Source: an uncultured Collinsella sp. (lineage in GTDB: Bacteria > Actinomycetota > Coriobacteriia > Coriobacteriales > Coriobacteriaceae). Taken from it: 64,000 nt of DNA. The stretch covers positions 35,392 to 99,391 of the forward strand of contig CAJLDK010000001.1 in NCBI GenBank assembly GCA_905205405.1, written 5' to 3'. The position numbers were made by a program, and so were the translations under genes. Shown here in pieces: positions 1-64,000 of the stretch. The notes beneath the pieces were generated by a model. It was not told where the DNA came from. It ran no database searches and saw only the letters and a program-made list of their open reading frames with translations. Every line of letters begins with the position of its first letter. The stretch's first letter is position 1.

Positions 1-761
1 TGGCCTCCACGGCCGTCGTCACGGCCATCGGCTGCGACGCGGGCGGCTGGAGGCGCGTCCTGGGCGTCGACGTGGTGGACACGGAATCGTACGACTCGTG
101 GCTGGCATTCCTCAGGAAGATCCGCGACCGCGGCGTCTCCGGCGTGGAGCTCGTCGTCTCCGACGCGCACGCGGGCCTCGTCGCGGCCGCGGCGGAGGTC
201 TTCCAGGGGGCGGCATGGCAGCGCTGCGCCGTCCACCTCATGCGCGACTGCATGCGCGAGGCGGGTTCCTGGCAGCTGAAGCGCCGCGTGGGCAGGATCG
301 TCTCGCAGGTGTTCCGCGGGCGCGACGCCGCCACCGTGACCGCCATGTACCACGCGGCGTGCGACATGCTGGAGGGGTGCTGCCCGAGGGCGGCGGCGAT
401 CCTCGAGGGGGCCGAGCCGGACGCCCTGGCATACCTCGACTTCCCGCCGTCGCACTGGAAGCGCCTGCGCACCAACAACGTCCAGGAGCGGACGAACCGC
501 GAGATAAAGCGCAGGTCGAGGGTGGTGCAGGCGTTCCCCTCGACGGCGTCGCTGGTGCGGCTGGCCGGCGCGGTCATGCGCGAGCAGGACGAGACATGGC
601 AGGAATCCAGGTACTTCTCGGAGGCGAAGATGAGGGAGCTCTACGACGAGGGCCGCACGCGCGGGCTCGACGGGACGGTCGACTGGGCGCGGCTGGAAGC
701 CGAGGCCAGGAAGATGATTGAATCCGGCCTCGAGCTTGCGGACAGGATCGAGACGGCATAG
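1..761 (+). mobile_element. IS256-family (Mutator-type) transposase, C-terminal ~250 aa. The reading frame is open from the window start, so the gene is 5'-truncated by the window edge.
   Basis: The translated frame from position 3 reads ...AVVTAIGCDAGGWRRVLGVDVVDTESYDSWLAFLRKIRDRGVSGVELVVSDAHAGL...HWKRLRTNNVQERTNREIKRR. The DDE region and C-terminal motifs are typical of IS256 transposases. GC stays high until ~790 and then drops. Confidence 0.8.
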
Positions 762-978
762 GATATCAACTGTGTTCCAGGTTCCTGGACGCCGGGCCGA
801 CTCGCTTCGGATCGGACGCTACACCAACTTTCTCGACACTACCTCCTTAAACGTCAGTCTTTAAATGACAGGCTTATTTAATGCCATTTATATCCAGCAT
901 GCCGCCATAAAAGAAAGAACACCAGGGTGAAAGTCCACCCCGGCGTCCATAAAAATACATCCAATGATGATGTCAAGC

Positions 979-1185
979 TTATCCACTAATAAAATCTGAC
1001 ATGGGACAACATCTAAGGCAAATGCCACATTCGCGGCATTTGTCACCATCAACAATAGGAACAACATACCCATATTTGTCACATGTAGGTTCAATGGCGT
1101 TGAACGGGCACGCCGCTCCACAACACAAACAACCACAACAGAGAGAACTTTCTATTACTACTTCCACAGTCTGCTTATATTCCAT
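979..1185 (-). CDS. Small 4Fe-4S dicluster ferredoxin-domain protein (68 aa)
   Basis: Two Cys clusters are present (CCGCLCCGAACP and CRECGICLRCCP). Its start overlaps the upstream stop as TAATG, so it is translationally coupled to the FrhB-like gene. Confidence 0.6.
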   Translation of the reverse strand: MEYKQTVEVVIESSLCCGCLCCGAACPFNAIEPTCDKYGYVVPIVDGDKCRECGICLRCCPMSDFISG

Positions 1186-2225
1186 TATCCCTTCCTCACG
1201 ATTCTCTTAATTGAACCATAAAGATCAGAAGGTAGTAGCTGTTTTGCAAGACGTTTAACAGTCAACCTTGGCTTAAGGGTAGTATCAAACAACGCCTCAA
1301 GATCTCCATAAGACCTATGGTTGGCAATCGCGCAAAGCAGATCGTCCCTCGATGTTGGCCTAACTGTCGGGCTATTCAAATTATGGTTTTCTCTAGAGGC
1401 AAGCTGTATATTGGAAACAACATATTTGCATTCCCTAGAAGAATACTGCTTGAAAAACTGCACCCCTTTCAAGCTGTTAACCAAGAGCAGAGAAACACCA
1501 TTCGGGTCGTAAAAATCAGGATGAGCAGACTCAATACCCCAGTAATCTCCTATCGTAAAGTCAGTTACACGCTCGCGCTTGGAAAACGGGCATTTATAGC
1601 ATGACTCTCTGTACGTCTCTCCCCTGAGAAAGGCTGCATAATATGGATCATTATCGCCCGGCTCACATACCTCTATTTTTTTACCGTTCCTGTAGTAGTA
1701 GTAATAGTAGTAGAGACCCCAGCCTTTTTTCTTCGTACGAAAACGAAATGAATGGATTCCGTCATCCGCTTTTTGCTTACGCGCCAACCAGAGCTGATGA
1801 GCCCGAAATAGCTCATTATTAGGGGCACCATGACAGATAAGGTCACAGAGCAGCAATCGCTTAAGAAGAGAATCTGAATGCAACTTCAACTGAACGTACG
1901 CCAACACGGCAGCGCACTGACACGGAAGCCCGACAAACATAACAAGCCGGTCTGATTTCAAGCACTCAACCACGGAATCAAATATGCAAGAGATGTCACT
2001 TTGAACATAGGCGCTGCCCTGCAAACTAGCAATCTCCTGAAGCGTTTCTGCCTTTTCATGAGCGACAAATCCTCCATCCTGCATTTTTGCCCCGAAGACG
2101 ATACCGCCCATTGCAATAATCGGTCGCGCCAGGACAGAGAAAGCTCCTCCAGAAGCGGCGCGCTGAAGTGATACTTCATCCCGATCTTTAATAGCATAAA
2201 CAGCAAGGGGCTCATGAAATTCCAT
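1185..2225 (-). CDS. Coenzyme F420 hydrogenase/dehydrogenase beta-subunit-like (FrhB/FdhB family) protein, of the type found in polysaccharide loci
   Basis: 346 aa with FrhB-like Cys motifs (LPCQCAAV, CDLICHG). ATG start with an AGGAGG SD. Adjacent to a pyruvyl transferase, which is a recurrent pairing in capsule loci. Confidence 0.6.
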   Translation of the reverse strand: MEFHEPLAVYAIKDRDEVSLQRAASGGAFSVLARPIIAMGGIVFGAKMQDGGFVAHEKAETLQEIASLQGSAYVQSDISCIFDSVVECLKSDRLVMFVGLPCQCAAVLAYVQLKLHSDSLLKRLLLCDLICHGAPNNELFRAHQLWLARKQKADDGIHSFRFRTKKKGWGLYYYYYYYRNGKKIEVCEPGDNDPYYAAFLRGETYRESCYKCPFSKRERVTDFTIGDYWGIESAHPDFYDPNGVSLLLVNSLKGVQFFKQYSSRECKYVVSNIQLASRENHNLNSPTVRPTSRDDLLCAIANHRSYGDLEALFDTTLKPRLTVKRLAKQLLPSDLYGSIKRIVRKG

Positions 2226-2228
2226 TAA

Positions 2229-3650
2229 CTACCTCCTAGATACTTTCAAAAAGACTGCCGATAAGAGCGTAGAGATTCTAGATCTGTACAACATAAAAGT
2301 ACCGAATATAGAGAATACGAGGCTCAAAGCATTTAAATCAAATGACCCAGAGAAATAAGCTGCAGAACATACAATCAAAAGCACTGCTGGAAGAAGGAAC
2401 GAACGAAGCTCAACAAAAATCCCAATTCTCTTTTCAAGAATTGCGCATCGAATGACAATGTTCAATATGAAAGAAATTAAAACCGATAAATTTGAGCCAA
2501 AGCAGCCAAAATATTCAGTTAAGGGATATACGAGAATGCCATTCGCAATACATGAAATGACCATCGATACGCCAATAGTCTTTGTATCCTTGATGACATA
2601 AAAAATGTTTCCAATGAATGTAGAGACCGCACTCACAACCGCAACCCAAAGAAACGAAGGCACGACAGAATATGCAGCTGAATATGACGAACCCACAAGG
2701 ATAGGAAATGCGAGAGAGATCACCGGAAGAAGAACAGCTGTACTCGACAAAAGAAATCCGGTGTATTGTGAAATTGCACGAGAATAAAATGAAGCGGGCT
2801 TAATTTCACTCGTAAAAGCGACATCCTGCCAGGCAAGTGTAAAACAAGTCGTCGCCAATGCAACCGTCGATCCAAATTTTGAACCAATCGCAAAGACGCC
2901 ATTTGCTGAAAGTGAAAGCACCGTCGATACTGCAACGCGACTCAAACTTGTAAGAAACCAGTAAGCAACAGAGTTAATACCCAACGGGGCAGAATAAATG
3001 AACAAATCACGCACTTGGTTTGAATCTGGTTTATGAATATGATTCCACATTTCCATACGGCAAAATAGATACACGCATTGAATCGTAAAACCCGCCGCGT
3101 ACGAAATATATAAAGATTCATAACCCAAATGAAGGAGCAGAATCAAAAAAAGGTTCAGGCCCACATTGAGCAAAGTGCAAAGAACACCCGAAATGGCAAA
3201 ATCAACATTATTCCCCTTGCCTCTGGCAATACCGGAAAACATTGACTGGCAGTTAGTTGTCACTCCATAAATCAAAATCAAACCGAGCGACGGGATATCA
3301 ATGAACAGAGAGAGGCCGAGGGCAATTAATATGTACAAGATGGTAGAAACAGCAAAAATAACCCAACCAGATGCAATTACTTTCCAGGGTGCCTCGCCCT
3401 CTAGATCGTCACGCATCATACGCATGACACTTGACCAGATATCACAGTACAAAAACGAGGTCAGTAGAGTGGCGTATGTAATCGACAAGTCATAGTAGCC
3501 ATAGTCCTGAGTTGGAAGCACATTTGTGTAGAGAGGAATTAGCAATAGGGTAATTATTTTACTCATCGAGCTACCCACAAAAAAGATACCGGTCGATTTT
3601 GCAAACGAAAGGAATCCAGAACTCTTGCTATTAACTAAGGTATCTCCCAA
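2229..3650 (-). CDS. wzx: Oligosaccharide flippase Wzx (MOP superfamily polysaccharide biosynthesis protein)
   Basis: 473 aa with ~12 predicted TM helices and a Wzx-like N-terminus (KIITLLLIPLYTNVL). Probable TTG start. Lies within the low-GC locus. Confidence 0.8.
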   Translation of the reverse strand: MGDTLVNSKSSGFLSFAKSTGIFFVGSSMSKIITLLLIPLYTNVLPTQDYGYYDLSITYATLLTSFLYCDIWSSVMRMMRDDLEGEAPWKVIASGWVIFAVSTILYILIALGLSLFIDIPSLGLILIYGVTTNCQSMFSGIARGKGNNVDFAISGVLCTLLNVGLNLFLILLLHLGYESLYISYAAGFTIQCVYLFCRMEMWNHIHKPDSNQVRDLFIYSAPLGINSVAYWFLTSLSRVAVSTVLSLSANGVFAIGSKFGSTVALATTCFTLAWQDVAFTSEIKPASFYSRAISQYTGFLLSSTAVLLPVISLAFPILVGSSYSAAYSVVPSFLWVAVVSAVSTFIGNIFYVIKDTKTIGVSMVISCIANGILVYPLTEYFGCFGSNLSVLISFILNIVIRCAILEKRIGIFVELRSFLLPAVLLIVCSAAYFSGSFDLNALSLVFSIFGTFMLYRSRISTLLSAVFLKVSRR

Positions 3651-3652
3651 AT

Positions 3653-4780
3653 CTACAACGCCTCCTCAAGGAATGCGATGCTCTTTTTCCGCATCTCATC
3701 CAATTTCTCGGTAGCATACTCGAAGTCAATTTGGCGCTCATACATGGCAATGTCCTGTTGTGAAGCCAACATCCGATCCTCCGTGCCAGTCAGCGCAAGA
3801 ACACTCGCAATGCGAGTGCTAAAGCGTTCAGGTGCAATGGCGGTAAACGGAATTCCAAAATTCAAAGAATACGCTGTCGCATGAAAAGAGTCAGTAATCA
3901 CATATGAAGCATTGAGAAATAGACCAACAAACTCCTCAACAGACGGGGCGATGAGTGTCTTGGCAGATTTCATGACATCATAAATGCCGTATGAGATTTT
4001 AACTACATTCAAACCATACTTCTTTGCGACCGCCTCGACGTAGTCAACGAATGCCTTGCTCTTGTTAAGTTGATATACAAGTAAATAAGGGCCATCAATT
4101 CCCTCGGGCATCTTGGCAATGGATTCCCAATCATGCTTATTAAGCATGAGGGTTGGGTCCAAGACCAGCTGCGCATCGCTGAATCCTAAATCATTTAAAA
4201 TCCCAATTCCAGATGATTCACGCATGGAAATAGCCTTGTATTGCGATAAAGCCTCCTTCATCAAAGGCTTCTCCCAATCATCAACTTCATTTCTTCCGAT
4301 GCTTGCGGCAAAAGAAATACGCGGTTTCCCTTCCGGTGCAAACGTAAGATAGAAAGGCTTTTCGAAGCCATTGTTCCAAACACTATTCCAAACCTGATCA
4401 GAACCGGTGCAATATACATCCGCTACAGGGGGATAAAGTTCGAGCTCATCGGCAGAGCGATACATACGCTTAGAAAGGTGAAGATACTTAGACCTAAAAT
4501 CATCAAACGGTTTCCTTTGACGCTTAACGATCGCACCCATAGGAACAGAGAGCAAACGCTTCAACCAAGGAGCCCTATCCCAAACACCTTGAAACTTCTG
4601 CATTCTTCTACCCATAAATGCTTTCTCAACTGCATACTCAGGCAGATTATCTGCTCGATAGTAATCAATAACCTCAACTTCCCATCCGAGCGATTCAAAT
4701 AGTTTTTGAGTCGCAAAGGTTTGCAAGCAGGACCCGTAATTTGAAACGGTGTGCAGGGTAATCAAAGCAACTTTTGACAT
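3653..4780 (-). CDS. Polysaccharide pyruvyl transferase family protein (WcaK/CsaB-like)
   Basis: 375 aa. N-terminus MSKVALITLHTVSNYGSCLQTFAT is typical of pyruvyl transferases. ATG start with an AAAGGA SD. Confidence 0.8.
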   Translation of the reverse strand: MSKVALITLHTVSNYGSCLQTFATQKLFESLGWEVEVIDYYRADNLPEYAVEKAFMGRRMQKFQGVWDRAPWLKRLLSVPMGAIVKRQRKPFDDFRSKYLHLSKRMYRSADELELYPPVADVYCTGSDQVWNSVWNNGFEKPFYLTFAPEGKPRISFAASIGRNEVDDWEKPLMKEALSQYKAISMRESSGIGILNDLGFSDAQLVLDPTLMLNKHDWESIAKMPEGIDGPYLLVYQLNKSKAFVDYVEAVAKKYGLNVVKISYGIYDVMKSAKTLIAPSVEEFVGLFLNASYVITDSFHATAYSLNFGIPFTAIAPERFSTRIASVLALTGTEDRMLASQQDIAMYERQIDFEYATEKLDEMRKKSIAFLEEAL

Positions 4781-4783
4781 AAA

Positions 4784-5746
4784 TTATCCTTTCTTAGCAA
4801 GATAAACAGCTTTGTAAACAGGCCTCGCAAAACAATATGTAATAGCCTGTATTTTTTTGAAGCCAGGAATATCCTCATTCCGGATAACGCTTCCGAGAAA
4901 ACGTTTTGGCTCCTTTAGAACAACATTTGCGATTTCATTCGGCATTTCGAGGTCTCTTACGGCAAACGCATTGTAAACAGCGACCTGAGAAAAAAAGCAC
5001 GAAGTCTCAGCGACATTAATCAAAGCAGGCACATGCCTGCGGATATATTCGAGCTGTTCATGGGATGCCTCGATTGGAAACACGTTAACACTAGAACTTC
5101 TCGATATACTTCCTTCTCTATGCCGATAGTAATATAACGGCCTATCCTCATAATAAGAACAATTTGATCTTAAAATTAAGCGATAGCACATGAATTGATC
5201 TTCGGAGTTCTTGCCTTCCGGAAACGCCAGGCCTTTAAATAAGCTGGCAAGAAATAACTTTCCGTTCATTGACATATCAAAGGAACGGTACGAGTTTAGA
5301 GCTCGAGCAGCCTCAATCGGCCCAAGGCGTTTACTTGTAAAAGCCGGACGAATTTCATGGCTAGACTGTCCACCGCAATCGATATATCGCCCAGAAATGG
5401 AAATATCGGCATTAAACTCATTGGCATTTGAATACATAACAGATAAATAGTCGGAATCAATGTAGTCATCTGAATCAACAAAAGCGATATACATACCATT
5501 CGCCGCAGCAACTCCAGTATTGCGCGCGCCAGCAAGACCCCTATTCGCTTGGTCAATAATCCGAATACGCGAATCCTTTTTCGCATAATCAGCAAGAATC
5601 CCTCGCGATCTGTCCGTAGAACCATCGTTCACCGCTATTACTTCAAAATCGGCATAGCTTTGCGCAAGAACACTATCTAAACAATCAGGCAAATAATCCT
5701 CAACATTATAGACAGGGATTATCAAACTTATATTAGGAGATCTCAT
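4784..5746 (-). CDS. Family 2 glycosyltransferase
   Basis: ISLIIPVYNVEDYLPDCLDSVLAQSYADFEVIAVNDGSTD...DSDD, the GT-A DxD signature. Confidence 0.85.
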   Translation of the reverse strand: MRSPNISLIIPVYNVEDYLPDCLDSVLAQSYADFEVIAVNDGSTDRSRGILADYAKKDSRIRIIDQANRGLAGARNTGVAAANGMYIAFVDSDDYIDSDYLSVMYSNANEFNADISISGRYIDCGGQSSHEIRPAFTSKRLGPIEAARALNSYRSFDMSMNGKLFLASLFKGLAFPEGKNSEDQFMCYRLILRSNCSYYEDRPLYYYRHREGSISRSSSVNVFPIEASHEQLEYIRRHVPALINVAETSCFFSQVAVYNAFAVRDLEMPNEIANVVLKEPKRFLGSVIRNEDIPGFKKIQAITYCFARPVYKAVYLAKKG

Positions 5747-6858
5747 AAGGAGCCTTTCATTAATATGGAGTGATATGGGACGACGTTATTGCCATTCCAC
5801 ATCCCGATTGTGATAGCGATATACACGATATATAGAACAACAATCACCAACTGAATCAGGAACTTCAATTTGATATTCGATATCGAGTCGATTGCCAGAG
5901 GCAAAAGAATTACAGAAGGCAGAGAAAAAACCCAGCGTAAACGCTGAGAAAGCGGAATCAGACCGGATAAGATTGCAATTGATGTCGCAACAAGCTGGCA
6001 CCAGAGAAGAATACGATAGCGTTCGGAATAAGCACCGCCATACAGCTTAGGTACAATCGCGGAAAATAATAGGACCACGACATTCAACGCGATAACGACA
6101 TTCCCGCTTTCGCCCGTATCAAAGATGGATCCGATATAGCCAGCGTATTGAGTTTTGGCAATGATGGTATTAACGAAAGATGCAATGGGGACCTTAAGAA
6201 GTAAAAATCCCGACACCAAAACCAAACAAATGCATGGAGTAATTTTAAGACGCGGAAAATAGTATGCAGCGATAAATACAAGCGAACTTGAGTGAAACGT
6301 GCTCGCTATCGCAACGCAGACCGCAAATTTTACCGGATCTCTCTCCTCTATATAACGAAGCGAAAACAACAAAATGGAAACCGCAAGCATCTGCCTCATG
6401 GCGTTCATGTAGATAAACAAATAAGACATCCCAAATAGGAGGAAGACGGATAATGCGGGATGAGAAGATTCACGCATAATGGCAGCATATGTCAACGCGA
6501 AAAATGCTACAGAACATACCAGGAATACGGGCAGAGGGTTATCTGTAAAACGAGCGACAAGGTAATTGAGGGCGTAATAGCCGATTTCCATTTCCTGGAA
6601 CCCCAAACCCGAACGCACACGATAGAAGTAAGGCACGTAAGTATAAAAATAATCTTGCCCAACACCATAACGAAAGCCAGTAAGAATAATGAAAACAAGT
6701 GCGGAGGCGACAACGCCCCAGCGCGAATAATCTCGTCCGTCGCGGGCAGAGATTGCAGACCGGGATGTCGCCGCCACTGAGTTCAAAGGTCTCTGAGCTA
6801 GTAGCATAAAACCAACCGCAAGCAGAAGGCTAATCCAGTATGGAGCCAATAGACTCAA
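5743..6858 (-). CDS. wzy: EpsG-family polysaccharide polymerase (Wzy-like)
   Basis: 371 aa polytopic membrane protein with an EpsG-like composition. TTG start at 6858, or alternatively Met at 6807. Overlaps the GT2 start by ATGA. Confidence 0.6.
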   Translation of the reverse strand: MSLLAPYWISLLLAVGFMLLAQRPLNSVAATSRSAISARDGRDYSRWGVVASALVFIILTGFRYGVGQDYFYTYVPYFYRVRSGLGFQEMEIGYYALNYLVARFTDNPLPVFLVCSVAFFALTYAAIMRESSHPALSVFLLFGMSYLFIYMNAMRQMLAVSILLFSLRYIEERDPVKFAVCVAIASTFHSSSLVFIAAYYFPRLKITPCICLVLVSGFLLLKVPIASFVNTIIAKTQYAGYIGSIFDTGESGNVVIALNVVVLLFSAIVPKLYGGAYSERYRILLWCQLVATSIAILSGLIPLSQRLRWVFSLPSVILLPLAIDSISNIKLKFLIQLVIVVLYIVYIAITIGMWNGNNVVPYHSILMKGSL

Positions 6859-7954
6859 ACCTCCCTGTAGCAGCAGCCAAATAAAAATCCGTCATCTTTT
6901 TCGTGTTATCCCTAAAATCAAAACCGTGAATAGCGGCGCAATCTGCATAGGCTCTACGATTGATGCACGATGATGCGCCAACGATTTGTTGTGCCCAGGC
7001 AACGGGCCCAGCATTCAAATCTAAAAACTCTGTAATATCAGAAATGACAACTTCTTTCGTAATCTCAGAGGAAAAATAGCTCGGTAAACCGCTGCATTGC
7101 GCCTCAATTCCCACCAAGGGAAGACCCTCGAACAGGGAGGGCAAAACAAATGCATCCATAGCTGAATAGTAGGCCTGGGGCTCATCAGTAACAGATTGGA
7201 AGATAACCTTGCCATTCAGCCCTTTACTAGAAACGAGATTTCGTATCGAGCCCTCAAGTTCGCCGGTACCCACCAGCAATAGACAGCTATCTGGTTTCAA
7301 CCGAACAATCTCTTCAAAAATCTCAATCAAAAACTGATGATTTTTCTGCAAATTAAAGCGACCCATATGACCAACCAACAATTGTCCCGGAACAATCCCC
7401 AAGCTGCGCCTAATACGATCGCGATCATCTTGATTAAATGAAAACCGCTCAGAATCAATTGCATTCTTAGCTAAATAGAATTGTCTATCGCCAAAAAGAT
7501 ATTTGCCCGCTTCTGTAGAACACGCAAGGCGAATATTCGCGTGAATTCCAGCAGTCTTAAAGAGCAGTTTTTTTGTATACCCCTTTGGTGTTCGAAGATA
7601 GGAAGCTCCGTGGCTATGTGCTATGCGGGCACGTACGCCAGCATTCTCGGCAGCAAACAGATAAAGACCCGCAAGACTCGCGGCATGGCCATGAACCACA
7701 TCCCATTTGTTTCCAGAGTACAACCTCTTTAGCTCGTGCCAATAAGAGATAACATTCTTATTATCCAAAACAGGCAAACGATAAATACGGCCTCCAAGCT
7801 CCTCTATCTCATCATCGAAGAACCCTCGTGAATTGTGATGGACTAGAAAGTCAAAATGCACAGTATCGCGATCAATAATTCGATACATATTCATGATGTA
7901 GTTTTCAATACCGCCAGAATTCATATCTGGAACAGCATGAAGGACTTTAATCAT
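6830..7954 (-). CDS. Family 4 glycosyltransferase (GT-B, GT1/GT4)
   Basis: MIKVLHAVPDMNSGGIENYI...EGLPLVGIEAQCSGLP. Start at 7954 with an AGGAGGAG SD. The ORF track extends the start to 7990. Confidence 0.85.
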   Translation of the reverse strand: MIKVLHAVPDMNSGGIENYIMNMYRIIDRDTVHFDFLVHHNSRGFFDDEIEELGGRIYRLPVLDNKNVISYWHELKRLYSGNKWDVVHGHAASLAGLYLFAAENAGVRARIAHSHGASYLRTPKGYTKKLLFKTAGIHANIRLACSTEAGKYLFGDRQFYLAKNAIDSERFSFNQDDRDRIRRSLGIVPGQLLVGHMGRFNLQKNHQFLIEIFEEIVRLKPDSCLLLVGTGELEGSIRNLVSSKGLNGKVIFQSVTDEPQAYYSAMDAFVLPSLFEGLPLVGIEAQCSGLPSYFSSEITKEVVISDITEFLDLNAGPVAWAQQIVGASSCINRRAYADCAAIHGFDFRDNTKKMTDFYLAAATGRFESIGSILD

Positions 7955-8777
7955 CGCTCCTCCTGAGCATATTCGTATATACAAACCCACGCAGGCAATT
8001 GGGCATCAGGCAAACAATCAGTTGGGGCAAAAAGGAAATCAGGAAATCTGCTACCGTAAAATAACCAATACGCAACTGAGCAGATTTGAACTTCCAAACA
8101 TGAGCCAAATAACCCAGGCCTCCGCGCCTCTCATAAAAATCAGGACTAACTCTCATGGCCACAAGCGTTTCGTGAAGATTCTCAGCTCGGCAACCAGCTG
8201 CAAGCATTCGATTAAATAAATCCCAATCTTCGAAATACAGATACTCGGAACTGTAATTGCCCGCTTTCAACACCTTTGATCGTTTGAATGTCATTGGCGG
8301 ATGACGAAATGGATTTCTACGCTTTGAACAAGCAATAATATTGTTGAGACCTTCGGGGAGATCCGTTCGTGCAATCGGCTTGTCAGGAGACTCGACGAAT
8401 TCAATTACTTGGCTCCCAACCATATCAAGACCATCTTGAATCGCCTTTAGTTGTTTCTCCATACGATCAGAACGTGCAATATCGTCTGTATCCATACGTG
8501 CAACAATATCGTTAGCACAAGCAAGCATTCCCCTGTGTAACGCATAGCCAAGACCGTGGTTTTCCTCGTAGGCAATAAAACTAAAGATGCCAGGATAACG
8601 GCGGTCATACTCAGCCAGAACTGAATCGAGTTCTTTTGTTAACGGTCCATCCTTAACCATAACGATTTCCGCTGGTGGAATCGTCTGGTTAATAATGCTG
8701 TCCAAAGAAGCACGAAGATACGCAGGGTTCTCCTTAAGATAAATGCTCATGAGAACGCTATAAGCCTGAGAAGCCAT
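7947..8777 (-). CDS. Family 2 glycosyltransferase
   Basis: VLMSIYLKENPAYLRASLDSIINQT...VKDGP...DTDD. Confidence 0.85.
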   Translation of the reverse strand: MASQAYSVLMSIYLKENPAYLRASLDSIINQTIPPAEIVMVKDGPLTKELDSVLAEYDRRYPGIFSFIAYEENHGLGYALHRGMLACANDIVARMDTDDIARSDRMEKQLKAIQDGLDMVGSQVIEFVESPDKPIARTDLPEGLNNIIACSKRRNPFRHPPMTFKRSKVLKAGNYSSEYLYFEDWDLFNRMLAAGCRAENLHETLVAMRVSPDFYERRGGLGYLAHVWKFKSAQLRIGYFTVADFLISFLPQLIVCLMPNCLRGFVYTNMLRRSDD

Positions 8778-9464
8778 TTATCGCCCCGTCCTCTTCTTGC
8801 CGAACATGGCACCGAAGGTGCCGGTGAAGCACTTCAGGTCCATGCATAAACAGCGATTACGTACGTAATGAAGCTCAATCTTCTGTCGCAAGCCGCTCTC
8901 AAATGTCGCGGCGTTACGATCGGTGGCCTGCCACAGGCCCGTGATGCCGGGCTGGACAGAGAGCAGCTCTGCCTTCTCCTCGTCGGAAAAGTGCTGCTCG
9001 AGCTCATCCCTTGTAATGGGACGAGGTCCAATGACGGAAAGGTCGCCGTTCAGCACGTTCAAGAACTGCGGCATCTCGTCGATTGAGCACTTACGGATGA
9101 ATTGGCCGACTTTGGTAATGCGGGGGTCATCGTCGACCTTACGCTCGACTTCCCACTGATGCAGTTGCTCAGGGCTCAGATACTTCTGCACGTTGCCGGC
9201 ATCGGCGACCATGCTGCGAAGCTTAAGGATCTTGATAGTCTTACCACCCTTGCCAATGCGCTCTTGTGCATACATAGGGCTACCGGACGATTCAAGCCTA
9301 ATGAGTGCACACACCGCAGCAACAGGAATTAGCAGCAGAACACTCATCAAAAGACTGAACACAAGGTCAAACAGCCTCTTAACAATGCGATACCCAAGCG
9401 TGCCGCTCGGCTTTATCTGATCGAAAAGCAGTGCGTCCCCCATAGATGCACGGCTCTCTGTCAT
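8778..9464 (-). CDS. Polyprenyl-phosphate sugar phosphotransferase (Bac_transf family, PglC/WcaJ-C-like priming glycosyltransferase). The start is uncertain: the ORF is open to a GTG at 9527.
   Basis: RLFDLVFSLLMSVLLLIPVAAVCALIRLESSGSPMYAQERIGKGGKTIKILKLRSM...VIGPRPI is the canonical sugar-transferase core. A G10 tract lies at 9512-9521, just 5' of or inside the N-terminus. Confidence 0.8.
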   Translation of the reverse strand: MTESRASMGDALLFDQIKPSGTLGYRIVKRLFDLVFSLLMSVLLLIPVAAVCALIRLESSGSPMYAQERIGKGGKTIKILKLRSMVADAGNVQKYLSPEQLHQWEVERKVDDDPRITKVGQFIRKCSIDEMPQFLNVLNGDLSVIGPRPITRDELEQHFSDEEKAELLSVQPGITGLWQATDRNAATFESGLRQKIELHYVRNRCLCMDLKCFTGTFGAMFGKKRTGR

Positions 9465-9511
9465 TTCTTTATTAGCAGTCACGATAAAACTTACGTCCCT
9501 GTCCCCAGGAA

Positions 9512-9521
9512 CCCCCCCCCC
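9512..9521. repeat. Homopolymeric tract: C10 on the plus strand, G10 on the coding strand
   Basis: Positions 9512-9521 are ten consecutive C. They encode GGG GGG GGG if translation starts at the GTG at 9527; otherwise they lie in the 5' leader. Confidence 0.9.
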
Positions 9522-9567
9522 ATCCACGAATTCAAAAAACGAATGAATTGCCGGTGCAACGTCTCCC

Positions 9568-10158
9568 TTACGTTTTGATGGGAACGTCGAGCGGAAGCAC
9601 TTCCCTAAAGCTGGAATCGCCTTCGCCTACGTCCACCAAGCACCAGCGTTTACGACGGTCGATCTTGTGCACACGGGCCTCTTGCCCCACCAAGGGCCCC
9701 TGTTCTATGTGCAGCACACCGTCTTCTATGCGCGCCACGCTGTTGCGCACCACGTCGTCGTCGTCGAGCACGCTGCGGTACCAGTCCTGTGCATCGTCCG
9801 GCATGGGCGCATAGGCCCGCTCCCTGCTGCCAGCAATGCGGCAGCCAAAACTCAACTGGGCCAAAGCCCTATCGAGCGCAGCGGCATCGTGCGTGGCGAC
9901 GAAGAAGTATTCCTTGTACATGGGTTTGGTTTGGAGCGACCATGCGCCGTCCCGCTTAAACCAGAACTCCTTTTGCATCACAAAAGCGTTCTGCATCAGC
10001 TCGTGTGGGATAATACGGCGCACCTTTTCGCAGGTCTCGCGCTCTTTTCCATGGGGGGTGTGGACCAGATACCAGCGGACGCGGCCGTGCTGGCTGTTGG
10101 TGGTAACGCCGTTAAATGCGCCCGGCAGCTGCTCTTGGCGCCGTGCCATCTGTTCCAT
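9568..10158 (-). CDS. NusG-paralog transcription antiterminator (UpxY/LoaP-like) heading the polysaccharide locus
   Basis: NGN-like N-terminus (VRWYLVHTPHGKERETCEKV) and a C-terminal KOW-like region (HIEQGPLVGQEARVHKID). ATG at 10158 with an AGAGGGGG SD. The ORF track extends it to 10275. Confidence 0.65.
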   Translation of the reverse strand: MEQMARRQEQLPGAFNGVTTNSQHGRVRWYLVHTPHGKERETCEKVRRIIPHELMQNAFVMQKEFWFKRDGAWSLQTKPMYKEYFFVATHDAAALDRALAQLSFGCRIAGSRERAYAPMPDDAQDWYRSVLDDDDVVRNSVARIEDGVLHIEQGPLVGQEARVHKIDRRKRWCLVDVGEGDSSFREVLPLDVPIKT

Positions 10159-10245
10159 GTTTTCGCCCCCTCTTTTGGCTTTGCGATGCACGCAAATGCA
10201 GGGGCGTTTAGAACAGGCTTCTCGCTCGCAGCTAGGCGCAGTCGC

Positions 10246-10376
10246 AAAAGTACAGGTTTTTGTATCTTTCGACAAACGACATTATACGGGCAATTAATCA
10301 GCGTTTGCCCAGATTACGCAAAATGTACTGCAAGTAGGTACATCTCCATACCCCTCTACAAAAACCTGTACCTTTT
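10246..10376 (-). promoter_or_regulatory. Promoter region of the polysaccharide operon, bracketed by a 15-bp perfect inverted repeat (GTACAGGTTTTTGTA)
   Basis: A -10 TATAAT (plus attata, 10281-10286) reads toward the NusG paralog. IR copies at 10250-10264 and 10357-10371 are extended by A4 flanks. Confidence 0.5.
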
Positions 10377-10383
10377 TGTGCAA

Positions 10384-10412
10384 CAAAAAAAGCCGCTCAA
10401 CCAGCGGCTTTT
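10384..10412 (-). terminator. Rho-independent terminator (second of a tandem pair) downstream of thrS; bidirectional
   Basis: AGCCGCT-caacc-AGCGGCT stem flanked by an A7 run and TTTTCTT. Confidence 0.6.
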
Positions 10413-10420
10413 CTTATTTG

Positions 10421-10459
10421 GGCAAAAAAAATGCGACCGCCCTTTGTGAACGGTCGCCT
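10421..10459 (-). terminator. Rho-independent terminator of thrS
   Basis: GGCGACCG-N11-CGGTCGC followed by T8 on the minus strand. Confidence 0.7.
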
Positions 10460-10483
10460 TTGTTAATTGTTGTGAAGTTTGCC

Positions 10484-12247
10484 TTAGGCGCGAGTCTTGA
10501 TCTCCTCGGTCACCTTCGCAACAAACTCATCAACGCTCATCTGAACGGTCTCGTTGGAACGATCGCGGACGGAGATGTTGCCGGCCTCGACCTCCTTCTC
10601 GCCCAGGATGAGCATGTAGGGCACGCGGTCGATGCTGCGGGCCTCGCGGATCTTGTAACCGATCTTCTCGTCGCGGTCGTCGCAGACCACGCGAATGCCG
10701 GCCTCCTCCAGCTTGGCGCACACCTCGTGGGCGTAGTCGCGACTCTTCTCGGAGACGGGAAGCGCCTTGACCTGCACGGGAGCCAGCCAGGTGGGGAACT
10801 TGCCCGCAAAGTGCTCAATCAGAATACCGATAAAGCGCTCGATGGATCCAAAGCACACGCGATGCAGCATGATGGGGCGCTTCTTGGTGCCGTCAGCGTC
10901 CACGTACTCCAGGTCAAAGTTGAGCGGCATCTGGAAGTCGAGCTGGACGGTGCCGCACTGCCAGGTACGGCCGAGCGAGTCCTCCAGGTGGAAGTCGATC
11001 TTGGGGCCGTAGAAGGCGCCGTCGCCCTCGTTGACCTCGTAGTCCATGCCCAGCTTCTCCAGAGCGGTGCGCAGGCCCTCCTCGGCGCGAGCCCAGTCCT
11101 CGTCCGAACCCATGGAGTCCTCGGGGCGGGTGGAAAGCTCAACGTGGTACTTAAAGCCAAACTTCTGGTACACGGAGTCGATGAGGTTGACCACGCCCAC
11201 GATCTCGTCGGTCAGCTGGTCGGGACGCACAAACAGGTGGGCGTCGTCCTGGTTAAAGCAGCGCACGCGGAACAGGCCGTGCAGGGCACCGCGCAGCTCG
11301 TGGCGGTGCACCAGGCCAATCTCGCCGGCGCGGATGGGCAGCTCGCGATAGGAGTGCGGCTTGGAAGCGTACACCAGCACGCCACCCGGGCAGTTCATAG
11401 GCTTAATGCAGTACTCTTCGTCGTCGATGACGGTGGAGTACATGTTGTCCTTGTAGTGGTCCCAGTGGCCCGAGGTCTTCCACAGCTGTTTGTTCATGAT
11501 GAGCGGCGTGGAGATCTCCACGTAGCCGGCCTTGTGGTGGATCTCGCGCCAGTAGTCCAGCAGCGTGTTCTTAAGGATCATGCCGTTGGGCAGGAAGAAC
11601 GGGAAGCCGGGGGCCTCGTCGCGCATCATAAAGAGGTCCATCTCGCGGCCGATCTTGCGGTGGTCGCGCTTCTTGGCCTCCTCCAGCATGTGCATGTGCT
11701 CGTCGAGCTCTTCCTTGGTGGCAAAGGCGACGCCGTTGATGCGGGTAAGCATCTTGTTGTCCTTGTCGCCCTTCCAGTAAGCGCCCGAGACGCCGGTGAG
11801 CTTAAAGGCCTTCAGAGCCTTGGTGTAGCAGATGTGGGGGCCGACGCACATGTCGATGTAGTCGCCCTGCTGGTAGAAGGTAATGCGGGCATCGTCGTCC
11901 AGGTCGCCGATATGCTCGACCTTGTACTTCTCGCCGCGCTCCTCCATAAGGGCGATGGCCTCGGCGCGGGGCTTCTCGTACACGGAAAACTTGAGGTTCT
12001 CCTTGACGATCTTCTTCATCTCGGCCTCGATCGCGGGGAAGTCGTCCTCGCTGATCTTAACGCCCTCGGGCAGGTCGACGTCGTAGTAAAAGCCGTTGTC
12101 GGTCGCGGGGCCGTAGGCAAAGTCGGCCTGGGGGTACAAGCGCTTGATGGCCTGCGCCATGATGTGTGCGGCGGAGTGGCGGATGACGTGCGTGACCTCG
12201 TCCTGCGGGAGCTCGGCCACCGAACCGTCATTGTAGAGTGCCTTCAT
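10484..12247 (-). CDS. thrS: Threonine--tRNA ligase
   Basis: 587 aa. ...HRDLKPEN-free class II aaRS with a TGS/editing N-terminus and HxxxH and SGxxER motifs, including the typical ThrRS sequence MILGEKEVEAGNISVRDR. Confidence 0.95.
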   Translation of the reverse strand: MKALYNDGSVAELPQDEVTHVIRHSAAHIMAQAIKRLYPQADFAYGPATDNGFYYDVDLPEGVKISEDDFPAIEAEMKKIVKENLKFSVYEKPRAEAIALMEERGEKYKVEHIGDLDDDARITFYQQGDYIDMCVGPHICYTKALKAFKLTGVSGAYWKGDKDNKMLTRINGVAFATKEELDEHMHMLEEAKKRDHRKIGREMDLFMMRDEAPGFPFFLPNGMILKNTLLDYWREIHHKAGYVEISTPLIMNKQLWKTSGHWDHYKDNMYSTVIDDEEYCIKPMNCPGGVLVYASKPHSYRELPIRAGEIGLVHRHELRGALHGLFRVRCFNQDDAHLFVRPDQLTDEIVGVVNLIDSVYQKFGFKYHVELSTRPEDSMGSDEDWARAEEGLRTALEKLGMDYEVNEGDGAFYGPKIDFHLEDSLGRTWQCGTVQLDFQMPLNFDLEYVDADGTKKRPIMLHRVCFGSIERFIGILIEHFAGKFPTWLAPVQVKALPVSEKSRDYAHEVCAKLEEAGIRVVCDDRDEKIGYKIREARSIDRVPYMLILGEKEVEAGNISVRDRSNETVQMSVDEFVAKVTEEIKTRA

Positions 12248-12316
12248 GGGTATGTTTTCTCCTCTCGGATGCCTGGTGCAAGTGCGTGCGATGCGCTCGG
12301 CGTTTTAACTTGCATC

Positions 12317-12344
12317 ATTATAGGCAGGTTGCCTTGGTATACAA
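12317..12344 (-). promoter_or_regulatory. Sigma70-like promoter of thrS (TTGTAT-N16-TATAAT)
   Basis: Minus-strand TATAAT at 12322..12317 and TTGTAT at 12344..12339. GAGAGGAG SD before the thrS ATG. Confidence 0.5.
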
Positions 12345-12476
12345 GCGCCCGCCGCACCTTAATGGCACGGCGGGCGATTTTCTACGCATGCTTCATCGTG
12401 TGGGGGCGGGGTGCGCGTGTGGCTTGCGCGGGACGCGCGCTGCCCGTGGCTTGCGGCCGGCCCGGCGATGGATGCG

Positions 12477-12908
12477 TTACTGGATGCGAGTTCGGCAGTA
12501 GGGGCAGACCTTCCAGTGCGCATCGAGCGGACGATGGCAGCTGGGGCACACGTTGCGAACCTGAGTGTCGCACACGGGACAGACGACAAAGTCCTTCTCG
12601 ATGGGGGCGCCGCACTGCGGGCAGGTGCCGTACTGGGCAAGCTGGCGCTCGCGCAGGGCCATGTCCAGCTCCTGCTCCTCGCGGTCGGCAGCGTAGGAGT
12701 GCGGACGAAGGACCAGGTAGGCGATGAGGCCCACAAACGGGATCAGGGCGATGATGCCCCATGCCACGTAGGCGCTGGCGCCGCGGCGGCGAGCGTCGAT
12801 GAACACATAGACGACCGACAGCACGTACAGGGCGATGATAAAGCCCACGAAGGCATAGATGACGCCCATGAGCTGCGGCGACATGAGCTCGTTGATGTAT
12901 TTGGACAT
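12477..12908 (-). CDS. Membrane protein with a C-terminal double zinc-ribbon domain
   Basis: Two TM helices, then CPQCGAPI...CPVC...CPSCHRPL...CPYC. Confidence 0.7.
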   Translation of the reverse strand: MSKYINELMSPQLMGVIYAFVGFIIALYVLSVVYVFIDARRRGASAYVAWGIIALIPFVGLIAYLVLRPHSYAADREEQELDMALRERQLAQYGTCPQCGAPIEKDFVVCPVCDTQVRNVCPSCHRPLDAHWKVCPYCRTRIQ

Positions 12909-13007
12909 TGAGGTGTACCTTTCGGAATATTTACAGTCCGGTCAAGTTTACCACGGGGTTTGTTTATATGGGACCACGGCCGGGTACGGGGCTGGCGCGG
13001 ACACAAA

Positions 13008-13467
13008 CATCTCAATCTGTAACAGGTGGGAGCGGAATCCTGGTCTAGGTGTTACAGATCAAGACAAACGGATGATCCGCCAGACTAACGTCTCGATCTG
13101 TAACATCTGGAACCCAAATCATCAGCTAGCTGCTACAGATCAAGACGTAGAAAACCGTCCGAACCGAATGTCTCAATCTGTAACAGTTACCCGGCAAAAA
13201 CAGGTCTAACTGTTACAGATTGAGACATTCGAAACCGACTGATAGGTTCATCTCAATCTGTAAAATCTAGACCCCAAAACGGTCCCTAGATGTTACAGAT
13301 CGAGACAGAAAATCTCTCCCTGACTTTAAATCTCAATCTGTAACACATAGGACCGATTTTCCCCTCTTACTGTTACAGATCGAGACAAACAGAGGGCCCG
13401 CCTGGCAAACGTCTCGATCTGTAACATCTGGGACCCAACCCTTCTGCTTACTGTTACAGAACGAGAC
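13008..13467. repeat. Interspaced array of twelve 16-bp repeats in strictly alternating orientation (GTCTCRATCTGTAACA / TGTTACAGATYRAGAC) with 25-nt and 24-nt variable spacers. The period is 81 bp and there are 6 units.
   Basis: A-arms start at 13010, 13090, 13170, 13251, 13331 and 13411. B-arms start at 13050, 13131, 13211, 13291, 13371 and 13452. The arms are conserved, the spacers are divergent, and there are no cas genes. Confidence 0.9.
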
Positions 13468-13636
13468 AAAACTCTGACACCAGGGGCGGCAAACGAGTTT
13501 ATCGACGTTACCGAGTCTCCCCTCGCCTGCCGTTGGCGGGTGTTGCGGGGCTGTTCGCCGCATTGCCGCCGCGCTGGGGGCGTGCAGACCGTAGGATAGT
13601 CTTATTGACAGCCTGTCAACTTGTCTGGGAGGCACC

Positions 13637-15100
13637 GTGGCAGAAACGTTTGATATCGCGATTGTCGGCGCTGGCATCACCGGATGCGCCATCGCGCGGC
13701 AGCTCGCGCGCTATGACCTGTCTACTTGCGTGGTCGAGGCAGCAAACGATATCGCGCTGGGCGCATCGAAGGCCAACGGCGGCCTGGTGCACGCCGGCTA
13801 CGATCCGACACCGCGCACGGTTAAGGCCCAGGTCAACGCTCGTGGTTGCGAGCTGTACGGTACGTGGGCGCAGGAGCTGGGCTTTCTGTTCCGCCGCACC
13901 GGGTCGATGGTGCTGGGCTTTAACGACGAGGACCGCGCGCAGCTGGAGAAGCTGCGGTGCAACGGCCATGCCAACGGCCTGCCCGAGCTGTCAATCGTCG
14001 GACCCGACCGCATCCACGAATTAGAGCCGCGGGCCAGTGCCGAGGCGACGTGCGCGCTGTGGTGTCCCTCCACTGGCTTTGTGGATCCGTTTGAGGTCGC
14101 CATTGCCGCGCTGGAGAACGCCGTCGCCAACGGGGTGACGTTTATGCGCTCCGCACCGGTGGAAGCGATTGAGGTTGCTGGCAGCGAGGCTACCGACGGG
14201 GCTGCGCGCTTTACGCTGGCGACGCCCGCCGGAGACGTGCGCTGCCGCTATCTGATCAACGCCGCGGGCAACGGTGCCGCGGACATCTCGCATATGGTGG
14301 GCGCCGAGGAGTTCCAGATGGTCTGGCGTCAGGGCAACATCGTGGTGCTGGACAAGGAACCGCGCACGCTCATGCCGCTCTACCCGGTGCCGACGCCGAT
14401 TTCGAAGGGCGTTATTGTCACGGGCACCGTGCACGGCAACACAGTGATAACCGCCACGGCTGCCGTGCGCGAGCCGGGTGACACGCAGACCTATGCAAGC
14501 GATGTGAACGCGCTGCTGACCGGCGCGCGCAAGCTGGTGCCCGATCTGGACACGCGCCGCGTGGTGCGCGCATTTGCCGGCGGGCGTCCGGTCATTCAGG
14601 GAACGAACGACTTCTTTATTGGACAGTCGGCCGTGGTGCCGGGGCTGTTCCAGGCGGCTGGTATTCAGTCGCCGGGCGTGGCAAGCGCGCCGGCAATTGC
14701 CGAGCGCATGGAGCTTGTGATGCGCGAGTCGGGCGTGAAGATGCACGAGCGGGCGGAATGGAACCCAATTCGCCGCGCGCCGGACGACTTTGACCGCGCA
14801 CCGCTGGCGCGCAAGGAGGAGCTCATTGAGTCCGACCCCGCGTGGGGCCAGATTGTTTGCCGCTGCGAGACGGTGCCCGAGGCCGAGATCGTGGCCGCGA
14901 TTCGGCGCCGCCCGGGAGCAGTTTCGGTCGAGGGCGTCAAGCGCCGCTGCCGCGCCGGCATGGGTCGCTGTCAGAGCGGCTTTTGCCAGAGCCGTGTGGT
15001 GGCGATTCTTGCCCGAGAGCTGGACTGCGACCCCAGCGAGGTATTACTGGAGGACGCCGGCTCCTGGCTGGTCGAGGGGCCTTTGAAGGGGGTGCGCTAG
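13637..15100 (+). CDS. FAD-dependent glycerol-3-phosphate dehydrogenase-like oxidoreductase (GlpA family) with a C-terminal BFD-like [2Fe-2S] domain
   Basis: GTG start. N-terminal dinucleotide fold FDIAIVGAGITGCAIA. C-terminal CRCETVPEAEIVAAIRR...CRAGMGRCQSGFCQ. Confidence 0.8.
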   Translation: MAETFDIAIVGAGITGCAIARQLARYDLSTCVVEAANDIALGASKANGGLVHAGYDPTPRTVKAQVNARGCELYGTWAQELGFLFRRTGSMVLGFNDEDRAQLEKLRCNGHANGLPELSIVGPDRIHELEPRASAEATCALWCPSTGFVDPFEVAIAALENAVANGVTFMRSAPVEAIEVAGSEATDGAARFTLATPAGDVRCRYLINAAGNGAADISHMVGAEEFQMVWRQGNIVVLDKEPRTLMPLYPVPTPISKGVIVTGTVHGNTVITATAAVREPGDTQTYASDVNALLTGARKLVPDLDTRRVVRAFAGGRPVIQGTNDFFIGQSAVVPGLFQAAGIQSPGVASAPAIAERMELVMRESGVKMHERAEWNPIRRAPDDFDRAPLARKEELIESDPAWGQIVCRCETVPEAEIVAAIRRRPGAVSVEGVKRRCRAGMGRCQSGFCQSRVVAILARELDCDPSEVLLEDAGSWLVEGPLKGVR

Positions 15101-15101
15101 G

Positions 15102-16493
15102 ATGGAGAGCTTTGAAGTAAATGCAGCGAGCGCGACCGACGGCACCGCGGACGCCGTGCCGACGCAGGCCTTCGACGTGGTCGTTATCGGCGGCGGACCT
15201 GCCGGCATGGCGGCCGCGCTGGCCGCGCATAAGGCAGGCGCACACGTGGCCATCGTGGAGCGCGAGCAGCACCTGGGCGGAATCCTCCGACAGTGCATCC
15301 ACCCCGGCTTTGGCCTGTCGCACTTTAAACAGGAGCTCACCGGCCCCGAGTACGCGCAGCGCTTTATCGACCAGGTTCGCGCGACCGACATCGCGCTGTT
15401 CTTGGACAGCATGGTGCTGGGGATCGATTCGGAGGAGGGCGATGACGCGCTGGGCGCGGATGCCTCGAACGCAGAAGCCGGTGCGGGTCATACCGTCACA
15501 ATCATGAGCCGCGCCGGCATGCTGCAACTCGCCGGGCGAGCGGTCGTCCTTGCCATGGGTTGCCGTGAGCGCACCCGCAGCGAGATCAAAATCCCCGGCA
15601 GTCGTCCCGCCGGCGTGTTTACGGCCGGTCTGGCGCAGCGATACATCAATATCGAGAACCTCAAGCCCGGCTCGCGCGCCGTCATTTTGGGTTCGGGCGA
15701 TATCGGGCTGATCATGGCACGTCGCTGCACGCTCGAGGGGATTTCGGTCGAGGGCGTGTACGAACTCATGCCGTACGCCAACGGCCTGCGCCGCAACGTC
15801 AAGAACTGCCTGGACGACTTTGGCATTCCGCTGCACCTGTCCACCACCGTCACGCGCGTGATCGGGCACGACCGTGTGGAGGCCGTCGAGGTAAGCCAGG
15901 TCGACGAGCACCTGGCGCCCATTGCCGGGACGGAGCGCATCGTTCCGTGCGACACGCTGCTGCTTTCGGTAGGTCTGATTCCCGAGAACGAGCTTTCGGT
16001 TGCCGCAGGCGTGGAGCTTGACCCGCGCACACGCGGTGCCGTAGTTGACCAGAGCCTCCAGACAGGCGTGCCGGGCATCTTTGCCTGTGGCAACGTGCTG
16101 CACGTGCACGACCTGGCCGACAACGTGACGACCGAGTCCGAGCGCGCCGGTGCGGCTGCGGCGGCGTGGGCGTTGGGCGGCGACGCCGGGGCGAGCGCTG
16201 CGGGCACGAGCTGCGAGCTGATGGTCTCCCCTGCCGGCATCGCAGGCTACGCACTGCCGGGACGCATTACGGCTGCGGCGCTCACCAAGCTGAACTTCCG
16301 CGTGCGCCGACCGGTCGACGCCGCCCGCGTGCGTATTCTGGCAGGCGACGAGGAACTGCTTGCAGGCAAGGTCCGCGCGTTTATGCCGAGCGTTATGGAA
16401 AGCTTCCCGCTGCCGGCAAAGGTCATCAAACAAGCGCTCGACCTGGGTGCCAGCGAGATTGTCCTATCCGTCGATCCCGTCGAGGAGGCATAG
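15102..16493 (+). CDS. FAD/NAD(P)-binding (pyridine nucleotide-disulfide type) oxidoreductase, partner of the GlpA-like protein
   Basis: FDVVVIGGGPAGMAAA...GSGDIGLIMARR are two Rossmann motifs. Three-gene arrangement with DUF1667. Confidence 0.75.
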   Translation: MESFEVNAASATDGTADAVPTQAFDVVVIGGGPAGMAAALAAHKAGAHVAIVEREQHLGGILRQCIHPGFGLSHFKQELTGPEYAQRFIDQVRATDIALFLDSMVLGIDSEEGDDALGADASNAEAGAGHTVTIMSRAGMLQLAGRAVVLAMGCRERTRSEIKIPGSRPAGVFTAGLAQRYINIENLKPGSRAVILGSGDIGLIMARRCTLEGISVEGVYELMPYANGLRRNVKNCLDDFGIPLHLSTTVTRVIGHDRVEAVEVSQVDEHLAPIAGTERIVPCDTLLLSVGLIPENELSVAAGVELDPRTRGAVVDQSLQTGVPGIFACGNVLHVHDLADNVTTESERAGAAAAAWALGGDAGASAAGTSCELMVSPAGIAGYALPGRITAAALTKLNFRVRRPVDAARVRILAGDEELLAGKVRAFMPSVMESFPLPAKVIKQALDLGASEIVLSVDPVEEA

Positions 16494-16496
16494 ACT

Positions 16497-16895
16497 ATGA
16501 GCACGAATGCAATCGAGACGCTGCAGTTCAACTGCACCACTTGCCCATCCGAGTGCCTCCTGACCGTGGAGGTCGAGCGCAGCGCAGACGGCGCCGTGGT
16601 AGAGGTACGCTCCGTAACCGGCAACAGCTGCCCGCGCGGTGATAAGTTTGCACATCAGGAGCTCACCTGTCCCATGCGCGTGCTTACCACGACCGTGGCC
16701 GTATCCGGCGGCGACGAGGCGCTGCTGCCCGTGCGCACGGCCGAAACCATCCCGCTCGAACTCCACGCCCAGGCGATGGACCTCATCCGCGGCCTAGAGG
16801 TCAAAGCCCCCATCCGCATGAGCGATGTAGTCCTCCCCAACCTCCTAGACACCGGTACCGACCTCATCGCCAGCATGGACATCGACCCTGCCTAA
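16497..16895 (+). CDS. DUF1667 domain protein
   Basis: 132 aa with CTTCPSEC...CPRGDKF...CPMRV, conserved downstream of this oxidoreductase pair. Confidence 0.7.
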   Translation: MSTNAIETLQFNCTTCPSECLLTVEVERSADGAVVEVRSVTGNSCPRGDKFAHQELTCPMRVLTTTVAVSGGDEALLPVRTAETIPLELHAQAMDLIRGLEVKAPIRMSDVVLPNLLDTGTDLIASMDIDPA

Positions 16896-16901
16896 GCAGT
16901 T

Positions 16902-17309
16902 AATTTGGGACGGGGCTCTTTTAGCTACCCCGCCATCCACCCCGCCCCTCCTCAATTGCGGTGAAATAGTTCCTGATTTCCGCCAAAACCCCGGCATCCA
17001 GGAACTATTCCACCGCAACTTGCCTTGGGATCGATATTTAGATTGTGCCTACTTTAGTGCCATTTCAAAACTATGCCGGATTACGGGGCTGATTCGGAGA
17101 CCCCCATCCATACCGGCATTTTTCGATTTTTGATAAGCCGTCTACCTGCGGTTTTAATTTCGCAATTTTTCCAATGGTCAAGTAATACAGGTCCAGCCCC
17201 GTAATCCGCCATAGTTTTGAAAGCAGCTAATTCGGGACGACCCTCTTATGACTACTTTTACCTATCATTCCGCATGTTTGACACAGCTAAAATAGCCCCG
17301 TCCCAAATT
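16902..17309. mobile_element. MITE-like non-coding element (~408 bp) bounded by 24-bp terminal inverted repeats (AATTTGGGACGGGGCTCTTTTAGC) and containing nested internal inverted repeats
   Basis: Left TIR at 16902-16925; right TIR at 17286-17309 (23 of 24 match). Internal IR 17060-17095 versus 17195-17230. The core TACCTGCGGTTTTAATTTCGCAATT (17143-17167) recurs at 18578-18603. Confidence 0.6.
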
Positions 17310-17362
17310 GACTACCCTGGCGTTGGGGATACCATGGTGACACCCTAGCGAAAGGATGTTTC

Positions 17363-18451
17363 ATGGCACATGTCGATGACCAGCGTGTGGCGCGCGTGCT
17401 CGATGCGCTCGAGGCTCAGCACCCCGGCGCGCAGCTGCTTGTGAATGACCCGTGGTCGATCTACTATCTGACCGGCTTTTATGCCGATATGTTCGAGCGT
17501 TTTTGCGGCGTGCTGCTCGCGCGCGATGACGAGCCCGTGATCTTAGTCAACGCCCTGCATCAGCTGCCCGAGTACGACAATGCCCGCGTGGCCTACCACA
17601 CCGACACCGACGTCGTGACCGACGCCATCGCGAGTGAGATCGACCCAGCCAAGCCGCTTGGCGTCGACACTGTCATGCGTTCCGGCTTTTTGATGCCGCT
17701 CATAGAGCACTACGCCGCAAGCGAGTTTTTCCTGGGTGACTTTGCCGTCACCGCCGCGCGCACCTACAAGGATGCCGCCGAGCAGGAGCTTATGCGCGTG
17801 TCCTCGGCCGCCAACGACGCCGTGATGGCCGATGCCATCAAACTCGTCCACGAGGGCGTGACGGAGCGCGAAATCGCCGACCAGATGCTCGGCCTGTACC
17901 GCAAGCACGGCTGCGAGGGCTTTAGCTTTCCGCCCATCGTGAGCTTTGGCGCCAACGCCGGCGACCCGCATCACGAACCCGACGATACCGTGCTCAAGCA
18001 TGGCGACGTGGTGCTGTTCGACATTGGCGGACGCCGTCGCAACTACTGCTCGGACATGACACGCACGTTCTTTTGGGGCCAGCCGGACGAGGAGACCGCA
18101 CACGTCTACGACATCGTGCGCCGCGCCAACGAGGCCGCCGAGGCGCTCATCACGCCGGGCGTTCGTATGTGCGACTTGGACCGCGCCGCACGCGACGTGA
18201 TTGAGGATGCGGGCTATGGGCAGTACTTTACGCACCGCCTGGGTCACTCAATCGGTCTGCAAGACCACGAGCCGGGCGATGTCTCGCTCGCCAACGAGCA
18301 GGTCGTAGAGCCGGGCATGACGTTCTCTATCGAACCGGGTATATACCTCCCCGGTCACACCGGCGTCCGCATCGAGGACCTAGCCCTGGTGACCGAGAAC
18401 GGCGTCGAGATTCTCAACGCCTACCCCCACGATCCGGTCCGCTTAGACTAG
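17363..18451 (+). CDS. M24-family Xaa-Pro aminopeptidase/dipeptidase
   Basis: 362 aa with the creatinase/prolidase N-terminal domain and HxxGHxxG...E...E metal ligands (HRLGHSIGLQDHE, IEPGIY). Confidence 0.85.
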   Translation: MAHVDDQRVARVLDALEAQHPGAQLLVNDPWSIYYLTGFYADMFERFCGVLLARDDEPVILVNALHQLPEYDNARVAYHTDTDVVTDAIASEIDPAKPLGVDTVMRSGFLMPLIEHYAASEFFLGDFAVTAARTYKDAAEQELMRVSSAANDAVMADAIKLVHEGVTEREIADQMLGLYRKHGCEGFSFPPIVSFGANAGDPHHEPDDTVLKHGDVVLFDIGGRRRNYCSDMTRTFFWGQPDEETAHVYDIVRRANEAAEALITPGVRMCDLDRAARDVIEDAGYGQYFTHRLGHSIGLQDHEPGDVSLANEQVVEPGMTFSIEPGIYLPGHTGVRIEDLALVTENGVEILNAYPHDPVRLD

Positions 18452-18476
18452 GCAATGCGGCAAAGGGGCTGTCCCT

Positions 18477-18720
18477 TTGCCGCATCACATGAATGCCGCC
18501 ACAAAAACGGCCTATCTACTACGTTTAGCCCGCGTGGGTCGACCATACCCGTGTTTTCGCAAAACTGGCAAGCCCTTTACCTGCGGTTTTGATTTCGCAA
18601 TTCTCGGTATGGTCGAGGGTTACCGGTCAAACGTAGTAAATAGGCCCATTTCGTGGCGAGCAAGTCAACTCGAGGCGCAGGGCAGCCAAAAAAGCCCCGT
18701 CCCAAATTGACTGCTTTTGA
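18477..18720. repeat. Partial second copy of the MITE-like element: core, flanking inverted repeats and one TIR
   Basis: 18578-18603 matches the core of the first element. 18693-18712 matches the right TIR. Internal IR 18521-18553 versus 18607-18640. Confidence 0.5.
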
Positions 18721-18800
18721 GTTGCGGTGATATACGGACCGTTTGAGGCTTCTGGCTTGTAAAACAGTCCGTATTTCACCGCAACTGATGAGGGGATGGG

Positions 18801-20159
18801 TTAACGGAGCAGCCCCGCTACTTCGCCGGCTAGGGTGATGGTACCGGCTGCTACGAAAGGCTCGCCCGCGGCATCGAAAGCCGCGAGGGCCTCGGATACG
18901 CTGGGGTACACGACCGCGAGCTTGTCGGCGTCCACCAGGGAGGCAAGCTCCTGTGCGGGCAAGGCGCGATCGGAATCGGTCTGGGTTACGACCACGCGGG
19001 GGAACGCCGGAACCAGAACGTCAACGATACCCGCCACGTCCTTATCGGCCAGCGCGGCACACAGCAGCGTGGGGCGATTCTCCACGCACGGATCGATCTC
19101 GTCCAGCGCGCTCACAAAGTTCTCGCAGCTCTGAGGGTTATGGCAGGCGTCGATCAGCTTGAGAGGATCGGTCCCCAGCACATCAAATCGACCCGGCGTG
19201 GGACAGCCCATAAGCGACGCATCGAGCTTGTCATGGTCGAGCTCGCGGCCCAGATAGCCCTCACACAGCATAATCGCGCACGCGGCATTCTGCGGCTGAT
19301 ATGCCGGCTTCACCATGCCCGACGTATAGATCGCGCGCGGCGTGGTGCAGCTAAACTCAACCGTGTCGCCCACATGCGCCGGCACCTTAGTCGTGGCGTG
19401 GCTCACCACGAGCGGAACGACGCCGCACTCGCGACAACGCGCATCCATCACGCGCTGAACGCTCGCCTCGTGCGTGCCCTCGCCCAGTACAACCAGGCGC
19501 CCGAGCTTAATGACCGCAGCCTTCTCCCCCGCAATGGCCTCGAGCGTGTCGCCTAAAATACGCGTGTGATCGAGCCCAATGCCCGTAATGGCAACGGCAA
19601 CGGGATCGGTCGCACTCGTGGCGTCCCAACGCCCGCCCATGCCAACCTCAAGCACGGCAACATCCACCGCGGCCTCGGCAAACACTACAAGTGCGGCAGC
19701 CGTCAGCAGGTCAAACGGTGTGATGGAATAGGCACGCTCCCCCGCCGCCACACGACGGGCATTCACGCGATGTCCCGCCTCAACAGCAGCAGAAACGCCA
19801 CGGGCAAAGGCCTCATCGCTCACAACGCGCCCGTCAACCTCCATGCGCTCGGGATAGCGCACAAGCTGCGGCGACGTATACAGCGCGGTCTTTAACCCCT
19901 CGCCACGGAGGATGGCAGCCGAAAAACGCGTGGTCGAAGTCTTGCCATTGGTGCCGGCAACCTGAATGCAATCAAAATACTCGTCCGGACGTCCCAGCTC
20001 ATCGAGCATATCGACAACCGTCTCAAGCAGAGGACCAGCATCCCCAGAAATCCGCCCCGTATCAGCAGCCAGCCCAACAGCCTCACCAAACGAAAGCAAA
20101 TCAAACTCAAAAGGAACGGTATACAAGCCGGAACGCTTAGGCATTTTTAGAACCGCCAT
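18801..20159 (-). CDS. folC: Bifunctional folylpolyglutamate synthase/dihydrofolate synthase
   Basis: Mur-ligase family with P-loop VAGTNGKTSTT. Directly downstream of valS, matching the conserved valS-folC pair. Confidence 0.9.
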   Translation of the reverse strand: MAVLKMPKRSGLYTVPFEFDLLSFGEAVGLAADTGRISGDAGPLLETVVDMLDELGRPDEYFDCIQVAGTNGKTSTTRFSAAILRGEGLKTALYTSPQLVRYPERMEVDGRVVSDEAFARGVSAAVEAGHRVNARRVAAGERAYSITPFDLLTAAALVVFAEAAVDVAVLEVGMGGRWDATSATDPVAVAITGIGLDHTRILGDTLEAIAGEKAAVIKLGRLVVLGEGTHEASVQRVMDARCRECGVVPLVVSHATTKVPAHVGDTVEFSCTTPRAIYTSGMVKPAYQPQNAACAIMLCEGYLGRELDHDKLDASLMGCPTPGRFDVLGTDPLKLIDACHNPQSCENFVSALDEIDPCVENRPTLLCAALADKDVAGIVDVLVPAFPRVVVTQTDSDRALPAQELASLVDADKLAVVYPSVSEALAAFDAAGEPFVAAGTITLAGEVAGLLR

Positions 20160-20390
20160 TCATAGAAAAATAAAACAGTATAGGCTGAGGATAGTCAGCG
20201 AAAACGCCTCTGATGAGCCAAGGTGCCGTGAAACAAGGGCGCATAGGGCTTATGCCCATGCGCCCGAAGTTGAACGGCAGATTGGCCATCAGAGGCGTTT
20301 GCAGCGTCGAGTCAGCCGCCGTTCGTTAGAACGGCGGAATAGGTGTCCGCAGTAGCGAGCAATGCCCCAAACCGCGTCCCTCAGTTACGC

Positions 20391-23087
<2,697 letters not shown>

Positions 23088-23107
23088 ATATCTCTCCCTG
23101 TCCCGCC

Positions 23108-23220
23108 GGCGTGTCCGCCTGCTTGGTTTTCGCTCGGTCAGGTCCTGGCTCGCACGAAGAGCACATTAAGTGCTCTTCGGCTCGTGCGGAATCTACGAAA
23201 ACCAAGCAGGCGGACACGCC
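23108..23220 (-). promoter_or_regulatory. Structured leader of valS: 25-bp perfect inverted repeat enclosing a second hairpin
   Basis: 23108-23132 is the exact reverse complement of 23196-23220. Inner hairpin CGAAGAGCAC-attaa-GTGCTCTTCG at 23155-23179. Confidence 0.5.
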
Positions 23221-23304
23221 TTAGGTATCGATTACTTCAGTCTGATATGACTTCGCTGAGGCTTAAACAAACACACAGAATAACACAGGTAGTTGGGGTT
23301 ATTG

Positions 23305-23346
23305 CGTATATATAAAATAGCCTCCGACCGCGGGTGGTCGGAGGCT
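23305..23346 (-). terminator. Rho-independent terminator of clpX
   Basis: AGCCTCCGACC-N6-GGTCGGAGGCT followed by a T-rich run on the minus strand. Confidence 0.7.
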
Positions 23347-23371
23347 ATTTGCAAACACGTTTTAGGCTGGT

Positions 23372-24784
23372 CTAGCCGTAGATGCGCTGGGGCTGTTCTT
23401 CGCCCTTGACGGCGGCTTCGGTTACGACGACCTTGGCAACGCCCTCCTCGCTGGGGAGATCGAACATCGTCTGCTGCAGCACGTCCTCGCAGATGGCACG
23501 CAGGCCGCGGGCGCCGGTCTTGCGGGCAAGTGCCATGCGGGCGATCTCGTGCAGAGCCGCGTCCTCAAACTCAAGCTCAACGTCCTCGAGCTGGAACATC
23601 TTGCGGTACTGACGCACCACGGCATTCTTGGGCTCGGTCAGGATCGACACCAGGTCGTCCTCGTCGAGCGCCTGCGTCTGGGTGACGACGGGCGTACGTC
23701 CCACAAACTCGGGAATCATGCCAAAGGCGTTGAGGTCCTGCGGGAGCACCTGGCGCAGCAGGTCGTTCTCGTCGACCGAGGTGGGGCCGGCGATCTCGGA
23801 GTTAAAGCCCACACCCTTGTTGCCCACGCGATCGGCAATGATCTTATCCAGACCAACAAAGGCACCGCCGCAGATGAACAGGATGTTCGTCGTGTCGATC
23901 TGCAGCAGCTCCTGCTGGGGATGCTTGCGGCCGCCGGTGGGCGGAACGCTAGCCACCGTGCCCTCAAGAATCTTAAGCAGTGCCTGCTGAACGCCCTCGC
24001 CCGAAACATCGCGGGTGATGGAGAGGTTCTCGGCCTTGCGGGCGATCTTATCGATCTCGTCCACGTAGATGATGCCCACCTGCGCGCGCTCGATATCGCC
24101 ATCGGCGGCGTTGATGAGCTTGAGTAGGATGTTCTCCACGTCCTCGCCCACGTAACCGGCCTCGGTGAGCGCGGTGGCGTCGGCGATGGCAAACGGCACC
24201 TCGAGGATGCGTGCGAGCGTCTGGGCCAGCAACGTCTTGCCGGTACCGGTGGGGCCGAGCAGCAAAATATTGGACTTGGCGAGCTCCACCTCGTCCATGT
24301 CATCGTCAAACTGGGCGCCCATGCCCGATGCTTCGTCAAAGGCGGACACCGCGGCACCGCCCTCGATCACGCGACGGTAATGGTTGTACACGGCAACCGA
24401 CATGGCGCGTTTGGCGTCCTCCTGGCCCATGACATAGGCCGAAAGCTCGTCATAGATCTCGTGCGGCGTCGGCACGTGTGTGATGACCTGACGGTCGTCT
24501 TCGAGCTCAAAGCCCTCGGCCTCGGGGTCAACCGCAGGCTGGGATTCAGCCTGACCATGGTCGTTGAGGAAGCCCGGCAGCTTGCCGTTGCGGGCAGCGT
24601 CCATAAAGTCCGAAGCCAGCGACTCCTCAAGGATCTCGGAGCAGGCGGCGACGCACTCATCGCAGATAAAGATGTTGGTCGGGCCCTTAACGAGACGACG
24701 GACCTGGCCCTGCTCTTTTCCGCAGAAGGAGCAGCGGATGGGGTTGCCGTTCTCGTCAAAGTTGTCCTGCATGTTACCTGCCAT
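23372..24784 (-). CDS. clpX: ATP-dependent Clp protease ATP-binding subunit ClpX
   Basis: N-terminal zinc finger CSFCGK...CDEC. Walker A GPTGTGKT. The IGF loop is present. Confidence 0.95.
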
Positions 24785-24785
24785 C

Positions 24786-25418
24786 CTAGGCGTCCTTCGC
24801 GGCGAGGTCGCGCGAGGTGACGATACGGTCGATCAGGCCGTAGTCGAGGGCCTCGGCAGCGGTCAGGTAGTTATCGCGCTCGGTATCGGCCTGGACCTTC
24901 TCGATGGGCTGGCCCGAGGCGTCGGACAGGATCTGGTTGAGCTCGCGGCGGGTCTTCTTGATCTCCTCGGCCACGATCTCGATCTCGGTCTGCTGGCCCT
25001 GGGCACCGCCGCTGGGCTGATGAATCATAACCTTGGAGTGCGGCAGGCAGAAGCGCTTGCCCTTGGCGCCGGCCGAAAGCAGCACGGCGGCCATAGACGC
25101 AGCCATACCGACGCAGATGGTGGAGACCTGCGGCTTAATGAAGTTCATGGTGTCCAGAATCGCCAGGCCGGAGTAGACCTCGCCGCCGGGCGAATTGATG
25201 TAGAGCGAGATATCCTTCTCGGCATCTTGGCTCTCAAGATGCAGCAGCTGGGCAACGACCAGGTTGGCGCTGACGGAGTTGATCTCCTCGCCCAAGAAGA
25301 TGATGCGGTCGTTGAGCAGGCGCGAATAGATATCGTAGCTGCGCTCGCCGCGCGGCGTCTGCTCGATAACGTATGGCACGAGGGCGGAATCGAACTTAGC
25401 GATCATACGCATCTCCAT
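24786..25418 (-). CDS. clpP: ATP-dependent Clp protease proteolytic subunit ClpP
   Basis: [19 protein letters not shown]...catalytic Ser GMAASMAA. The start among 25436/25418/25406 is uncertain. Confidence 0.9.
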
Positions 25419-25445
25419 TTCTCTCTTGCGGACCAAATTGGTTCT

Positions 25446-25493
25446 AGATAAACGTACGGTGCCCGCATGCTATGCATTGGCTGGCACCGTACG
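25446..25493 (-). terminator. Terminator of tig
   Basis: CGTACGGTGCC-N20-GGCACCGTACG followed by TTTATCT on the minus strand. Confidence 0.55.
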
Positions 25494-25569
25494 AAGCAAC
25501 CGGATAACCGGTGTATAACTTTACCCCATCACGGGCGCATGCATGCGCTCGCGGGCAAGGTGGCGAGAA

Positions 25570-26868
25570 TTACTCGGCGTCCTTGGCGGTCTCGTCGACC
25601 TCGGTCACCTTGGCGTTCTCGACCAGGTGGTCGACGGCCTTGGAGCGACGGATGGACTCGCGGACGGCAGGCATGCGACCATCGGCGATGAACTCGGCCT
25701 TGGAAGCCTCGACGTCCTTGACGCCGGCCTTCTCGAACTCGGCGTTGATGTCGTCCTCGGTGACCTCGATCTTGAGCTCACGGGCGAGGGCGTCGAGAGC
25801 CAGGGACTCGCGGGCGACGTCGTTGGCCTGCTTGTGCAAGTCGCCGATGAACTGCTCCATGGTCAGGCCGGAAGCGGGCAGCCAGGTGTCCAGCGTCATG
25901 CCGCGGGCAGCGAGGTTGGACAGGAAGTTCTGGCCAAGCTCCTCAAAGACGGACTGCTCGTAGTCGGCGTCCATCTCATCGAGCTGCAGACGCTCGGCGA
26001 GAGCGGAGACGCAACGGTTCTCCTTCTCGGCCGGGAGGCGGGAAGCCTTGTCCTGCTCGATCTCGATCTTGATGGCGTCGCGCATAGCGTCGATGCTGTC
26101 GAAGCCAAAGTCGGACTTGACGAGCTCGTCGGTGAGCTCGGGGGTGTTGCGGACCTTGATGCCCTTGACGGTGACCTCGACGGTGTGGGTCTCGGCCTCC
26201 TCGCCTTCCTCGACCTCGTCGGTCCAGGTGACGGTCTTGACGTCGTCAACGTTAGCGCCGATCAGGGCCTCGTTGAACTCCTTGGGGTTGCTGTCACTAC
26301 CGGCGATGAGCATACGGCCCTCGGCGGCGAAGTTGTCGGCGTTCTCGACGGCCTTGAGGTCGACGGTGACGTAGTCCTCGGCCTCGACGGCGCGACCCAC
26401 GACGTCCTCGAAGGTGGCACGGTAGTTGAGGAGCATCTCGACCTGGTTGTTGATCTCGGACTCGGTGACCTCCGCGGGGGGCATCTCGATCTCGACGGCG
26501 TCGAAGGAGGAGAGCTCAGCGGCAGGACGCAGGGAGAACTCAACGGTGTAGGTGTAGTCCTCGTGATCCTTGGCGAGGTCGAGCTCCTTGTAGTCACCGC
26601 TCTTGGTGGGGACGATGTCCAGCTCGTTGAGGACGGCGGGCTCGTTGGCGGCGATCAGGTCGTTGGTGGCCTGAGCAAGGGTAGCCTCGGCGCCAAGAGC
26701 AGAGTCGATGACCGGACGGGGGGCCTTACCGGCGCGGAAGCCCGGGAAGCGGTACTTCTTGGCGGTGTCCTTGTAGGCCTTCTTGATCGCGGCGTCGACG
26801 TCGGCGGCCGGGATGGTGACCGTAGCGGTGAGCTTGGCGTCCTTGACGTCAGAAGCGGTGATGTTCAA
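25570..26868 (-). CDS. tig: Trigger factor (ribosome-associated peptidyl-prolyl isomerase)
   Basis: TTG start at 26868 preceded by AGGAGG. N-terminus MNITASDVKDAKLTATVTIPAADV aligns with the trigger factor N-terminus. The ORF track over-extends it to 27096. Confidence 0.85.
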   Translation of the reverse strand: MNITASDVKDAKLTATVTIPAADVDAAIKKAYKDTAKKYRFPGFRAGKAPRPVIDSALGAEATLAQATNDLIAANEPAVLNELDIVPTKSGDYKELDLAKDHEDYTYTVEFSLRPAAELSSFDAVEIEMPPAEVTESEINNQVEMLLNYRATFEDVVGRAVEAEDYVTVDLKAVENADNFAAEGRMLIAGSDSNPKEFNEALIGANVDDVKTVTWTDEVEEGEEAETHTVEVTVKGIKVRNTPELTDELVKSDFGFDSIDAMRDAIKIEIEQDKASRLPAEKENRCVSALAERLQLDEMDADYEQSVFEELGQNFLSNLAARGMTLDTWLPASGLTMEQFIGDLHKQANDVARESLALDALARELKIEVTEDDINAEFEKAGVKDVEASKAEFIADGRMPAVRESIRRSKAVDHLVENAKVTEVDETAKDAE

Positions 26869-26958
26869 CACGTTCCTCCTCATACTGCCCAGCTTATCTG
26901 AGGTGCTGGTACCTTTATGCAACAAGCGTCGCGAGGGCATAAGCCAACGCGGGTGCGT

Positions 26959-27042
26959 TGGTGCGGGCGAAAGGACTCGAACCTTCACGGGAATCCCACC
27001 AGAACCTAAATCTGGCGCGTCTACCAATTCCGCCACGCCCGC
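26959..27042 (-). tRNA. tRNA-Leu (anticodon TAG), class II with a long variable arm and encoded CCA
   Basis: GCGGGCGTGGCGGAATTGGTAGACGCGCCAGATTTAGGTTCTGGTGGGATTCCCGTGAAGGTTCGAGTCCTTTCGCCCGCACCA. Confidence 0.85.
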
Positions 27043-27157
27043 ATGAGCGCACAGACTAGGAATGATAGCAGATACGAGCGGCAAGCGCACGCACACCTTT
27101 TACAGGCTCACGACCTCACCACGAGTACGCATCGGATCCCCCTCCGCCCCATGGTAT

Positions 27158-27221
27158 GTTGCGGTGGAATAGGGACTGTTTGGGGCTCCAGTCCTCCAAA
27201 ACAGTCCCTATTCCACCGCAA
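27158..27221. repeat. Hairpin repeat of the GTTGCGGTGRAATA family. Copy 3 of 3 in the window; the others are at 16956-17018 and 18721-18785.
   Basis: Arms GTTGCGGTGGAATAGGGACTGTTT and AAACAGTCCCTATTCCACCGCAAC. Confidence 0.6.
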
Positions 27222-27329
27222 CTTCGGTGGGACCCGGCAGTCTGGCGGTGCTGGCCATGCGCCGGAAAGCGTGTCCCGGTTTGACGCTATATTCCGGGAT
27301 GCACTTTCCGCCAAGGGCCTCAAACGGAA

Positions 27330-27365
27330 ACTGCAGCCCACAATTCGGTCGAAAAGTGGGCTGCA
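27330..27365 (-). terminator. Bidirectional terminator downstream of the aldehyde oxidoreductase gene
   Basis: CTGCAGCCCAC-N14-GTGGGCTGCAG with T-rich flanks. Confidence 0.55.
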
Positions 27366-27408
27366 GTTTCCTCGGGCTAGGCAAAGAGCGGCGGCTGCGT
27401 CGCCTCGC

Positions 27409-30240
27409 CTACTCCCCCAGCAGGGCCTTCTCGGGCGTGATGGGCAGCGAGCGCACCTGGTGTCCGGTGGCGTGCGCAACGGCCGAGGCCACGGCGGCGA
27501 GCGGCGTGTTGATGACGACCTCGCCGATCGACTTGGCGCCAAACGGGCCCGTCGGCTCGTAGCTCGGCTCAAAGGCCACGCGAATGCTGCCGATATCCAG
27601 GCGCGTGGGCAGCTTGTAGCTCATAAAGTTGCCGGTGCGCAGGCGGCCGCGATCATCGTGCTCGACAATCTCGTAGAGCGCGTGACCGATACCCTGGGCA
27701 ATGCCGCCCTCGGCCTGAACGCGCGCGAGCGCCTCGTTGATCACGGTGCCGCAGTCGACGGCCGCCGCATAGTCCACCACGGTCACCTTGCCGGTGGCCT
27801 TGTCGACCTCGACCTCGGCAATGCCGGCCATAAACGGCGGGGGCGAAACGGGCAGGCAGGCAGAGGCGTGCGAGGTCAGCGCGTCGCCGCCCGCGATGTT
27901 CTTGACGCATAGGTTGGCAAATTCGCGCAGCGTGAGGTAGCGGTTCTGCTCACGAGCGGCACGCTCGTCGGACAGGCGCACGTACTGGCCATCAAAGACC
28001 ACGTCGGCGGCGTCAACGTCCCACATCTGGGCGGCCTTGGCGCAAATCTTCTCGCGCAGCTCGGTCGCGGCGTTCTTGGCCGCCAGGCCCGTCACGTACG
28101 TGCCCGAGCTCGCGTACGAGCCGGCGTCGAACGGCGACACGTCGGTGTCCACGCCGCGTACCACAATGAGCGAGCTCTCCACACCCAGCTCCTCGGCGGC
28201 AATCTGCGCCAGGATCGTGTCGACGCCCATGCCGTTATCGGTGGCGCCGGTGCCGATGGTAATGAAGCCGTCCTCTTCCAAGCGCATGTCGATGCCGGCG
28301 ATATCCACGTTGGAAATGCCAGAGCCCTGCATGGTGAGCGCACAGCCCAGAGCACGCACACGGTCGCCCAGGTCGACGGCCAGCGGCTTGTCGCGCCAAC
28401 CGATCATGTCCATCGCGCGCAGCAGGCAGCGGTCGAGCGCGCAGGCGTTGAGCTTCTCGTTGTAGTACTGCGGCATGATCTCGCCATCGCGCACGATGTT
28501 CTTAAGGCGCAGGTCGGCGGGGTCCATGTGCAGCATGTCGGCAAGCTCGTTGACGGCGCTCTCCACGGCAAACTGGCCCTGGGTGGCACCGTAGCCGCGA
28601 TACGCGCCGCCGCGGTTGGTGTTGGTGTAGACGGCGTCCCAGCTAAAGCGGCTCGCCTTCACGTGGTTGTAGATGGGCAGGCTCTTGTGGCCCGAAAGGC
28701 CGATCGTCGTGGTAGCGTGCTCGCCGTACGCGCCGGCGTTGGACAGCGTGTGCAGATCGATGGCCGTAATGGTGCCGTCGTTCATGGCGCCCAGCTTAAC
28801 GGTCATCTGCATCTGGTGGCGCGAGTTGCCCGCGGTGATGGTCTCCTCGCGGGTGTAGCAGCAGTAGCTCGGACGGCCGGTCTGCTGGGTAACGAATGCC
28901 ACGAAGATCTCGCAGCAGCCCGTCTGCTTGGAGCCAAAGCCGCCGCCGATGCGCGGCTTAATGACCTGCACCTGCGACTGCGGAATATCGAGCGACTGAG
29001 CGACCATGCGGCGCACGTGGAAGGGCACCTGCGTAGAGGTGGTCACCGAGATGCGCCCAAACGCGTCGGTCGTCGCGAAGGCGCGGAAAGTCTCCATGGG
29101 CGCGGTCTGCGTGGCCTGGCTGGTGTAGGTGCGCTCAAAGACGATATCGCTCTGGGCGAAGGCCTCGTCAAGGTCGCCAAAGTCGCTCGTGCCGCTGCAC
29201 ACCAGGTTGCGAGCAACGTCGCCGCCCTGCGGGAACATAAAGGTCACGTCGCCCTCAGGGTGGACCACAATGTCGTTATCGAGTGCCTGGGTAAAGTCGA
29301 GCAGGGGCTCGAGCACCTCGTAGTCGACCTTGATGAGCTTGAGCGCCTTGTCAGCGGCCTCCTCGGTCTCGGCGGCGACGATCGCCACCTCTTCGTTTTG
29401 GTAACGGACGAGGTTCTCGAGGATCAAGCGGTCGTAGGGACTCGGCTGCGGATAGCTCTGACCGGCGATAGTAAAGCGGCGCTTGGGCACGTCCTCGTAA
29501 GTGTAGACGCCCACGACGCCCGGCACCTTCAGGGCGCGCGAGGTGTCGATGGAGCGGATCTTGGCGCGGGCATAGGGGCTGCGCTTGAGTTTGACGATCA
29601 GGGCGCCGGCGGGCACCATATCGCCCGTGTAGACGGGACGGCCCTCGAGCAGCGCCTTCGAGTCCTTCTTGGGCTGCTTATGGGTGATCTGCTTGTACGA
29701 GACACCGTCGCAGCTGGTGTCGTTGACCGGCAGCTCGGGCATCTCAAAGCCCACATGCACGCCGGACTCGTTAAGAAAGCGGACGATGGCGCGCAGCTGG
29801 CTCTCATAGCCGCTGCAACGGCAGAGGTTGCCGGCGAGCTGGCGTGAGAGTTCCTCGCGCGTGGCGACGAGGCTCGGGTCCTCCTTGGCGGCGCGTGCAA
29901 GCGCCAGCACGTTCATGATGAGGCCGGGGGCGCAAAAACCGCACTGCTCGGCGCCTTCGGCAGCCATCGCACGGGCAAGCGCCTCGGACTCGGCTTTGAG
30001 GCCCTCGAGCGTGGTGATGGAGCGGCCCTCGATGCGCGCGGCGGGAACCGAGCAGCTCAGCACCGGGTCGCCGTCGAGCCACACCGTGCACAGGCCGCAG
30101 TTGGTGGTCTCGCAGGCGCAGCGCACCGACGAGCAGCCCTGCTCGCGCAACAGTGCAAAGAGCATGGTGTCGGGGGCAATCTGAACCTTGACCTTACGGC
30201 CGTTGAGCGTAAAGGAAAGATCGATGAGTTTGGCAGCCAT
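27409..30240 (-). CDS. Mop-type molybdopterin aldehyde oxidoreductase / xanthine dehydrogenase family protein: fused [2Fe-2S] N-terminus plus molybdopterin-binding catalytic domain
   Basis: 943 aa. Two 2Fe-2S motifs (CETTNCGLCTV and CGFCAPG) are followed by the MoCo domain (GGGFGSK). Confidence 0.85.
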   Translation of the reverse strand: MAAKLIDLSFTLNGRKVKVQIAPDTMLFALLREQGCSSVRCACETTNCGLCTVWLDGDPVLSCSVPAARIEGRSITTLEGLKAESEALARAMAAEGAEQCGFCAPGLIMNVLALARAAKEDPSLVATREELSRQLAGNLCRCSGYESQLRAIVRFLNESGVHVGFEMPELPVNDTSCDGVSYKQITHKQPKKDSKALLEGRPVYTGDMVPAGALIVKLKRSPYARAKIRSIDTSRALKVPGVVGVYTYEDVPKRRFTIAGQSYPQPSPYDRLILENLVRYQNEEVAIVAAETEEAADKALKLIKVDYEVLEPLLDFTQALDNDIVVHPEGDVTFMFPQGGDVARNLVCSGTSDFGDLDEAFAQSDIVFERTYTSQATQTAPMETFRAFATTDAFGRISVTTSTQVPFHVRRMVAQSLDIPQSQVQVIKPRIGGGFGSKQTGCCEIFVAFVTQQTGRPSYCCYTREETITAGNSRHQMQMTVKLGAMNDGTITAIDLHTLSNAGAYGEHATTTIGLSGHKSLPIYNHVKASRFSWDAVYTNTNRGGAYRGYGATQGQFAVESAVNELADMLHMDPADLRLKNIVRDGEIMPQYYNEKLNACALDRCLLRAMDMIGWRDKPLAVDLGDRVRALGCALTMQGSGISNVDIAGIDMRLEEDGFITIGTGATDNGMGVDTILAQIAAEELGVESSLIVVRGVDTDVSPFDAGSYASSGTYVTGLAAKNAATELREKICAKAAQMWDVDAADVVFDGQYVRLSDERAAREQNRYLTLREFANLCVKNIAGGDALTSHASACLPVSPPPFMAGIAEVEVDKATGKVTVVDYAAAVDCGTVINEALARVQAEGGIAQGIGHALYEIVEHDDRGRLRTGNFMSYKLPTRLDIGSIRVAFEPSYEPTGPFGAKSIGEVVINTPLAAVASAVAHATGHQVRSLPITPEKALLGE

Positions 30241-31154
30241 TAGCGCACCTCGCTAGAATCGACGCCGGGCACGCGGCGGCAGGAATACTCGTCCGTGGCG
30301 AACTTGGGGATCTGCACGGTCTCGAGCTCGCGGGCAAGCGCGGCCGAAAGCTCGATGCCGGCGGCACGGCGCACAGCCTGGATGGCGAGCGGGGCAGAGA
30401 TGCGGCGGCGGTAGTCGGCCGAGCCCCACAGGTTGGTGCCGTAGCTCAGCGAGCGCACGGATGCGGCCAGGGCGCGAAGCTCGTCCTCGGAAGGATGCTC
30501 GTTCACCAGGCCGCACGCCTCGCCCTGCAGCAGAGTCGCGTGCAGCGGGCGGGCGCCCACGGTGACGTGCCAGGTGTTGTCCCACCAGGCGGCGGTGACG
30601 TTCAGCGAGGGGAAGTCGGTCGCGGCCTTGCGCACGGCCTCGTAGCTCGCGCGGTAATCATGCTTGACGACCACGACGTGCTCGATCACGTCGCGCACAT
30701 AGCCCATATCCACGAACTCCGCGAGCGGCACGCGACCGGCGCCCGTCAGCTCAACATAGGAATCGAGCGCGAGAAAGGCGGAGAGAACGTCCGAGAAGCC
30801 AAAGCGGCCGTAGATGCTGCCGCCCACCGTGGCGGTGTTGCGCAGCTGCACGCCCACGATGTCGTGGACGGCGAACTCAAAGACATTATTGACAAGCGCG
30901 TTGAGCCCGGCATGACGCTCGAGCTGGCGCAGGGTGCACATGGCACCGATGCGAAACTCGGTCTCGGTCTCCTCGATATGATCGAGTCCGCAGGCCGAAA
31001 GGTCAATCGCCGTCGCCACGCGACGCGAACCCAGGCGCATCCAGATGCCGCCGCCCACAATCTTGTTGTTGCGGTTCTTCTGCAAGAGCTCATAGGCTTC
31101 GGCCGCGTTTCCAACACGGACGTAGGTACCGAACTTGAGCACGTTCTCCCCCAT
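30240..31154 (-). CDS. FAD-binding subunit of the molybdopterin dehydrogenase (CoxM/XdhB-like)
   Basis: 304 aa with an FAD_binding_5 and CO_deh_flav_C-like pattern. Stop/start is coupled with the catalytic subunit. Confidence 0.75.
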   Translation of the reverse strand: MGENVLKFGTYVRVGNAAEAYELLQKNRNNKIVGGGIWMRLGSRRVATAIDLSACGLDHIEETETEFRIGAMCTLRQLERHAGLNALVNNVFEFAVHDIVGVQLRNTATVGGSIYGRFGFSDVLSAFLALDSYVELTGAGRVPLAEFVDMGYVRDVIEHVVVVKHDYRASYEAVRKAATDFPSLNVTAAWWDNTWHVTVGARPLHATLLQGEACGLVNEHPSEDELRALAASVRSLSYGTNLWGSADYRRRISAPLAIQAVRRAAGIELSAALARELETVQIPKFATDEYSCRRVPGVDSSEVR

Positions 31155-31268
31155 CTCTTCACTTGTCCAGTACCTTTAAGTGTACCAAACGAGGGGGCAC
31201 AGCTCGTGTCGGGACAAAATGAACCGTTTTCCTCCGTCGCATGCGGATCAAAAAAGGCTCCCAGCCAA

Positions 31269-31302
31269 GATGACTGGGAGCCTTCTGCGATGCTATGTCG
31301 AG
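31269..31302 (-). terminator. Terminator of gdhA
   Basis: GGCTCCCAG-N9-CTGGGAGCC followed by T6 on the minus strand. Confidence 0.7.
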
Positions 31303-31309
31303 CGAAGAT

Positions 31310-32665
31310 TTAGCAGACGCCCTGGGCGAGCATGGCGTCGGCGACCTTCAGGAAGCCGGCGATGTTGGCGCCCATGACGAAGTTGCCCTCCTCGCCGTAC
31401 TCCTTGGCGGTGTCGTCCACGTTGTGGAACATGCCGCGCATGAGCTGCTCGAGCTTGCCGTCGACCTCCTCGAAGGTCCAGGACAGGTGCTCGGCGTTCT
31501 GGCTCATCTCCAGGCCGGACACGAGCACGCCACCGGCGTTGGCAGCCTTGCCGGGCATAAAGGCGACGCCGTTCTCCTGGAAGTAGGTCGTGGCCTCGAT
31601 GGTCGTGGGCATGTTCGCGCCCTCGCCGACCACCTTGCAGCCGTTGGCGACGAGCGCCTGGGCGTCCTCGAGCAGCAGCGTGTTCTCGCGAGCGCAGGGC
31701 AGCGCGATGTCGCAGGGAAGCTGCCACACGCCACGGCCGTCGCCCTCGTGCCACGTGGCATTGGGCTTCTCGTCGACGTACATAGCGAGCGTGACGCCCT
31801 TGTCGTGGCCAGAGCGCTTCTTGTTGTAGACATGCTCGAGCACGGTGTAGTCGATGCCGTCGGGATCCTCGACCCAGCCGTGGGTGTCGGAGCAGGCCAG
31901 CACCTTGCCGCCGAGCTGGGCGACCTTCTGGACCGCGTAGATGGCGACGTTACCGGAGCCGTGAACGACGACGTTCTTGCCCTCGAAGGAATCGCCGCGG
32001 CTCTTGAGGTACTCGTCCACAAAGTAGACCAGACCGTAGCCGGTGGCCTCGGTACGGGCGAGCGAGCCGCCAAAGGAGAGGCCCTTGCCGGTGAGGACGC
32101 CGGTCCACTCGTTGGTCAGGCGCTTGTACTGACCGAACATGTAGGCAACCTCGCGGCCGCCAACGCCCAGGTCGCCGGCGGGAACGTCGGTGTTGGGGCC
32201 GATGTGGCGATAGAGCTCGGTCATGAAGGACTGGCAGAAATGCATGATCTCGTTGTTGGACTTGCCCTTGGGGTCAAAGTCGGAGCCGCCCTTGCCGCCG
32301 CCCATGGGAAGGGTGGTCAGGCTGTTCTTGAGGATCTGCTCCAGACCCAGGAACTTGAGCATACCCAGGGTGACCGTCGGGTTAAAGCGCAGACCGCCCT
32401 TGTAGGGTCCAATGGCAGAGTTGAACTCGACACGATAGCCGCGGTTGACCTGAACCTTGCCCTGGTCATCGACCCAGGGGACACGGAACATAACGATGCG
32501 CTCGGGCTCGACGAGGCGCTCAAGCAGGGCGGCCTCCTCGTACTCGGGATGGGCGTCGAGCGCCGGCTGGATGGTGCCGAGGATCTCGGTCGCGGCCTGG
32601 ATGAACTCAGGCTGCTCGGGATAGCGGGCCTTGAGCTCGTCGAGAACTTTCTGCGTGTAGCTCAT
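31310..32665 (-). CDS. gdhA: NADP-specific glutamate dehydrogenase
   Basis: MSYTQKVLDEL...GGLRFNPTVTLGMLKFLGLEQILKNSLTTLPMGGGKGGSDFDPKG. Start at 32665 with a GGAGGA SD. Confidence 0.95.
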   Translation of the reverse strand: MSYTQKVLDELKARYPEQPEFIQAATEILGTIQPALDAHPEYEEAALLERLVEPERIVMFRVPWVDDQGKVQVNRGYRVEFNSAIGPYKGGLRFNPTVTLGMLKFLGLEQILKNSLTTLPMGGGKGGSDFDPKGKSNNEIMHFCQSFMTELYRHIGPNTDVPAGDLGVGGREVAYMFGQYKRLTNEWTGVLTGKGLSFGGSLARTEATGYGLVYFVDEYLKSRGDSFEGKNVVVHGSGNVAIYAVQKVAQLGGKVLACSDTHGWVEDPDGIDYTVLEHVYNKKRSGHDKGVTLAMYVDEKPNATWHEGDGRGVWQLPCDIALPCARENTLLLEDAQALVANGCKVVGEGANMPTTIEATTYFQENGVAFMPGKAANAGGVLVSGLEMSQNAEHLSWTFEEVDGKLEQLMRGMFHNVDDTAKEYGEEGNFVMGANIAGFLKVADAMLAQGVC

Positions 32666-32927
32666 GCTTCCTCCAATTGATGGAAAAGAAAGGTGTCGTT
32701 CGCGGCGCCTCATACGCCGCGAGCTTTATCGAGTATGGATAATATCGCACTGTTGCAGCAAAGTTTCGCATAAGCCGACGAGCAGATGTTTCGTTTTGAT
32801 TACGATGCAGGTAGAAGCGTTTTTGAGCACCCGACGTACAAATCGCGTGTTTCGAAGCTGTTTCGTCCGCATGGTCCATACCACCACAAAGAGGACAGGC
32901 ACCTTTGTGGTGGTTGGCAGGATGCGT

Positions 32928-33024
32928 TGGCGGGAACGTATGTGAATCGAACACATCCAAGACGTTTTGCACGCCTCACAACGGTTTTGAGGACCGCGGG
33001 GCCCACCGGAGCCCATCCGTTCCC
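32928..33024 (-). tRNA. selC: tRNA-Sec (selC): anticodon TCA, 8-bp acceptor stem, long variable arm
   Basis: GGGAACGGATGGGCTCCGGTGGGCCCCGCGGTCCTCAAAACCGTTGTGAGGCGTGCAAAACGTCTTGGATGTGTTCGATTCACATACGTTCCCGCCA, immediately upstream of selB. Confidence 0.8.
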
Positions 33025-33086
33025 AAACGTGGCGGTATTTTACCAAACCCAACAGACCACAACCGAAAAGAGCGATGCGGAAACCG

Positions 33087-35051
33087 CTAACGCAGCGATC
33101 TCAGACCGCCGGCCTCCTTGTCGAGTACTGTAAAGCGCACGGCATCCAGGTGCTCCAAGATGCTAATGGTTCGTTTGCGCGACACGCCCAGGGCTTCGCG
33201 CAGCACACTCGTGGTGGCGGCGCCGCCAGCAGCCTCGATAGCCGTCGCAACAACCTCACGCGCATGGGCCTCGGCAGCGGCGGACAAGGCAACGTCGCGC
33301 TCGACCTTAACGATCGAGTGGTTGAGCGAAAGCTCGCGCAGTGCACGCGTCATGGTGTCGCGATCGAGCTGCAACTGTTCGCTCACCTCGGGAAGCGTCG
33401 GCGCATTAAGACCGGCCTCATCCAGCAGGGCCACGATACGCTGGCCAGCCTCGCGCACCACGCGTATCGCCGCGGCGGCGGAATGCGGGTCGAACACCTC
33501 GGCACCGTCGACGGCGCACACGCCACGTGCACAGCCCTCGGCAATAAGTGCCATCGCGACATCGTTACCGGCGCCCGGCCAAGCCGCGTGCGCGACCGCA
33601 CCGGACGTAAAGCCGATCTCCTTGGGAGCCGCCGCGTGCATGGAGGACAAGGCCGCAGCCAGCACATCCATTGCAGCATCGAGAGCCGAGGCATCTGCGT
33701 AGAGCACCGCACCGCCCGCAGCAAGCTCGCACACGGCAGCCTGGTCCACAAGCCCACGCAAAACGATCTCGACCTCGCCGGTAACAAGATCGAGCGCTGC
33801 GGCAACACCGGCAGCAGCAACAGGCAGCGTTTGCAGCGCCAGCCACGCGTGTACGCCGTCCGCGACATCTCCGGACTCAAGCGCCGCATACAACGCGCGC
33901 TCCCCCGCCGACAGGACCCGCGCGCGGCGACAGCGCGATAGCAGGACGCGTCCGCCGCCAAGCAGCGAAATCGGCGAATACGACAGAATGACGGCATGAT
34001 CGCCGGCGCGCAACGGCAGCGGCCGTTCCAGGCGCACCTGCACCACACGCGTCTCGCCGACCGCAATAGGCGGCTCGTCGTCTAAAAGCATAATGCGGCC
34101 GAGCACCTCAGCCGTGCCCGCCATAACGTGCACGCGTGTACCCGAAGCAAGAACGCCGGCTCGCACGCCATCGCGCCCCACATATGTCAGTTGCATCAAA
34201 AAGCGCAGCGTCTGGCCCACGCGACCCTCGACGCCGAGCATCTCGCCGCGCTTGAGGCCCGCCACGCCATCGCCCACCAGGTTCAGGGCGACGCGCTGGC
34301 CGGGAACCGCGCACTGGGTATCCCCGTGAACCTGCACCCCGCGCACGCGACAGCGCGTTTGCGACGGCAGCGCAACGAGCTCATCGCCAACCGAAACGGG
34401 ACCGTCGTGCAGCGTACCCGTCACGACGGTTCCGGTGCCGAGGATGCTAAAGCAACGGTCGATGGGAAGACGGGGCGCGGCGCCCGAGCCAGCGGTCGCC
34501 TCCAGATGCTCCGACCAGCACGAACAAACCGTGTTATCGAGCGTCGTAAGCAGCTCGTCCAGGCCCTCGCCCGTCTTGGAGGACACCGGCACTATAGAGG
34601 CACCCGCAAACACGGTCCCGTCCAGAAACGCCTCGACATCGAGCTCCGCCAGCGCGGCAATCTCGTGGTCGGCCAAATCGCGCATCGTGAGTGCGACGAC
34701 CATGCGCGTCACACCCAACAGCTCCAGAACCCGAACGTGCTCGCGGGTCTGCGGCATCACGCCCTCAACGGCCGAAACCGCCAGCAACGCAACGTCCACG
34801 CCGGTGGCGCCCTGCACCATGGCGCGCAGATAGTGCGCATGCCCGGGTACGTCGACCAAGCCGACAAGCTTGCCGCTGGGAAGCTCGAGCTCGCCAAAGC
34901 CGAGCTCAGTGGTCATGCCTCGGCGCCGTTCGACCTCCAGACGGTCGGGATTTTTGCCGGTCAGCGCCTCGATAAGGGCCGACTTTCCGTGGTCGACGTG
35001 TCCTGCCGTTCCGACGATAACGGGACATTCGACAAGCTCGCGCGCGGTCAT
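33087..35051 (-). CDS. selB: Selenocysteine-specific translation elongation factor SelB
   Basis: GTPase domain (GHVDHGKS, DVPGH) and long winged-helix C-terminal domains. Start overlaps the selA stop as ATGA. Confidence 0.9.
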   Translation of the reverse strand: MTARELVECPVIVGTAGHVDHGKSALIEALTGKNPDRLEVERRRGMTTELGFGELELPSGKLVGLVDVPGHAHYLRAMVQGATGVDVALLAVSAVEGVMPQTREHVRVLELLGVTRMVVALTMRDLADHEIAALAELDVEAFLDGTVFAGASIVPVSSKTGEGLDELLTTLDNTVCSCWSEHLEATAGSGAAPRLPIDRCFSILGTGTVVTGTLHDGPVSVGDELVALPSQTRCRVRGVQVHGDTQCAVPGQRVALNLVGDGVAGLKRGEMLGVEGRVGQTLRFLMQLTYVGRDGVRAGVLASGTRVHVMAGTAEVLGRIMLLDDEPPIAVGETRVVQVRLERPLPLRAGDHAVILSYSPISLLGGGRVLLSRCRRARVLSAGERALYAALESGDVADGVHAWLALQTLPVAAAGVAAALDLVTGEVEIVLRGLVDQAAVCELAAGGAVLYADASALDAAMDVLAAALSSMHAAAPKEIGFTSGAVAHAAWPGAGNDVAMALIAEGCARGVCAVDGAEVFDPHSAAAAIRVVREAGQRIVALLDEAGLNAPTLPEVSEQLQLDRDTMTRALRELSLNHSIVKVERDVALSAAAEAHAREVVATAIEAAGGAATTSVLREALGVSRKRTISILEHLDAVRFTVLDKEAGGLRSLR

Positions 35052-36505
35052 CGACGCAAACCTGCCCGCACGGCATCCGCCAACGCAGACGCACACAGGT
35101 CAAGGTCGGTGTCGCGCAAAAGCGTGCGAACGTCAAACAGCACCTGGTCGTGGCGCACACGCGTCACAACCGGCGTATCGGGCTCCTGTACCATAGCGCG
35201 CTTTAGGCCATCGGCGGATAGACGCCCATCGACGGGACAGACGGCAACGCAAAAAGTTGGGAGCTCGACGGTCGGCAGCGAACCGCCGCCCGGAGCAGAC
35301 ACGCCCTCGACAACCTGCAGCTCCACCGCCTCCTCACACTGAGACTCGCGAAGCTTGCGCAGCATGCGGTCATGCAGGCGCTTGGCCTGACGCTCGAGCG
35401 GAGCCGGCGCGCCGGAAAGCATGTTGAGCACCGGGATCTCCCGACGCGCTGTATCGGATCCGGTCACATACAGGCGCAAAGTGGCCTCGAGCGCCGCGAG
35501 CGTGAGCTTGCCGGGGCGAAGCGCGCGCATAAGCGGATGCGAGGCACAGGCGGCGATTACCTGGGCGCTACCGAGAATAATGCCCGCTTGCGAGGCGCCG
35601 AGCAGCTTGTCGCCCGAGCACGAGACGACGTCAACGCCGGCGCAAAGCGAGGCGGGCGTGGGCTTCTCCCCAGCATCGACGAGCACCTCATCTGTAAGCA
35701 AAGCGCCCGAGCCCTGGTCCTCGTACAGTAACAGCCCGTGCTCATGCGCCAGCGCAGAAAGCTCCGCCGCGGAAACCTCCTCGTGGAAACCCTCGATACG
35801 GTAGTTAGAAGGATGAACTTTCAAGATCATCGCCGTATTGGGCGTAATGGCGCTTCGGTAATCATCCAGATGCGTGCGGTTGGTGGAGCCCACCTCGACA
35901 AGCTTGGCACCCGAAGCCGCCATGATATCGGGAATGCGGAAGCTGCCGCCCACCTCGACAAGCTCGCCACGGCTCACGATGACCTCTTTGCCGCTTGCAT
36001 GCGCGGCAAGCACCAGCAGCACCGCCGCGGCGTTGTTGTTGACAACCAGGGCGTCCTGCGCCCCCGTGAGCGTGCGCAGCAGACGCGCGGCATGCTCTTT
36101 GCGGCCCCCACGGGCACAGGTCGCGACGTCATACTCAAGCGTGCTGTAGCCGCGGGCGACATCGGCCACCGCCTGCACCGCTGCGGGAGCAAGCGGAGCA
36201 CGGCCCAGATTGGTGTGAATCACAACGCCCGACGCGTTGACGGCAGGGCGCAGGGTCGGCAGCGACAGTCGGTGGCACCGCTGCTCGATGGCCAAGGCGA
36301 GCTCGCGCTTATTCCTAGCGGGGACGCCAGAGCGAATCGCCTCGCGCTCGGCATCGAGCTCGGCATCAATCGCCTCGCGCACAATCATGTCGCCCGCATC
36401 GCCGGCAGCCTTCATGACCGGCCACTCGGCCAGCAGCTCGTGAACGGCGGGAATGGAGCGCAGGCGGTCGCGCACCTCGGCAGGCATGGATTCGCAGTCG
36501 CTCAT
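35048..36505 (-). CDS. selA: L-seryl-tRNA(Sec) selenium transferase SelA
   Basis: Fold-type I PLP enzyme with SelA-specific N-terminus (LRSIPAVHELL) and a GDKLLGASQAG lysine region. Confidence 0.9.
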   Translation of the reverse strand: MSDCESMPAEVRDRLRSIPAVHELLAEWPVMKAAGDAGDMIVREAIDAELDAEREAIRSGVPARNKRELALAIEQRCHRLSLPTLRPAVNASGVVIHTNLGRAPLAPAAVQAVADVARGYSTLEYDVATCARGGRKEHAARLLRTLTGAQDALVVNNNAAAVLLVLAAHASGKEVIVSRGELVEVGGSFRIPDIMAASGAKLVEVGSTNRTHLDDYRSAITPNTAMILKVHPSNYRIEGFHEEVSAAELSALAHEHGLLLYEDQGSGALLTDEVLVDAGEKPTPASLCAGVDVVSCSGDKLLGASQAGIILGSAQVIAACASHPLMRALRPGKLTLAALEATLRLYVTGSDTARREIPVLNMLSGAPAPLERQAKRLHDRMLRKLRESQCEEAVELQVVEGVSAPGGGSLPTVELPTFCVAVCPVDGRLSADGLKRAMVQEPDTPVVTRVRHDQVLFDVRTLLRDTDLDLCASALADAVRAGLRR

Positions 36506-36689
36506 GGAAAGCCTTTCGACATGTTCAATAAAAAGCGGGTCCCCTTTGTCGTCAGCAGCAAAATGCGGCAACGCACATGCAAAAAGGGACAGGTCCATTA
36601 TGGCAGCTCGTGACAAGACGGCGCAGCGCCTCGCTCAAAACCTGCCAAAATAAACCTGTCCCTTTTTGGTCGGTTATGGGTTGGGTCCT

Positions 36690-37526
36690 TTAGGACTCTT
36701 TGTTGGCGTAGATAAACCAGTAGCCCAGCGCCACGATCAGGGCGCCACCCACGATATTGCCCAGCGTGGCGACCGTAAGGTTGAGCGCCAACCCGGCAGC
36801 GTTGAGGGCATCGGCGCCAGCGACATCGGCTCCATAGCCGCAGGAGTGCATCAAAATACCCATGGGCAAAAAGTACATGTTGGCGACGCAGTGCTCAAAA
36901 CCGCAGGCCACAAAGGCAGCGATGGGCAGCAAAATGCCCACGACCTTGTCGACCACGGTCTTGCCGGCAGTGCCGATCCATACGGCCAGGCAGACAAAGA
37001 TGTTGCACAAAATGCCGCGGAAGAAGATGGTAACGGCGTCGATCGCAACCTTACCGGCGGCGACGCTCACCATGGTATTGGCGACGGCCTCGCCGTTGAG
37101 CTTATAAATAGCTGCCATGTAAATCAAAAAGACAACGAACAGGGCGCCGGCAAAGTTGCCGATCCACACAACAGCCCAAGCCTTGAACATCTGGACGAGC
37201 GTAATCTTTTTGCTCTTAAGCGCGCATACCATAAGCGAGTTACCGGTAAACAGCTCCGCGCCGCAAATGAGCACGAGCACCAGTCCCAGGCAAAAAGCAA
37301 GACCGCCCACGAAGCGCTGGGCGCCCCAGCCAAGCGTGGAATCGCTCAGAAAGACCGTGAAGAACAGGCCGCCGAAGGCGATAAACGCTCCGGCGAACAT
37401 GGCGAGCAAAAAGGCCTTCGAGACCGGCAGGTTGGCCTTGGTAACGCCGGCAGCCTCGGTCTTCGCCTCGATCGCGGCGGGCGCCAGACAATCGGGGGTG
37501 GGGTATTCTGCCTTACTCTGTGCCAT
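36690..37526 (-). CDS. Formate/nitrite transporter (FNT) family channel (FocA-like)
   Basis: 278 aa pentameric-channel family with a typical six-TM pattern and FNT signature regions (LVCALKS..., FVACGFEHCVANMYF). Confidence 0.85.
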   Translation of the reverse strand: MAQSKAEYPTPDCLAPAAIEAKTEAAGVTKANLPVSKAFLLAMFAGAFIAFGGLFFTVFLSDSTLGWGAQRFVGGLAFCLGLVLVLICGAELFTGNSLMVCALKSKKITLVQMFKAWAVVWIGNFAGALFVVFLIYMAAIYKLNGEAVANTMVSVAAGKVAIDAVTIFFRGILCNIFVCLAVWIGTAGKTVVDKVVGILLPIAAFVACGFEHCVANMYFLPMGILMHSCGYGADVAGADALNAAGLALNLTVATLGNIVGGALIVALGYWFIYANKES

Positions 37527-37641
37527 GGCAATCACTACTTTCTTACGATATGGGACAAGCGTTGCTCATGAACATGTCCCGCTGGGGTGGACAAAAACAA
37601 AACAGGCCAGAAGTAAACGTACCTCTGACCTGTAAATAGCA

Positions 37642-37715
37642 TGGAGCGGGCGACGGGAATCGAACCCGCGTCATCAGCTTGGAAGGCTGGGGTTCTACCA
37701 TTGAACTACGCCCGC
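37642..37715 (-). tRNA. tRNA-Gly (anticodon TCC)
   Basis: GCGGGCGTAGTTCAATGGTAGAACCCCAGCCTTCCAAGCTGATGACGCGGGTTCGATTCCCGTCGCCCGCTCCA. Confidence 0.85.
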
Positions 37716-37721
37716 AAGATA

Positions 37722-37798
37722 TGGTCGGGACGACAGGATTTGAACCTGCGACATCCTGCTCCCAAAGCAGGCGCGCTACCAAACTGCGCCACGTCCCG
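37722..37798 (-). tRNA. tRNA-Pro (anticodon TGG)
   Basis: CGGGACGTGGCGCAGTTTGGTAGCGCGCCTGCTTTGGGAGCAGGATGTCGCAGGTTCAAATCCTGTCGTCCCGACCA. Confidence 0.85.
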
Positions 37799-37889
37799 AA
37801 GGTGTTGAGCAGCTAAGGTCTAAACCTTGCGTGTCCCAAAGCGAAGGAAATTATAGGGGAGACTCCCCGCCTGTGCAAGCATTGATGCC

Positions 37890-39248
37890 TTAGCTCCTCG
37901 AATGTGCGACAAAACGACTATGGAGCAGACCGATCACAAATGCCACCACGGCAACCGGCGCCCACGCGGCACCGATATCCGCCAGCGGCAGCGCATCGAA
38001 CGGCAACCACGCGCCCGCAAAGAATGCGTCGCGGACCGAGGTGATCACGCTCTGCACCGCGACCACACCGCCAACCCAGACCCACACCTGCGGATGAGCG
38101 TCGCAAAAGCCGTGCACCAGGCCCATCAGTACCAGCACGATGGCAACGGGATACAAGGCGTTGAGCATAGGCACCGAGAACATGAGGATCACGTCGAGAC
38201 CCACGTTGGAGAGCACGCACGAAAACGCTGCGAACACAAAGGCGAGAACCGCAAAGGGGCGGCGCATGGCCTCCTCAGAGGCCTCCGCTCCCCCTTCGAC
38301 CACATACGTCTCGCAGAAGTAACGCGAGCAGCAGCTGATGAGGCCGATGCACACGTTCATGCAGGCGAGGAAGAAGATGGCGAAGACCACGACCGTGCCG
38401 GCAAGCCCAAAATGCATGGAGGCCGAACGGGCGAGGATGGCGGCGCCGTTGGTAGCGTCGGGCATCACGGTGCCGAGCTGCATACCGGCAAGGCCCAAGC
38501 CGCAGTAGATGATGGCCATGAGTACGCCGGCGATCACACCGGAACGCGAAATCTCGAAGGCCACGCGCTTGTCATCGGTAACACCCAACTCGTGGATGGT
38601 CTCGGCGATGATGATGCCAAAGGCGAGCGACGCGAGCAGGTCCATGGTCTGATAGCCAGTCAGAAAGCCCTGCACGGCAGCGCCTGCATCGTAGGGGGCC
38701 TGCGGCGCGGCAGCGGGACCCAGCGGCGAGATCACGGCAGCACCAACGACCAGCACGATGAGCGCAATGAGCGCGGGGCCCGTAATGCGGCCGAGCACGT
38801 GTGTGATGACGCCCGGGCGCAGCGTGAGCGCAAACGCGACGACAAAGAAGCCGACGGCAAACACCAGGCGCGCCGTGCCGAGCGAGACGCCCTCGGGCAA
38901 CAGCGGCACCAGCATCTCGAAGGCCGTGGAGCTCGTGCGCGGAATAGCCAGGCACGGGCCGATGGCCAGATACACCGCCGCAACGAAGAATTCGCCGAAC
39001 TTGGGGTGCACGCGGCCAGCAAGCTCGCGCGCCGTTCCGGCAAGCGCCACGGCGATAAAGCCCATAACAGGCAGACCGATAGCGGCAATCAAAAAGCCGA
39101 TCATGGCAACCGGCGTGGCAGAACCTGCCTGCAGCGCCAGCAGCGGCGGAATAATGAGGTTACCGGCGCCAAAGAGCATCGAGAACAACGCAATGCCGAC
39201 GGTAACGACATGGTCGGAGCGCAAACCACGCGGGGCGGATGAGGCCAT
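37890..39248 (-). CDS. brnQ: Branched-chain amino acid transport system II carrier protein (LIVCS family)
   Basis: 12-TM protein with LFSMLFGAGNLIIPP...GPCLAIPRT motifs characteristic of BrnQ. Confidence 0.85.
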   Translation of the reverse strand: MASSAPRGLRSDHVVTVGIALFSMLFGAGNLIIPPLLALQAGSATPVAMIGFLIAAIGLPVMGFIAVALAGTARELAGRVHPKFGEFFVAAVYLAIGPCLAIPRTSSTAFEMLVPLLPEGVSLGTARLVFAVGFFVVAFALTLRPGVITHVLGRITGPALIALIVLVVGAAVISPLGPAAAPQAPYDAGAAVQGFLTGYQTMDLLASLAFGIIIAETIHELGVTDDKRVAFEISRSGVIAGVLMAIIYCGLGLAGMQLGTVMPDATNGAAILARSASMHFGLAGTVVVFAIFFLACMNVCIGLISCCSRYFCETYVVEGGAEASEEAMRRPFAVLAFVFAAFSCVLSNVGLDVILMFSVPMLNALYPVAIVLVLMGLVHGFCDAHPQVWVWVGGVVAVQSVITSVRDAFFAGAWLPFDALPLADIGAAWAPVAVVAFVIGLLHSRFVAHSRS

Positions 39249-39316
39249 AGGCACACCTTTCGGGTCGAAACAAAAACGGGACGGGCAAAAACACTCGTCC
39301 CGCAAGTATATACGCT

Positions 39317-40453
39317 TTAGCAGGCTAAATCGCGCAAAGCGTCAATCGCGATGTCGACTTCCTTATCCGTGTTGAAATACCCAAACGAGAAGCGGACGAC
39401 ACCCTGGCGCTCGGTCCCCAGCGCACGGTGCATGAGCGGAGCGCAATGGGCACCGGGGCGCGTCGCAATCCCCCACCCTTGCATGAGCGCGTCCGAGATC
39501 TCGGCAGAGTCGATATCACCCACGTTGAGTGAAACGATCGCCGAGCGCACGGGCTGGTCAAAGGCACCGTAGAGCTTGATCTCCGGGATTTCGCGCACGC
39601 CAGCGAGAAAGCGATCCGCCAGTGCTCGCTCATGCGCCGCAATCGCCTCGACCCCACCTTGGGCCTCGATAACGTCGAGGCCGGCGGAAAGGCCGGCGAT
39701 ACCGTGACCGTTGAGCGTGCCCGCCTCAAGACGCGTGGGCCACTCTTGCGGCTGCAGCGCATCGAAGCTGCGCACGCCCGTGCCACCCATGGCCCAAGGA
39801 GCCACGTCAATGCCTTCCGCCACGGCTAGGCCACCGGTCCCCTGCGGGCCCATGAGCCCCTTGTGGCCGGTAAAGCACACCACGTCGAGCCCCATGGCCT
39901 GCATATCGATATGCGCCGTACCGGCAGACTGCGAGGCATCGACGATCACAAGCGCACCCGCGGCATGTGCCAAGGCCGCCACGCGCGCAATGTCGACCGC
40001 GTTGCCGGTCACATTGGAGGCGTGCGTCACCACCACGGCACGTGTGCCCGGCGTCACCAGCCGCTCAAGCTCTTCGTAGTCGAGCGCACCGTTCGCGTCG
40101 CAGCCCGCATGCTCAACGGTCACGCCCTGCTCTGCCGCCAGGCGGTTGAGCGGACGCAACACGGAGTTGTGCTCGAGCACCGTCGTGACCACGCGGTCGC
40201 CGCGACGCACCACGCCATTGATGGCGGTGTTGAGCGCGGCCGTGGAATTAGGCGTAAGGCACACATGGTCCGCCCTCGGGCAGCCCAGCAAGCGCGCAAG
40301 CTTGGCGCGGCAGCCGTGAATCGTGCGCGCCGCGTCGAGCGCGCCCGACGTGGCACCGCGCCCGGCATTGCCGAGCGAACACATCGCCTGCGCCACGGCA
40401 TCGATGACCGTCTGCGGCTTGTGCATGGTCGTCGCCGCGTTATCCAGATAGAT
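39317..40453 (-). CDS. Class V aminotransferase (cysteine desulfurase/selenocysteine lyase-like)
   Basis: MIYLDNAATT...PLP-lysine region FTGHKGLMGPQGTGGL. Located in a selenium-utilisation cluster with yedF, DUF3343 and selD. Confidence 0.8.
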   Translation of the reverse strand: MYLDNAATTMHKPQTVIDAVAQAMCSLGNAGRGATSGALDAARTIHGCRAKLARLLGCPRADHVCLTPNSTAALNTAINGVVRRGDRVVTTVLEHNSVLRPLNRLAAEQGVTVEHAGCDANGALDYEELERLVTPGTRAVVVTHASNVTGNAVDIARVAALAHAAGALVIVDASQSAGTAHIDMQAMGLDVVCFTGHKGLMGPQGTGGLAVAEGIDVAPWAMGGTGVRSFDALQPQEWPTRLEAGTLNGHGIAGLSAGLDVIEAQGGVEAIAAHERALADRFLAGVREIPEIKLYGAFDQPVRSAIVSLNVGDIDSAEISDALMQGWGIATRPGAHCAPLMHRALGTERQGVVRFSFGYFNTDKEVDIAIDALRDLAC

Positions 40454-40704
40454 CATCGCACGACCTCCCACATATCAATCACGGTATAGCCCTCAGTGGG
40501 AACGCCCGCCGCGGCGAGCTCGCCGCGCAGCAGCTCCTCATCGGCAGGCAACGCTTTCCACGCCAGGCCACAGCCGGCAGCGACCTCCCCGGGCACGGGA
40601 ATCGTTCGCCCGGGAAGGCCGCGCTCGATGCACAGAGACTCGCAACCCATGGCGGCCGCCGTGGTGGGAAACGTGATGACAAGCGCCGGGCGTTTCTCCC
40701 TCAT
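40453..40704 (-). CDS. DUF3343-family small protein (putative Se/S carrier accessory)
   Basis: ~83 aa. Position between the desulfurase-like gene and yedF is typical for DUF3343. Confidence 0.55.
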   Translation of the reverse strand: MREKRPALVITFPTTAAAMGCESLCIERGLPGRTIPVPGEVAAGCGLAWKALPADEELLRGELAAAGVPTEGYTVIDMWEVVR

Positions 40705-40723
40705 GGCAACTCCAACCAATACG

Positions 40724-41350
40724 CTACGGGCGCACGACGCGCACGGCCTGCTCCATCTTCTCCACGATCACGTACATGTTGGTGACCTCGCCCACCGCAA
40801 GCTGGTCTTTAATGCCAAAGTGATCCAGGCAGGTACCGCAGGTGAGAATCTCGACGCCCTGCTCAGCCAGCCCCTTCAGGTCGTCGAGCACCGGAGAGCC
40901 CTCGACGGTCAGCTTGGCGCCGCCGTTATAGAACAGCATGGTCGCGGGCAGCTCCTCCTGCTGCATCACGGCAAAAATGAAGGCCTTCATGAGCTTGTGG
41001 CCCAGCTCGTCGTCGCCGCGGCCCATGCAGTCGGTGTAGACGGAAATGACGAGCTTGCCCTTGCCGGCGCTGGCGTCGCAAAAAGCGGCACCGTCCTGCT
41101 CGGGGTCCGCAACTGCCACGGCACCGGCGGTCGCGACAATCACGTGCCACTCGGCGTCCGAGATCTTCTCGACCGAGGCCGTGCAACCCTTCTCCTGCGC
41201 CATCTTGGAGATGTTCTTGACGGCCGTCTCGTTGTCGACCGAGGTCACGACAGTGCCCTCGCCATCGAGCTGCTTGAGGGCCTTGAGCGTCTTGACGACG
41301 GGCAGCGGGCAGGCATCGCCCATGGCATTGACTTCAATCTTGGTAGACAT
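40724..41350 (-). CDS. yedF: Selenium metabolism protein YedF (TusA-like N-domain plus DsrE-like C-domain)
   Basis: N-terminal MGDACPLPVVKTLKAL CPxP motif, then a DsrE/DsrF-like domain. Confidence 0.8.
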   Translation of the reverse strand: MSTKIEVNAMGDACPLPVVKTLKALKQLDGEGTVVTSVDNETAVKNISKMAQEKGCTASVEKISDAEWHVIVATAGAVAVADPEQDGAAFCDASAGKGKLVISVYTDCMGRGDDELGHKLMKAFIFAVMQQEELPATMLFYNGGAKLTVEGSPVLDDLKGLAEQGVEILTCGTCLDHFGIKDQLAVGEVTNMYVIVEKMEQAVRVVRP

Positions 41351-41410
41351 AGCTACATCCTTTCAAAAGGGACCGCCCAGAACAGTAGGCAGTCGCACAA
41401 ACGGTTTTCT

Positions 41411-42460
41411 TTAATGCACAACGCGAACAGCAGGACCGCCCGGCTCCGCCTCGCACACGCGCCCGACGACGGCGGCGATACGTCCCTCGGCATGTAGACG
41501 GCGCGCAAGCTCATCCACATCGGCAGCAGGCGCCGCGATGAGCAAACCACCCGAGGTCTGCGGATCGTACAGTGCATCCAACATGCCCGGCTCCAGGTCC
41601 TCGTCGGCAGCCACGCGCGGGCCAAAGAAGTCCTGGTTGCGGTAGGCACCGGCAGGAATAATGCCCAGACGCGCCATATCGAGCACCTGGTCAAAGAGCG
41701 GCACCGCCCCCGACGTAAGTTCAATCTGCACGCCCGAGCCCTCGGCCATCTCGCACGCATGCCCGATCAGGCCAAAGCCCGTGATGTCGGTGCAGCCGTG
41801 AAGCTCGAGTCCCTCGGCCAGGCGAATCGGGGCCTCGTTGAGGGTACGCATCGAGTCAAACATGGCTGCGGCCTCGTCCTGCTCGATGAGCTCGCCCTTA
41901 ATGGCCGTGGTGATGATGCCCGAGCCGATCGCCTTGGTCAGCAGCAGAACATCGCCCACGCGTGCGCCGCTGTTGGCGAGCATGTGGTCGAGTGGCACAA
42001 AACCGCTCACGGACAGACCGTACTTGGGCTCGTCGTCGTTGATGGTGTGGCCGCCCGCGATGGAGCAACCCGCCTCGACGCACTTATCGGCGCCGCCCGC
42101 CAGAATCTGACCGGCAACTTCAACGCCCAGGCAACTGGGTATGCAAAGCAGGTTCATGGCATGGCTCGGCCGCCCGCCCATGGCGTAGATGTCCGACAGC
42201 GAGTTGGCCGCAGCGATCTGGCCAAACAGGAACGGGTCATCGACCATCGGTGGGAAGAAGTCGATGGACTGCACGAGCCCCAGGTTCTCCCCTACGCGGA
42301 AGACGCTCGCATCGTCGGAGGTATCGAACCCCACGAGCAAGTTGTCGTTATGCACATTGGGTAAGTCGCCCAGGACCTGGGCGAGGGCTCCGGGAGCCAA
42401 CTTAGCGGCTCAACCGCTCGCGGCCGTCATGGACGTGAGCCTCATGGTGTCCTTAGCCAT
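41411..42460 (-). CDS. selD: Selenide, water dikinase SelD, a selenoprotein with an in-frame UGA (Sec) codon at 42412..42410
   Basis: Reading through the TGA gives MAKDTMRLTSMTAASG-U-AAKLAPGALAQ..., matching the SelD catalytic motif G(C/U)GCK. GGGGG SD before the ATG at 42460. The ORF track starts after the TGA. Confidence 0.85.
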
Positions 42461-43670
42461 ACGAACCCCCTTCCAACAAATCAACGACTTTAAGTATACG
42501 CGCCAGGCACGCTTCCCAAGAGACCGCCGACGGCTCGAACGTCGAAAGCGGCGCCGCAAGCGCCTGCGCGATAGCATCTGCCAGTGCGCGCTCAAACAAC
42601 GGAAGGTCGGCCGCCACGGGCGTGTCGACATCCGTCATACGCGGCGACGCCACCCACGTCACGGGAGCACCGGGAAGCATCGCCTCCATCCAGGGACGAA
42701 CGCCGGGCAAATCGGTCGCCACAACTTTGCAGCCGCACGCGAGGGCCTCGATCGTCACGAGCGGCAGACCCTCGTAAAACGAAGGCAGCACAAAGACGTC
42801 GGAACTGCGGTAGGCACGCACGAGCCCATCGCTATCCAGGCGCCCCGCCAGCGTCACCGGCACATCCGAGGCCGCGGTCAAGCGCTCGATACGCGCGTAC
42901 TCGGCATCGTCCCCGCGGCCGCCCACAAGTACCAAGCCAGATGGGCGGACGCCATCGTCAATCGGCAATGACACAGCTCGAACCAGCGACTCGACGCCCT
43001 TTTTAAAGCAAATCTTGCCCACGTACACAAGCGATCCCGGCTGCCTCGCCACGCTTGCATCGCGGCAGAAGACGCGATGGTCGTAGCCCGTCCCAATCAC
43101 GTGGATACGATCGGCATCGACGCCGCACACCAGGCCAATCTGCTCAGCCTGCTCAGCATGGAGTGCAAAGACGGCATCGAGCCGACGAACCGCACTTACG
43201 ATGCGATCGCGTTCGAGCGTATGCGAACGCAGCTGGCGCAGGTCGGTCGAATGACACACGGCAACAACCGGCACGCCTCGGACGCACTCGCGCGCCAATG
43301 CGGTCACCAGATACAGGTGATGGCAGAGCACCAAATCGGGCCGAAACTCAGCCACCGCTCGATCGATTGCAGCAGCAAATGCCCGCTCAAATGCCTTGAG
43401 CATCGAAGGCGTCAGATCACGATAGCGTGTGGAGGGATAGGGCATGACATCGGACATGCCACAGATGGGAAACGGCAGCTCGGGCGACTCGAACGGTACG
43501 GCAAACACGGCAGCACGCCGGTCCAGCTCGCCTTGGGTATCACCCGGTGCCGCGCCGCAAAGCACGGCGGCGCGATGCCCCGTCTCGATCTGCTCGCGTA
43601 CGAGCGCGGCAAGGTAGGTGCCGCTGCCAGTGCTATCTGGTTTTTGTGCCGAGATATTGAGGATGCGCAT
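42453..43670 (-). CDS. Family 4 glycosyltransferase
   Basis: MRILNISAQKPDSTGSGTYLAAL...EGLPLVTIEALACG. Start at 43670; the ORF track over-extends. Confidence 0.8.
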   Translation of the reverse strand: MRILNISAQKPDSTGSGTYLAALVREQIETGHRAAVLCGAAPGDTQGELDRRAAVFAVPFESPELPFPICGMSDVMPYPSTRYRDLTPSMLKAFERAFAAAIDRAVAEFRPDLVLCHHLYLVTALARECVRGVPVVAVCHSTDLRQLRSHTLERDRIVSAVRRLDAVFALHAEQAEQIGLVCGVDADRIHVIGTGYDHRVFCRDASVARQPGSLVYVGKICFKKGVESLVRAVSLPIDDGVRPSGLVLVGGRGDDAEYARIERLTAASDVPVTLAGRLDSDGLVRAYRSSDVFVLPSFYEGLPLVTIEALACGCKVVATDLPGVRPWMEAMLPGAPVTWVASPRMTDVDTPVAADLPLFERALADAIAQALAAPLSTFEPSAVSWEACLARILKVVDLLEGGSYG

Positions 43671-43684
43671 GTCGCGGTACACCC

Positions 43685-44449
43685 CTAGGCCAAGGCGGCG
43701 GCGCGGACAGCCGCGCCGATCGCTCCGGCAAAGCGAGCCTGGGGCGAGGTGGTCACCGGCGACCCCAGTAGCTCGCCCAACCGCTCCACCACGAAGGCGT
43801 TCTCGCACAGGCCACCGGTCAGGTAGTACGGGGCACCCGCGGCCTGTCCGGCCATGGTCGCCACGCGCGAGACCACGCTGTCGATCACGCCACGCGCAAT
43901 GTTCTCGCGCGGCTCACCGCGACCGATCAGGCTGATAACCTCGCTTTCGGCAAACACGGTGCACATGCTGGAAATCTTGGTAGGCTCGCCGGTGCGGGCG
44001 AGGTCTGCCATCTGCTGCTGGGTAATGCCCAAGCGGTCGGCCATGATCTCCAAAAAGCGCCCCGTGCCGGCGGCGCACTTGTCGTTCATGGCGAACTTTG
44101 CCACGCGGCCGCCCTTGAGTTGGATGACCTTGGTATCTTGGCCGCCCACGTCGATCACCGTGCCCTGCTCGCCAAACAAGCGGACCGCACCGGCACCATG
44201 GCAGGTGATCTCGGTCACTACCTTGTTGGCATAGGGCACCGCGACACGGCCGTAGCCAGTCGCGACCACGCGAACATCGTCGCCCGTCACGTCATAGCCG
44301 GCTGCGGCGAGTTCACCGCGTAGGCGCTCGGCCGCATCGACCGACGAATACCCCGTCGGCATGACGCAGGTCCACGCAATGGCGTTGTCCGTCTCCACCA
44401 CCGCAGCCTTCGCGGCCGTCGAGCCTATGTCGATACCAATGCCAACCAC
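43685..44449 (-). CDS. CoA-substrate-specific enzyme activase (BadF/BadG/BcrA/BcrD / HgdC family ATPase)
   Basis: GIDIGSTAAKAAVV...two conserved Cys (ITCHGAG, KCAAGTG) for the [4Fe-4S] bridging cluster. GTG start with a GGAGGA SD. Confidence 0.85.
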   Translation of the reverse strand: MVGIGIDIGSTAAKAAVVETDNAIAWTCVMPTGYSSVDAAERLRGELAAAGYDVTGDDVRVVATGYGRVAVPYANKVVTEITCHGAGAVRLFGEQGTVIDVGGQDTKVIQLKGGRVAKFAMNDKCAAGTGRFLEIMADRLGITQQQMADLARTGEPTKISSMCTVFAESEVISLIGRGEPRENIARGVIDSVVSRVATMAGQAAGAPYYLTGGLCENAFVVERLGELLGSPVTTSPQARFAGAIGAAVRAAALA

Positions 44450-44499
44450 GGCATCCTCCTTCTATGCGGCAAAGCAGCTATCCCTTTGCCGCATTTGTC

Positions 44500-45663
44500 C
44501 TACAGGGTCTCGATAAAGGCAGCAATGCGCGTCTCGATCTGGCCCATGTCACCGTTGCTGTAGTCGGTCTCAATCTTCATATACGGAATACCCGCGCCCT
44601 CGACAGCCTCCTGCATGCGCGCACTCTCCACGTTAAAGGTGTGGCAGGCCTGGAGCACGCTCTCTACCACGCCATCGACATGATACTTCTCGCACATGGC
44701 CAGCGTGTTTTCCATACGACCATCGTTGGGCGTCATGACCGAGCAGTTGATGTCCAGGTAGCGGTCGGCGATGGCACGCAGGATGTCGGGAGCCTCCGGA
44801 TCGATCATCATGGCCGCCGTGCGCTCGCCCGAGCAATCGTCCATGCACACGACCACGCCGCCATTGGACTCGATGGTACGACCGATCTTGTTGATCACGC
44901 CGCCCACCGGGCAACCAGTGATCAGAATGCGCTTGGCATCCACCGCAACCGGGCGCTCGCCTGCGTCGTAGGCCTCGCGCAGCTTGGCGACCTTTTGCTC
45001 CAGCTGCTGCGTATAGGCCTCGATATCAAAGCTGAACGTACCGGCAAACATGGTGCTCATCAGGTCGACGCCGCTCATGGCCGCAGGCTGGTTGGCCTGG
45101 AGGGCAAACATCTCGAGTTGCGCCGCACGCAGACGGTTGCGGCGTCGGACGGCAGCACGTAGGTCATCGTCGGTAATCGTGATGCCGTAGAAGCCCTCGA
45201 GTTCCTCCTTGAGCAGACGGCACTCCTCGTACCAGCCCTCGCGCTCGTAGGCGCGGTCGCGACCCTGCGGAAGATGCAGAATGTGCGTGCGCTTAAGCTC
45301 GTTGAGTAGCTCGTACATCTTCTTCTTGCCGTCGCAGGTGGTCTCGCCGATGATCATGTCGCTAAAGTACGTAAACGGGCACTTTTGCGAATAGGCAAAA
45401 CCATACGTCGACTTGATGAGCGGGCAGAGGTTTGCCGGCAGCACCTTCTCGGCCTCGGGAATCACCTCGTCGGACGTACCGCACAGAGCCACGCTCGAGG
45501 CGCCCGCGGCATCGATAATCTCGAGCGGCGTATAGCTGCACAAAAAGCCGACCAGGCGATTACCCGCCTGCTTGTAATCCTTAACGCGAATAAACGCCGC
45601 CTTGCGTTGTTCGTTAAACTCCTCAAACGTGCTGGGCAACGGCTGCTCAATATTTTCCGACAT
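44500..45663 (-). CDS. 2-hydroxyacyl-CoA dehydratase family subunit (HgdB/FldC-like)
   Basis: [11 protein letters not shown]...CPLIKSTYG...TCDGKKK is the conserved dehydratase pattern. Start at 45663 with an AGGAG SD. Confidence 0.8.
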
Positions 45664-45813
45664 ATAACTCCTAAACCTTTTAACCAACCAAGGAAGCGGC
45701 TTTCCCAGGTGCCCGAGGTTGCCGTGAAAGAGACGCGCCGCGTACTTTCGCACGCAAGCGACGGTTTGAACGGCAAGATCGGGTGCCTGGGAAAGCCGCC
45801 GGGACGGATAGCC

Positions 45814-47097
45814 CTAAATGGTTTCCAAGAAGGCCTCGATCCTGGTTTGCAGTTGGCCTGCATCCTCACCGGCGTAGTCGGTCGTGATGTGCATAAACGG
45901 AATGCCGGCTTCCTCGGCGGCCTTCTCCACGGCAAACGACTCCATCTCATAGAGCGTGCAGAACTGCAGGGCCACGTCGACGATGCCGTCGGCATGCAGG
46001 TCCTTGGCCATCTGGACAATGTCCTTCATACGCTGGTCGTTGGGCGTAAAGACGGCGCAGTTGATCTTAAAGTAGCGCACGGCGATGGCATCGAGCATCT
46101 CGTCCACCGTCTCACCGGACTCGTCGACCAGGTCCTTGTAGTAGCGCGAGCCCGTGCAGGACTCCTCGCCTACCACAACGCCGCCGGCTTTCTCGATGAG
46201 GTTGAACAGCTTCCAGTTGGGCACGGCCATGGGCGTGCCGGTGTACAGAATGCGCTTGGTCCCCTTGGGCGCCACGCCCTCGCCGGCCTCGACACGCTGC
46301 TCGCACTCAGCCGCCATATCGTTAATGGCTCCGGTCAGACGTGGCGTGTCGTCCATAAAGGCGGCCTGAACGGTCAGCAGGCTGTCAAGACCGCTGATGG
46401 GCGCAGGGTCGGCAGCGCGCGTGGCAGCGAGGCGCTGCAGGGCGCGACGCTTCTCATTGACGGCGTGGATGGCGGCCTTCAGACGCTCAGGCGTAATCGT
46501 GACGCCGCACTCTTCCTCGATCTTGGCGGCGAGCTTCTTGACCTCGGCCTTCCAGGTCACGAGCGTCGACTCGTCGTGTACGTTGGGAATATCCATGACG
46601 TACATGTTCTTTTGCGTGGCAAAGAACTCGTAGGCCTTCTTCTTGCCATCGCAGGTGTTCTCGCCTACCACCAAGTCACTCGACTCAATGTAGGGGCAGA
46701 CCTCGCCCAGCTTAAAGCCGGCAAAGCTCTTGATAAGCGGGCAGGTGTTGCGCGGCAGATGCTCCTCGACCTTATCGGTTGCCCAATCGGCACCCGAGCA
46801 CAGACCCACGGGAATACCGTCGCAGGCAAGCACGATCTCCTCGGGCACGTACACGCAGAACGAACCGACGATCTTGGTGGCCTCGCCGGCCTCCTTCTTG
46901 TCGAGCATCTCCTTAATACGGCCGCTGTGGATGTTGGTGGCCACAAAGTCCAGGTAGGACGTGGACTTGGGGCGATTGTTCTGCGTCAAGAACATATCGC
47001 CGTACATCTGGCCCACGGCGCCCAGCAGCATGTCGTGGTCGGCAAGATTCATGCCGAGGCTCTCCCACATCGGATGGAAATCGAATTCTTCAGCCAT
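45814..47097 (-). CDS. 2-hydroxyacyl-CoA dehydratase family subunit (HgdA/FldB-like)
   Basis: VYVPEEIVLACDGIPVGLCSG...CPLIKSFAG...TCDGKKK. Confidence 0.8.
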   Translation of the reverse strand: MAEEFDFHPMWESLGMNLADHDMLLGAVGQMYGDMFLTQNNRPKSTSYLDFVATNIHSGRIKEMLDKKEAGEATKIVGSFCVYVPEEIVLACDGIPVGLCSGADWATDKVEEHLPRNTCPLIKSFAGFKLGEVCPYIESSDLVVGENTCDGKKKAYEFFATQKNMYVMDIPNVHDESTLVTWKAEVKKLAAKIEEECGVTITPERLKAAIHAVNEKRRALQRLAATRAADPAPISGLDSLLTVQAAFMDDTPRLTGAINDMAAECEQRVEAGEGVAPKGTKRILYTGTPMAVPNWKLFNLIEKAGGVVVGEESCTGSRYYKDLVDESGETVDEMLDAIAVRYFKINCAVFTPNDQRMKDIVQMAKDLHADGIVDVALQFCTLYEMESFAVEKAAEEAGIPFMHITTDYAGEDAGQLQTRIEAFLETI

Positions 47098-47256
47098 GAC
47101 GGTTCCCCTCTCGAACCAAAAACGGATAACAGCGGTATCGGTGCACGACGGGCGGCGATTGCCCTGCCGTGCTCAAACCCGGAATTTTGGGGAACCTGCT
47201 TTGCGGTCGATTATTTAGTTGTGCGTCGTCTCTCCCGGAGCCGTGAACATACCTGC

Positions 47257-47325
47257 TCATATGCGGCTCCGAGCCATATATAGGACACGCGCGGCAACGC
47301 GGCGAATGTATGTCGTCTGCGGCAT
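47257..47325 (-). CDS. Candidate 22-codon leader ORF (MPQTTYIRRVAARVLYMARSRI) in the 430-nt leader of the dehydratase operon
   Basis: Strong SD AAAGGAGGG 8 nt before the ATG. Located ~160 nt upstream of the hgdA-like start. Confidence 0.3.
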   Translation of the reverse strand: MPQTTYIRRVAARVLYMARSRI

Positions 47326-47531
47326 GTGCGCACCCTCCTTTACAAGTTAAGGTCAACTATATCAACGGTCATCGACCATGCGAACACCGTTGACATTCGT
47401 ATGACAGCGTCGTGTGCCGCCGTTTAATAAATTATTATCTTGCTTGATAATTAATTGCCATTCTACATTCGGCGAACGGTAGGAAACGAAACGGCGGGCT
47501 GCCGAGAACCCTCGACAGCCCGCCCTCTACC

Positions 47532-48602
47532 CTATCGACAAACCAAATGGATCCTACTGGCATCAAAATGCATGCGCAGCGTCTCGCCTGCTTGCGGCAG
47601 CTCGTCGACAGGCACGCCCACCTTGTTGACCTTCCACTGCAGGCGAGTCGGCGCATCGATGCGCGGCGCATCCAACAGCACCAGGCGCTCAAAACGCGAA
47701 TCGCTCACGCGCGCCACGTGCAGGTCGTAGCTGTTGCGACCCCGCTCAGCGCGATTGTCAACATGGAAGTAGCTTGCGCGAATGCCCAGGTACGCCACAT
47801 TATCGGGAACCTCGCGACCCACGTTAAAGGTCATGCCCCAGTCGAGGGCTTCAACTTCTTCGTCGCCGATCTTGCGCGCCCGGCTTGTGTTCTTGCAGCC
47901 CGTCAGGCGCAGCGCCGCCAGCGTCTGCGGACGGCGGACCACGTCCTCGACAGAGCCGATCTCCTCAACATGCCCGTCGTGCATCACGCAGATGCGCTGG
48001 CACAGGCGGCACGCCTCGTCGATGTCGTGGCTCACGTAGAGCACGGTGCGGTTGCACACATCGAACAGGTCGAGCATGTTCTGTTCGAGCGCGCTCTTAA
48101 GATAGGAATCGAGTGCGCTCATGGGCTCGTCGAACATAAAGATGCCCGGGTGCGCCGCCACCATGCGCGCAAGCGCCACGCGTTGCTGCTGACCGCCCGA
48201 GAGGCGCGCGGGATAGCGGTCGACAAAATCGGCCAGACCGAAAATGCCCAGATAGCGCTCGGCGAGCTTTTTGCGCGCGGCGGCGTCACCCGCGTCCTTT
48301 ACACCGGCGCACACGTTATCAGCCACCGTCATGTTGGGAAACAGCTGATAGTTTTGGAACAGCAAAGCACACTTGCGCTCCTGGGGCGACAGGTTGATAC
48401 CCGCCGCCGAGTCAAAGAAGGTCACGCCGTTGACGACGATCTCGCCCTCGTCGGGCGTCTCCACGCCGGCAACGCAACGCAAGGTGCAGCTCTTGCCACA
48501 ACCCGAGGCGCCCAGCAGCGCCACGCGCTCCTCGCCGGCCTCAAGCTGCATGTCGAGAGTGAACCCCGGATAGCGCTTTTTGATATCCAGAACAAGCGAC
48601 AT
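47532..48602 (-). CDS. modC: Molybdate/tungstate ABC transporter ATP-binding protein with a C-terminal TOBE/Mop domain
   Basis: Walker A GASGCGKS, LSGGQQQRVALAR, and a C-terminal TOBE-like region. AGGGAGG SD. Confidence 0.85.
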   Translation of the reverse strand: MSLVLDIKKRYPGFTLDMQLEAGEERVALLGASGCGKSCTLRCVAGVETPDEGEIVVNGVTFFDSAAGINLSPQERKCALLFQNYQLFPNMTVADNVCAGVKDAGDAAARKKLAERYLGIFGLADFVDRYPARLSGGQQQRVALARMVAAHPGIFMFDEPMSALDSYLKSALEQNMLDLFDVCNRTVLYVSHDIDEACRLCQRICVMHDGHVEEIGSVEDVVRRPQTLAALRLTGCKNTSRARKIGDEEVEALDWGMTFNVGREVPDNVAYLGIRASYFHVDNRAERGRNSYDLHVARVSDSRFERLVLLDAPRIDAPTRLQWKVNKVGVPVDELPQAGETLRMHFDASRIHLVCR

Positions 48603-48605
48603 GGC

Positions 48606-50030
48606 TTATCGACCTCCCTTTGCGACCGTGTCATCGCGCATAAGCTCGGCCAGCGCCTCGCGATCGATACGCAGTGCATCGCCGCCGACTGGGTCGAGCG
48701 AATCGGTCTGGCCGCCCAGCTGCTTGGCCTGCTTGCGCTCCGCGCGGGACAGGCCGCGCTCACGGTACTTTTGCGAATGCGCCGTGTACATATTGATGAA
48801 CAGAATGACCAGGAAACTGAACACGATTACGACGATGACCCAAAAGAGAGCTACCGACGTGTTACCGCCCATCCACTCAAAGTAAATTGCAATGGGAATG
48901 GTCTGCGTAATGCCGGCATAGTTGCCCGCAAAGAACAGCGTGCAGCCAAACTCGCCCATCGCGCGAGCGAAGGCGAGCACCGTGCCGGCAGCAATCGAGG
49001 GCCAGCCGAGCGGCATCATGAGCTTGGCAAAGATGCGGCGCTCGGACCAGCCCAGCGTGCGCGCCGCATCGAGCATCTGCGTGTCGAGGCTCTCGAAGGC
49101 ACCGAGCGCCGTGCGGTAGACCAGGGGAAACGACACCACCACGGCGGATATCACCGCCGCGGGCCACGTAAAGACGATCGAGATGCCGTGCGCGATGAGC
49201 CACTGGCCCACCCCGGTCGAGCGGCCAAACAGCATGAGAAGCAGAAAGCCGCAGACCGTGGGCGGCAGCACCATAGGAATCGTAAAGACCGAATCGAGCA
49301 GGCCCTTGATGCGACTCGAGGTACCCATAGTCTTCCACGCGGCGAACAGGCCCAGCGCAAAGGAGATCAGCAGGGCAAGGCCGCTCGTTTTAATGGACAC
49401 CCAAAACGGGCGATAGTCGATGTCGCCCAAAAAGGAGGCCAGAGAGGTCAAGGGCCCCCGTTCATCCCGCAGCACGACAGACGATGCTTCAACCATTTGA
49501 GCGCTATCAAGCCAACGCGCGCCGCCCTTGGCATCACCCGAGGCTGATGCAATCACCACATAGCGGTCCCCATCCGTACCGCGCTCGTCAAAGCCATAGG
49601 TATACCCGCCGGTATCAAACGTTGTTTCCGCCGTGACATACCAAGGAAGATCCACGTCCCCTAGCTGCGCACCTCCCATGCAGTTTGCACTGTCGAGCTT
49701 ACAGACGAGGGCTTTGAGACCCGATACGCACTCGTTGTCCTGCGGATCCAATCCAAACTTCTCGACCGCCTTGGGCGATATCCACACCACAACGCGATCG
49801 GCAGCAGGCGCCACTACAAGGTCCACGTCCTCGTCAACGGGAAACCGGTAGCCCTCAGGCTGGCCCTCCATGGCACGAGCGGTCCCCTTGGCCAACCGCT
49901 CAAAACCCTCGATCCCATAGGAAAGCCCATGAGCGGTCGCAGTAACCTGGGCCCCGTCCTCAGCGTCCCCAGCAAACGCAAATCCCGGCATCCAGCAAAG
50001 CGCGAAGGTCAAAGCACAGGCGACAAGCAT
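48606..50030 (-). CDS. modB: Molybdate ABC transporter permease (ModB) fused to a ~215-aa N-terminal secreted/periplasmic domain. The start is uncertain; the ORF is open to 50117.
   Basis: C-terminal half carries the ABC TM1 EAA-loop signature (ARTLGWSERRIFAKLMMP). N-terminal half has a signal-like segment plus a Cys-containing domain with no obvious family. Confidence 0.7.
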   Translation of the reverse strand: MLVACALTFALCWMPGFAFAGDAEDGAQVTATAHGLSYGIEGFERLAKGTARAMEGQPEGYRFPVDEDVDLVVAPAADRVVVWISPKAVEKFGLDPQDNECVSGLKALVCKLDSANCMGGAQLGDVDLPWYVTAETTFDTGGYTYGFDERGTDGDRYVVIASASGDAKGGARWLDSAQMVEASSVVLRDERGPLTSLASFLGDIDYRPFWVSIKTSGLALLISFALGLFAAWKTMGTSSRIKGLLDSVFTIPMVLPPTVCGFLLLMLFGRSTGVGQWLIAHGISIVFTWPAAVISAVVVSFPLVYRTALGAFESLDTQMLDAARTLGWSERRIFAKLMMPLGWPSIAAGTVLAFARAMGEFGCTLFFAGNYAGITQTIPIAIYFEWMGGNTSVALFWVIVVIVFSFLVILFINMYTAHSQKYRERGLSRAERKQAKQLGGQTDSLDPVGGDALRIDREALAELMRDDTVAKGGR

Positions 50031-50116
50031 GCGGAATCTATTAAGCACGAAAAGCTCCAAGCGAATACAAGGACGGAGTGAAACACAAAACGATGGAATT
50101 ATCGCGCCAAGCCGCA

Positions 50117-50989
50117 CTACTCGGAAAGCTCAAAGCCGTACTTAGCCCAAATCTTCTGAGCCTTCTTGTTGGTCAGACAGAAGTCAATGAACGCCTTGGC
50201 CTCGTCGGCGTGCTCGGAGCTCTCGGCAACGGCACCCGGGTACACGATGGGCTTGTGCGAATCCTCGGGGCACACGAAGGCCTCCTCGATGCCGTCGTAG
50301 CGGTAGATGTCAGAGCTGTAGACAAAACCGGCCACGCAGTCGCCTGTGGACACATAGACGGCGGCGGTACCAACTTTGTCTGCCAGTGCAACCTTGTCGG
50401 CGATCTCGGGCGCATACTCGCCGTCGTCGCCCTCGGTGCCGGTATAGAGGCCCACGGAAGCCAGCGCCTGGTTGGCGTACTTGCCGGCGGGGACGGTCTT
50501 AGCGTCGCCAATGGCGATTTTGCCATCCAGGTTCGCAACGTCCGCGATGGCCTCGACCTTGGTGTCGGAACCCTCGGCGCGAATGATCACGAGGTCGTTG
50601 ACGAACATGTCCTCACGCGTGTCGGCTTCGACAAGCTCGGCGGCCTCGGCGTCGTCCATGGTGCCCTTGGAGGCCGTGATGAGCACGTCGACCGCAGCAC
50701 CGGCGCGCATCTGCTCGACAAGGTCACCGGAGCCCTTAAACTGCGTGTCGACAAACGTGGTGCCGGCCTGCTCGGTGTAGAGTTCCTGAACCTCGGGCAG
50801 GGCCTTCTCGAGAGAGTTGGCAGCGAAGACCTGCAGCTCGACAGCCTTCTTGGACGAAATCTTGGCGGAGCCGGCATCGGAGCCGGTCGACTCAGGCTCC
50901 TTGTTGCCGGAGCAGCCGGCAAGCCCAAGGCCGGCAGCGGCGACAGCAGAAAGCGAGACGAATCCGCGGCGAGAAACCATATCGAACAT
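50117..50989 (-). CDS. modA: Molybdate ABC transporter substrate-binding lipoprotein ModA
   Basis: Tat/lipobox-like signal SRRGFVSLSAVAAAGLGLAGC. ModA fold motifs. Confidence 0.85.
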   Translation of the reverse strand: MFDMVSRRGFVSLSAVAAAGLGLAGCSGNKEPESTGSDAGSAKISSKKAVELQVFAANSLEKALPEVQELYTEQAGTTFVDTQFKGSGDLVEQMRAGAAVDVLITASKGTMDDAEAAELVEADTREDMFVNDLVIIRAEGSDTKVEAIADVANLDGKIAIGDAKTVPAGKYANQALASVGLYTGTEGDDGEYAPEIADKVALADKVGTAAVYVSTGDCVAGFVYSSDIYRYDGIEEAFVCPEDSHKPIVYPGAVAESSEHADEAKAFIDFCLTNKKAQKIWAKYGFELSE

Positions 50990-51145
50990 GTTCAACCCTT
51001 TCGAAGGCTACGCCCGGGCGCCCGCCGCGAGCTTTATTCTGTAATTAGATTATACTTCCGCGCGAATAATATCAGTGATAAAGATTTCTCGTCTGATAAT
51101 TCTCTTTCGCCGATAGTCTCAGGACGTTCCGCGCTGTCGCTGCAT

Positions 51146-51179
51146 AAAAAGGCGGAGCGACTCGCAAAGTCGCTCCGCC
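51146..51179 (-). terminator. Terminator of mogA
   Basis: GGCGGAGCGACT-N5-AGTCGCTCCGCC followed by T5 on the minus strand. Confidence 0.7.
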
Positions 51180-51192
51180 GCAGGTAGCGCGC

Positions 51193-51672
51193 TTATTTGG
51201 CGTGCCCGCCGCCCGCCGTCATTTGGGCCGCATGCTCCAGCTGGTCGCTCACAGCCTCCCAGCTTTCGCGGGCCGCTTTCGTAGATCCCGGAAAGTTGAT
51301 GACAAGCGTATACCCACGCTGCATGCACACGGCGCGCGAGAGCATAGCGCGGCGCGTCTTGGTCATGGAGTAGGCACGGATTGCCTCGGCAATACCCGGC
51401 ACATCGCGGTCGCAGACGGTACGCGTCGCCTCGGGCGTCACGTCGTGCATCGAAAGCCCCGTGCCGCCGCAGGTGAGCACGACATTGGCGTGGCACTCAT
51501 CGGCGGCTTCCACAATGGCATCACCGATTTCGCTGACGTCGTCGCGCACGACCACATGTGAGGCGACCGTCCAGCCCTGCGCCTCGATAAGCTCCTCGAG
51601 TGCAGCTCCAGCCTCGTCCTGGGCAAGATCGCGCGTATCCGAGCACGTCACAATCGAAATCTTCAGCTCCAT
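51193..51672 (-). CDS. mogA: Molybdopterin adenylyltransferase MogA/MoaB
   Basis: MELKISIVTCSDTRD...GGTGLSMHD. GGGGGAA SD. Confidence 0.85.
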   Translation of the reverse strand: MELKISIVTCSDTRDLAQDEAGAALEELIEAQGWTVASHVVVRDDVSEIGDAIVEAADECHANVVLTCGGTGLSMHDVTPEATRTVCDRDVPGIAEAIRAYSMTKTRRAMLSRAVCMQRGYTLVINFPGSTKAARESWEAVSDQLEHAAQMTAGGGHAK

Positions 51673-51682
51673 AGCATTCCCC

Positions 51683-52945
51683 CTACAACACGGCGCCCTC
51701 AGGCAGGTCGACGCGAACAACGTCCACGACATCGCCCGCCGCAAGGTCGCACGGTCCTTCGTCAATACGCAACAGGCAGTTCGCACGCTGCATAGTTCCA
51801 AGCAGCGCCGAGTTCTGCGTCTTAGCCTCGGTCACCAACAACTCACCGGTCTCGGGGTCGCGCAAAACCGTGGCGCGATCGAAGAAGCGTCGGTCCTGGC
51901 GCTTCTTCACGCCGTGCGTCAATATCGCCTGCTGCACGGGACGCGTACCCTCGGCAAAACCGCGCATCTTGCGGATCGCCGGACGGGCAAGCATCTCAAA
52001 GCCTACATACGCCGCGGCCGGATTGCCTGAAAGTCCCAGGTAGGGCTTACCCCCGAGCAAGCCAAACGTGATGGCCTTGCCCGGACGCATCGAGATGCGA
52101 TCGAACAGTACCTCGCCCTCGCGCCGGACGAGCGCCGTCACGTAGTCGTAGTCGCCTGCCGAGGCGCCACCGCTCGTAATGACAAAATCGCACTCTCGCG
52201 TGGCGCGATGCACCAGCTCGGCAATCGCCTGCTCATCGTCGGGCGCAATGCCGTAGAACACGGGCTCAGCGCCGACATCGAGTGCCTCGGCCATCAGCGC
52301 CGAGGAGTTGGAATCGCGAATCTGACCGCGCGCCGGCACCTTACTCGGTGCGACCAGTTCCGTGCCCAGCGAGATGATGCCCACACGTGGGGCAGCGTGC
52401 ACCTTCACGCTCGCGTATCCGGCGCTTGCCAGCAGGCCAGCACCGGCCGGGGCCACGACCTCGCCGGCGTGCATCACAACATCGCCGGCATGGGCCTCCT
52501 CGGCGGCAGAGCGAATGTTCTCCCCCACCTTGGCAGGTGCCGAAAAGCGAACGTGCGAGCCCTCGTTGCCGTCACCGTCGAGCACATCAACGATCTCGTA
52601 CTTCACCACGGCATCGGCACCTTCGGGCACCGGCGCGCCTGTCATAATGCGGACCGCCTCGCCCGCGCCGATTGCGCCCTCAAACACATGGCCCGCGGCC
52701 TCGTGTCCGATAACGTCGAGCGTCACCGGCGCCTCGCCAGATGCCTGCGCCAAGTCCGCCGAGCGCACGGCATATCCGTCCATAGCGCTGTTGGCAAACG
52801 GCGAGATGTCGATATCGGCCACCGCGTCTTCGGCCAAGGGAAAACCAGCCGCCTGCCATACCGGGATCTCGATGAGATCTGTCGGAGCAACGTGCGACAG
52901 AACAATCGACTGCGCGTCCTCCAGCGGAATGAGTTTCTCTGCCAT
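51683..52945 (-). CDS. moeA: Molybdopterin molybdotransferase MoeA
   Basis: MAEKLIPLEDAQSIV...FANSAMDGYAV...TSGGASAGDYD. Confidence 0.9.
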   Translation of the reverse strand: MAEKLIPLEDAQSIVLSHVAPTDLIEIPVWQAAGFPLAEDAVADIDISPFANSAMDGYAVRSADLAQASGEAPVTLDVIGHEAAGHVFEGAIGAGEAVRIMTGAPVPEGADAVVKYEIVDVLDGDGNEGSHVRFSAPAKVGENIRSAAEEAHAGDVVMHAGEVVAPAGAGLLASAGYASVKVHAAPRVGIISLGTELVAPSKVPARGQIRDSNSSALMAEALDVGAEPVFYGIAPDDEQAIAELVHRATRECDFVITSGGASAGDYDYVTALVRREGEVLFDRISMRPGKAITFGLLGGKPYLGLSGNPAAAYVGFEMLARPAIRKMRGFAEGTRPVQQAILTHGVKKRQDRRFFDRATVLRDPETGELLVTEAKTQNSALLGTMQRANCLLRIDEGPCDLAAGDVVDVVRVDLPEGAVL

Positions 52946-53155
52946 GTGCACCTCTTAATGCTACGGCGCACAACAGTGACGCCGGTTCTTTATGCTTGTC
53001 TCAGTATAATCCCCCGACGCGCGACCGCGACTTGGCCTGTACCCGCAAATACACCTGTCGGTTGCAAGCCGCGAAACGGAATGGAAACCAACCCACCGGC
53101 TCGTCGCGTTTACCGCGTTTTATAATGCTCCTGTTGCAACCCAAAAGAGGAACGT

Positions 53156-54577
53156 ATGACTTTTACCGACAAACCCGAAAGCGCAAACGAGGCGCAGGAT
53201 CATTCCCAGTCGCTCGACGACGGCGGCTTTTTCTCCCTTAATGACGTCATCATGGCAGGCAGGCAACAGCTCACCCGCTCCGAGCATCTCTTGGCTGCCG
53301 ACACGCGCCGCAACGCCCGCAACCTACTCGCGAGCGCCAAGCTGCTCGTGCTCGTAGTTATCGTCTCGCTCGCCATGGGCGTTGCCGCTTGGGCGTTTTT
53401 GGCCTCGCTGAATATCGCGACCGACTATCGCGAGCACCATGAGTGGATTTACGCGCTGCTCCCCGTTGTGGGCGTTGCCACCGCATGGGTGTACAAAAAC
53501 CACGGCCTCGCCGCCAAGCGTGGCAACAACCTGGTCATCGACTCCGCTCTGGGCACACGCCTCATCCATATGCGCATGGCCGTCCTCACCTTCGTCTGTT
53601 CCACGCTCACGCACCTAACGGGCGGATCGGCCGGTCGCGAGGGAGCCGCGGTGCAGATTGGCGGCACCATCGCCAGCAACATCTCGAACCTCGCCCACCT
53701 CAAAAAGCATGACCACCACGACCTCATGCTCGCCGGCATCTCGTCGGCCTTTGGCGCCGTATTCGGTTCGCCCCTTGCCGGAGCTTTCTTTGGCATGGAG
53801 ATGTGCTTTATCGGCAAGATCGACTACACCGCGGGCATCTACTGCCTGGTCGCCTCGTTTACCGGCTACTTTACATCACTCGCCCTGGGTACCGAGTACG
53901 AAGCGAATGTCATTGCCAACGTTCCCAACATGACGCCCAAAACGGTCGTTATCGTTGTTATCAGCGCAATTATCTTCGGCCTGACGGCACGCCTCTTTGC
54001 CTGGTCGGTTCGAACCGTCAAAAGCCTGTACGGTCGCTTTATCACCAATTACCTCATTCGCGCACTTCTAGGCGCACTCGTGGTTTTGGCCGCCTATGCC
54101 CTCCTCGACGCCTGGGACTACGCCGGCCTTTCCACGTGGCTTTCCGGCGCCGGATTTGCAGGCAACACCACCCTGGCGGACGCAGTCATCAAGTTGGTCG
54201 TCACGGCGCTTACCCTGGGCGCGGGCTTCCAAGGCGGCGAGGTCACGCCCCTGTTTGGCATCGGTGCGGCACTCGGTGGCTGGATCGGTTGCCTTACCGG
54301 GCTCGACCCCAGTTTTCTGGCGGCTCTCGGCATGCTCGGCGTGTTCTGCGCCGGCCTCAACGTGCCCATCACCACCTGCATGATGGCCATCGACCTGTTC
54401 CACGGCACAGCCGCCGGGTTCTTTGTCATCGTGGCCTTTATCAGCTACCTAACCGGCGGACACCGCGGCGTGTACCCCGCGCAGCGCATCGTGTCGCCCA
54501 AGCGCCGCTCGCTTATCGTGGACGAGGGCGGAACGGTGGCAGAGGCTATCGAGCGCCACAACGACCTGATAGAGTAG
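53156..54577 (+). CDS. ClC-family voltage-gated chloride channel/transporter
   Basis: GSAGREG selectivity motif with a GxFxP analogue. Multi-TM protein of 473 aa. Confidence 0.85.
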   Translation: MTFTDKPESANEAQDHSQSLDDGGFFSLNDVIMAGRQQLTRSEHLLAADTRRNARNLLASAKLLVLVVIVSLAMGVAAWAFLASLNIATDYREHHEWIYALLPVVGVATAWVYKNHGLAAKRGNNLVIDSALGTRLIHMRMAVLTFVCSTLTHLTGGSAGREGAAVQIGGTIASNISNLAHLKKHDHHDLMLAGISSAFGAVFGSPLAGAFFGMEMCFIGKIDYTAGIYCLVASFTGYFTSLALGTEYEANVIANVPNMTPKTVVIVVISAIIFGLTARLFAWSVRTVKSLYGRFITNYLIRALLGALVVLAAYALLDAWDYAGLSTWLSGAGFAGNTTLADAVIKLVVTALTLGAGFQGGEVTPLFGIGAALGGWIGCLTGLDPSFLAALGMLGVFCAGLNVPITTCMMAIDLFHGTAAGFFVIVAFISYLTGGHRGVYPAQRIVSPKRRSLIVDEGGTVAEAIERHNDLIE

Positions 54578-54664
54578 ACGTAAGTAATCGCCGTGCAGCC
54601 ACAATCGGGGGCAATTCGACCCGAGCGCGACCGCACCGTCATGCCACACGCCGGGAGTCGCCCC

Positions 54665-55627
54665 ATGCACGCAACTGACTTTGGTCGCACGATCATCATC
54701 GCCAATCCTGTCGCCCAGTCGGGCGCCGCGCGCGAGGTTGCCGAGCGCCTGCAACGCTTTTTGGACATGACGGCGCGCACGTCCCAGTTTGACCTCGTGC
54801 TGACCGAGTGCATGGGGCACGCCAAGGAGCTTGCCGCACAGGCTCAGGGATACCGCACCGTTATCGCCCTTGGCGGCGACGGCGTGATCCACGAGGTCGT
54901 CAATGGGCTCATGGCGCAGGAAGAGGCCATCCGTCCCGCCCTTGCCGTCCTGCCCGTGGGCTCCGGCAACGATTTTGCCCAGACGCTCGGAATCGACGAT
55001 TTCTCCGGTAAGGATTTTGGCGCGCTGCTCACCTGCGAGCTGCAGCACCAGGATATCGGGCGCATTCGCTCATGGAACCCCGCAAGTGGAAGCGGCGAGG
55101 CTTCGGTTGAGTACTACGACCAGACGCTCTCGGTCGGCATCGATGCCGCCATCGGCCTGGGCACCACCGAGCTGCGCAAAAAGACCGGCTTGACGGGCGC
55201 GCCGCTCTACACCCTTTCGGGACTTGAGCAGTTTGGCCTGCGCTACCGCAACTACCCCATGACAGTCAGCTTTGACGGCGCGCCCGCCGAGCGCGTGAGG
55301 GCGATCATCATGGCGATTCAGCTTGGTCCTACCTATGGCTCGGGCTATCGCATCTGCCCCGATGCCGACCCCTGCGACGGCATGCTCGACGTCTGCTACG
55401 CCTGCGGCCCCGTCCCTCGCGCGGTAGCCCTGCCTATGTTCCTTTCGGCCAAGGACGGCCACCATACCAAGTTGCCACCGGTTCGCATGCGCCGCTGCCG
55501 CCATGCCGAGCTAACTTTTGAGGAGCCCGACTACCCCATCCAGGCCGACGGCGAGCCCGTTGACGCCTCGCGCATCGAGGTCGACGTCCTCGGCAGCGCC
55601 ATCCAAGTTTGGCACCCTACCCGCTAG
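54665..55627 (+). CDS. Diacylglycerol kinase catalytic-domain lipid kinase (YegS/DagK family)
   Basis: IIIANPVAQSGAA...IALGGDGVIHEVVNGL. Start is at 54665 or 54593. Confidence 0.8.
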   Translation: MHATDFGRTIIIANPVAQSGAAREVAERLQRFLDMTARTSQFDLVLTECMGHAKELAAQAQGYRTVIALGGDGVIHEVVNGLMAQEEAIRPALAVLPVGSGNDFAQTLGIDDFSGKDFGALLTCELQHQDIGRIRSWNPASGSGEASVEYYDQTLSVGIDAAIGLGTTELRKKTGLTGAPLYTLSGLEQFGLRYRNYPMTVSFDGAPAERVRAIIMAIQLGPTYGSGYRICPDADPCDGMLDVCYACGPVPRAVALPMFLSAKDGHHTKLPPVRMRRCRHAELTFEEPDYPIQADGEPVDASRIEVDVLGSAIQVWHPTR

Positions 55628-55648
55628 CAAGGCCAGTGGAACAAACGA

Positions 55649-56029
55649 CTACTCGTCGCTGCCCGGCTTGCGTCGGTTGGCCTTTTTAATGGCATTGAAG
55701 TGCTTGTCATTGAGTCTGCGCTGACGAGAGCGCTGGGGCACCTTGGTCTTTACACGTCGACGCGGTGGACGTCCGCGTCGCTCGAGCTCGGCGTGCAGCT
55801 TGCGCAGGCAGCTCGCGCGATTTTGGAACTGGCTGCGGCTCTCGCGCGCCGTCACGGTAATCCCTGTGGGCACGTGCTTCATGCGCACCGCCGAGTCCGT
55901 CGTGTTCACGCCTTGTCCGCCCGGACCCGTCGCGCGAAACACCTGTACCTCGCAATCGCGCGCCAACTCTTCGGCCGCCATCGCGGCATAGCGCGCATAC
56001 TCGCACCATCCCATCTTGTTCTCATCCAT
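55649..56029 (-). CDS. arfB: Alternative ribosome-rescue factor ArfB (peptidyl-tRNA hydrolase with GGQ domain)
   Basis: [18 protein letters not shown] and a basic C-terminal tail. GGGGAGG SD. Confidence 0.85.
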
Positions 56030-56049
56030 ATCAATACCTCCCCTCATAC

Positions 56050-56085
56050 AAAAAAATGTGACAAAGGGACAGTCCCTTTGTCACA
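56050..56085 (-). terminator. Terminator of xpt
   Basis: TGTGACAAAGGGAC-tgt-CCCTTTGTCACA followed by T7 on the minus strand. Confidence 0.7.
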
Positions 56086-56113
56086 TCGCATACCAATCGC
56101 TTGTGTTGCGCGC

Positions 56114-56692
56114 TTAGGCGAAGGTGATCTCGCCGGTCTCGCAGTCCATATCGGCGATACGGGCCAGGCTCTCAACGCGGAAGCCACGCTCGCGGAGCTT
56201 ATCGCCACCGCCCTGGAAGCCCTTCTCCACCGCAATGCCAATGCCGGATACCTCGGCACCCGCAGCCTCGCAGATCTTGATAAGACCCTCGAGCGCGCAG
56301 CCGTTGGCCAAGAAGTCGTCGATGATCAGGACCTTGTCGCCCTCGGACAGGAAGCGCTTGCCCACGATGACCGGATACTCCTTCTGCTTGGTAAAGGAGT
56401 AGATGGTCGTAGCATACTGCTCGCCGTCGAGGTTGATGGACTGTGCCTTCTTGGCAAAGACAACCGGCACGCCACCAAAATGCTGGGCTGCGATGCAAGC
56501 CATACCAATGCCCGAAGCCTCGATCGTCAGAATCTTGTTGATCTCGACGCCCTCGAACAGACGGGCCCACTCAGCGCCCATGTGGTCGAACAGCTCAACG
56601 TCGCACTGGTGGTTGAGGAAGGCATCAACCTTAAGGACGTTACCGGCCTTTAAGATGCCGTCATGACGAATACGATCCTCAAGCTCCTGCAT
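56114..56692 (-). CDS. xpt: Xanthine phosphoribosyltransferase
   Basis: 192 aa with [15 protein letters not shown]-binding motif. Typical Xpt N-terminus MQELEDRI. Confidence 0.9.
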
Positions 56693-56849
56693 GGCGCAAC
56701 CCCTTCTCGCGGCAACGATGCCGCGCGATTAATAAACGTTGTTCGATAGTCTACCACGGACCGACCCCCGCCCACCCCACAAGCCGCATCGCACCACAAA
56801 CCGGTCTTTTTGGGACGGCGCGAATCGTGGCAGACAGTCTCTCAACACA

Positions 56850-58154
56850 CTAATGACGGGCGCGCATCCTCACCAAACGCACCATGGCGAGCGCAAAACC
56901 CACAGCGGCCACAGCCATGAGCACATAGAACACCGAGCGAAAGCCGAACAGGAACACATCCGGACGGCCTGCAACGAAACTGGTCACGGACTCGCCCATC
57001 GCCACGCTCATCTGCCCATAGAGGATATGCGAACCTGCCGTAATACCCAGCGCCATGCCCGCATAGCGCGCCAAGCTGCCCAAGCTACCTGCAAAGCCAA
57101 GTGCCTCGCGCGGAGCCGAGCCCATGTACAGCGAGTTATTGGGGCTCTGAAAAATCGACGTTCCGCACGACATAAACGCGACACAGCACACGATCACAGG
57201 GATGGAAGAGTGCTCGTCGAGCGTACTTACCGCAAAGAGACCGCACACGTACACACCCAGGCCCACCGCCGTGGGGCCCTCGCAGCCAACGCGGTCCGAA
57301 ACCGTTCCCGAAAGCGGGCCGATAAAGGCATTCACCATTGGCAGCGCCAAAAAGAGCAGTCCGGAAATGTCGGAACCAAAGCCGTGGGCGTCCTGAAAAT
57401 AGAACGGCAGAATAAACTCGGATGCGCCAATGCCAACGAACACGATGAGCATGCAGGCAAGGTTGATGGTGAAGGCCGAATTTGCAAAGCAGCGACGAGC
57501 AGCCTCGATCAGGGACATGGGGCGCTCGCCAGCCTCCGGCTTAACATGCGGCAGCGTATAGAGCCCCACGATAAATGAGATGACGCCAATGGGCAGGTTG
57601 ATGAGGAAGATGCTCTCCCAGGGAAAGCTTGCCACCAGCACGCCGCCGAGTACGGGGCCACACATCATGCCGAGGGCCACGAAGGTCGCGAGAATACCCA
57701 TGGCACGGCCTCGTTCGCGCGCCGGAAACGACTCGGTGATGATACCCATGTTGTTGGCCATGGCCGCTGCGCAGCCGACGCCCTGCACAATGCGTGCCAG
57801 GATAAGAACTTCGAGCGAACTCGAAAGGCCGCAAAGCAGCGAGCCAGCCGTAAAAACGATTACGCCCAGCTGGAATACGTCCACCTTGCCGCGCACGTCG
57901 CCCAAGCGGCCAAACGGCAGCATAGCCACGCATGTCGCAAGCAGGTACACCGAGCTCACCAGCTGGATGCGGTCGAGGCCCACGCCCAGCTCCTTTTGCA
58001 TCACGGGCAACGCCACGGTCACGACGGTCGAATCCAGACACGACATAAACGTCATGATGAGCACGGTAAACAGAATCGCCCATTTGTTCTTGCCATGGGT
58101 GTCGCCCTCAAGGGCAATGTGCTCGCGGCGCAGCTGCTCTGCGGTTTTCTCCAT
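56850..58154 (-). CDS. MFS transporter (DHA2/EmrB-like, 14 TMS)
   Basis: MFS motifs GRLGDVRGK. 14 predicted TM segments. Confidence 0.8.
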   Translation of the reverse strand: MEKTAEQLRREHIALEGDTHGKNKWAILFTVLIMTFMSCLDSTVVTVALPVMQKELGVGLDRIQLVSSVYLLATCVAMLPFGRLGDVRGKVDVFQLGVIVFTAGSLLCGLSSSLEVLILARIVQGVGCAAAMANNMGIITESFPARERGRAMGILATFVALGMMCGPVLGGVLVASFPWESIFLINLPIGVISFIVGLYTLPHVKPEAGERPMSLIEAARRCFANSAFTINLACMLIVFVGIGASEFILPFYFQDAHGFGSDISGLLFLALPMVNAFIGPLSGTVSDRVGCEGPTAVGLGVYVCGLFAVSTLDEHSSIPVIVCCVAFMSCGTSIFQSPNNSLYMGSAPREALGFAGSLGSLARYAGMALGITAGSHILYGQMSVAMGESVTSFVAGRPDVFLFGFRSVFYVLMAVAAVGFALAMVRLVRMRARH

Positions 58155-58295
58155 ATCCATCCTTTCGAGTGGCGCAACGCAAAAACGGGGCCCCAATCGC
58201 CTGCAAACAGTCGCGATTGGGGTCCCGCCTACGGAATCGGAACTAAAGGTCGCCGAAGCTTTCTGCCAGCATCGGCACCTTGTACGAAAGTTAGC

Positions 58296-59579
58296 CTAGC
58301 ACTGCTCGAGCGCCTGCTCAAGGTCGGCAATCAGATCGGCCGTGTCCTCGAGGCCACACGACAGGCGCACCATATCGGCAGAGATGCCGCAGGCGATGAG
58401 CTCCTCGTCGTTCATCTGGCGATGCGTGGCATTAGCAGGATGCAGGCAGCAGGTGCGGGCATCGGCAACATGCGTGGCAATCTGGGCGAGCTTGAGGCTC
58501 TTCATAAAGGTCTCGGCCGCCGCGCGACCACCGTTAAAGCCAAAGCTCACAACGCCGCAGGTGCCGTTGGGCATGTACTTCTGAGCGATGTCATAGTACT
58601 TATCGCCCTCCAGGCCCGGATAGCTCACGAAGCGTACCTTGGGATGGCTCTGCAGGAACTTGGCAACGGCCAGGCCGTTCTCACAATGACGCGGCATGCG
58701 TACATGCAGGCTCTCGAGCGAGCTGTTCAGGAAGAAGGCCGCCTGCGGGTTCTGCATGGGGCCGAGGTCGCGCATAAGCTGCGCGGTGGCCTTGGTAATG
58801 AAGGCGCCCTCGCGACCGAACTTCTCGGCATACGTCACGCCGTGATAGCTCTCGTCGGGCGTGGTGAGACCCGGGAACTTGTCTGCATGGGCCATCCAGT
58901 CAAACTGACCGTGGTCGACGATCACGCCGCCCAGGTAGGCGGCATGTCCATCCATGTACTTGGTGGTGGAGTGCGTAACGATGTCGGCGCCCCATTCAAA
59001 GGGACGGCACATCACGGGCGTCGGGAAGGTGTTGTCGACCATCAGCGGCACGCCGTGGTCATGCGCGGCCTTGGCAAAGCGCTCAATATCGAGCACGGCA
59101 AGGGCGGGGTTGGCGATCGTCTCGCCAAAGACGAGCTTGGTATTGGGCTCAAAGGCTGCCTCGAGCTCCTCGTCGGTGCAATCGGGGGCAACGAACGTGC
59201 AGGTCAGACCCATGCGCTCCATGGTATGGGCGAGCAGGTTATAGGTACCACCGTAGATGGCAGAGCTCGCGACCACGTGATCGCCGGCACCGGCCACGTT
59301 AAAGATCGCGAGGAAGTTCGCAGCCATGCCCGAGCTCGTGAGCATCGCAGCGGTACCGCCCTCCATCTCGCAGATCTTTGCGGCAACCAGATCGCACGTG
59401 GGGTTCTGCAGACGGCTGTAGAAGTAGCCCGACTCCTCCAGGTCGAACAGCTTGCCCATGTGCTCGGACGTGTCGTACTTCCACGTGGTTGACTGGTAGA
59501 TAGGCACCTGACGCGGCTCTGCATCACCCGGGCGATAACCGCCCTGAACACACGTCGTACCGATGGTCTGCTCGCTCAT
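58296..59579 (-). CDS. metY: O-acetylhomoserine aminocarboxypropyltransferase / sulfhydrylase
   Basis: Cys/Met-metabolism PLP family, with lysine in TTKYMDGH. Length ~427 aa. Confidence 0.9.
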   Translation of the reverse strand: MSEQTIGTTCVQGGYRPGDAEPRQVPIYQSTTWKYDTSEHMGKLFDLEESGYFYSRLQNPTCDLVAAKICEMEGGTAAMLTSSGMAANFLAIFNVAGAGDHVVASSAIYGGTYNLLAHTMERMGLTCTFVAPDCTDEELEAAFEPNTKLVFGETIANPALAVLDIERFAKAAHDHGVPLMVDNTFPTPVMCRPFEWGADIVTHSTTKYMDGHAAYLGGVIVDHGQFDWMAHADKFPGLTTPDESYHGVTYAEKFGREGAFITKATAQLMRDLGPMQNPQAAFFLNSSLESLHVRMPRHCENGLAVAKFLQSHPKVRFVSYPGLEGDKYYDIAQKYMPNGTCGVVSFGFNGGRAAAETFMKSLKLAQIATHVADARTCCLHPANATHRQMNDEELIACGISADMVRLSCGLEDTADLIADLEQALEQC

Positions 59580-59794
59580 ATCCAACTCCCTTACTTGGGT
59601 TTTGTTTTATTCGGTTCACGATACCGCTACCGCACACCCCTCTCAACCCATCCCGCCGATAGGTTATGGGACAAATTAATCAGGTTTATTTGTCCCAAAT
59701 CTTAAGAAAGTGTTCGATGGCGAAAAACAATGAGATATGCACTGCGGTCTCGACAAGCGAATGAGTCGGCAAGGGTACCATAGGCGGGTACACC

Positions 59795-60259
59795 GTGACC
59801 AAGGAGACAATGATGAAGCAAATCGATACTACCCAGCTCGACGCCGCCGCCTGTCAGGCTCAGGCCGCCGAATACCACGCCCGTGGTTTTAACTGCGCCC
59901 AGGCCGTCGCCTGCACGCTCGCGCCTGCCGTCGGACTCGACCCCCAGGTCGCCTTTACCCTCACCGAGGGCTTTGGCGCCGGCATGGGCGGCATGACCGA
60001 GACCTGCGGTGCCATCTCGGGCGCCGTGGCCGTAATGGGCTTTGTGATGAGTGACGGCATGGAGAACCCCAAGACCAAGGGCCAGACCTACAAGCTGTCG
60101 CGCGAGATTGCCAAGCGCTTTGGCGAGAAGAACACCACGACCGTCTGCGGCACGCTCAAGGGCATCGGCTCGGACCAGGGTCCGCTCCGCAGCTGCCCCG
60201 GCTGCATCGACGACGCCGTCGACATCGCCTGCGATGTGCTAAAGCAGCTCGCCGAGTAA
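59795..60259 (+). CDS. C_GCAxxG_C_C family protein
   Basis: NCAQAVACT...CGAISGA...CGTLKG...CPGCIDDAVDIACD. Confidence 0.75.
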   Translation: MTKETMMKQIDTTQLDAAACQAQAAEYHARGFNCAQAVACTLAPAVGLDPQVAFTLTEGFGAGMGGMTETCGAISGAVAVMGFVMSDGMENPKTKGQTYKLSREIAKRFGEKNTTTVCGTLKGIGSDQGPLRSCPGCIDDAVDIACDVLKQLAE

Positions 60260-60326
60260 ACGGCGACAACATAAAACGACGGCCGGCGCGCTTGGGATTC
60301 ATCCAAAAGCACGCCGGCCGTCGTCG

Positions 60327-60965
60327 TTAGAACTCGGCAAATTCGGGAGCGCCGACCTCAATCTCCTCGCGCCCCGCCATAAGCTCGCGCATCTTAACGC
60401 AAAACGGCTCCTGCTCCCCCGCCTTAAACACCAAATGAATCGTCACGGCATCCGCGTAATCGGTATCCAAAACCTTGGCACCACAATCCTGCGCCAAACG
60501 AAGCACCTGCTCATACTGCGGATAGGCAACATACACGTCAACCGGCACGACACTTGTCATCTCAACGATCTGACCGGCCTCCCGAGCAGCTGCCACCGCC
60601 GCCTGAGTCGCCGCGGTATAGGCGCGCACCAAGCCACCAGGCCCTAACAGCGTGCCACCAAAATAGCGCGTCACAACGCAGCATACGTTTTTAAGTCCCG
60701 CACCGCGCAGCACCTCGAGCGTCGGCATTCCGCTCGTGCGGCTTGGCTCGCCATCATCGCTCTGGCGCTCGCGTCCATCGACCAAAATCCACGCGGGCAC
60801 ATTATGCCGAGCGTCATAATGACGCTTGCGAACCATCTCGATAAAGGCATTCGCCTCGTCCTCGGACTCAATATGGATCAACTGGGCAATAAACCGGCTC
60901 TTGCGGTCCACAAACTCGCCCGAAGCCTCAATATTCAATTGCAGAGTAAAATAGCTGTCCAACAA
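60327..60965 (-). CDS. yigZ: IMPACT/YigZ family protein (UPF0029)
   Basis: KSRFIAQLIHIESEDEANAFIEMVRKRHYDARHNVPAW. Confidence 0.85.
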   Translation of the reverse strand: MLDSYFTLQLNIEASGEFVDRKSRFIAQLIHIESEDEANAFIEMVRKRHYDARHNVPAWILVDGRERQSDDGEPSRTSGMPTLEVLRGAGLKNVCCVVTRYFGGTLLGPGGLVRAYTAATQAAVAAAREAGQIVEMTSVVPVDVYVAYPQYEQVLRLAQDCGAKVLDTDYADAVTIHLVFKAGEQEPFCVKMRELMAGREEIEVGAPEFAEF

Positions 60966-61185
60966 AGCCCCTCGACAACAAGCAAAGCAACAAACAGCCT
61001 CAATAATACGGCAAAGAGTACTTCGGCTACCTCACCAAAAAGAACGGAGCCACCGATGATAAGGCAAAAACAGCGAGACGGCGTCAGCTGAGTCGATTTG
61101 GCCCGAAAGAGGAGGGAGCACGCCTTATGGCGGCGACCGACGAATGAGCGACAAATCGGCCAGCTGACGCCGTCGCAGCGTCAAC

Positions 61186-61557
61186 AAGAAAGCTGAGTGG
61201 GCCTGTAAGCCGGGTTCTGTCGTGAACGGTCATTTATCTTGTCTGCACGTTACCGTGCAGCTCCACGCACGCTACCCGAACGCGGACCGGGCCGGCCCAT
61301 AGCGTTCCTATTCGCGCTTGCTCCGGATGGGGCTTGCCAAGCCGCCGTGTTGCCACGACGCTGGTGGTCTCTTACACCACCGTTTCAGCTTTTCCCTTTA
61401 CGCCTTGCGACGCAGGTGGGAGTCTTCTTTTCTGCGGCGCTTTCCGTCGGATCACTCCGCCCGGCCGTTAGCCGGCATCCCGCCCTCTGGAGCCCGGACT
61501 TTCCTCACGCGTACCGCAAGCAGTACATCGCGCGACCGTCTGGCCCACTCAGCAGTG
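61186..61557 (-). ncRNA. rnpB: RNase P RNA (bacterial type A), ends approximate
   Basis: Minus strand contains GAGGAAAGTCCGGGCTCCA (P4 5' strand) and ACAGAACCCGGCTTACAG (P4 3' strand). P1 pairing GCTGAGTGGGCC/GGCCCACTCAGC. Confidence 0.85.
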
Positions 61558-61892
61558 CAAGAGTGTAGCACACCGCCGCCACAGGCAACGGCACAACACA
61601 AGCGCTCGACACGATAAACCAAGAAGCGCCCATGCGCTACAATAATCACGTCGATGGGCAACGTCGTCAGTCGAGACGCGACCGCGCTCCGCACCCCTCC
61701 GTCTACTCGGTGCGTTCCCGCCTCCTCCCCGAGGCGGGATGTCGGCATTTTTCATGCACCGACAACCCAATAGCCTGTGGACAGCCCGGACATCATTGCG
61801 CACGAGCAGCATCGCGCGCATCAGCAGCAAATACAAAAAGGGACCCATCCATTACGGACGGATCCCTTAAAACAAGTGATCGTCAAACCGAT

Positions 61893-63059
61893 TTACTCGG
61901 CGTCGGTCTCCTCTTCCTTCTTCTCGGAAGGCAGCGGGGTAACCTCGATCTCGACGCCCAGAGTCTCAGCAGCGGACTTCATGGACAGGGAGATACGACG
62001 ACGGTCGAGGTCGATCTCCATGACCTTGACCTGAACCTTGTCGCCAACGTGGGTGACCTGAGAAGGCTGGTCGACGTGCTTGTTGGCCATCTCGGAGATG
62101 TGCACCAGGCCCTCGATGCCCTCGCCCAGGTCGACGAAAGCGCCGAACGGGACAAGCTTGGTCACAGTGCCCTCGACGATAGCACCGACGGGGTACTTCT
62201 TGACCAGTGCGCGCCACGGATCCTCGGTGGTCTGCTTGAGACCCAGGGAGATGCGCTCGCGGTTGAGATCGACGTCGAGAACCTCGACCTCGACCTCCTG
62301 GCCGACCTTGACAACCTCGGAAGGATGGTTGACGTGGTTCCAAGAGAGCTCGGAGATGTGGATGAGGCCGTCGATACCGCCGAGGTCGACGAAGGCGCCG
62401 AAGTCCACGATGGAGGAAACGGTGCCCTGGAGACGCATGCCCGACTTGAGCTTGGACAGGATCTCGGAGCGCTCGGCCTTACGGGACTCCTCGAGCACGA
62501 CGCGACGGGAGAGGACAACGTTGTTGCGGTTGCGGTCCATCTCGATGACGCGGGCCTCGATGCGGGTGCCCATGTAGGAGGTGAGGTCCTTGACGCGACG
62601 GAGGTCGACGAGGGAAGCGGGCAGGAAGCCACGCAGGCCGATGTCGAGGATCAGGCCGCCCTTGACAACCTCGATAACCTCGCCCTCGACGTTCTCGCCG
62701 GAGTTGAACTTCTCCTCGATGCGGTTCCAAGCACGCTCGTACTCGGCACGCTTCTTGGACAGGACCAGACGACCGTCCTTGTCCTCCTTCTGGAGAACCA
62801 GAGCCTCGATGGGATCACCGAGTGCAACGATGTCTGCAGGGTTAGCGTCCTTGCGGATGGACAGCTCGCGGACCGGGATAACGCCCTCGGACTTGAATCC
62901 GATGTCAACGAGCACCTCGTCATGCTCGATCTTAACGACAGTGCCGTTAACGAGATCGCCCTCATCAAAGTCGGTAATCGTACCGTCGATGAGGTTGTTC
63001 ATCTCCTCCTCATTGACATCGTCAAGAGAGAAAATGGACGAGTTCTGAATCTCACTCAA
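61893..63059 (-). CDS. rpsA: 30S ribosomal protein S1 (four S1 domains)
   Basis: 388 aa with repeated S1 motifs (GTVVKIEHDEVLVDIG, GEVIEVVKGGLILDIG, GTVSSIVDFGAFVDLG, GTVTKLVPFGAFVDLG). Confidence 0.9.
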   Translation of the reverse strand: MSEIQNSSIFSLDDVNEEEMNNLIDGTITDFDEGDLVNGTVVKIEHDEVLVDIGFKSEGVIPVRELSIRKDANPADIVALGDPIEALVLQKEDKDGRLVLSKKRAEYERAWNRIEEKFNSGENVEGEVIEVVKGGLILDIGLRGFLPASLVDLRRVKDLTSYMGTRIEARVIEMDRNRNNVVLSRRVVLEESRKAERSEILSKLKSGMRLQGTVSSIVDFGAFVDLGGIDGLIHISELSWNHVNHPSEVVKVGQEVEVEVLDVDLNRERISLGLKQTTEDPWRALVKKYPVGAIVEGTVTKLVPFGAFVDLGEGIEGLVHISEMANKHVDQPSQVTHVGDKVQVKVMEIDLDRRRISLSMKSAAETLGVEIEVTPLPSEKKEEETDAE

Positions 63060-63374
63060 AGGTGGACCCCTTTCGAACTACGGGGCCCCGATTGCTAGGA
63101 CCTACAGAAGGGTGCGACAAGCACACAACGTTTAGGAACACTCGGGAGCCGACAGATACTAATGTGACGCTTATGCAATCACGTTCGTATAGGTTACGGG
63201 GAAATGAGTTCGATTTCAAGCGTGAACTGCGATTTTTTACTCGTGTGGAGACTTTTTCGTAATCTTATGAACACACGTCTCCACAACTTGACGATAACCA
63301 GCCAGGCATTTGGCTTTGGGGTAAAGTATCCGGAGCCAACGACTCTGGATCATATTTACGAGAAAGGTGCCCGC

Positions 63375-64000
63375 GTGCTCAAAGCAGTCGTTTTCGATAT
63401 GGACGAGACGCTTCTTAGCATCAACCTCAACGCTTTCATCCTTCGCTATTTTAAGGAAGTCTCGTCGATGCTCGCGGACATCGGACGTCGCAGCCGTGGT
63501 GGCACGATGGCGCGTCTCGGCACCATCCTGGTCGACCTCAATGCCAATCGCCGCAGCGGCACGGACAATCGCACCAATCTCGAGTTTTACCGCACCGAGG
63601 TCGAGCGCAGATGTGGTATCTGCCTCTCCGACCCCATGATCTACGAGGCATTTACCTACTACGATCGAGAAGTTCTTCCCCACAAGAATGACGACGTCAT
63701 CAACGCCCATGCCATGCCGGGCGCACACGCCGCACTTCAGGCCGTGCAGGACGCGGGGCTGCGCTGCGCGCTCTTTACCAACCCCAGCTTTCCCCAGGGG
63801 GCCATCGAGTGCCGCATGGGTTGGGGCGATCTGGCCGACGCTCCCTTTGAACTCGTGACGCACATGGGAAATGCCACCCGCTGCAAGCCCGATGCCACCT
63901 ACTATCTAGAGCAGCTTCAGGTGATGGAACTCGAGCCACACGAGGTCCTTATGGTGGGCAACGACCCCAAGCGCGACTTCCCGTCCCCCGATTGCGGCAT
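63375..64000 (+). CDS. HAD-superfamily hydrolase (3'-truncated by the window end; start uncertain)
   Basis: Motif I VVFDMDETLL. Frame is open to the window end. Not in the ORF track because it has no stop. Confidence 0.6.
   Translation, partial: MLKAVVFDMDETLLSINLNAFILRYFKEVSSMLADIGRRSRGGTMARLGTILVDLNANRRSGTDNRTNLEFYRTEVERRCGICLSDPMIYEAFTYYDREVLPHKNDDVINAHAMPGAHAALQAVQDAGLRCALFTNPSFPQGAIECRMGWGDLADAPFELVTHMGNATRCKPDATYYLEQLQVMELEPHEVLMVGNDPKRDFPSPDCG

Follow-up and report, generated by a model that had tools for sequence, protein, structure and literature searches.

The leader of a surface-polysaccharide operon in Collinsella carries a long G tract that sequence comparison among related loci confirmed as a slipped-strand mutational hot spot. 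The tract lies between the gene for a LoaP-like NusG paralog and the gene for the priming phosphoglycosyl transferase, and directly abuts a conserved RNA hairpin. We regard the chances as evenly balanced that this hypermutable, non-coding homopolymer tunes the priming transferase of the capsule or exopolysaccharide operon in a graded way.

The G10 tract and its locus

The window, which is the whole 64,000-nt stretch of DNA analysed here, comes from the Collinsella aerofaciens group of the human gut. C10 at 9512-9521 can be read directly on its + strand and corresponds to G10 on the minus strand, which is the coding strand for every gene nearby. It is the sole run of more than six G or C in the window. 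Under a first-order Markov model, the expected number of runs of at least ten was about 0.05 for C and about 0.05 for G. The tract is placed 46 nt past the LoaP-like stop codon and 29 nt ahead of GTG 9482. At about 2-8 kb of the window, where the polysaccharide genes lie, G+C content was 42-45% against about 60% elsewhere, and gene content was also variable. The first-pass annotation, which had reported the G10 tract, its rarity, the low G+C of the locus and a priming sugar-phosphate transferase downstream, was borne out on all four points. A G-quadruplex at the tract was rejected on inspection of the sequences, the fourth G block being GGA in many relatives.

The features of the locus, from upstream to downstream on the minus strand, are:

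10484-12247 (-), thrS, the upstream neighbour of the locus
10385..10457 (-), two terminator-like hairpins with T runs, 3' of thrS (hairpin/terminator scan, sequence)
10281..10286 (-), perfect TATAAT, candidate -10 of the operon promoter, about 120 nt 5' of the loaP start (sequence)
9568..10158 (-), LoaP-like specialised NusG paralog, 196 aa, first gene of the putative operon (profile match)
9483..9567 (-), conserved leader of 85 nt from the loaP-like gene to the transferase gene, holding the tract and both hairpins (comparison of 116 loci)
9548..9559 (-), small hairpin UUGC-ACCG-GCAA just 3' of the loaP stop (read from sequences)
9512..9521 (-), G10 homopolymeric tract (C10 on +), a +1 allele relative to the modal G9 of relatives
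9495..9512 (-), conserved 7-bp hairpin GUUCCUG-GGGA-CAGGGAC, directly 3' of the tract (folding, covariation)
9483..9494 (-), 12-nt linker GUAAGUUUUAUC from the hairpin to the start codon (sequence, start-codon comparison)
8778..9482 (-), priming phosphoglycosyl transferase, 234 aa, small monotopic, with a WbaP-like catalytic domain (Pfam, NCBIfam, PDB)
1185..8777 (-), rest of the low-G+C polysaccharide cluster (Pfam labels via identical gene arrays)

The terminator-like hairpins after thrS are predicted to shield the locus from upstream transcription. The TATAAT at 10286-10281 may be an element of the operon promoter; a consensus scan found no full -35/-10 pair with it. For the 196-aa ORF the best model was NCBIfam NF033641 (antiterm_LoaP; E 1.2e-24), which aligned over profile positions 1-147 of 166 with 87 bits, below the curated cut-off of 125. 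Other NCBIfam models scored far more weakly (UpxY E 4e-5, NusG E 0.07), a NusG-family chain in the PDB (8f5g) aligned with residues 28-174 at E 0.012, and no Pfam match was found. Relatives of this gene occur in more than 521 GTDB species representatives, and the best 80 of these were all Collinsella or Coriobacteriaceae. The leader after the LoaP stop was common to all 116 related loci despite differing transferase or glycosyltransferase genes downstream. No Rfam family matched the leader at E up to 1, the only hits being terminator look-alikes after thrS. The remaining cluster encodes a GT2, a GT4/GT1, an EpsG-type polymerase, a further GT2, a pyruvyl transferase, a Wzx-type flippase and an FrhB-like protein.

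The transferase start codon and the position of the tract

The transferase aligned with Bac_transf (PF02397) over positions 1-178 of 179 (E 1e-52), a full-length match to the catalytic domain. The matching NCBIfam models were those of EPS/WbaP sugar-transferases, and PDB matches to WbaP (E 2e-41) and PglC (E 4e-22) both aligned from residue 30. We placed the start codon by comparing more than 130 related Collinsella loci, with ORF counts made over 116 of them. In 109 of the 116, the transferase ORF is opened in frame by a GTG or TTG 28-31 nt past the tract, at 9482-9480 in the window. Transferase types of 233-234 aa and 249-250 aa have the N-terminal peptide (V/L)(A/T)(A/S/T)(N)KE(V/M/A)T... 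in common and are set apart by a 3-nt indel. Variability by codon position (entropy) was 0.63/0.41/0.82. The Pfam domain starts at residue 50 of the long ORF from GTG 9527, and the catalytic domain at residue 30 of the 234-aa protein. We infer that translation starts at GTG 9482-9480, giving a 234-aa product. As this conserved start lies downstream of it, the tract is non-coding and belongs to the 5' leader. The 12-nt linker ahead of the start holds no canonical Shine-Dalgarno.

The start-like codons listed by the first-pass annotation (GTG 9527-9525, ATG 9464 and ATG 9443) are all present, and each was rejected as the start. GTG 9527 becomes ATA, ACC, ATC or GTC in relatives, and ATG 9464 is replaced by GTA, GTG or GCA. 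ATG 9443, the choice of gene callers, fails because the ORF, the N-terminal peptide, the 3-nt indel and the codon-position variability all extend upstream to GTG 9482. The proposal that the tract occupies codons 3-5 from GTG 9527 was thus not upheld, as that codon is unconserved and tract lengths ignore reading frame. The alternative proposal, a tract in the 5' leader or promoter, held for the leader, since the tract is non-coding and 5' of GTG 9482, but not for a promoter spacer, where the consensus scan was empty. A further start-like codon, ATG 9523-9521, takes the first G of the run and was absent from that annotation. Gene calls are unstable here, with the transferase annotated as 221, 247 or 249 aa according to tract length.

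Translational phase variation would have the ribosome start at GTG 9527 (in frame at G7, G10 and G13) or at ATG 9523 (G8 and G11), with frameshifts turning the transferase on or off; in a variant, tract length would determine where, with respect to the real start, a short upstream ORF stops. In 75 of 81 loci the run's first G completes an ATG or TTG, with tracts of G8 some gene callers produce a fused ORF (the 247-aa calls in L147 and L149), and the upstream TTG of locus L121, preceded by GGAAAG, is in frame through G9. A second G tract of related loci does sit inside transferase codons. However, GTG 9527 varies between relatives as described, neither upstream codon has a Shine-Dalgarno, and at the modal G9 the transferase is in frame with neither GTG 9527 nor ATG 9523, so that most strains would be 'off'. 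Upstream-ORF frames split over 42, 28 and 11 loci with no conserved stop position, whilst the downstream GTG/TTG and the N-terminal peptide are conserved and the catalytic domain begins at residue 30. A conserved upstream ORF with translational coupling was rejected likewise: the start-like codon is near-universal, but frame and stop vary. Judged from these comparisons, the tract does not lie inside the translated ORF, as an intragenic frameshift switch would have it, and we consider translational phase variation very improbable.

Length variation and repeated origin of the tract

Relatives were gathered by exact-protein look-ups, one metagenome pattern scan and one genome scan. Loci of the window type (n = 35 including the window) carried G7 in three cases, G8 in five, G9 in 15, G10 in nine, G11 in one and G12 in two, with a mode of G9. 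The sister leader type (TTCATAGAT flank) ranged from G6 to G11 plus one G21, also with a mode of G9. Near-identical pairs, with at most two differences in 1450 nt of flanks, differed in tract length in 21 of 27 cases. Even pairs with no difference in these 1450 nt were unequal in the tract (G7 vs G9, G12 vs G10), and seven contigs whose LoaP is identical to that of the window had lengths of 9, 10, 11, 8, 7, 8 and 10. All three residue classes of length modulo 3 occurred.

Shorter runs behaved differently. Control homopolymers of 5-7 nt in the same loci were invariant except for one T6-to-T7 change, and the G5-A version of the tract showed no variation across 28 loci. In a diverged leader, the interrupted version G4CG4 was the same in eight of eight contigs; its uninterrupted homologue was G10, G10 and G9. 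Variation of the long runs, together with constancy of G5-A and G4CG4, matches slipped-strand mispairing during replication. The first-pass annotation had proposed such slippage and advised looking at tract length across several isolates; run here, that check was positive, with heterogeneous lengths (G7-G12 in window-type loci) beside invariant neighbouring homopolymers. The tract shows three hallmarks of a contingency locus, namely a homopolymer of slippable length (7-8 nt or more), a repeat number that varies on constant flanks and linkage to a surface determinant.

Nearly all loci are short-read consensus assemblies, in which within-population heterogeneity is hidden and G runs are somewhat error-prone. 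The length differences could on this account be short-read homopolymer errors: metagenome assemblies make up the majority of the loci, coverage is as low as 3-8x in some, the one G21 (L011) may have arisen this way, and Illumina weakness at G tracts has been noted (PMC9187656). Against this, length differences reach 2-5 nt, the other homopolymers are stable in the same contigs, and short or interrupted tract versions are perfectly stable. Differences were also found in isolate assemblies and in high-coverage contigs (G7 at 22x, G10 at 138x, G9 at 47x and 73x). Because isolates and contigs at 22-138x vary too, assembly error is unlikely as a general explanation, and an artefact of this kind seems to us scarcely credible.

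The distribution of long runs indicates that they arose repeatedly at the leader position. Runs of at least eight are found in several leader sub-lineages (types A, B and D, plus L043, L085, L092 and L113), which according to their flanks derive from short-run ancestors. They are also present in two diverged LoaP-transferase leaders, those of L121 (LoaP 62% identity, G9) and of L118-L120 (45%, G10 or G9). Across 777 kb of related DNA, 72 of the 89 G/C runs of at least seven are the leader tract. The other 17 are clustered at few fixed positions of polysaccharide loci and are mostly sense-strand G. The second G tract of related loci, noted above, falls within codons for the C-terminal end of the first transferase where two stand in tandem. 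The G mode of 9-10 recurs at other G runs of related loci regardless of position.

Such a pattern might also be a neutral by-product, in which a G4-G5 leader motif expanded by slippage and now drifts about G9-G10 with expression unaffected. Many lineages have a stable G5-A or G4CG4 in this position, which fits this account, as do a 9-10 mode shared with G runs at any position in the loci, lengths modulo 3 without obvious constraint and predicted folding that is independent of tract length (below). Since many lineages keep a stable G5, the long tract is dispensable for function, and a mutational equilibrium, rather than selection, could be behind the pronounced mode at G9. Drift accounts less readily for the near absence of long G runs elsewhere (one in 64 kb; the 17 non-leader runs in 777 kb), or for their repeated origin at one site and in two diverged leaders, nearly always as sense-strand G (17 G vs 4 C). 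Unstable long homopolymers are normally purged unless selected. We think the neutral explanation unlikely, but it remains a serious rival.

The adjoining hairpin and possible effects on expression

The last G of the tract forms the closing pair (9512-9495) of the 7-bp hairpin. This hairpin folds in 43 of 43 distinct variants, with loops of GGGA, GGGAA, GAAU, UAAU or AAGA. Covariation was assessed in a structure-aware alignment of 57 distinct sequences, where 89.5% of cells were paired compared with 30-52% in slid-partner controls. Compensatory double changes were seen at four of the seven pairs, and the covariation score was 0.241 compared with 0.144 in shuffles, none of the 500 shuffles scoring as high. 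These compensatory changes indicate that the region functions as RNA and argue against a promoter spacer. The small hairpin at 9548..9559 has, by eye, a conserved stem and a loop that varies between ACCG, GCCG, ACUG and ACUA. The stability of the whole-leader fold was not unusual (z = -1.3). The tract-adjacent hairpin was flagged as terminator-like, with five non-U residues parting the stem from a short U run; a canonical intrinsic terminator was rejected, the U run being poor and unconserved.

In L121 the equivalent hairpin pairs UCCUCC with GGAGGA, and GGAGGA is a perfect Shine-Dalgarno 7 nt before the called TTG start, which suggests that the module is linked to translation initiation. In window-type hairpins the corresponding SD-like arm is separated from the start by 13 nt, more than a standard Shine-Dalgarno allows. 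Nearest-neighbour folding (ViennaRNA) found no effect of length on the hairpin for tracts of 3 to 15 nt. A competing hairpin, in which the G run would pair with the pyrimidine arm and free the SD-like arm, was rejected, as the hairpin forms over this whole range in both window and L121 types. With the hairpin predicted at every tract length, there is no simple structural read-out of length.

A different possibility is that the tract acts in DNA, at or just upstream of the -35 of an internal promoter with TAAGTT (9493-9488) as its -10 and a near-leaderless mRNA. Tract length would then shift spacing or helical phase between an AT-rich upstream element (TTTTTTGAATTC) and the core promoter, for which H. 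pylori sabA and meningococcal nadA are precedents (PMC4081817, PMC2791445). Leader types A, B, C and D have a TAnnnT hexamer 5 nt ahead of their GTG/TTG start, the transferase starts without a canonical Shine-Dalgarno, and the tract is preceded, at a distance of 8 nt, by a conserved AT-rich block that contains TTGAAT. However, the consensus scan recovered no promoter here: there is no sigma-70-like -35/-10 pair in 9300-10600, no -35-like hexamer, and TTGAAT is at least 35 nt from any TAnnnT. In a large group of relatives TAnnnT becomes TGGATT, TGAGTT or TGAATT, and the hairpin that would occupy the promoter spacer carries the compensatory changes that point to an RNA function. We find such a DNA-level rheostat quite improbable. 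A promoter-spacer switch of the porA, opc, fim or hif type was rejected on similar grounds, with no flanking hexamers and an intervening sequence that covaries as a hairpin.

We return to graded tuning in the leader, for which an effect of tract length on expression is plausible by analogy. Such an effect would be compatible with the place of the tract, 29 nt ahead of the start and beside a conserved hairpin. The leader would be transcribed from a promoter upstream of loaP. Heritable length alleles exist (G6-G12, once G21, mode G9), of which the window has a +1 allele, and their dependence on length accords with slippage during replication. Changes in length may act within the leader, either on translation initiation beside the hairpin or on LoaP-dependent pausing or read-through. 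The outcome would be graded dosing of the first committed polysaccharide enzyme, as with the poly-G of uspA1, and no frameshift on/off.

Several known systems share parts of this arrangement. The poly-C of Neisseria meningitidis siaD and the poly-G tracts of Campylobacter jejuni capsule/LOS genes are intra-ORF tracts that act by frameshift. Like the Collinsella tract, they are G/C runs of 8-12 nt that undergo slipped-strand mispairing and belong to surface-polysaccharide loci, but they lie inside ORFs whereas the Collinsella tract is outside. C. jejuni tracts reportedly have a mode near G9-G10 that results from opposing insertion and deletion biases, a finding attributed to Bayliss et al. in 2012.

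The uspA1 tract of Moraxella catarrhalis reportedly lies past the transcription start and some 30 nt ahead of the start codon, according to work of Lafontaine et al. from 2001; this geometry would equal that of the Collinsella leader. In uspA1, the closest functional precedent, the length of the upstream G(n) gives graded (high/low) mRNA with no frameshift (PMC7302503). The likeness extends to a non-coding G(n) of 8-12 nt upstream of a surface-factor ORF, with length there varying between and within strains (PMC7302503). Moraxella is, however, a Gram-negative gammaproteobacterium, hence of another phylum, and its target an adhesin, whereas the Collinsella tract belongs to a polysaccharide operon, and the adjacent conserved hairpin and NusG-paralog gene of Collinsella are not described there. 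The expression effect was demonstrated for uspA1 and is proposed for the Collinsella tract.

Another gut actinobacterium with variable G tracts is Bifidobacterium breve, in which cultures grown from a single colony contain both G11 and G12 alleles, with shifts in vivo; the authors mention further G tracts in promoter spacers (PMC9187656). Those tracts are coding, in sortase-pilus genes, and the organism belongs to the Bifidobacteriales, not the Coriobacteriia.

For the gene upstream, LoaP of Bacillus velezensis depends on two elements of the dfn leader, a UNCG hairpin and a NusA-dependent terminator (PMC12691694), and Bacteroides UpxY proteins use ops-like sites with pause hairpins, combined with invertible promoters (PMC11685472). 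The Collinsella leader resembles these systems in layout, as far as its sequence tells: the gene for a putative specialised NusG paralog stands at the head of a long biosynthetic or capsule operon and the leader has a small conserved RNA hairpin. It departs from LoaP in hairpin loops that are not UNCG (GGGA, GAAU and others) and in a poor U tract. No UNCG-type hairpin was found in the leader, the small hairpin having a loop of ACCG, GCCG or ACUG. The phase switch of Bacteroides is promoter inversion, whereas that of Collinsella would be a simple sequence repeat.

At B. subtilis pyrG, G's are reportedly added by reiterative transcription at the 5' end of the RNA and pair with a terminator arm, as Meng, Turnbough and Switzer are said to have described in 2004. 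Both cases have about ten G in RNA beside a hairpin with a pyrimidine-rich 5' arm (UUCCU or UCCUCC in Collinsella). The Collinsella G's are, however, encoded in the genome and run directly into the arm, with no competition predicted by folding.

A broader and more tentative reading, doubtful at present, is that tract and hairpin act together as a leader module tunable by length, and that the tract belongs to a family of poly-G runs on the sense strand, at fixed positions of the polysaccharide loci, which jointly make up a repeat-based capsule 'phasome'. The module would set, per cell lineage, how much LoaP-licensed transcript becomes priming transferase. Tract sites of this family would include the loaP ribosome-binding site, the loaP-transferase leader, the tandem-transferase junction and the ribosome-binding sites of later genes. 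Its purpose would be analogous to that of the invertible promoters and UpxY/UpxZ of Bacteroides, but its mechanism unlike theirs.

The genus Collinsella is highly prevalent in the human gut, where it ranks among the commonest Actinobacteria, and has links to several diseases; its surface biology is, to our knowledge, essentially unstudied. Our literature search found no reports on Collinsella phase variation or Collinsella polysaccharide loci. The tract adds a new taxon to a known kind of element, the homopolymeric contingency tract of surface-polysaccharide loci. It stands in an unusual setting, an untranslated leader 3' of a NusG-paralog gene, and is fused to a conserved hairpin. In practical terms, the start codon of the transferase has been corrected and a site flagged at which assemblies and gene calls waver. 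Should the tract indeed tune the priming transferase, capsule output would differ between strains that appear identical in metagenomes, with effects on phage sensitivity, immune recognition and colonisation. Tuning of this kind would provide gut commensals with a repeat-based route to capsule heterogeneity, beside the invertons of Bacteroides.

G runs in the tandem transferase genes

A second G tract, approximately 818 nt past the LoaP stop, was found on the sense strand in several of the related loci compared with the window (L042, L047, L053, L060, L064 and L093), for example:

L093 4406-4415, sense strand: second G tract, approximately +818 nt from the LoaP stop

The tract occupied the final codons of the first gene in a tandem transferase pair and was G7, G9 or G10 in length. 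With G7 or G10 the first transferase stops 4 nt ahead of the ATG of the second gene, and with G9 it stops approximately 60 nt earlier. A hairpin (UGCCU-GCUAG-AGGCA), separate from the leader hairpin, comes after this tract. The +818 tract may act as a frameshift or translational-coupling switch between the tandem transferases.

The first transferase also contains a G run at approximately codon 13, which in L047 was G6 instead of G5, resulting in a frameshift. In L084 (approximately 3700-3760) a deletion fused the GTGGGGG at this position to the +818 tract, with loss of the first transferase, an arrangement compatible with either slippage or recombination from one G run to another.

Sequence elements flanking the loaP-like gene

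The loaP-like gene is bordered in the window by the following elements:

10330-10375, minus strand: 7-bp inverted repeat, AGGTACA...TGTACCT, approximately 60 nt further upstream than the TATAAT
10286-10281, minus strand: perfect TATAAT upstream of loaP
10200-10178, minus strand: 6-bp hairpin, UUUGCG-UGCAU-CGCAAA, in the putative loaP 5' UTR
approximately 10165-10172, minus strand: counterpart of the loaP ribosome-binding-site G run, GAGGGGGCG
9548-9559, minus strand: small hairpin, UUGC-ACCG-GCAA, directly 3' of the loaP stop

The spacer of the inverted repeat contains GAGGGG in the window whilst in L011 it holds a G9 run (512-520) at that place. The 6-bp hairpin lies approximately 10 nt ahead of the loaP ribosome-binding site, which in L022, L027, L032, L041, L068 and L098 is itself a G7-G9 run (AAAG-Gn-CGAGAAC-ATG, approximately -600 nt from the LoaP stop) but in the window is only G5. 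A G9 or G10 run was similarly found approximately 5556 nt past the LoaP stop in L013, L014, L030 and L035. It occupies the position of the ribosome-binding site (Gn-AA(A)TAACAA-ATG) for a polysaccharide gene further along the cluster, one that the window's cluster type lacks. Across relatives the UUGC-ACCG-GCAA hairpin kept its stem whilst its loop changed. This hairpin is a candidate for recognition by the LoaP-like protein, despite having a loop other than UNCG.

Locus variants and contig ends

Several metagenome contigs (L109 at its contig end, L023 and L056) stop at, or a few bases from, the leader G tract. Such ends fit assembly having broken off either at a homopolymer that is heterogeneous or where the conserved part of the locus meets the variable part. 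In L010 an IS element with an rve-family transposase (3883-5304) takes the place of the loaP-like gene together with the G tract and the greater part of the hairpin, and homology to the window restarts 9 nt upstream of the GTG start. The L010 cluster lies in a chromosomal context other than that of the window.

In the diverged loci L125-L132 the leader G run is broken (GGGGCGGGG) and showed no length variation. Immediately upstream of their LoaP-like gene lies a recombinase gene, as in L125:

L125 654-1259: serine recombinase gene (PF00239 Resolvase)

Its position next to the LoaP-like gene raises the possibility of a layer based on an invertible promoter.

What the first reader, a model, noticed from the sequence alone, without database searches (positions are those of the whole stretch)
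13008..13467. 81-bp-periodic array of twelve conserved 16-bp repeats in strictly alternating orientation with unique 24/25-nt spacers: CRISPR-like geometry, but not a CRISPR
- **Layout.** Six units of [GTCTCRATCTGTAACA]-25 nt-[TGTTACAGATYRAGAC]-24 nt repeat with an exact 80-81 bp period, with arm starts at 13010/13050, 13090/13131, 13170/13211, 13251/13291, 13331/13371 and 13411/13452. The 16-bp arms are almost invariant.
- **Spacers.** The intervening 25-nt loops and 24-nt linkers are all different and only faintly related (loops 2, 4 and 6 share TCTRGACCCAA).
- **Conservation pattern.** Arms conserved while spacers diverge argues for sequence-specific recognition (protein binding sites) rather than stems maintained by compensatory changes, and for selection on the arms after old tandem duplication.
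- **Possible structures and site.** Each adjacent arm pair can form a 16-bp stem with a ~25-nt loop in either register. Each arm contains the near-palindrome CTGTWACAG.
- **Context.** The array lies in the 730-bp divergent region between a membrane protein with a zinc ribbon and a glpA-like oxidoreductase operon, with no cas, par or recombinase genes nearby.
- **Candidate roles.** A centromere/partition-like or nucleoprotein-scaffold site array, a multi-operator regulatory array, or a multi-hairpin structured RNA. I know of no described family with this exact architecture.
Basis: seen in the sequence. Interest (0 to 1): 0.85.

Follow-up and report, generated by a model that had tools for sequence, protein, structure and literature searches.

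The report
BIME-like inverted-repeat array in Collinsella
The array is real, but it is one copy of a repeat family scattered through intergenic regions of Collinsella gut bacteria, built much like the BIME/REP arrays of E. coli, and is not a CRISPR-like or glycerol-specific device.

Summary
Twelve copies of RTCTYRATCTGTAACA lie at 13009-13467 in strictly alternating orientation. They form six modules: arm, 25 nt, inverted arm, then a 23-24 nt linker.

The locus is not unique. The same modules occur as arrays of 1-8 units in roughly 35-45 different intergenic contexts across Collinsella genomes. They sit next to unrelated housekeeping genes, in divergent, convergent and tandem settings. At this locus, related strains carry between 2 and 8 units.

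The "spacers" are not unique acquired sequences:
- They recur across strains with point changes.
- Their length is fixed: the segment between the inverted arms is 25 nt in 401 of 405 units.
- They share a composition pattern.

The two arms of a unit vary independently, with no compensatory changes. At orthologous loci the arms diverge 2-4 times more slowly than flanks, loops or linkers.

Best reading: a BIME/REPIN-cluster-like dispersed repeat whose arms are sequence-specific double-stranded DNA sites for an unidentified protein. Arrays grow and shrink by recombination, and this one is a passenger between two promoters.

No RAYT transposase, cas or Tas gene, or Rfam family is associated. I rate it a new variant of a known kind, of moderate interest.

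The parts
13009..13467 (.). Whole array: six 80-81-bp modules holding 12 arms in alternating orientation
13009..13065 (.). Palindromic unit 1. Forward arm ATCTCAATCTGTAACA (13009-13024), 25-nt loop, reverse arm TGTTACAGATCAAGAC (13050-13065).
   Evidence: The same unit is kept as the first unit in most related strains.
13066..13089 (.). Linker 1, 24 nt (AAAC...TAAC). A/T-rich ends and a G/C-rich centre.
13090..13146 (.). Palindromic unit 2. Forward arm GTCTCGATCTGTAACA (13090-13105), 25-nt loop, reverse arm TGCTACAGATCAAGAC (13131-13146).
13147..13169 (.). Linker 2, 23 nt
13170..13226 (.). Palindromic unit 3. Forward arm GTCTCAATCTGTAACA (13170-13185), 25-nt loop, reverse arm TGTTACAGATTGAGAC (13211-13226). 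The two arms are perfectly complementary.
13227..13249 (.). Linker 3, 23 nt
13250..13306 (.). Palindromic unit 4. Forward arm ATCTCAATCTGTAAAA (13250-13265), 25-nt loop TCTAGACCCCAAAACGGTCCCTAGA, reverse arm TGTTACAGATCGAGAC (13291-13306).
13307..13329 (.). Linker 4, 23 nt
13330..13386 (.). Palindromic unit 5. Forward arm ATCTCAATCTGTAACA (13330-13345), 25-nt loop, reverse arm TGTTACAGATCGAGAC (13371-13386).
13387..13410 (.). Linker 5, 24 nt
13411..13467 (.). Palindromic unit 6. Forward arm GTCTCGATCTGTAACA (13411-13426), 25-nt loop, reverse arm TGTTACAGAACGAGAC (13452-13467). This is the terminal unit and is kept in most related strains.
12909..13008 (-). About 100 bp of flank of constant length between the array and the start of the zinc-ribbon (DZR) membrane-protein gene (12477-12908, minus strand). 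Presumed promoter and leader of that gene; not part of the repeat.
   Evidence: The distance is 101 bp by my measure in all ten syntenic loci. Pfam result.
13468..13636 (+). About 170 bp of flank of constant length between the array and the GTG start of the GlpA-like gene (13637-15100, plus strand). It contains the palindrome TTGACAGCCTGTCAA at 13605-13619. Presumed promoter and operator of that operon; not part of the repeat.
   Evidence: The distance is 170 bp in nearly all syntenic loci. Sequence.

Best explanation
The array is one member of a repeat family that is dispersed through intergenic regions across the genus Collinsella (Coriobacteriia). Its architecture matches BIME-2 and REPIN-cluster elements.

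The repeated module is about 81 bp:
- two inverted copies of a 16-bp motif, RTCTYRATCTGTAACA;
- exactly 25 bp between them, following the pattern NN-TAG-(G/C-rich)-WWW-(G/C-rich)-CTA-NN;
- a 23-24-bp linker with A/T-rich ends and a G/C-rich centre.

Shown:
- The family is dispersed, intergenic, and independent of neighbouring gene function and orientation.
- Copy number at a given locus varies between strains.
- The arms are conserved as sequence, with no compensatory pairing.
- Spacing is strict.

Inferred:
- Each inverted arm pair is a double-stranded DNA site for an unidentified sequence-specific protein that binds as a dimer or higher oligomer. This would explain why the 25-bp spacing never drifts and why the module period is nearly constant.
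- Arrays expand and contract by unequal recombination or slippage between the near-identical arms.
- At this locus the array sits in the dispensable middle between two divergent promoters, leaving constant flanks of about 100 bp and 170 bp. It is not a dedicated regulator of the glpA-like operon or of the DZR/thrS genes.

Not resolved: whether the family is purely selfish (a non-autonomous element served by a transposase or nuclease in trans) or has a host role such as nucleoid organisation, as proposed for E. coli BIMEs.
For: Dispersal:
- The arrays contain only whole arm-loop-arm units, 1-8 per array.
- Contexts: 47 divergent, 39 convergent, 46 tandem.
- There are about 45 groups defined by flanking genes. 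Some are variants of one locus, so I estimate 35-45 distinct loci.
- The flanking genes are unrelated housekeeping genes: NRAMP transporter, gltB, a LacI-type regulator, DXS, prfC, glycogen phosphorylase and others.
- A 900-kb C. aerofaciens record holds 20 matching places. One 24-kb stretch of it holds four arrays, all between RefSeq-annotated genes.
- Arrays lie a median of 57 bp from 3' gene ends and 139 bp from 5' gene ends.

Dynamics:
- At this same locus, strains with an identical DZR protein carry between 2 and 8 units. The end units are kept and the internal units differ.

Constraint:
- The loop is 25 nt in 401 of 405 units. Linkers are 23 nt (152) or 24 nt (98), with 22 nt in 7 and 33-35 nt in 3.
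- Divergence between orthologous loci is 0.048 for arms, 0.106 for flanks, 0.154 for loops and 0.212 for linkers.
- 135 distinct loop types still share the TAG...WWW...CTA pattern. Linkers share a W-S-W composition.

No pairing selection:
- At the variable arm positions, observed pair counts match independence. For example, pair (5,61) gives G-C 154, G-T 148, A-T 36 and A-C 34, against expected 152, 150, 34.6 and 35.
- On 135 units, 74.8% of cells are paired against 77.3% in shuffles. The covariation score is 0.142 against 0.166, and all 500 shuffles were at least as high.

No Rfam family matches.

Architectural precedent: BIMEs have regularly spaced REPs in alternating orientation, bind gyrase and IHF, and are length-polymorphic. 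E. coli REP325 is built of six repeats of 77 bp.
Against: - No binding protein has been identified, and there is no experimental evidence of binding.
- The ten innermost arm positions are nearly invariant, so they cannot covary. An RNA or single-stranded DNA hairpin recognised for both sequence and shape is therefore not strictly excluded.
- Mismatches between arms are strongly polar within arrays (0 G.T against 9 A.C on the plus strand here). This could hint at a strand-specific function. It does not follow gene direction and tends to follow local GC skew (21 of 30 locus groups), which fits mutation bias plus inheritance of an asymmetric founder unit.
- Free variation in unit number argues against strong selection on any single arm. 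Concerted evolution could therefore contribute to arm conservation.
- Genome-wide copy number is extrapolated, not counted.
Confidence: 0.6

Rival explanations
1. Hairpin-based element. The units act as RNA hairpins (transcript stabilisers, terminators or processed small RNAs), or as single-stranded DNA hairpins handled by an HUH/RAYT-type enzyme, as in classical REP/REPIN systems.
For: - Each unit can fold into a 16-bp stem. The 511-nt region folds far better than shuffles (z = -14 on the plus strand, -12.5 on the minus strand).
- Arm mismatches are mostly transitions (587 against 133 other mismatches) and are polar within arrays, so one strand keeps G.U/G.T wobble pairs.
- Some arrays lie inside apparent operons, 27 bp upstream of a start codon, and so must be transcribed.
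- E. coli REP325 is transcribed.
Against: - There is no compensatory change at any variable arm position, and pairing is no better than in shuffles.
- The loop interior is mostly unpaired, about 30%.
- Array polarity does not follow the direction of neighbouring genes.
- 47 arrays lie between divergent genes, where no read-through transcript is expected.
- No RAYT homologue was found in about 1.2 Mb of DNA around arrays.
- No Rfam family matches.
- A 25-nt central spacer makes cruciform extrusion from duplex DNA unlikely (general knowledge).
Confidence: 0.13
2. Functionless satellite. The arrays are decaying tandem duplications or MITE-like relics. The arms stay alike through concerted evolution (gene conversion, and birth and death of units by arm-to-arm recombination) rather than through protein binding.
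For: - Unit number varies freely between strains.
- Loops and linkers diverge faster than the flanks, which suggests unit turnover.
- Arrays occupy only permissive intergenic positions.
- Mismatch polarity tracks GC skew, as expected from mutation bias.
Against: - Within a single array, loops and linkers differ by about 25-50% while the arms stay at least about 90% identical.
- A 16-bp stretch is short for homologous conversion.
- Loop length is fixed at 25 nt in 401 of 405 units despite heavy substitution. A shared TAG/WWW/CTA and W-S-W composition pattern is also kept. This needs constraint beyond homogenisation of the arms.
Confidence: 0.15
3. Locus-specific device. The array is a multi-operator array controlling the glpA-like operon and/or the DZR-thrS genes, or a centromere or partition site.
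For: - It lies in a divergent promoter region.
- Some plasmid centromeres, such as F sopC, are tandem arrays of short inverted-repeat sites (my own knowledge).
Against: - The same modules lie next to dozens of unrelated genes, including 39 sites between convergent 3' ends.
- Unit number at this locus ranges from 2 to 8 in close relatives, while the flanks of about 100 and 170 bp that must hold the promoters stay constant.
- No par genes are nearby.
- A separate 15-bp palindrome next to the glpA-like start codon is a better operator candidate.
Confidence: 0.03
4. Guide-RNA array. The array is a CRISPR-like or TIGR-like store of acquired spacers.
For: Regular interspacing of conserved repeats with variable segments of fixed length.
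Against: - The repeats are inverted copies, not direct repeats.
- The variable segments are related by descent. They recur across strains with point changes and share a composition pattern.
- The arrays lie at dozens of loci without cas or Tas genes.
- TIGR arrays have two distinct 8-12-nt repeats, 9-nt spacers and 36-nt units, and lie next to Nop-domain genes.
Confidence: 0.01

Closest known systems
E. coli BIME-2 / atypical BIMEs (for example REP325: six repeats of 77 bp, each with Y and Z2 palindromic units, joined by short spacers)
   Same: - Dispersed and strictly extragenic.
- Regularly spaced short conserved units in alternating orientation, separated by two alternating kinds of short inter-unit segment.
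- Modules of about 80 bp repeated head to tail, up to about 12 units.
- Strong length polymorphism between strains.
- Species- or genus-specific sequence.
(searches compared)
   Different: - In BIMEs each REP/PU is itself an imperfect palindrome kept by complementary mutations. Here the 16-mer is not self-complementary; only the inverted pair is palindromic, and no compensatory change is seen.
- No RAYT was found.
- The host is an actinobacterium, not a proteobacterium.
- The inter-arm segments vary in sequence but are rigidly fixed in length.
REPIN clusters with RAYT (Pseudomonas and others)
   Same: The basic unit is a doublet of two inverted short repeats around a spacer. Doublets occur singly or in tandem clusters, are inherited vertically and persist across species (abstracts).
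   Different: - REPINs are thought to work as single-stranded hairpins served by a single-copy Y1 transposase that is itself flanked by REPs.
- Here there is no hairpin covariation.
- No Y1 transposase appears among the recurrent flanking genes or in about 1.2 Mb of DNA around arrays.
MIRU-type minisatellites of Mycobacterium (my own knowledge)
   Same: An actinobacterial family of 40-100-bp units, tandemly repeated at a few dozen intergenic loci, with copy number varying between strains.
   Different: MIRUs are direct repeats without an internal inverted pair. They are oriented with the flanking operon and often carry short coupled reading frames.
MITEs (terminal inverted repeats bound by a transposase supplied in trans)
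   Same: Two independently conserved inverted termini recognised as sequence would explain the lack of covariation. They are also intergenic and dispersed.
   Different: - The unit is only 57 bp.
- No consistent target-site duplication is seen.
- The interior is hypervariable but fixed in length.
- The whole 81-bp module, linker included, is what gets tandemly repeated.
- No parent transposon was found.
CRISPR and TIGR arrays
   Same: Conserved short repeats regularly interspaced with variable segments of fixed length.
   Different: Inverted rather than direct repeats; variable segments related by descent; dozens of loci; no cas or Tas genes; unit sizes do not fit.

Membership tests
REP/BIME (as defined by Nunvar 2010) | Extragenic location | tested here: met
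   All arrays lie between genes in my gene calls and in the RefSeq annotation of C. aerofaciens.
REP/BIME | High abundance (more than 100 copies per genome) and dispersal | tested here: inconclusive
A 900-kb record holds 20 places, and one 24-kb stretch holds four arrays. This extrapolates to roughly 50 arrays, or a few hundred arms, per genome. No complete genome could be counted.
REP/BIME | Regularly spaced units in alternating orientation, in head-to-tail modules | tested here: met
   Strict +-+- order in nearly all arrays, with loops of 25 nt and linkers of 23/24 nt.
REP/BIME | Each repeat unit is itself an imperfect palindrome able to form a stem-loop | tested here: not met
   The 16-mer GTCTCGATCTGTAACA has no usable self-complementarity: only GATC and TGT-A-ACA (read directly from the sequence). 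Palindromy exists only at the level of the arm pair.
REP/BIME | Palindromy maintained by complementary (compensatory) mutations | tested here: not met
   Arm pairs vary independently. Pairing and covariation do not exceed the shuffled controls.
REP/BIME and REPIN | A cognate RAYT (Y1 transposase) gene flanked by the repeats | tested here: not met
   phmmer with E. coli RayT found nothing (E <= 10) among 8087 ORFs from about 1.2 Mb of array-bearing Collinsella DNA. The recurrent flanking genes are housekeeping genes. Caveat: whole genomes were not searched.
REP/BIME | Length polymorphism between strains | tested here: met
   Between 2 and 8 units at this locus in strains sharing an identical DZR protein.
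REP/BIME | Binding of gyrase, IHF, HU or Pol I | not testable with these tools
   Needs biochemistry or ChIP.
CRISPR | Direct repeats of about 23-50 nt | tested here: not met
   The conserved unit is 16 nt and successive copies are inverted.
CRISPR | Unique spacers acquired from foreign DNA | tested here: not met
   Loops and linkers recur across strains with point substitutions and share composition patterns. The array region has no match in the phage collection.
CRISPR | Associated cas genes | tested here: not met
   The neighbours are thrS, the DZR gene, the glpA-like operon, a peptidase and a Mur ligase. The dozens of other loci are also next to housekeeping genes.
TIGR-Tas | Two distinct alternating 8-12-nt repeats, 9-nt spacers, 36-nt units, and an adjacent Nop-domain Tas gene | tested here: not met
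   Definition. Here there is one 16-nt motif in inverted copies, 25/24-nt variable segments, an 81-nt unit and no Nop-domain gene nearby.
Structured RNA family (Rfam) | Match to a curated model, or covariation supporting a fold | tested here: not met
   No gathering-score hit. Only sub-threshold generic miRNA-hairpin matches. No covariation.
Partition centromere (sopC / parC / parS type) | A single or few loci linked to par genes | tested here: not met
   Dozens of chromosomal loci and no par genes adjacent.
MITE | Terminal inverted repeats plus a target-site duplication and a related autonomous transposon | tested here: inconclusive
   Inverted termini are present. No consistent direct duplication flanks the units. 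No parent element was seen in the fetched loci. The whole genome was not examined.

The most novel reading that the evidence does not exclude
The family could be a REP/BIME-like system that does not depend on a RAYT transposase. In this reading the arm pairs are double-stranded DNA sites for a dedicated Collinsella-specific protein.

The only candidate seen is an orphan 356-aa protein with a weakly supported PD-(D/E)XK nuclease-like C-terminal domain. In nine species its gene is bracketed by arrays about 27 bp upstream and 15 bp downstream, much as the E. coli rayT gene is bracketed by BIME-2.

Such a protein would either mobilise and remodel the arrays, or assemble on them into regularly phased nucleoprotein structures that organise the chromosome.
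Probability: 0.12. Interest if true: 0.7.

Novelty: new variant of a known kind. Interest (0 to 1): 0.4.

Why it matters
Collinsella is a common human gut genus. I found no description of this repeat family in the searchable literature.

If the reading is right:
- BIME/REPIN-type architecture, known mostly from Proteobacteria, extends to Coriobacteriia.
- This version differs in an informative way: no unit-level palindrome, no hairpin covariation, no RAYT, and rigid spacing. That pattern points to a different recognition mechanism based on double-stranded DNA.

Practical consequences:
- The arrays vary in length between strains and could serve as strain-typing markers.
- They can mislead assemblers and finders of CRISPR arrays or structured RNAs.
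- At least once they served as an integration site for a mobile island.

For the glpA-like operon itself, the array is probably irrelevant.

Tried and rejected
- Rfam at gathering and at permissive thresholds gave only generic miRNA-hairpin noise.
- Tandem Repeats Finder does not report the array, because the loops and linkers are too diverged.
- CRISPR and TIGR readings were rejected on architecture and context.
- A glp-specific operator or a centromere was rejected because the family is dispersed.
- Weak 3-mismatch matches to the arm at 2179-2291 are chance hits in an unrelated low-GC coding stretch.
- A literature search for the arm sequence found only primers and one M. tuberculosis CRP-site example (TGTGATCTGTAACACC). 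That site shares a half-site at best and is not a match.
- Searches for Collinsella together with REP or inverted repeats found nothing relevant.
- RAYT search: no homologue in the DNA around arrays.
- The orphan 356-aa protein bracketed by arrays has no Pfam, NCBIfam, PADLOC or PDB sequence hit.
  - Its AlphaFold model is poor (pLDDT 59.7).
  - Foldseek hits are all non-significant, although they are dominated by PD-(D/E)XK nucleases. It remains a lead only.
- G.T/A.C polarity as evidence for a transcribed strand was rejected. It does not follow gene direction and tends to follow local GC skew.
- Viral-contig hits are Collinsella-like in GC content (0.61-0.64) and probably represent host DNA. 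The two low-GC hits lack the full arm.
- Counting arrays over the whole 900-kb C. aerofaciens record was not completed. Only 74 kb was fetched: the first 50 kb has no array, and a 24-kb stretch has four.
Full report
**Observation.** The region 13009-13467 holds twelve copies of a 16-bp motif with consensus RTCTYRATCTGTAACA, on strictly alternating strands. A 15-mer search found all twelve at 0-2 mismatches. Only 1.26 matches per window are expected by chance even at 3 mismatches. Forward arms start at 13009, 13090, 13170, 13250, 13330 and 13411. Reverse arms start at 13050, 13131, 13211, 13291, 13371 and 13452. All loops are 25 nt and the linkers are 24/23/23/23/24 nt. The array is about 20 points lower in GC than its surroundings. 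It lies in the 728-bp gap between a minus-strand zinc-ribbon (DZR) membrane-protein gene, with thrS behind it, and a plus-strand DAO/Fer2_BFD, Pyr_redox_2 and DUF1667 operon of the anaerobic GlpA type. Conservation also extends from each arm into the loop (NN-TAG on one side, CTA-NN on the other). This fixes the functional register as arm-loop-arm, with the linkers lying between units.

**The locus is not unique.** The organism is a Collinsella of the aerofaciens group.
Almost all were Collinsella, often with several contigs per genome and several arrays per 8-kb stretch.
- In these loci the arms always form whole arm-loop-arm units, arranged in arrays of 1 to 8 units. The six-unit array here is among the longest.
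- Arrays lie between divergent (47), convergent (39) and tandem (46) gene pairs.
- Clustering the flanking proteins gives about 45 flank combinations, which I estimate as 35-45 distinct loci.
- The flanking genes are ordinary and unrelated: an NRAMP transporter, gltB, LacI- and GntR-type regulators, DXS, CoaX, prfC, glycogen phosphorylase, a copper ATPase and others.
- A 900-kb C. aerofaciens record holds 20 matching places. It is labelled a plasmid but is evidently chromosomal. A 24-kb piece of it has four arrays, each between RefSeq-annotated genes.
- Arrays sit close to stop codons (median 57 bp) but leave room upstream of start codons (median 139 bp). This is the pattern expected for an element tolerated only where it does no harm.

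**Behaviour at this locus.** Ten contigs that encode the identical DZR protein carry between 2 and 8 units at the same place.
- The first and last units are usually retained, and the internal units differ.
- About 100 bp next to the DZR gene and 170 bp next to the glpA-like gene are always preserved.
- In two genomes an island carrying a tyrosine-integrase gene sits inside one reverse arm. In another, an IS1595-type element and a relB gene lie beside the array.

**The "spacers".** They are not unique acquired sequences.
- The same loop and linker types recur across strains with point substitutions.
- Across the family I found 135 loop types that differ at more than 5 of 25 positions. All follow the pattern NN-TAG-(G/C-rich x5)-N-WWW-N-(G/C-rich x4)-N-CTA-NN.
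- Linkers have A/T-rich ends and a G/C-rich centre.
- Length is rigid. The loop is 25 nt in 401 of 405 units. Linkers are 23 nt (152) or 24 nt (98), with 22 nt in 7 and 33-35 nt in 3.

**Structure or sequence?** The region folds far better than shuffled sequence, as any set of inverted repeats would. The two arms of a unit nevertheless vary independently.
- At the variable positions the observed pair counts equal the product of the marginals. Compensated pairs are not enriched and mismatches are not depleted.
- On 135 diverse units, 74.8% of cells are paired against 77.3% in shuffles, and the covariation score is 0.142 against 0.166. All 500 shuffles reached the observed value.
- The loop interior is mostly unpaired.
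- Between orthologous loci the arms diverge by 0.048, against 0.106 for non-repeat flanks, 0.154 for loops and 0.212 for linkers.
- Within this one array, loops and linkers differ by about a quarter to a half while the arms stay nearly identical.

So the motif is constrained as sequence, and the distance between the two copies is constrained too, but their complementarity is not. This is the signature of a protein recognising two inverted sites at fixed spacing on duplex DNA. It is not the signature of a hairpin kept by compensation. Because the ten inner arm positions are almost invariant, a hairpin recognised by both sequence and shape cannot be formally excluded.

**Mismatch polarity.** Arm mismatches are strongly polar within arrays. 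Here there are 0 G.T and 9 A.C on the plus strand, so the minus strand would keep wobble pairs. I tested whether this marks a transcribed strand. The polarity does not follow the direction of neighbouring genes. It tends to put G.T on the locally G-rich strand in 21 of 30 locus groups (p = 0.04). Mutation bias, together with inheritance of an asymmetric founder unit through tandem duplication, is a sufficient explanation.

**Comparison with known systems.** The closest match is the BIME/REP world.
- BIMEs are defined by regularly spaced REPs in alternating orientation. They are extragenic, abundant, species-specific, highly length-polymorphic, and bound by gyrase and IHF.
- E. coli REP325 consists of six repeats of 77 bp, each with two palindromic units, joined by short spacers. 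That is nearly the geometry seen here.
- REPIN clusters, which are tandem inverted doublets, are equally close.
- Three defining features fail. The 16-mer is not itself a palindrome. There are no complementary mutations. No RAYT was found, either among the recurrent flanking genes or by phmmer in about 1.2 Mb of array-bearing DNA.

I therefore say that the array looks like a BIME, and probably behaves like one as a dispersed protein-binding repeat. I do not file it as a REP/RAYT member. CRISPR and TIGR are excluded on repeat orientation, spacer relatedness, unit size and absence of effector genes. No Rfam family matches. A dedicated glp operator or a centromere is contradicted by the dispersal.

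**A lead on the partner protein.** An orphan 356-aa protein restricted to Collinsella is tightly bracketed by arrays in nine species, about 27 bp upstream and 15 bp downstream. This recalls the way the E. coli rayT gene is bracketed by BIME-2. The protein has no Pfam, NCBIfam, PADLOC or PDB sequence match. Its model is of low confidence. The Foldseek hits are non-significant, although most are PD-(D/E)XK nucleases. Other genes, such as the NRAMP transporter and an AAA ATPase, are also flanked by two arrays. This is a hypothesis to test, not a finding.

**Verdict.** The array is, however, one instance of a genus-wide BIME-like repeat family and not a singular device. I found no prior description of the family in the searchable literature. 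I class it as a new variant of a known kind, with moderate interest (0.4).

Noticed in passing
window 16956-17018, 18722-18784, 27159-27221; also 23 of the fetched Collinsella loci: A second dispersed palindromic family, TTGCGGTGRAATAG-N35-CTATTYCACCGCAA (63-bp hairpins), lies just downstream of genes or between convergent genes. There are 8 arm hits in the window against 0.59 expected. The inner stem differs between copies but stays complementary, so this family does look like a classical REP or terminator hairpin.
   Followed up: partly
L007 about 5050-9602 and L078 about 7740 onward (the syntenic locus in other strains): An island of about 4.5 kb (HTH regulator, RhuM-like protein, tyrosine integrase) is inserted inside a reverse arm of the array. 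The junctions share the core GTGGCAG, which resembles the arm's GTTACAG. The array has therefore served as an integration site.
   Followed up: partly
L002 7562-8861: In one strain, an IS1595-type transposase gene and a relB gene lie between the array and a truncated glpA-like gene (397 aa instead of 487). Two IS110 copies lie nearby.
   Followed up: no
L023 5028-6092, L051 4941-6008, L113 3804-4865, L145 17918-18994 (and 5 more loci): A Collinsella-restricted orphan gene of 356-358 aa is bracketed by arrays within about 10-30 bp on both sides in nine species. Weak fold hints point to a PD-(D/E)XK nuclease. A paralogue with 34% identity lies 1-2 kb from another array.
   Followed up: partly
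window 13605-13619: The perfect 15-bp palindrome TTGACAGCCTGTCAA ends 17 nt before the GTG start of the glpA-like gene. It is conserved in another strain and is a more plausible operator for this operon than the array.
   Followed up: no
all arrays (loci L001-L130): Arm-pair mismatches are strongly polar within an array. The G.T side tends to lie on the locally G-rich strand (21 of 30 locus groups, p = 0.04). This suggests replication- or transcription-linked mutation bias acting on the palindromes.
   Followed up: yes
NZ_OY725717.1 (L144, L145): This 900-kb 'plasmid 6' of C. aerofaciens in the plasmid collection carries recA, lexA, ftsK, scpAB, der, gltB and similar genes. It is evidently a piece of chromosome, not a plasmid.
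   Followed up: no
window 32932-33024 and 61190-61551: The window also holds a selenocysteine tRNA gene and the RNase P RNA gene, both on the minus strand. They are unrelated to the array.
   Followed up: no
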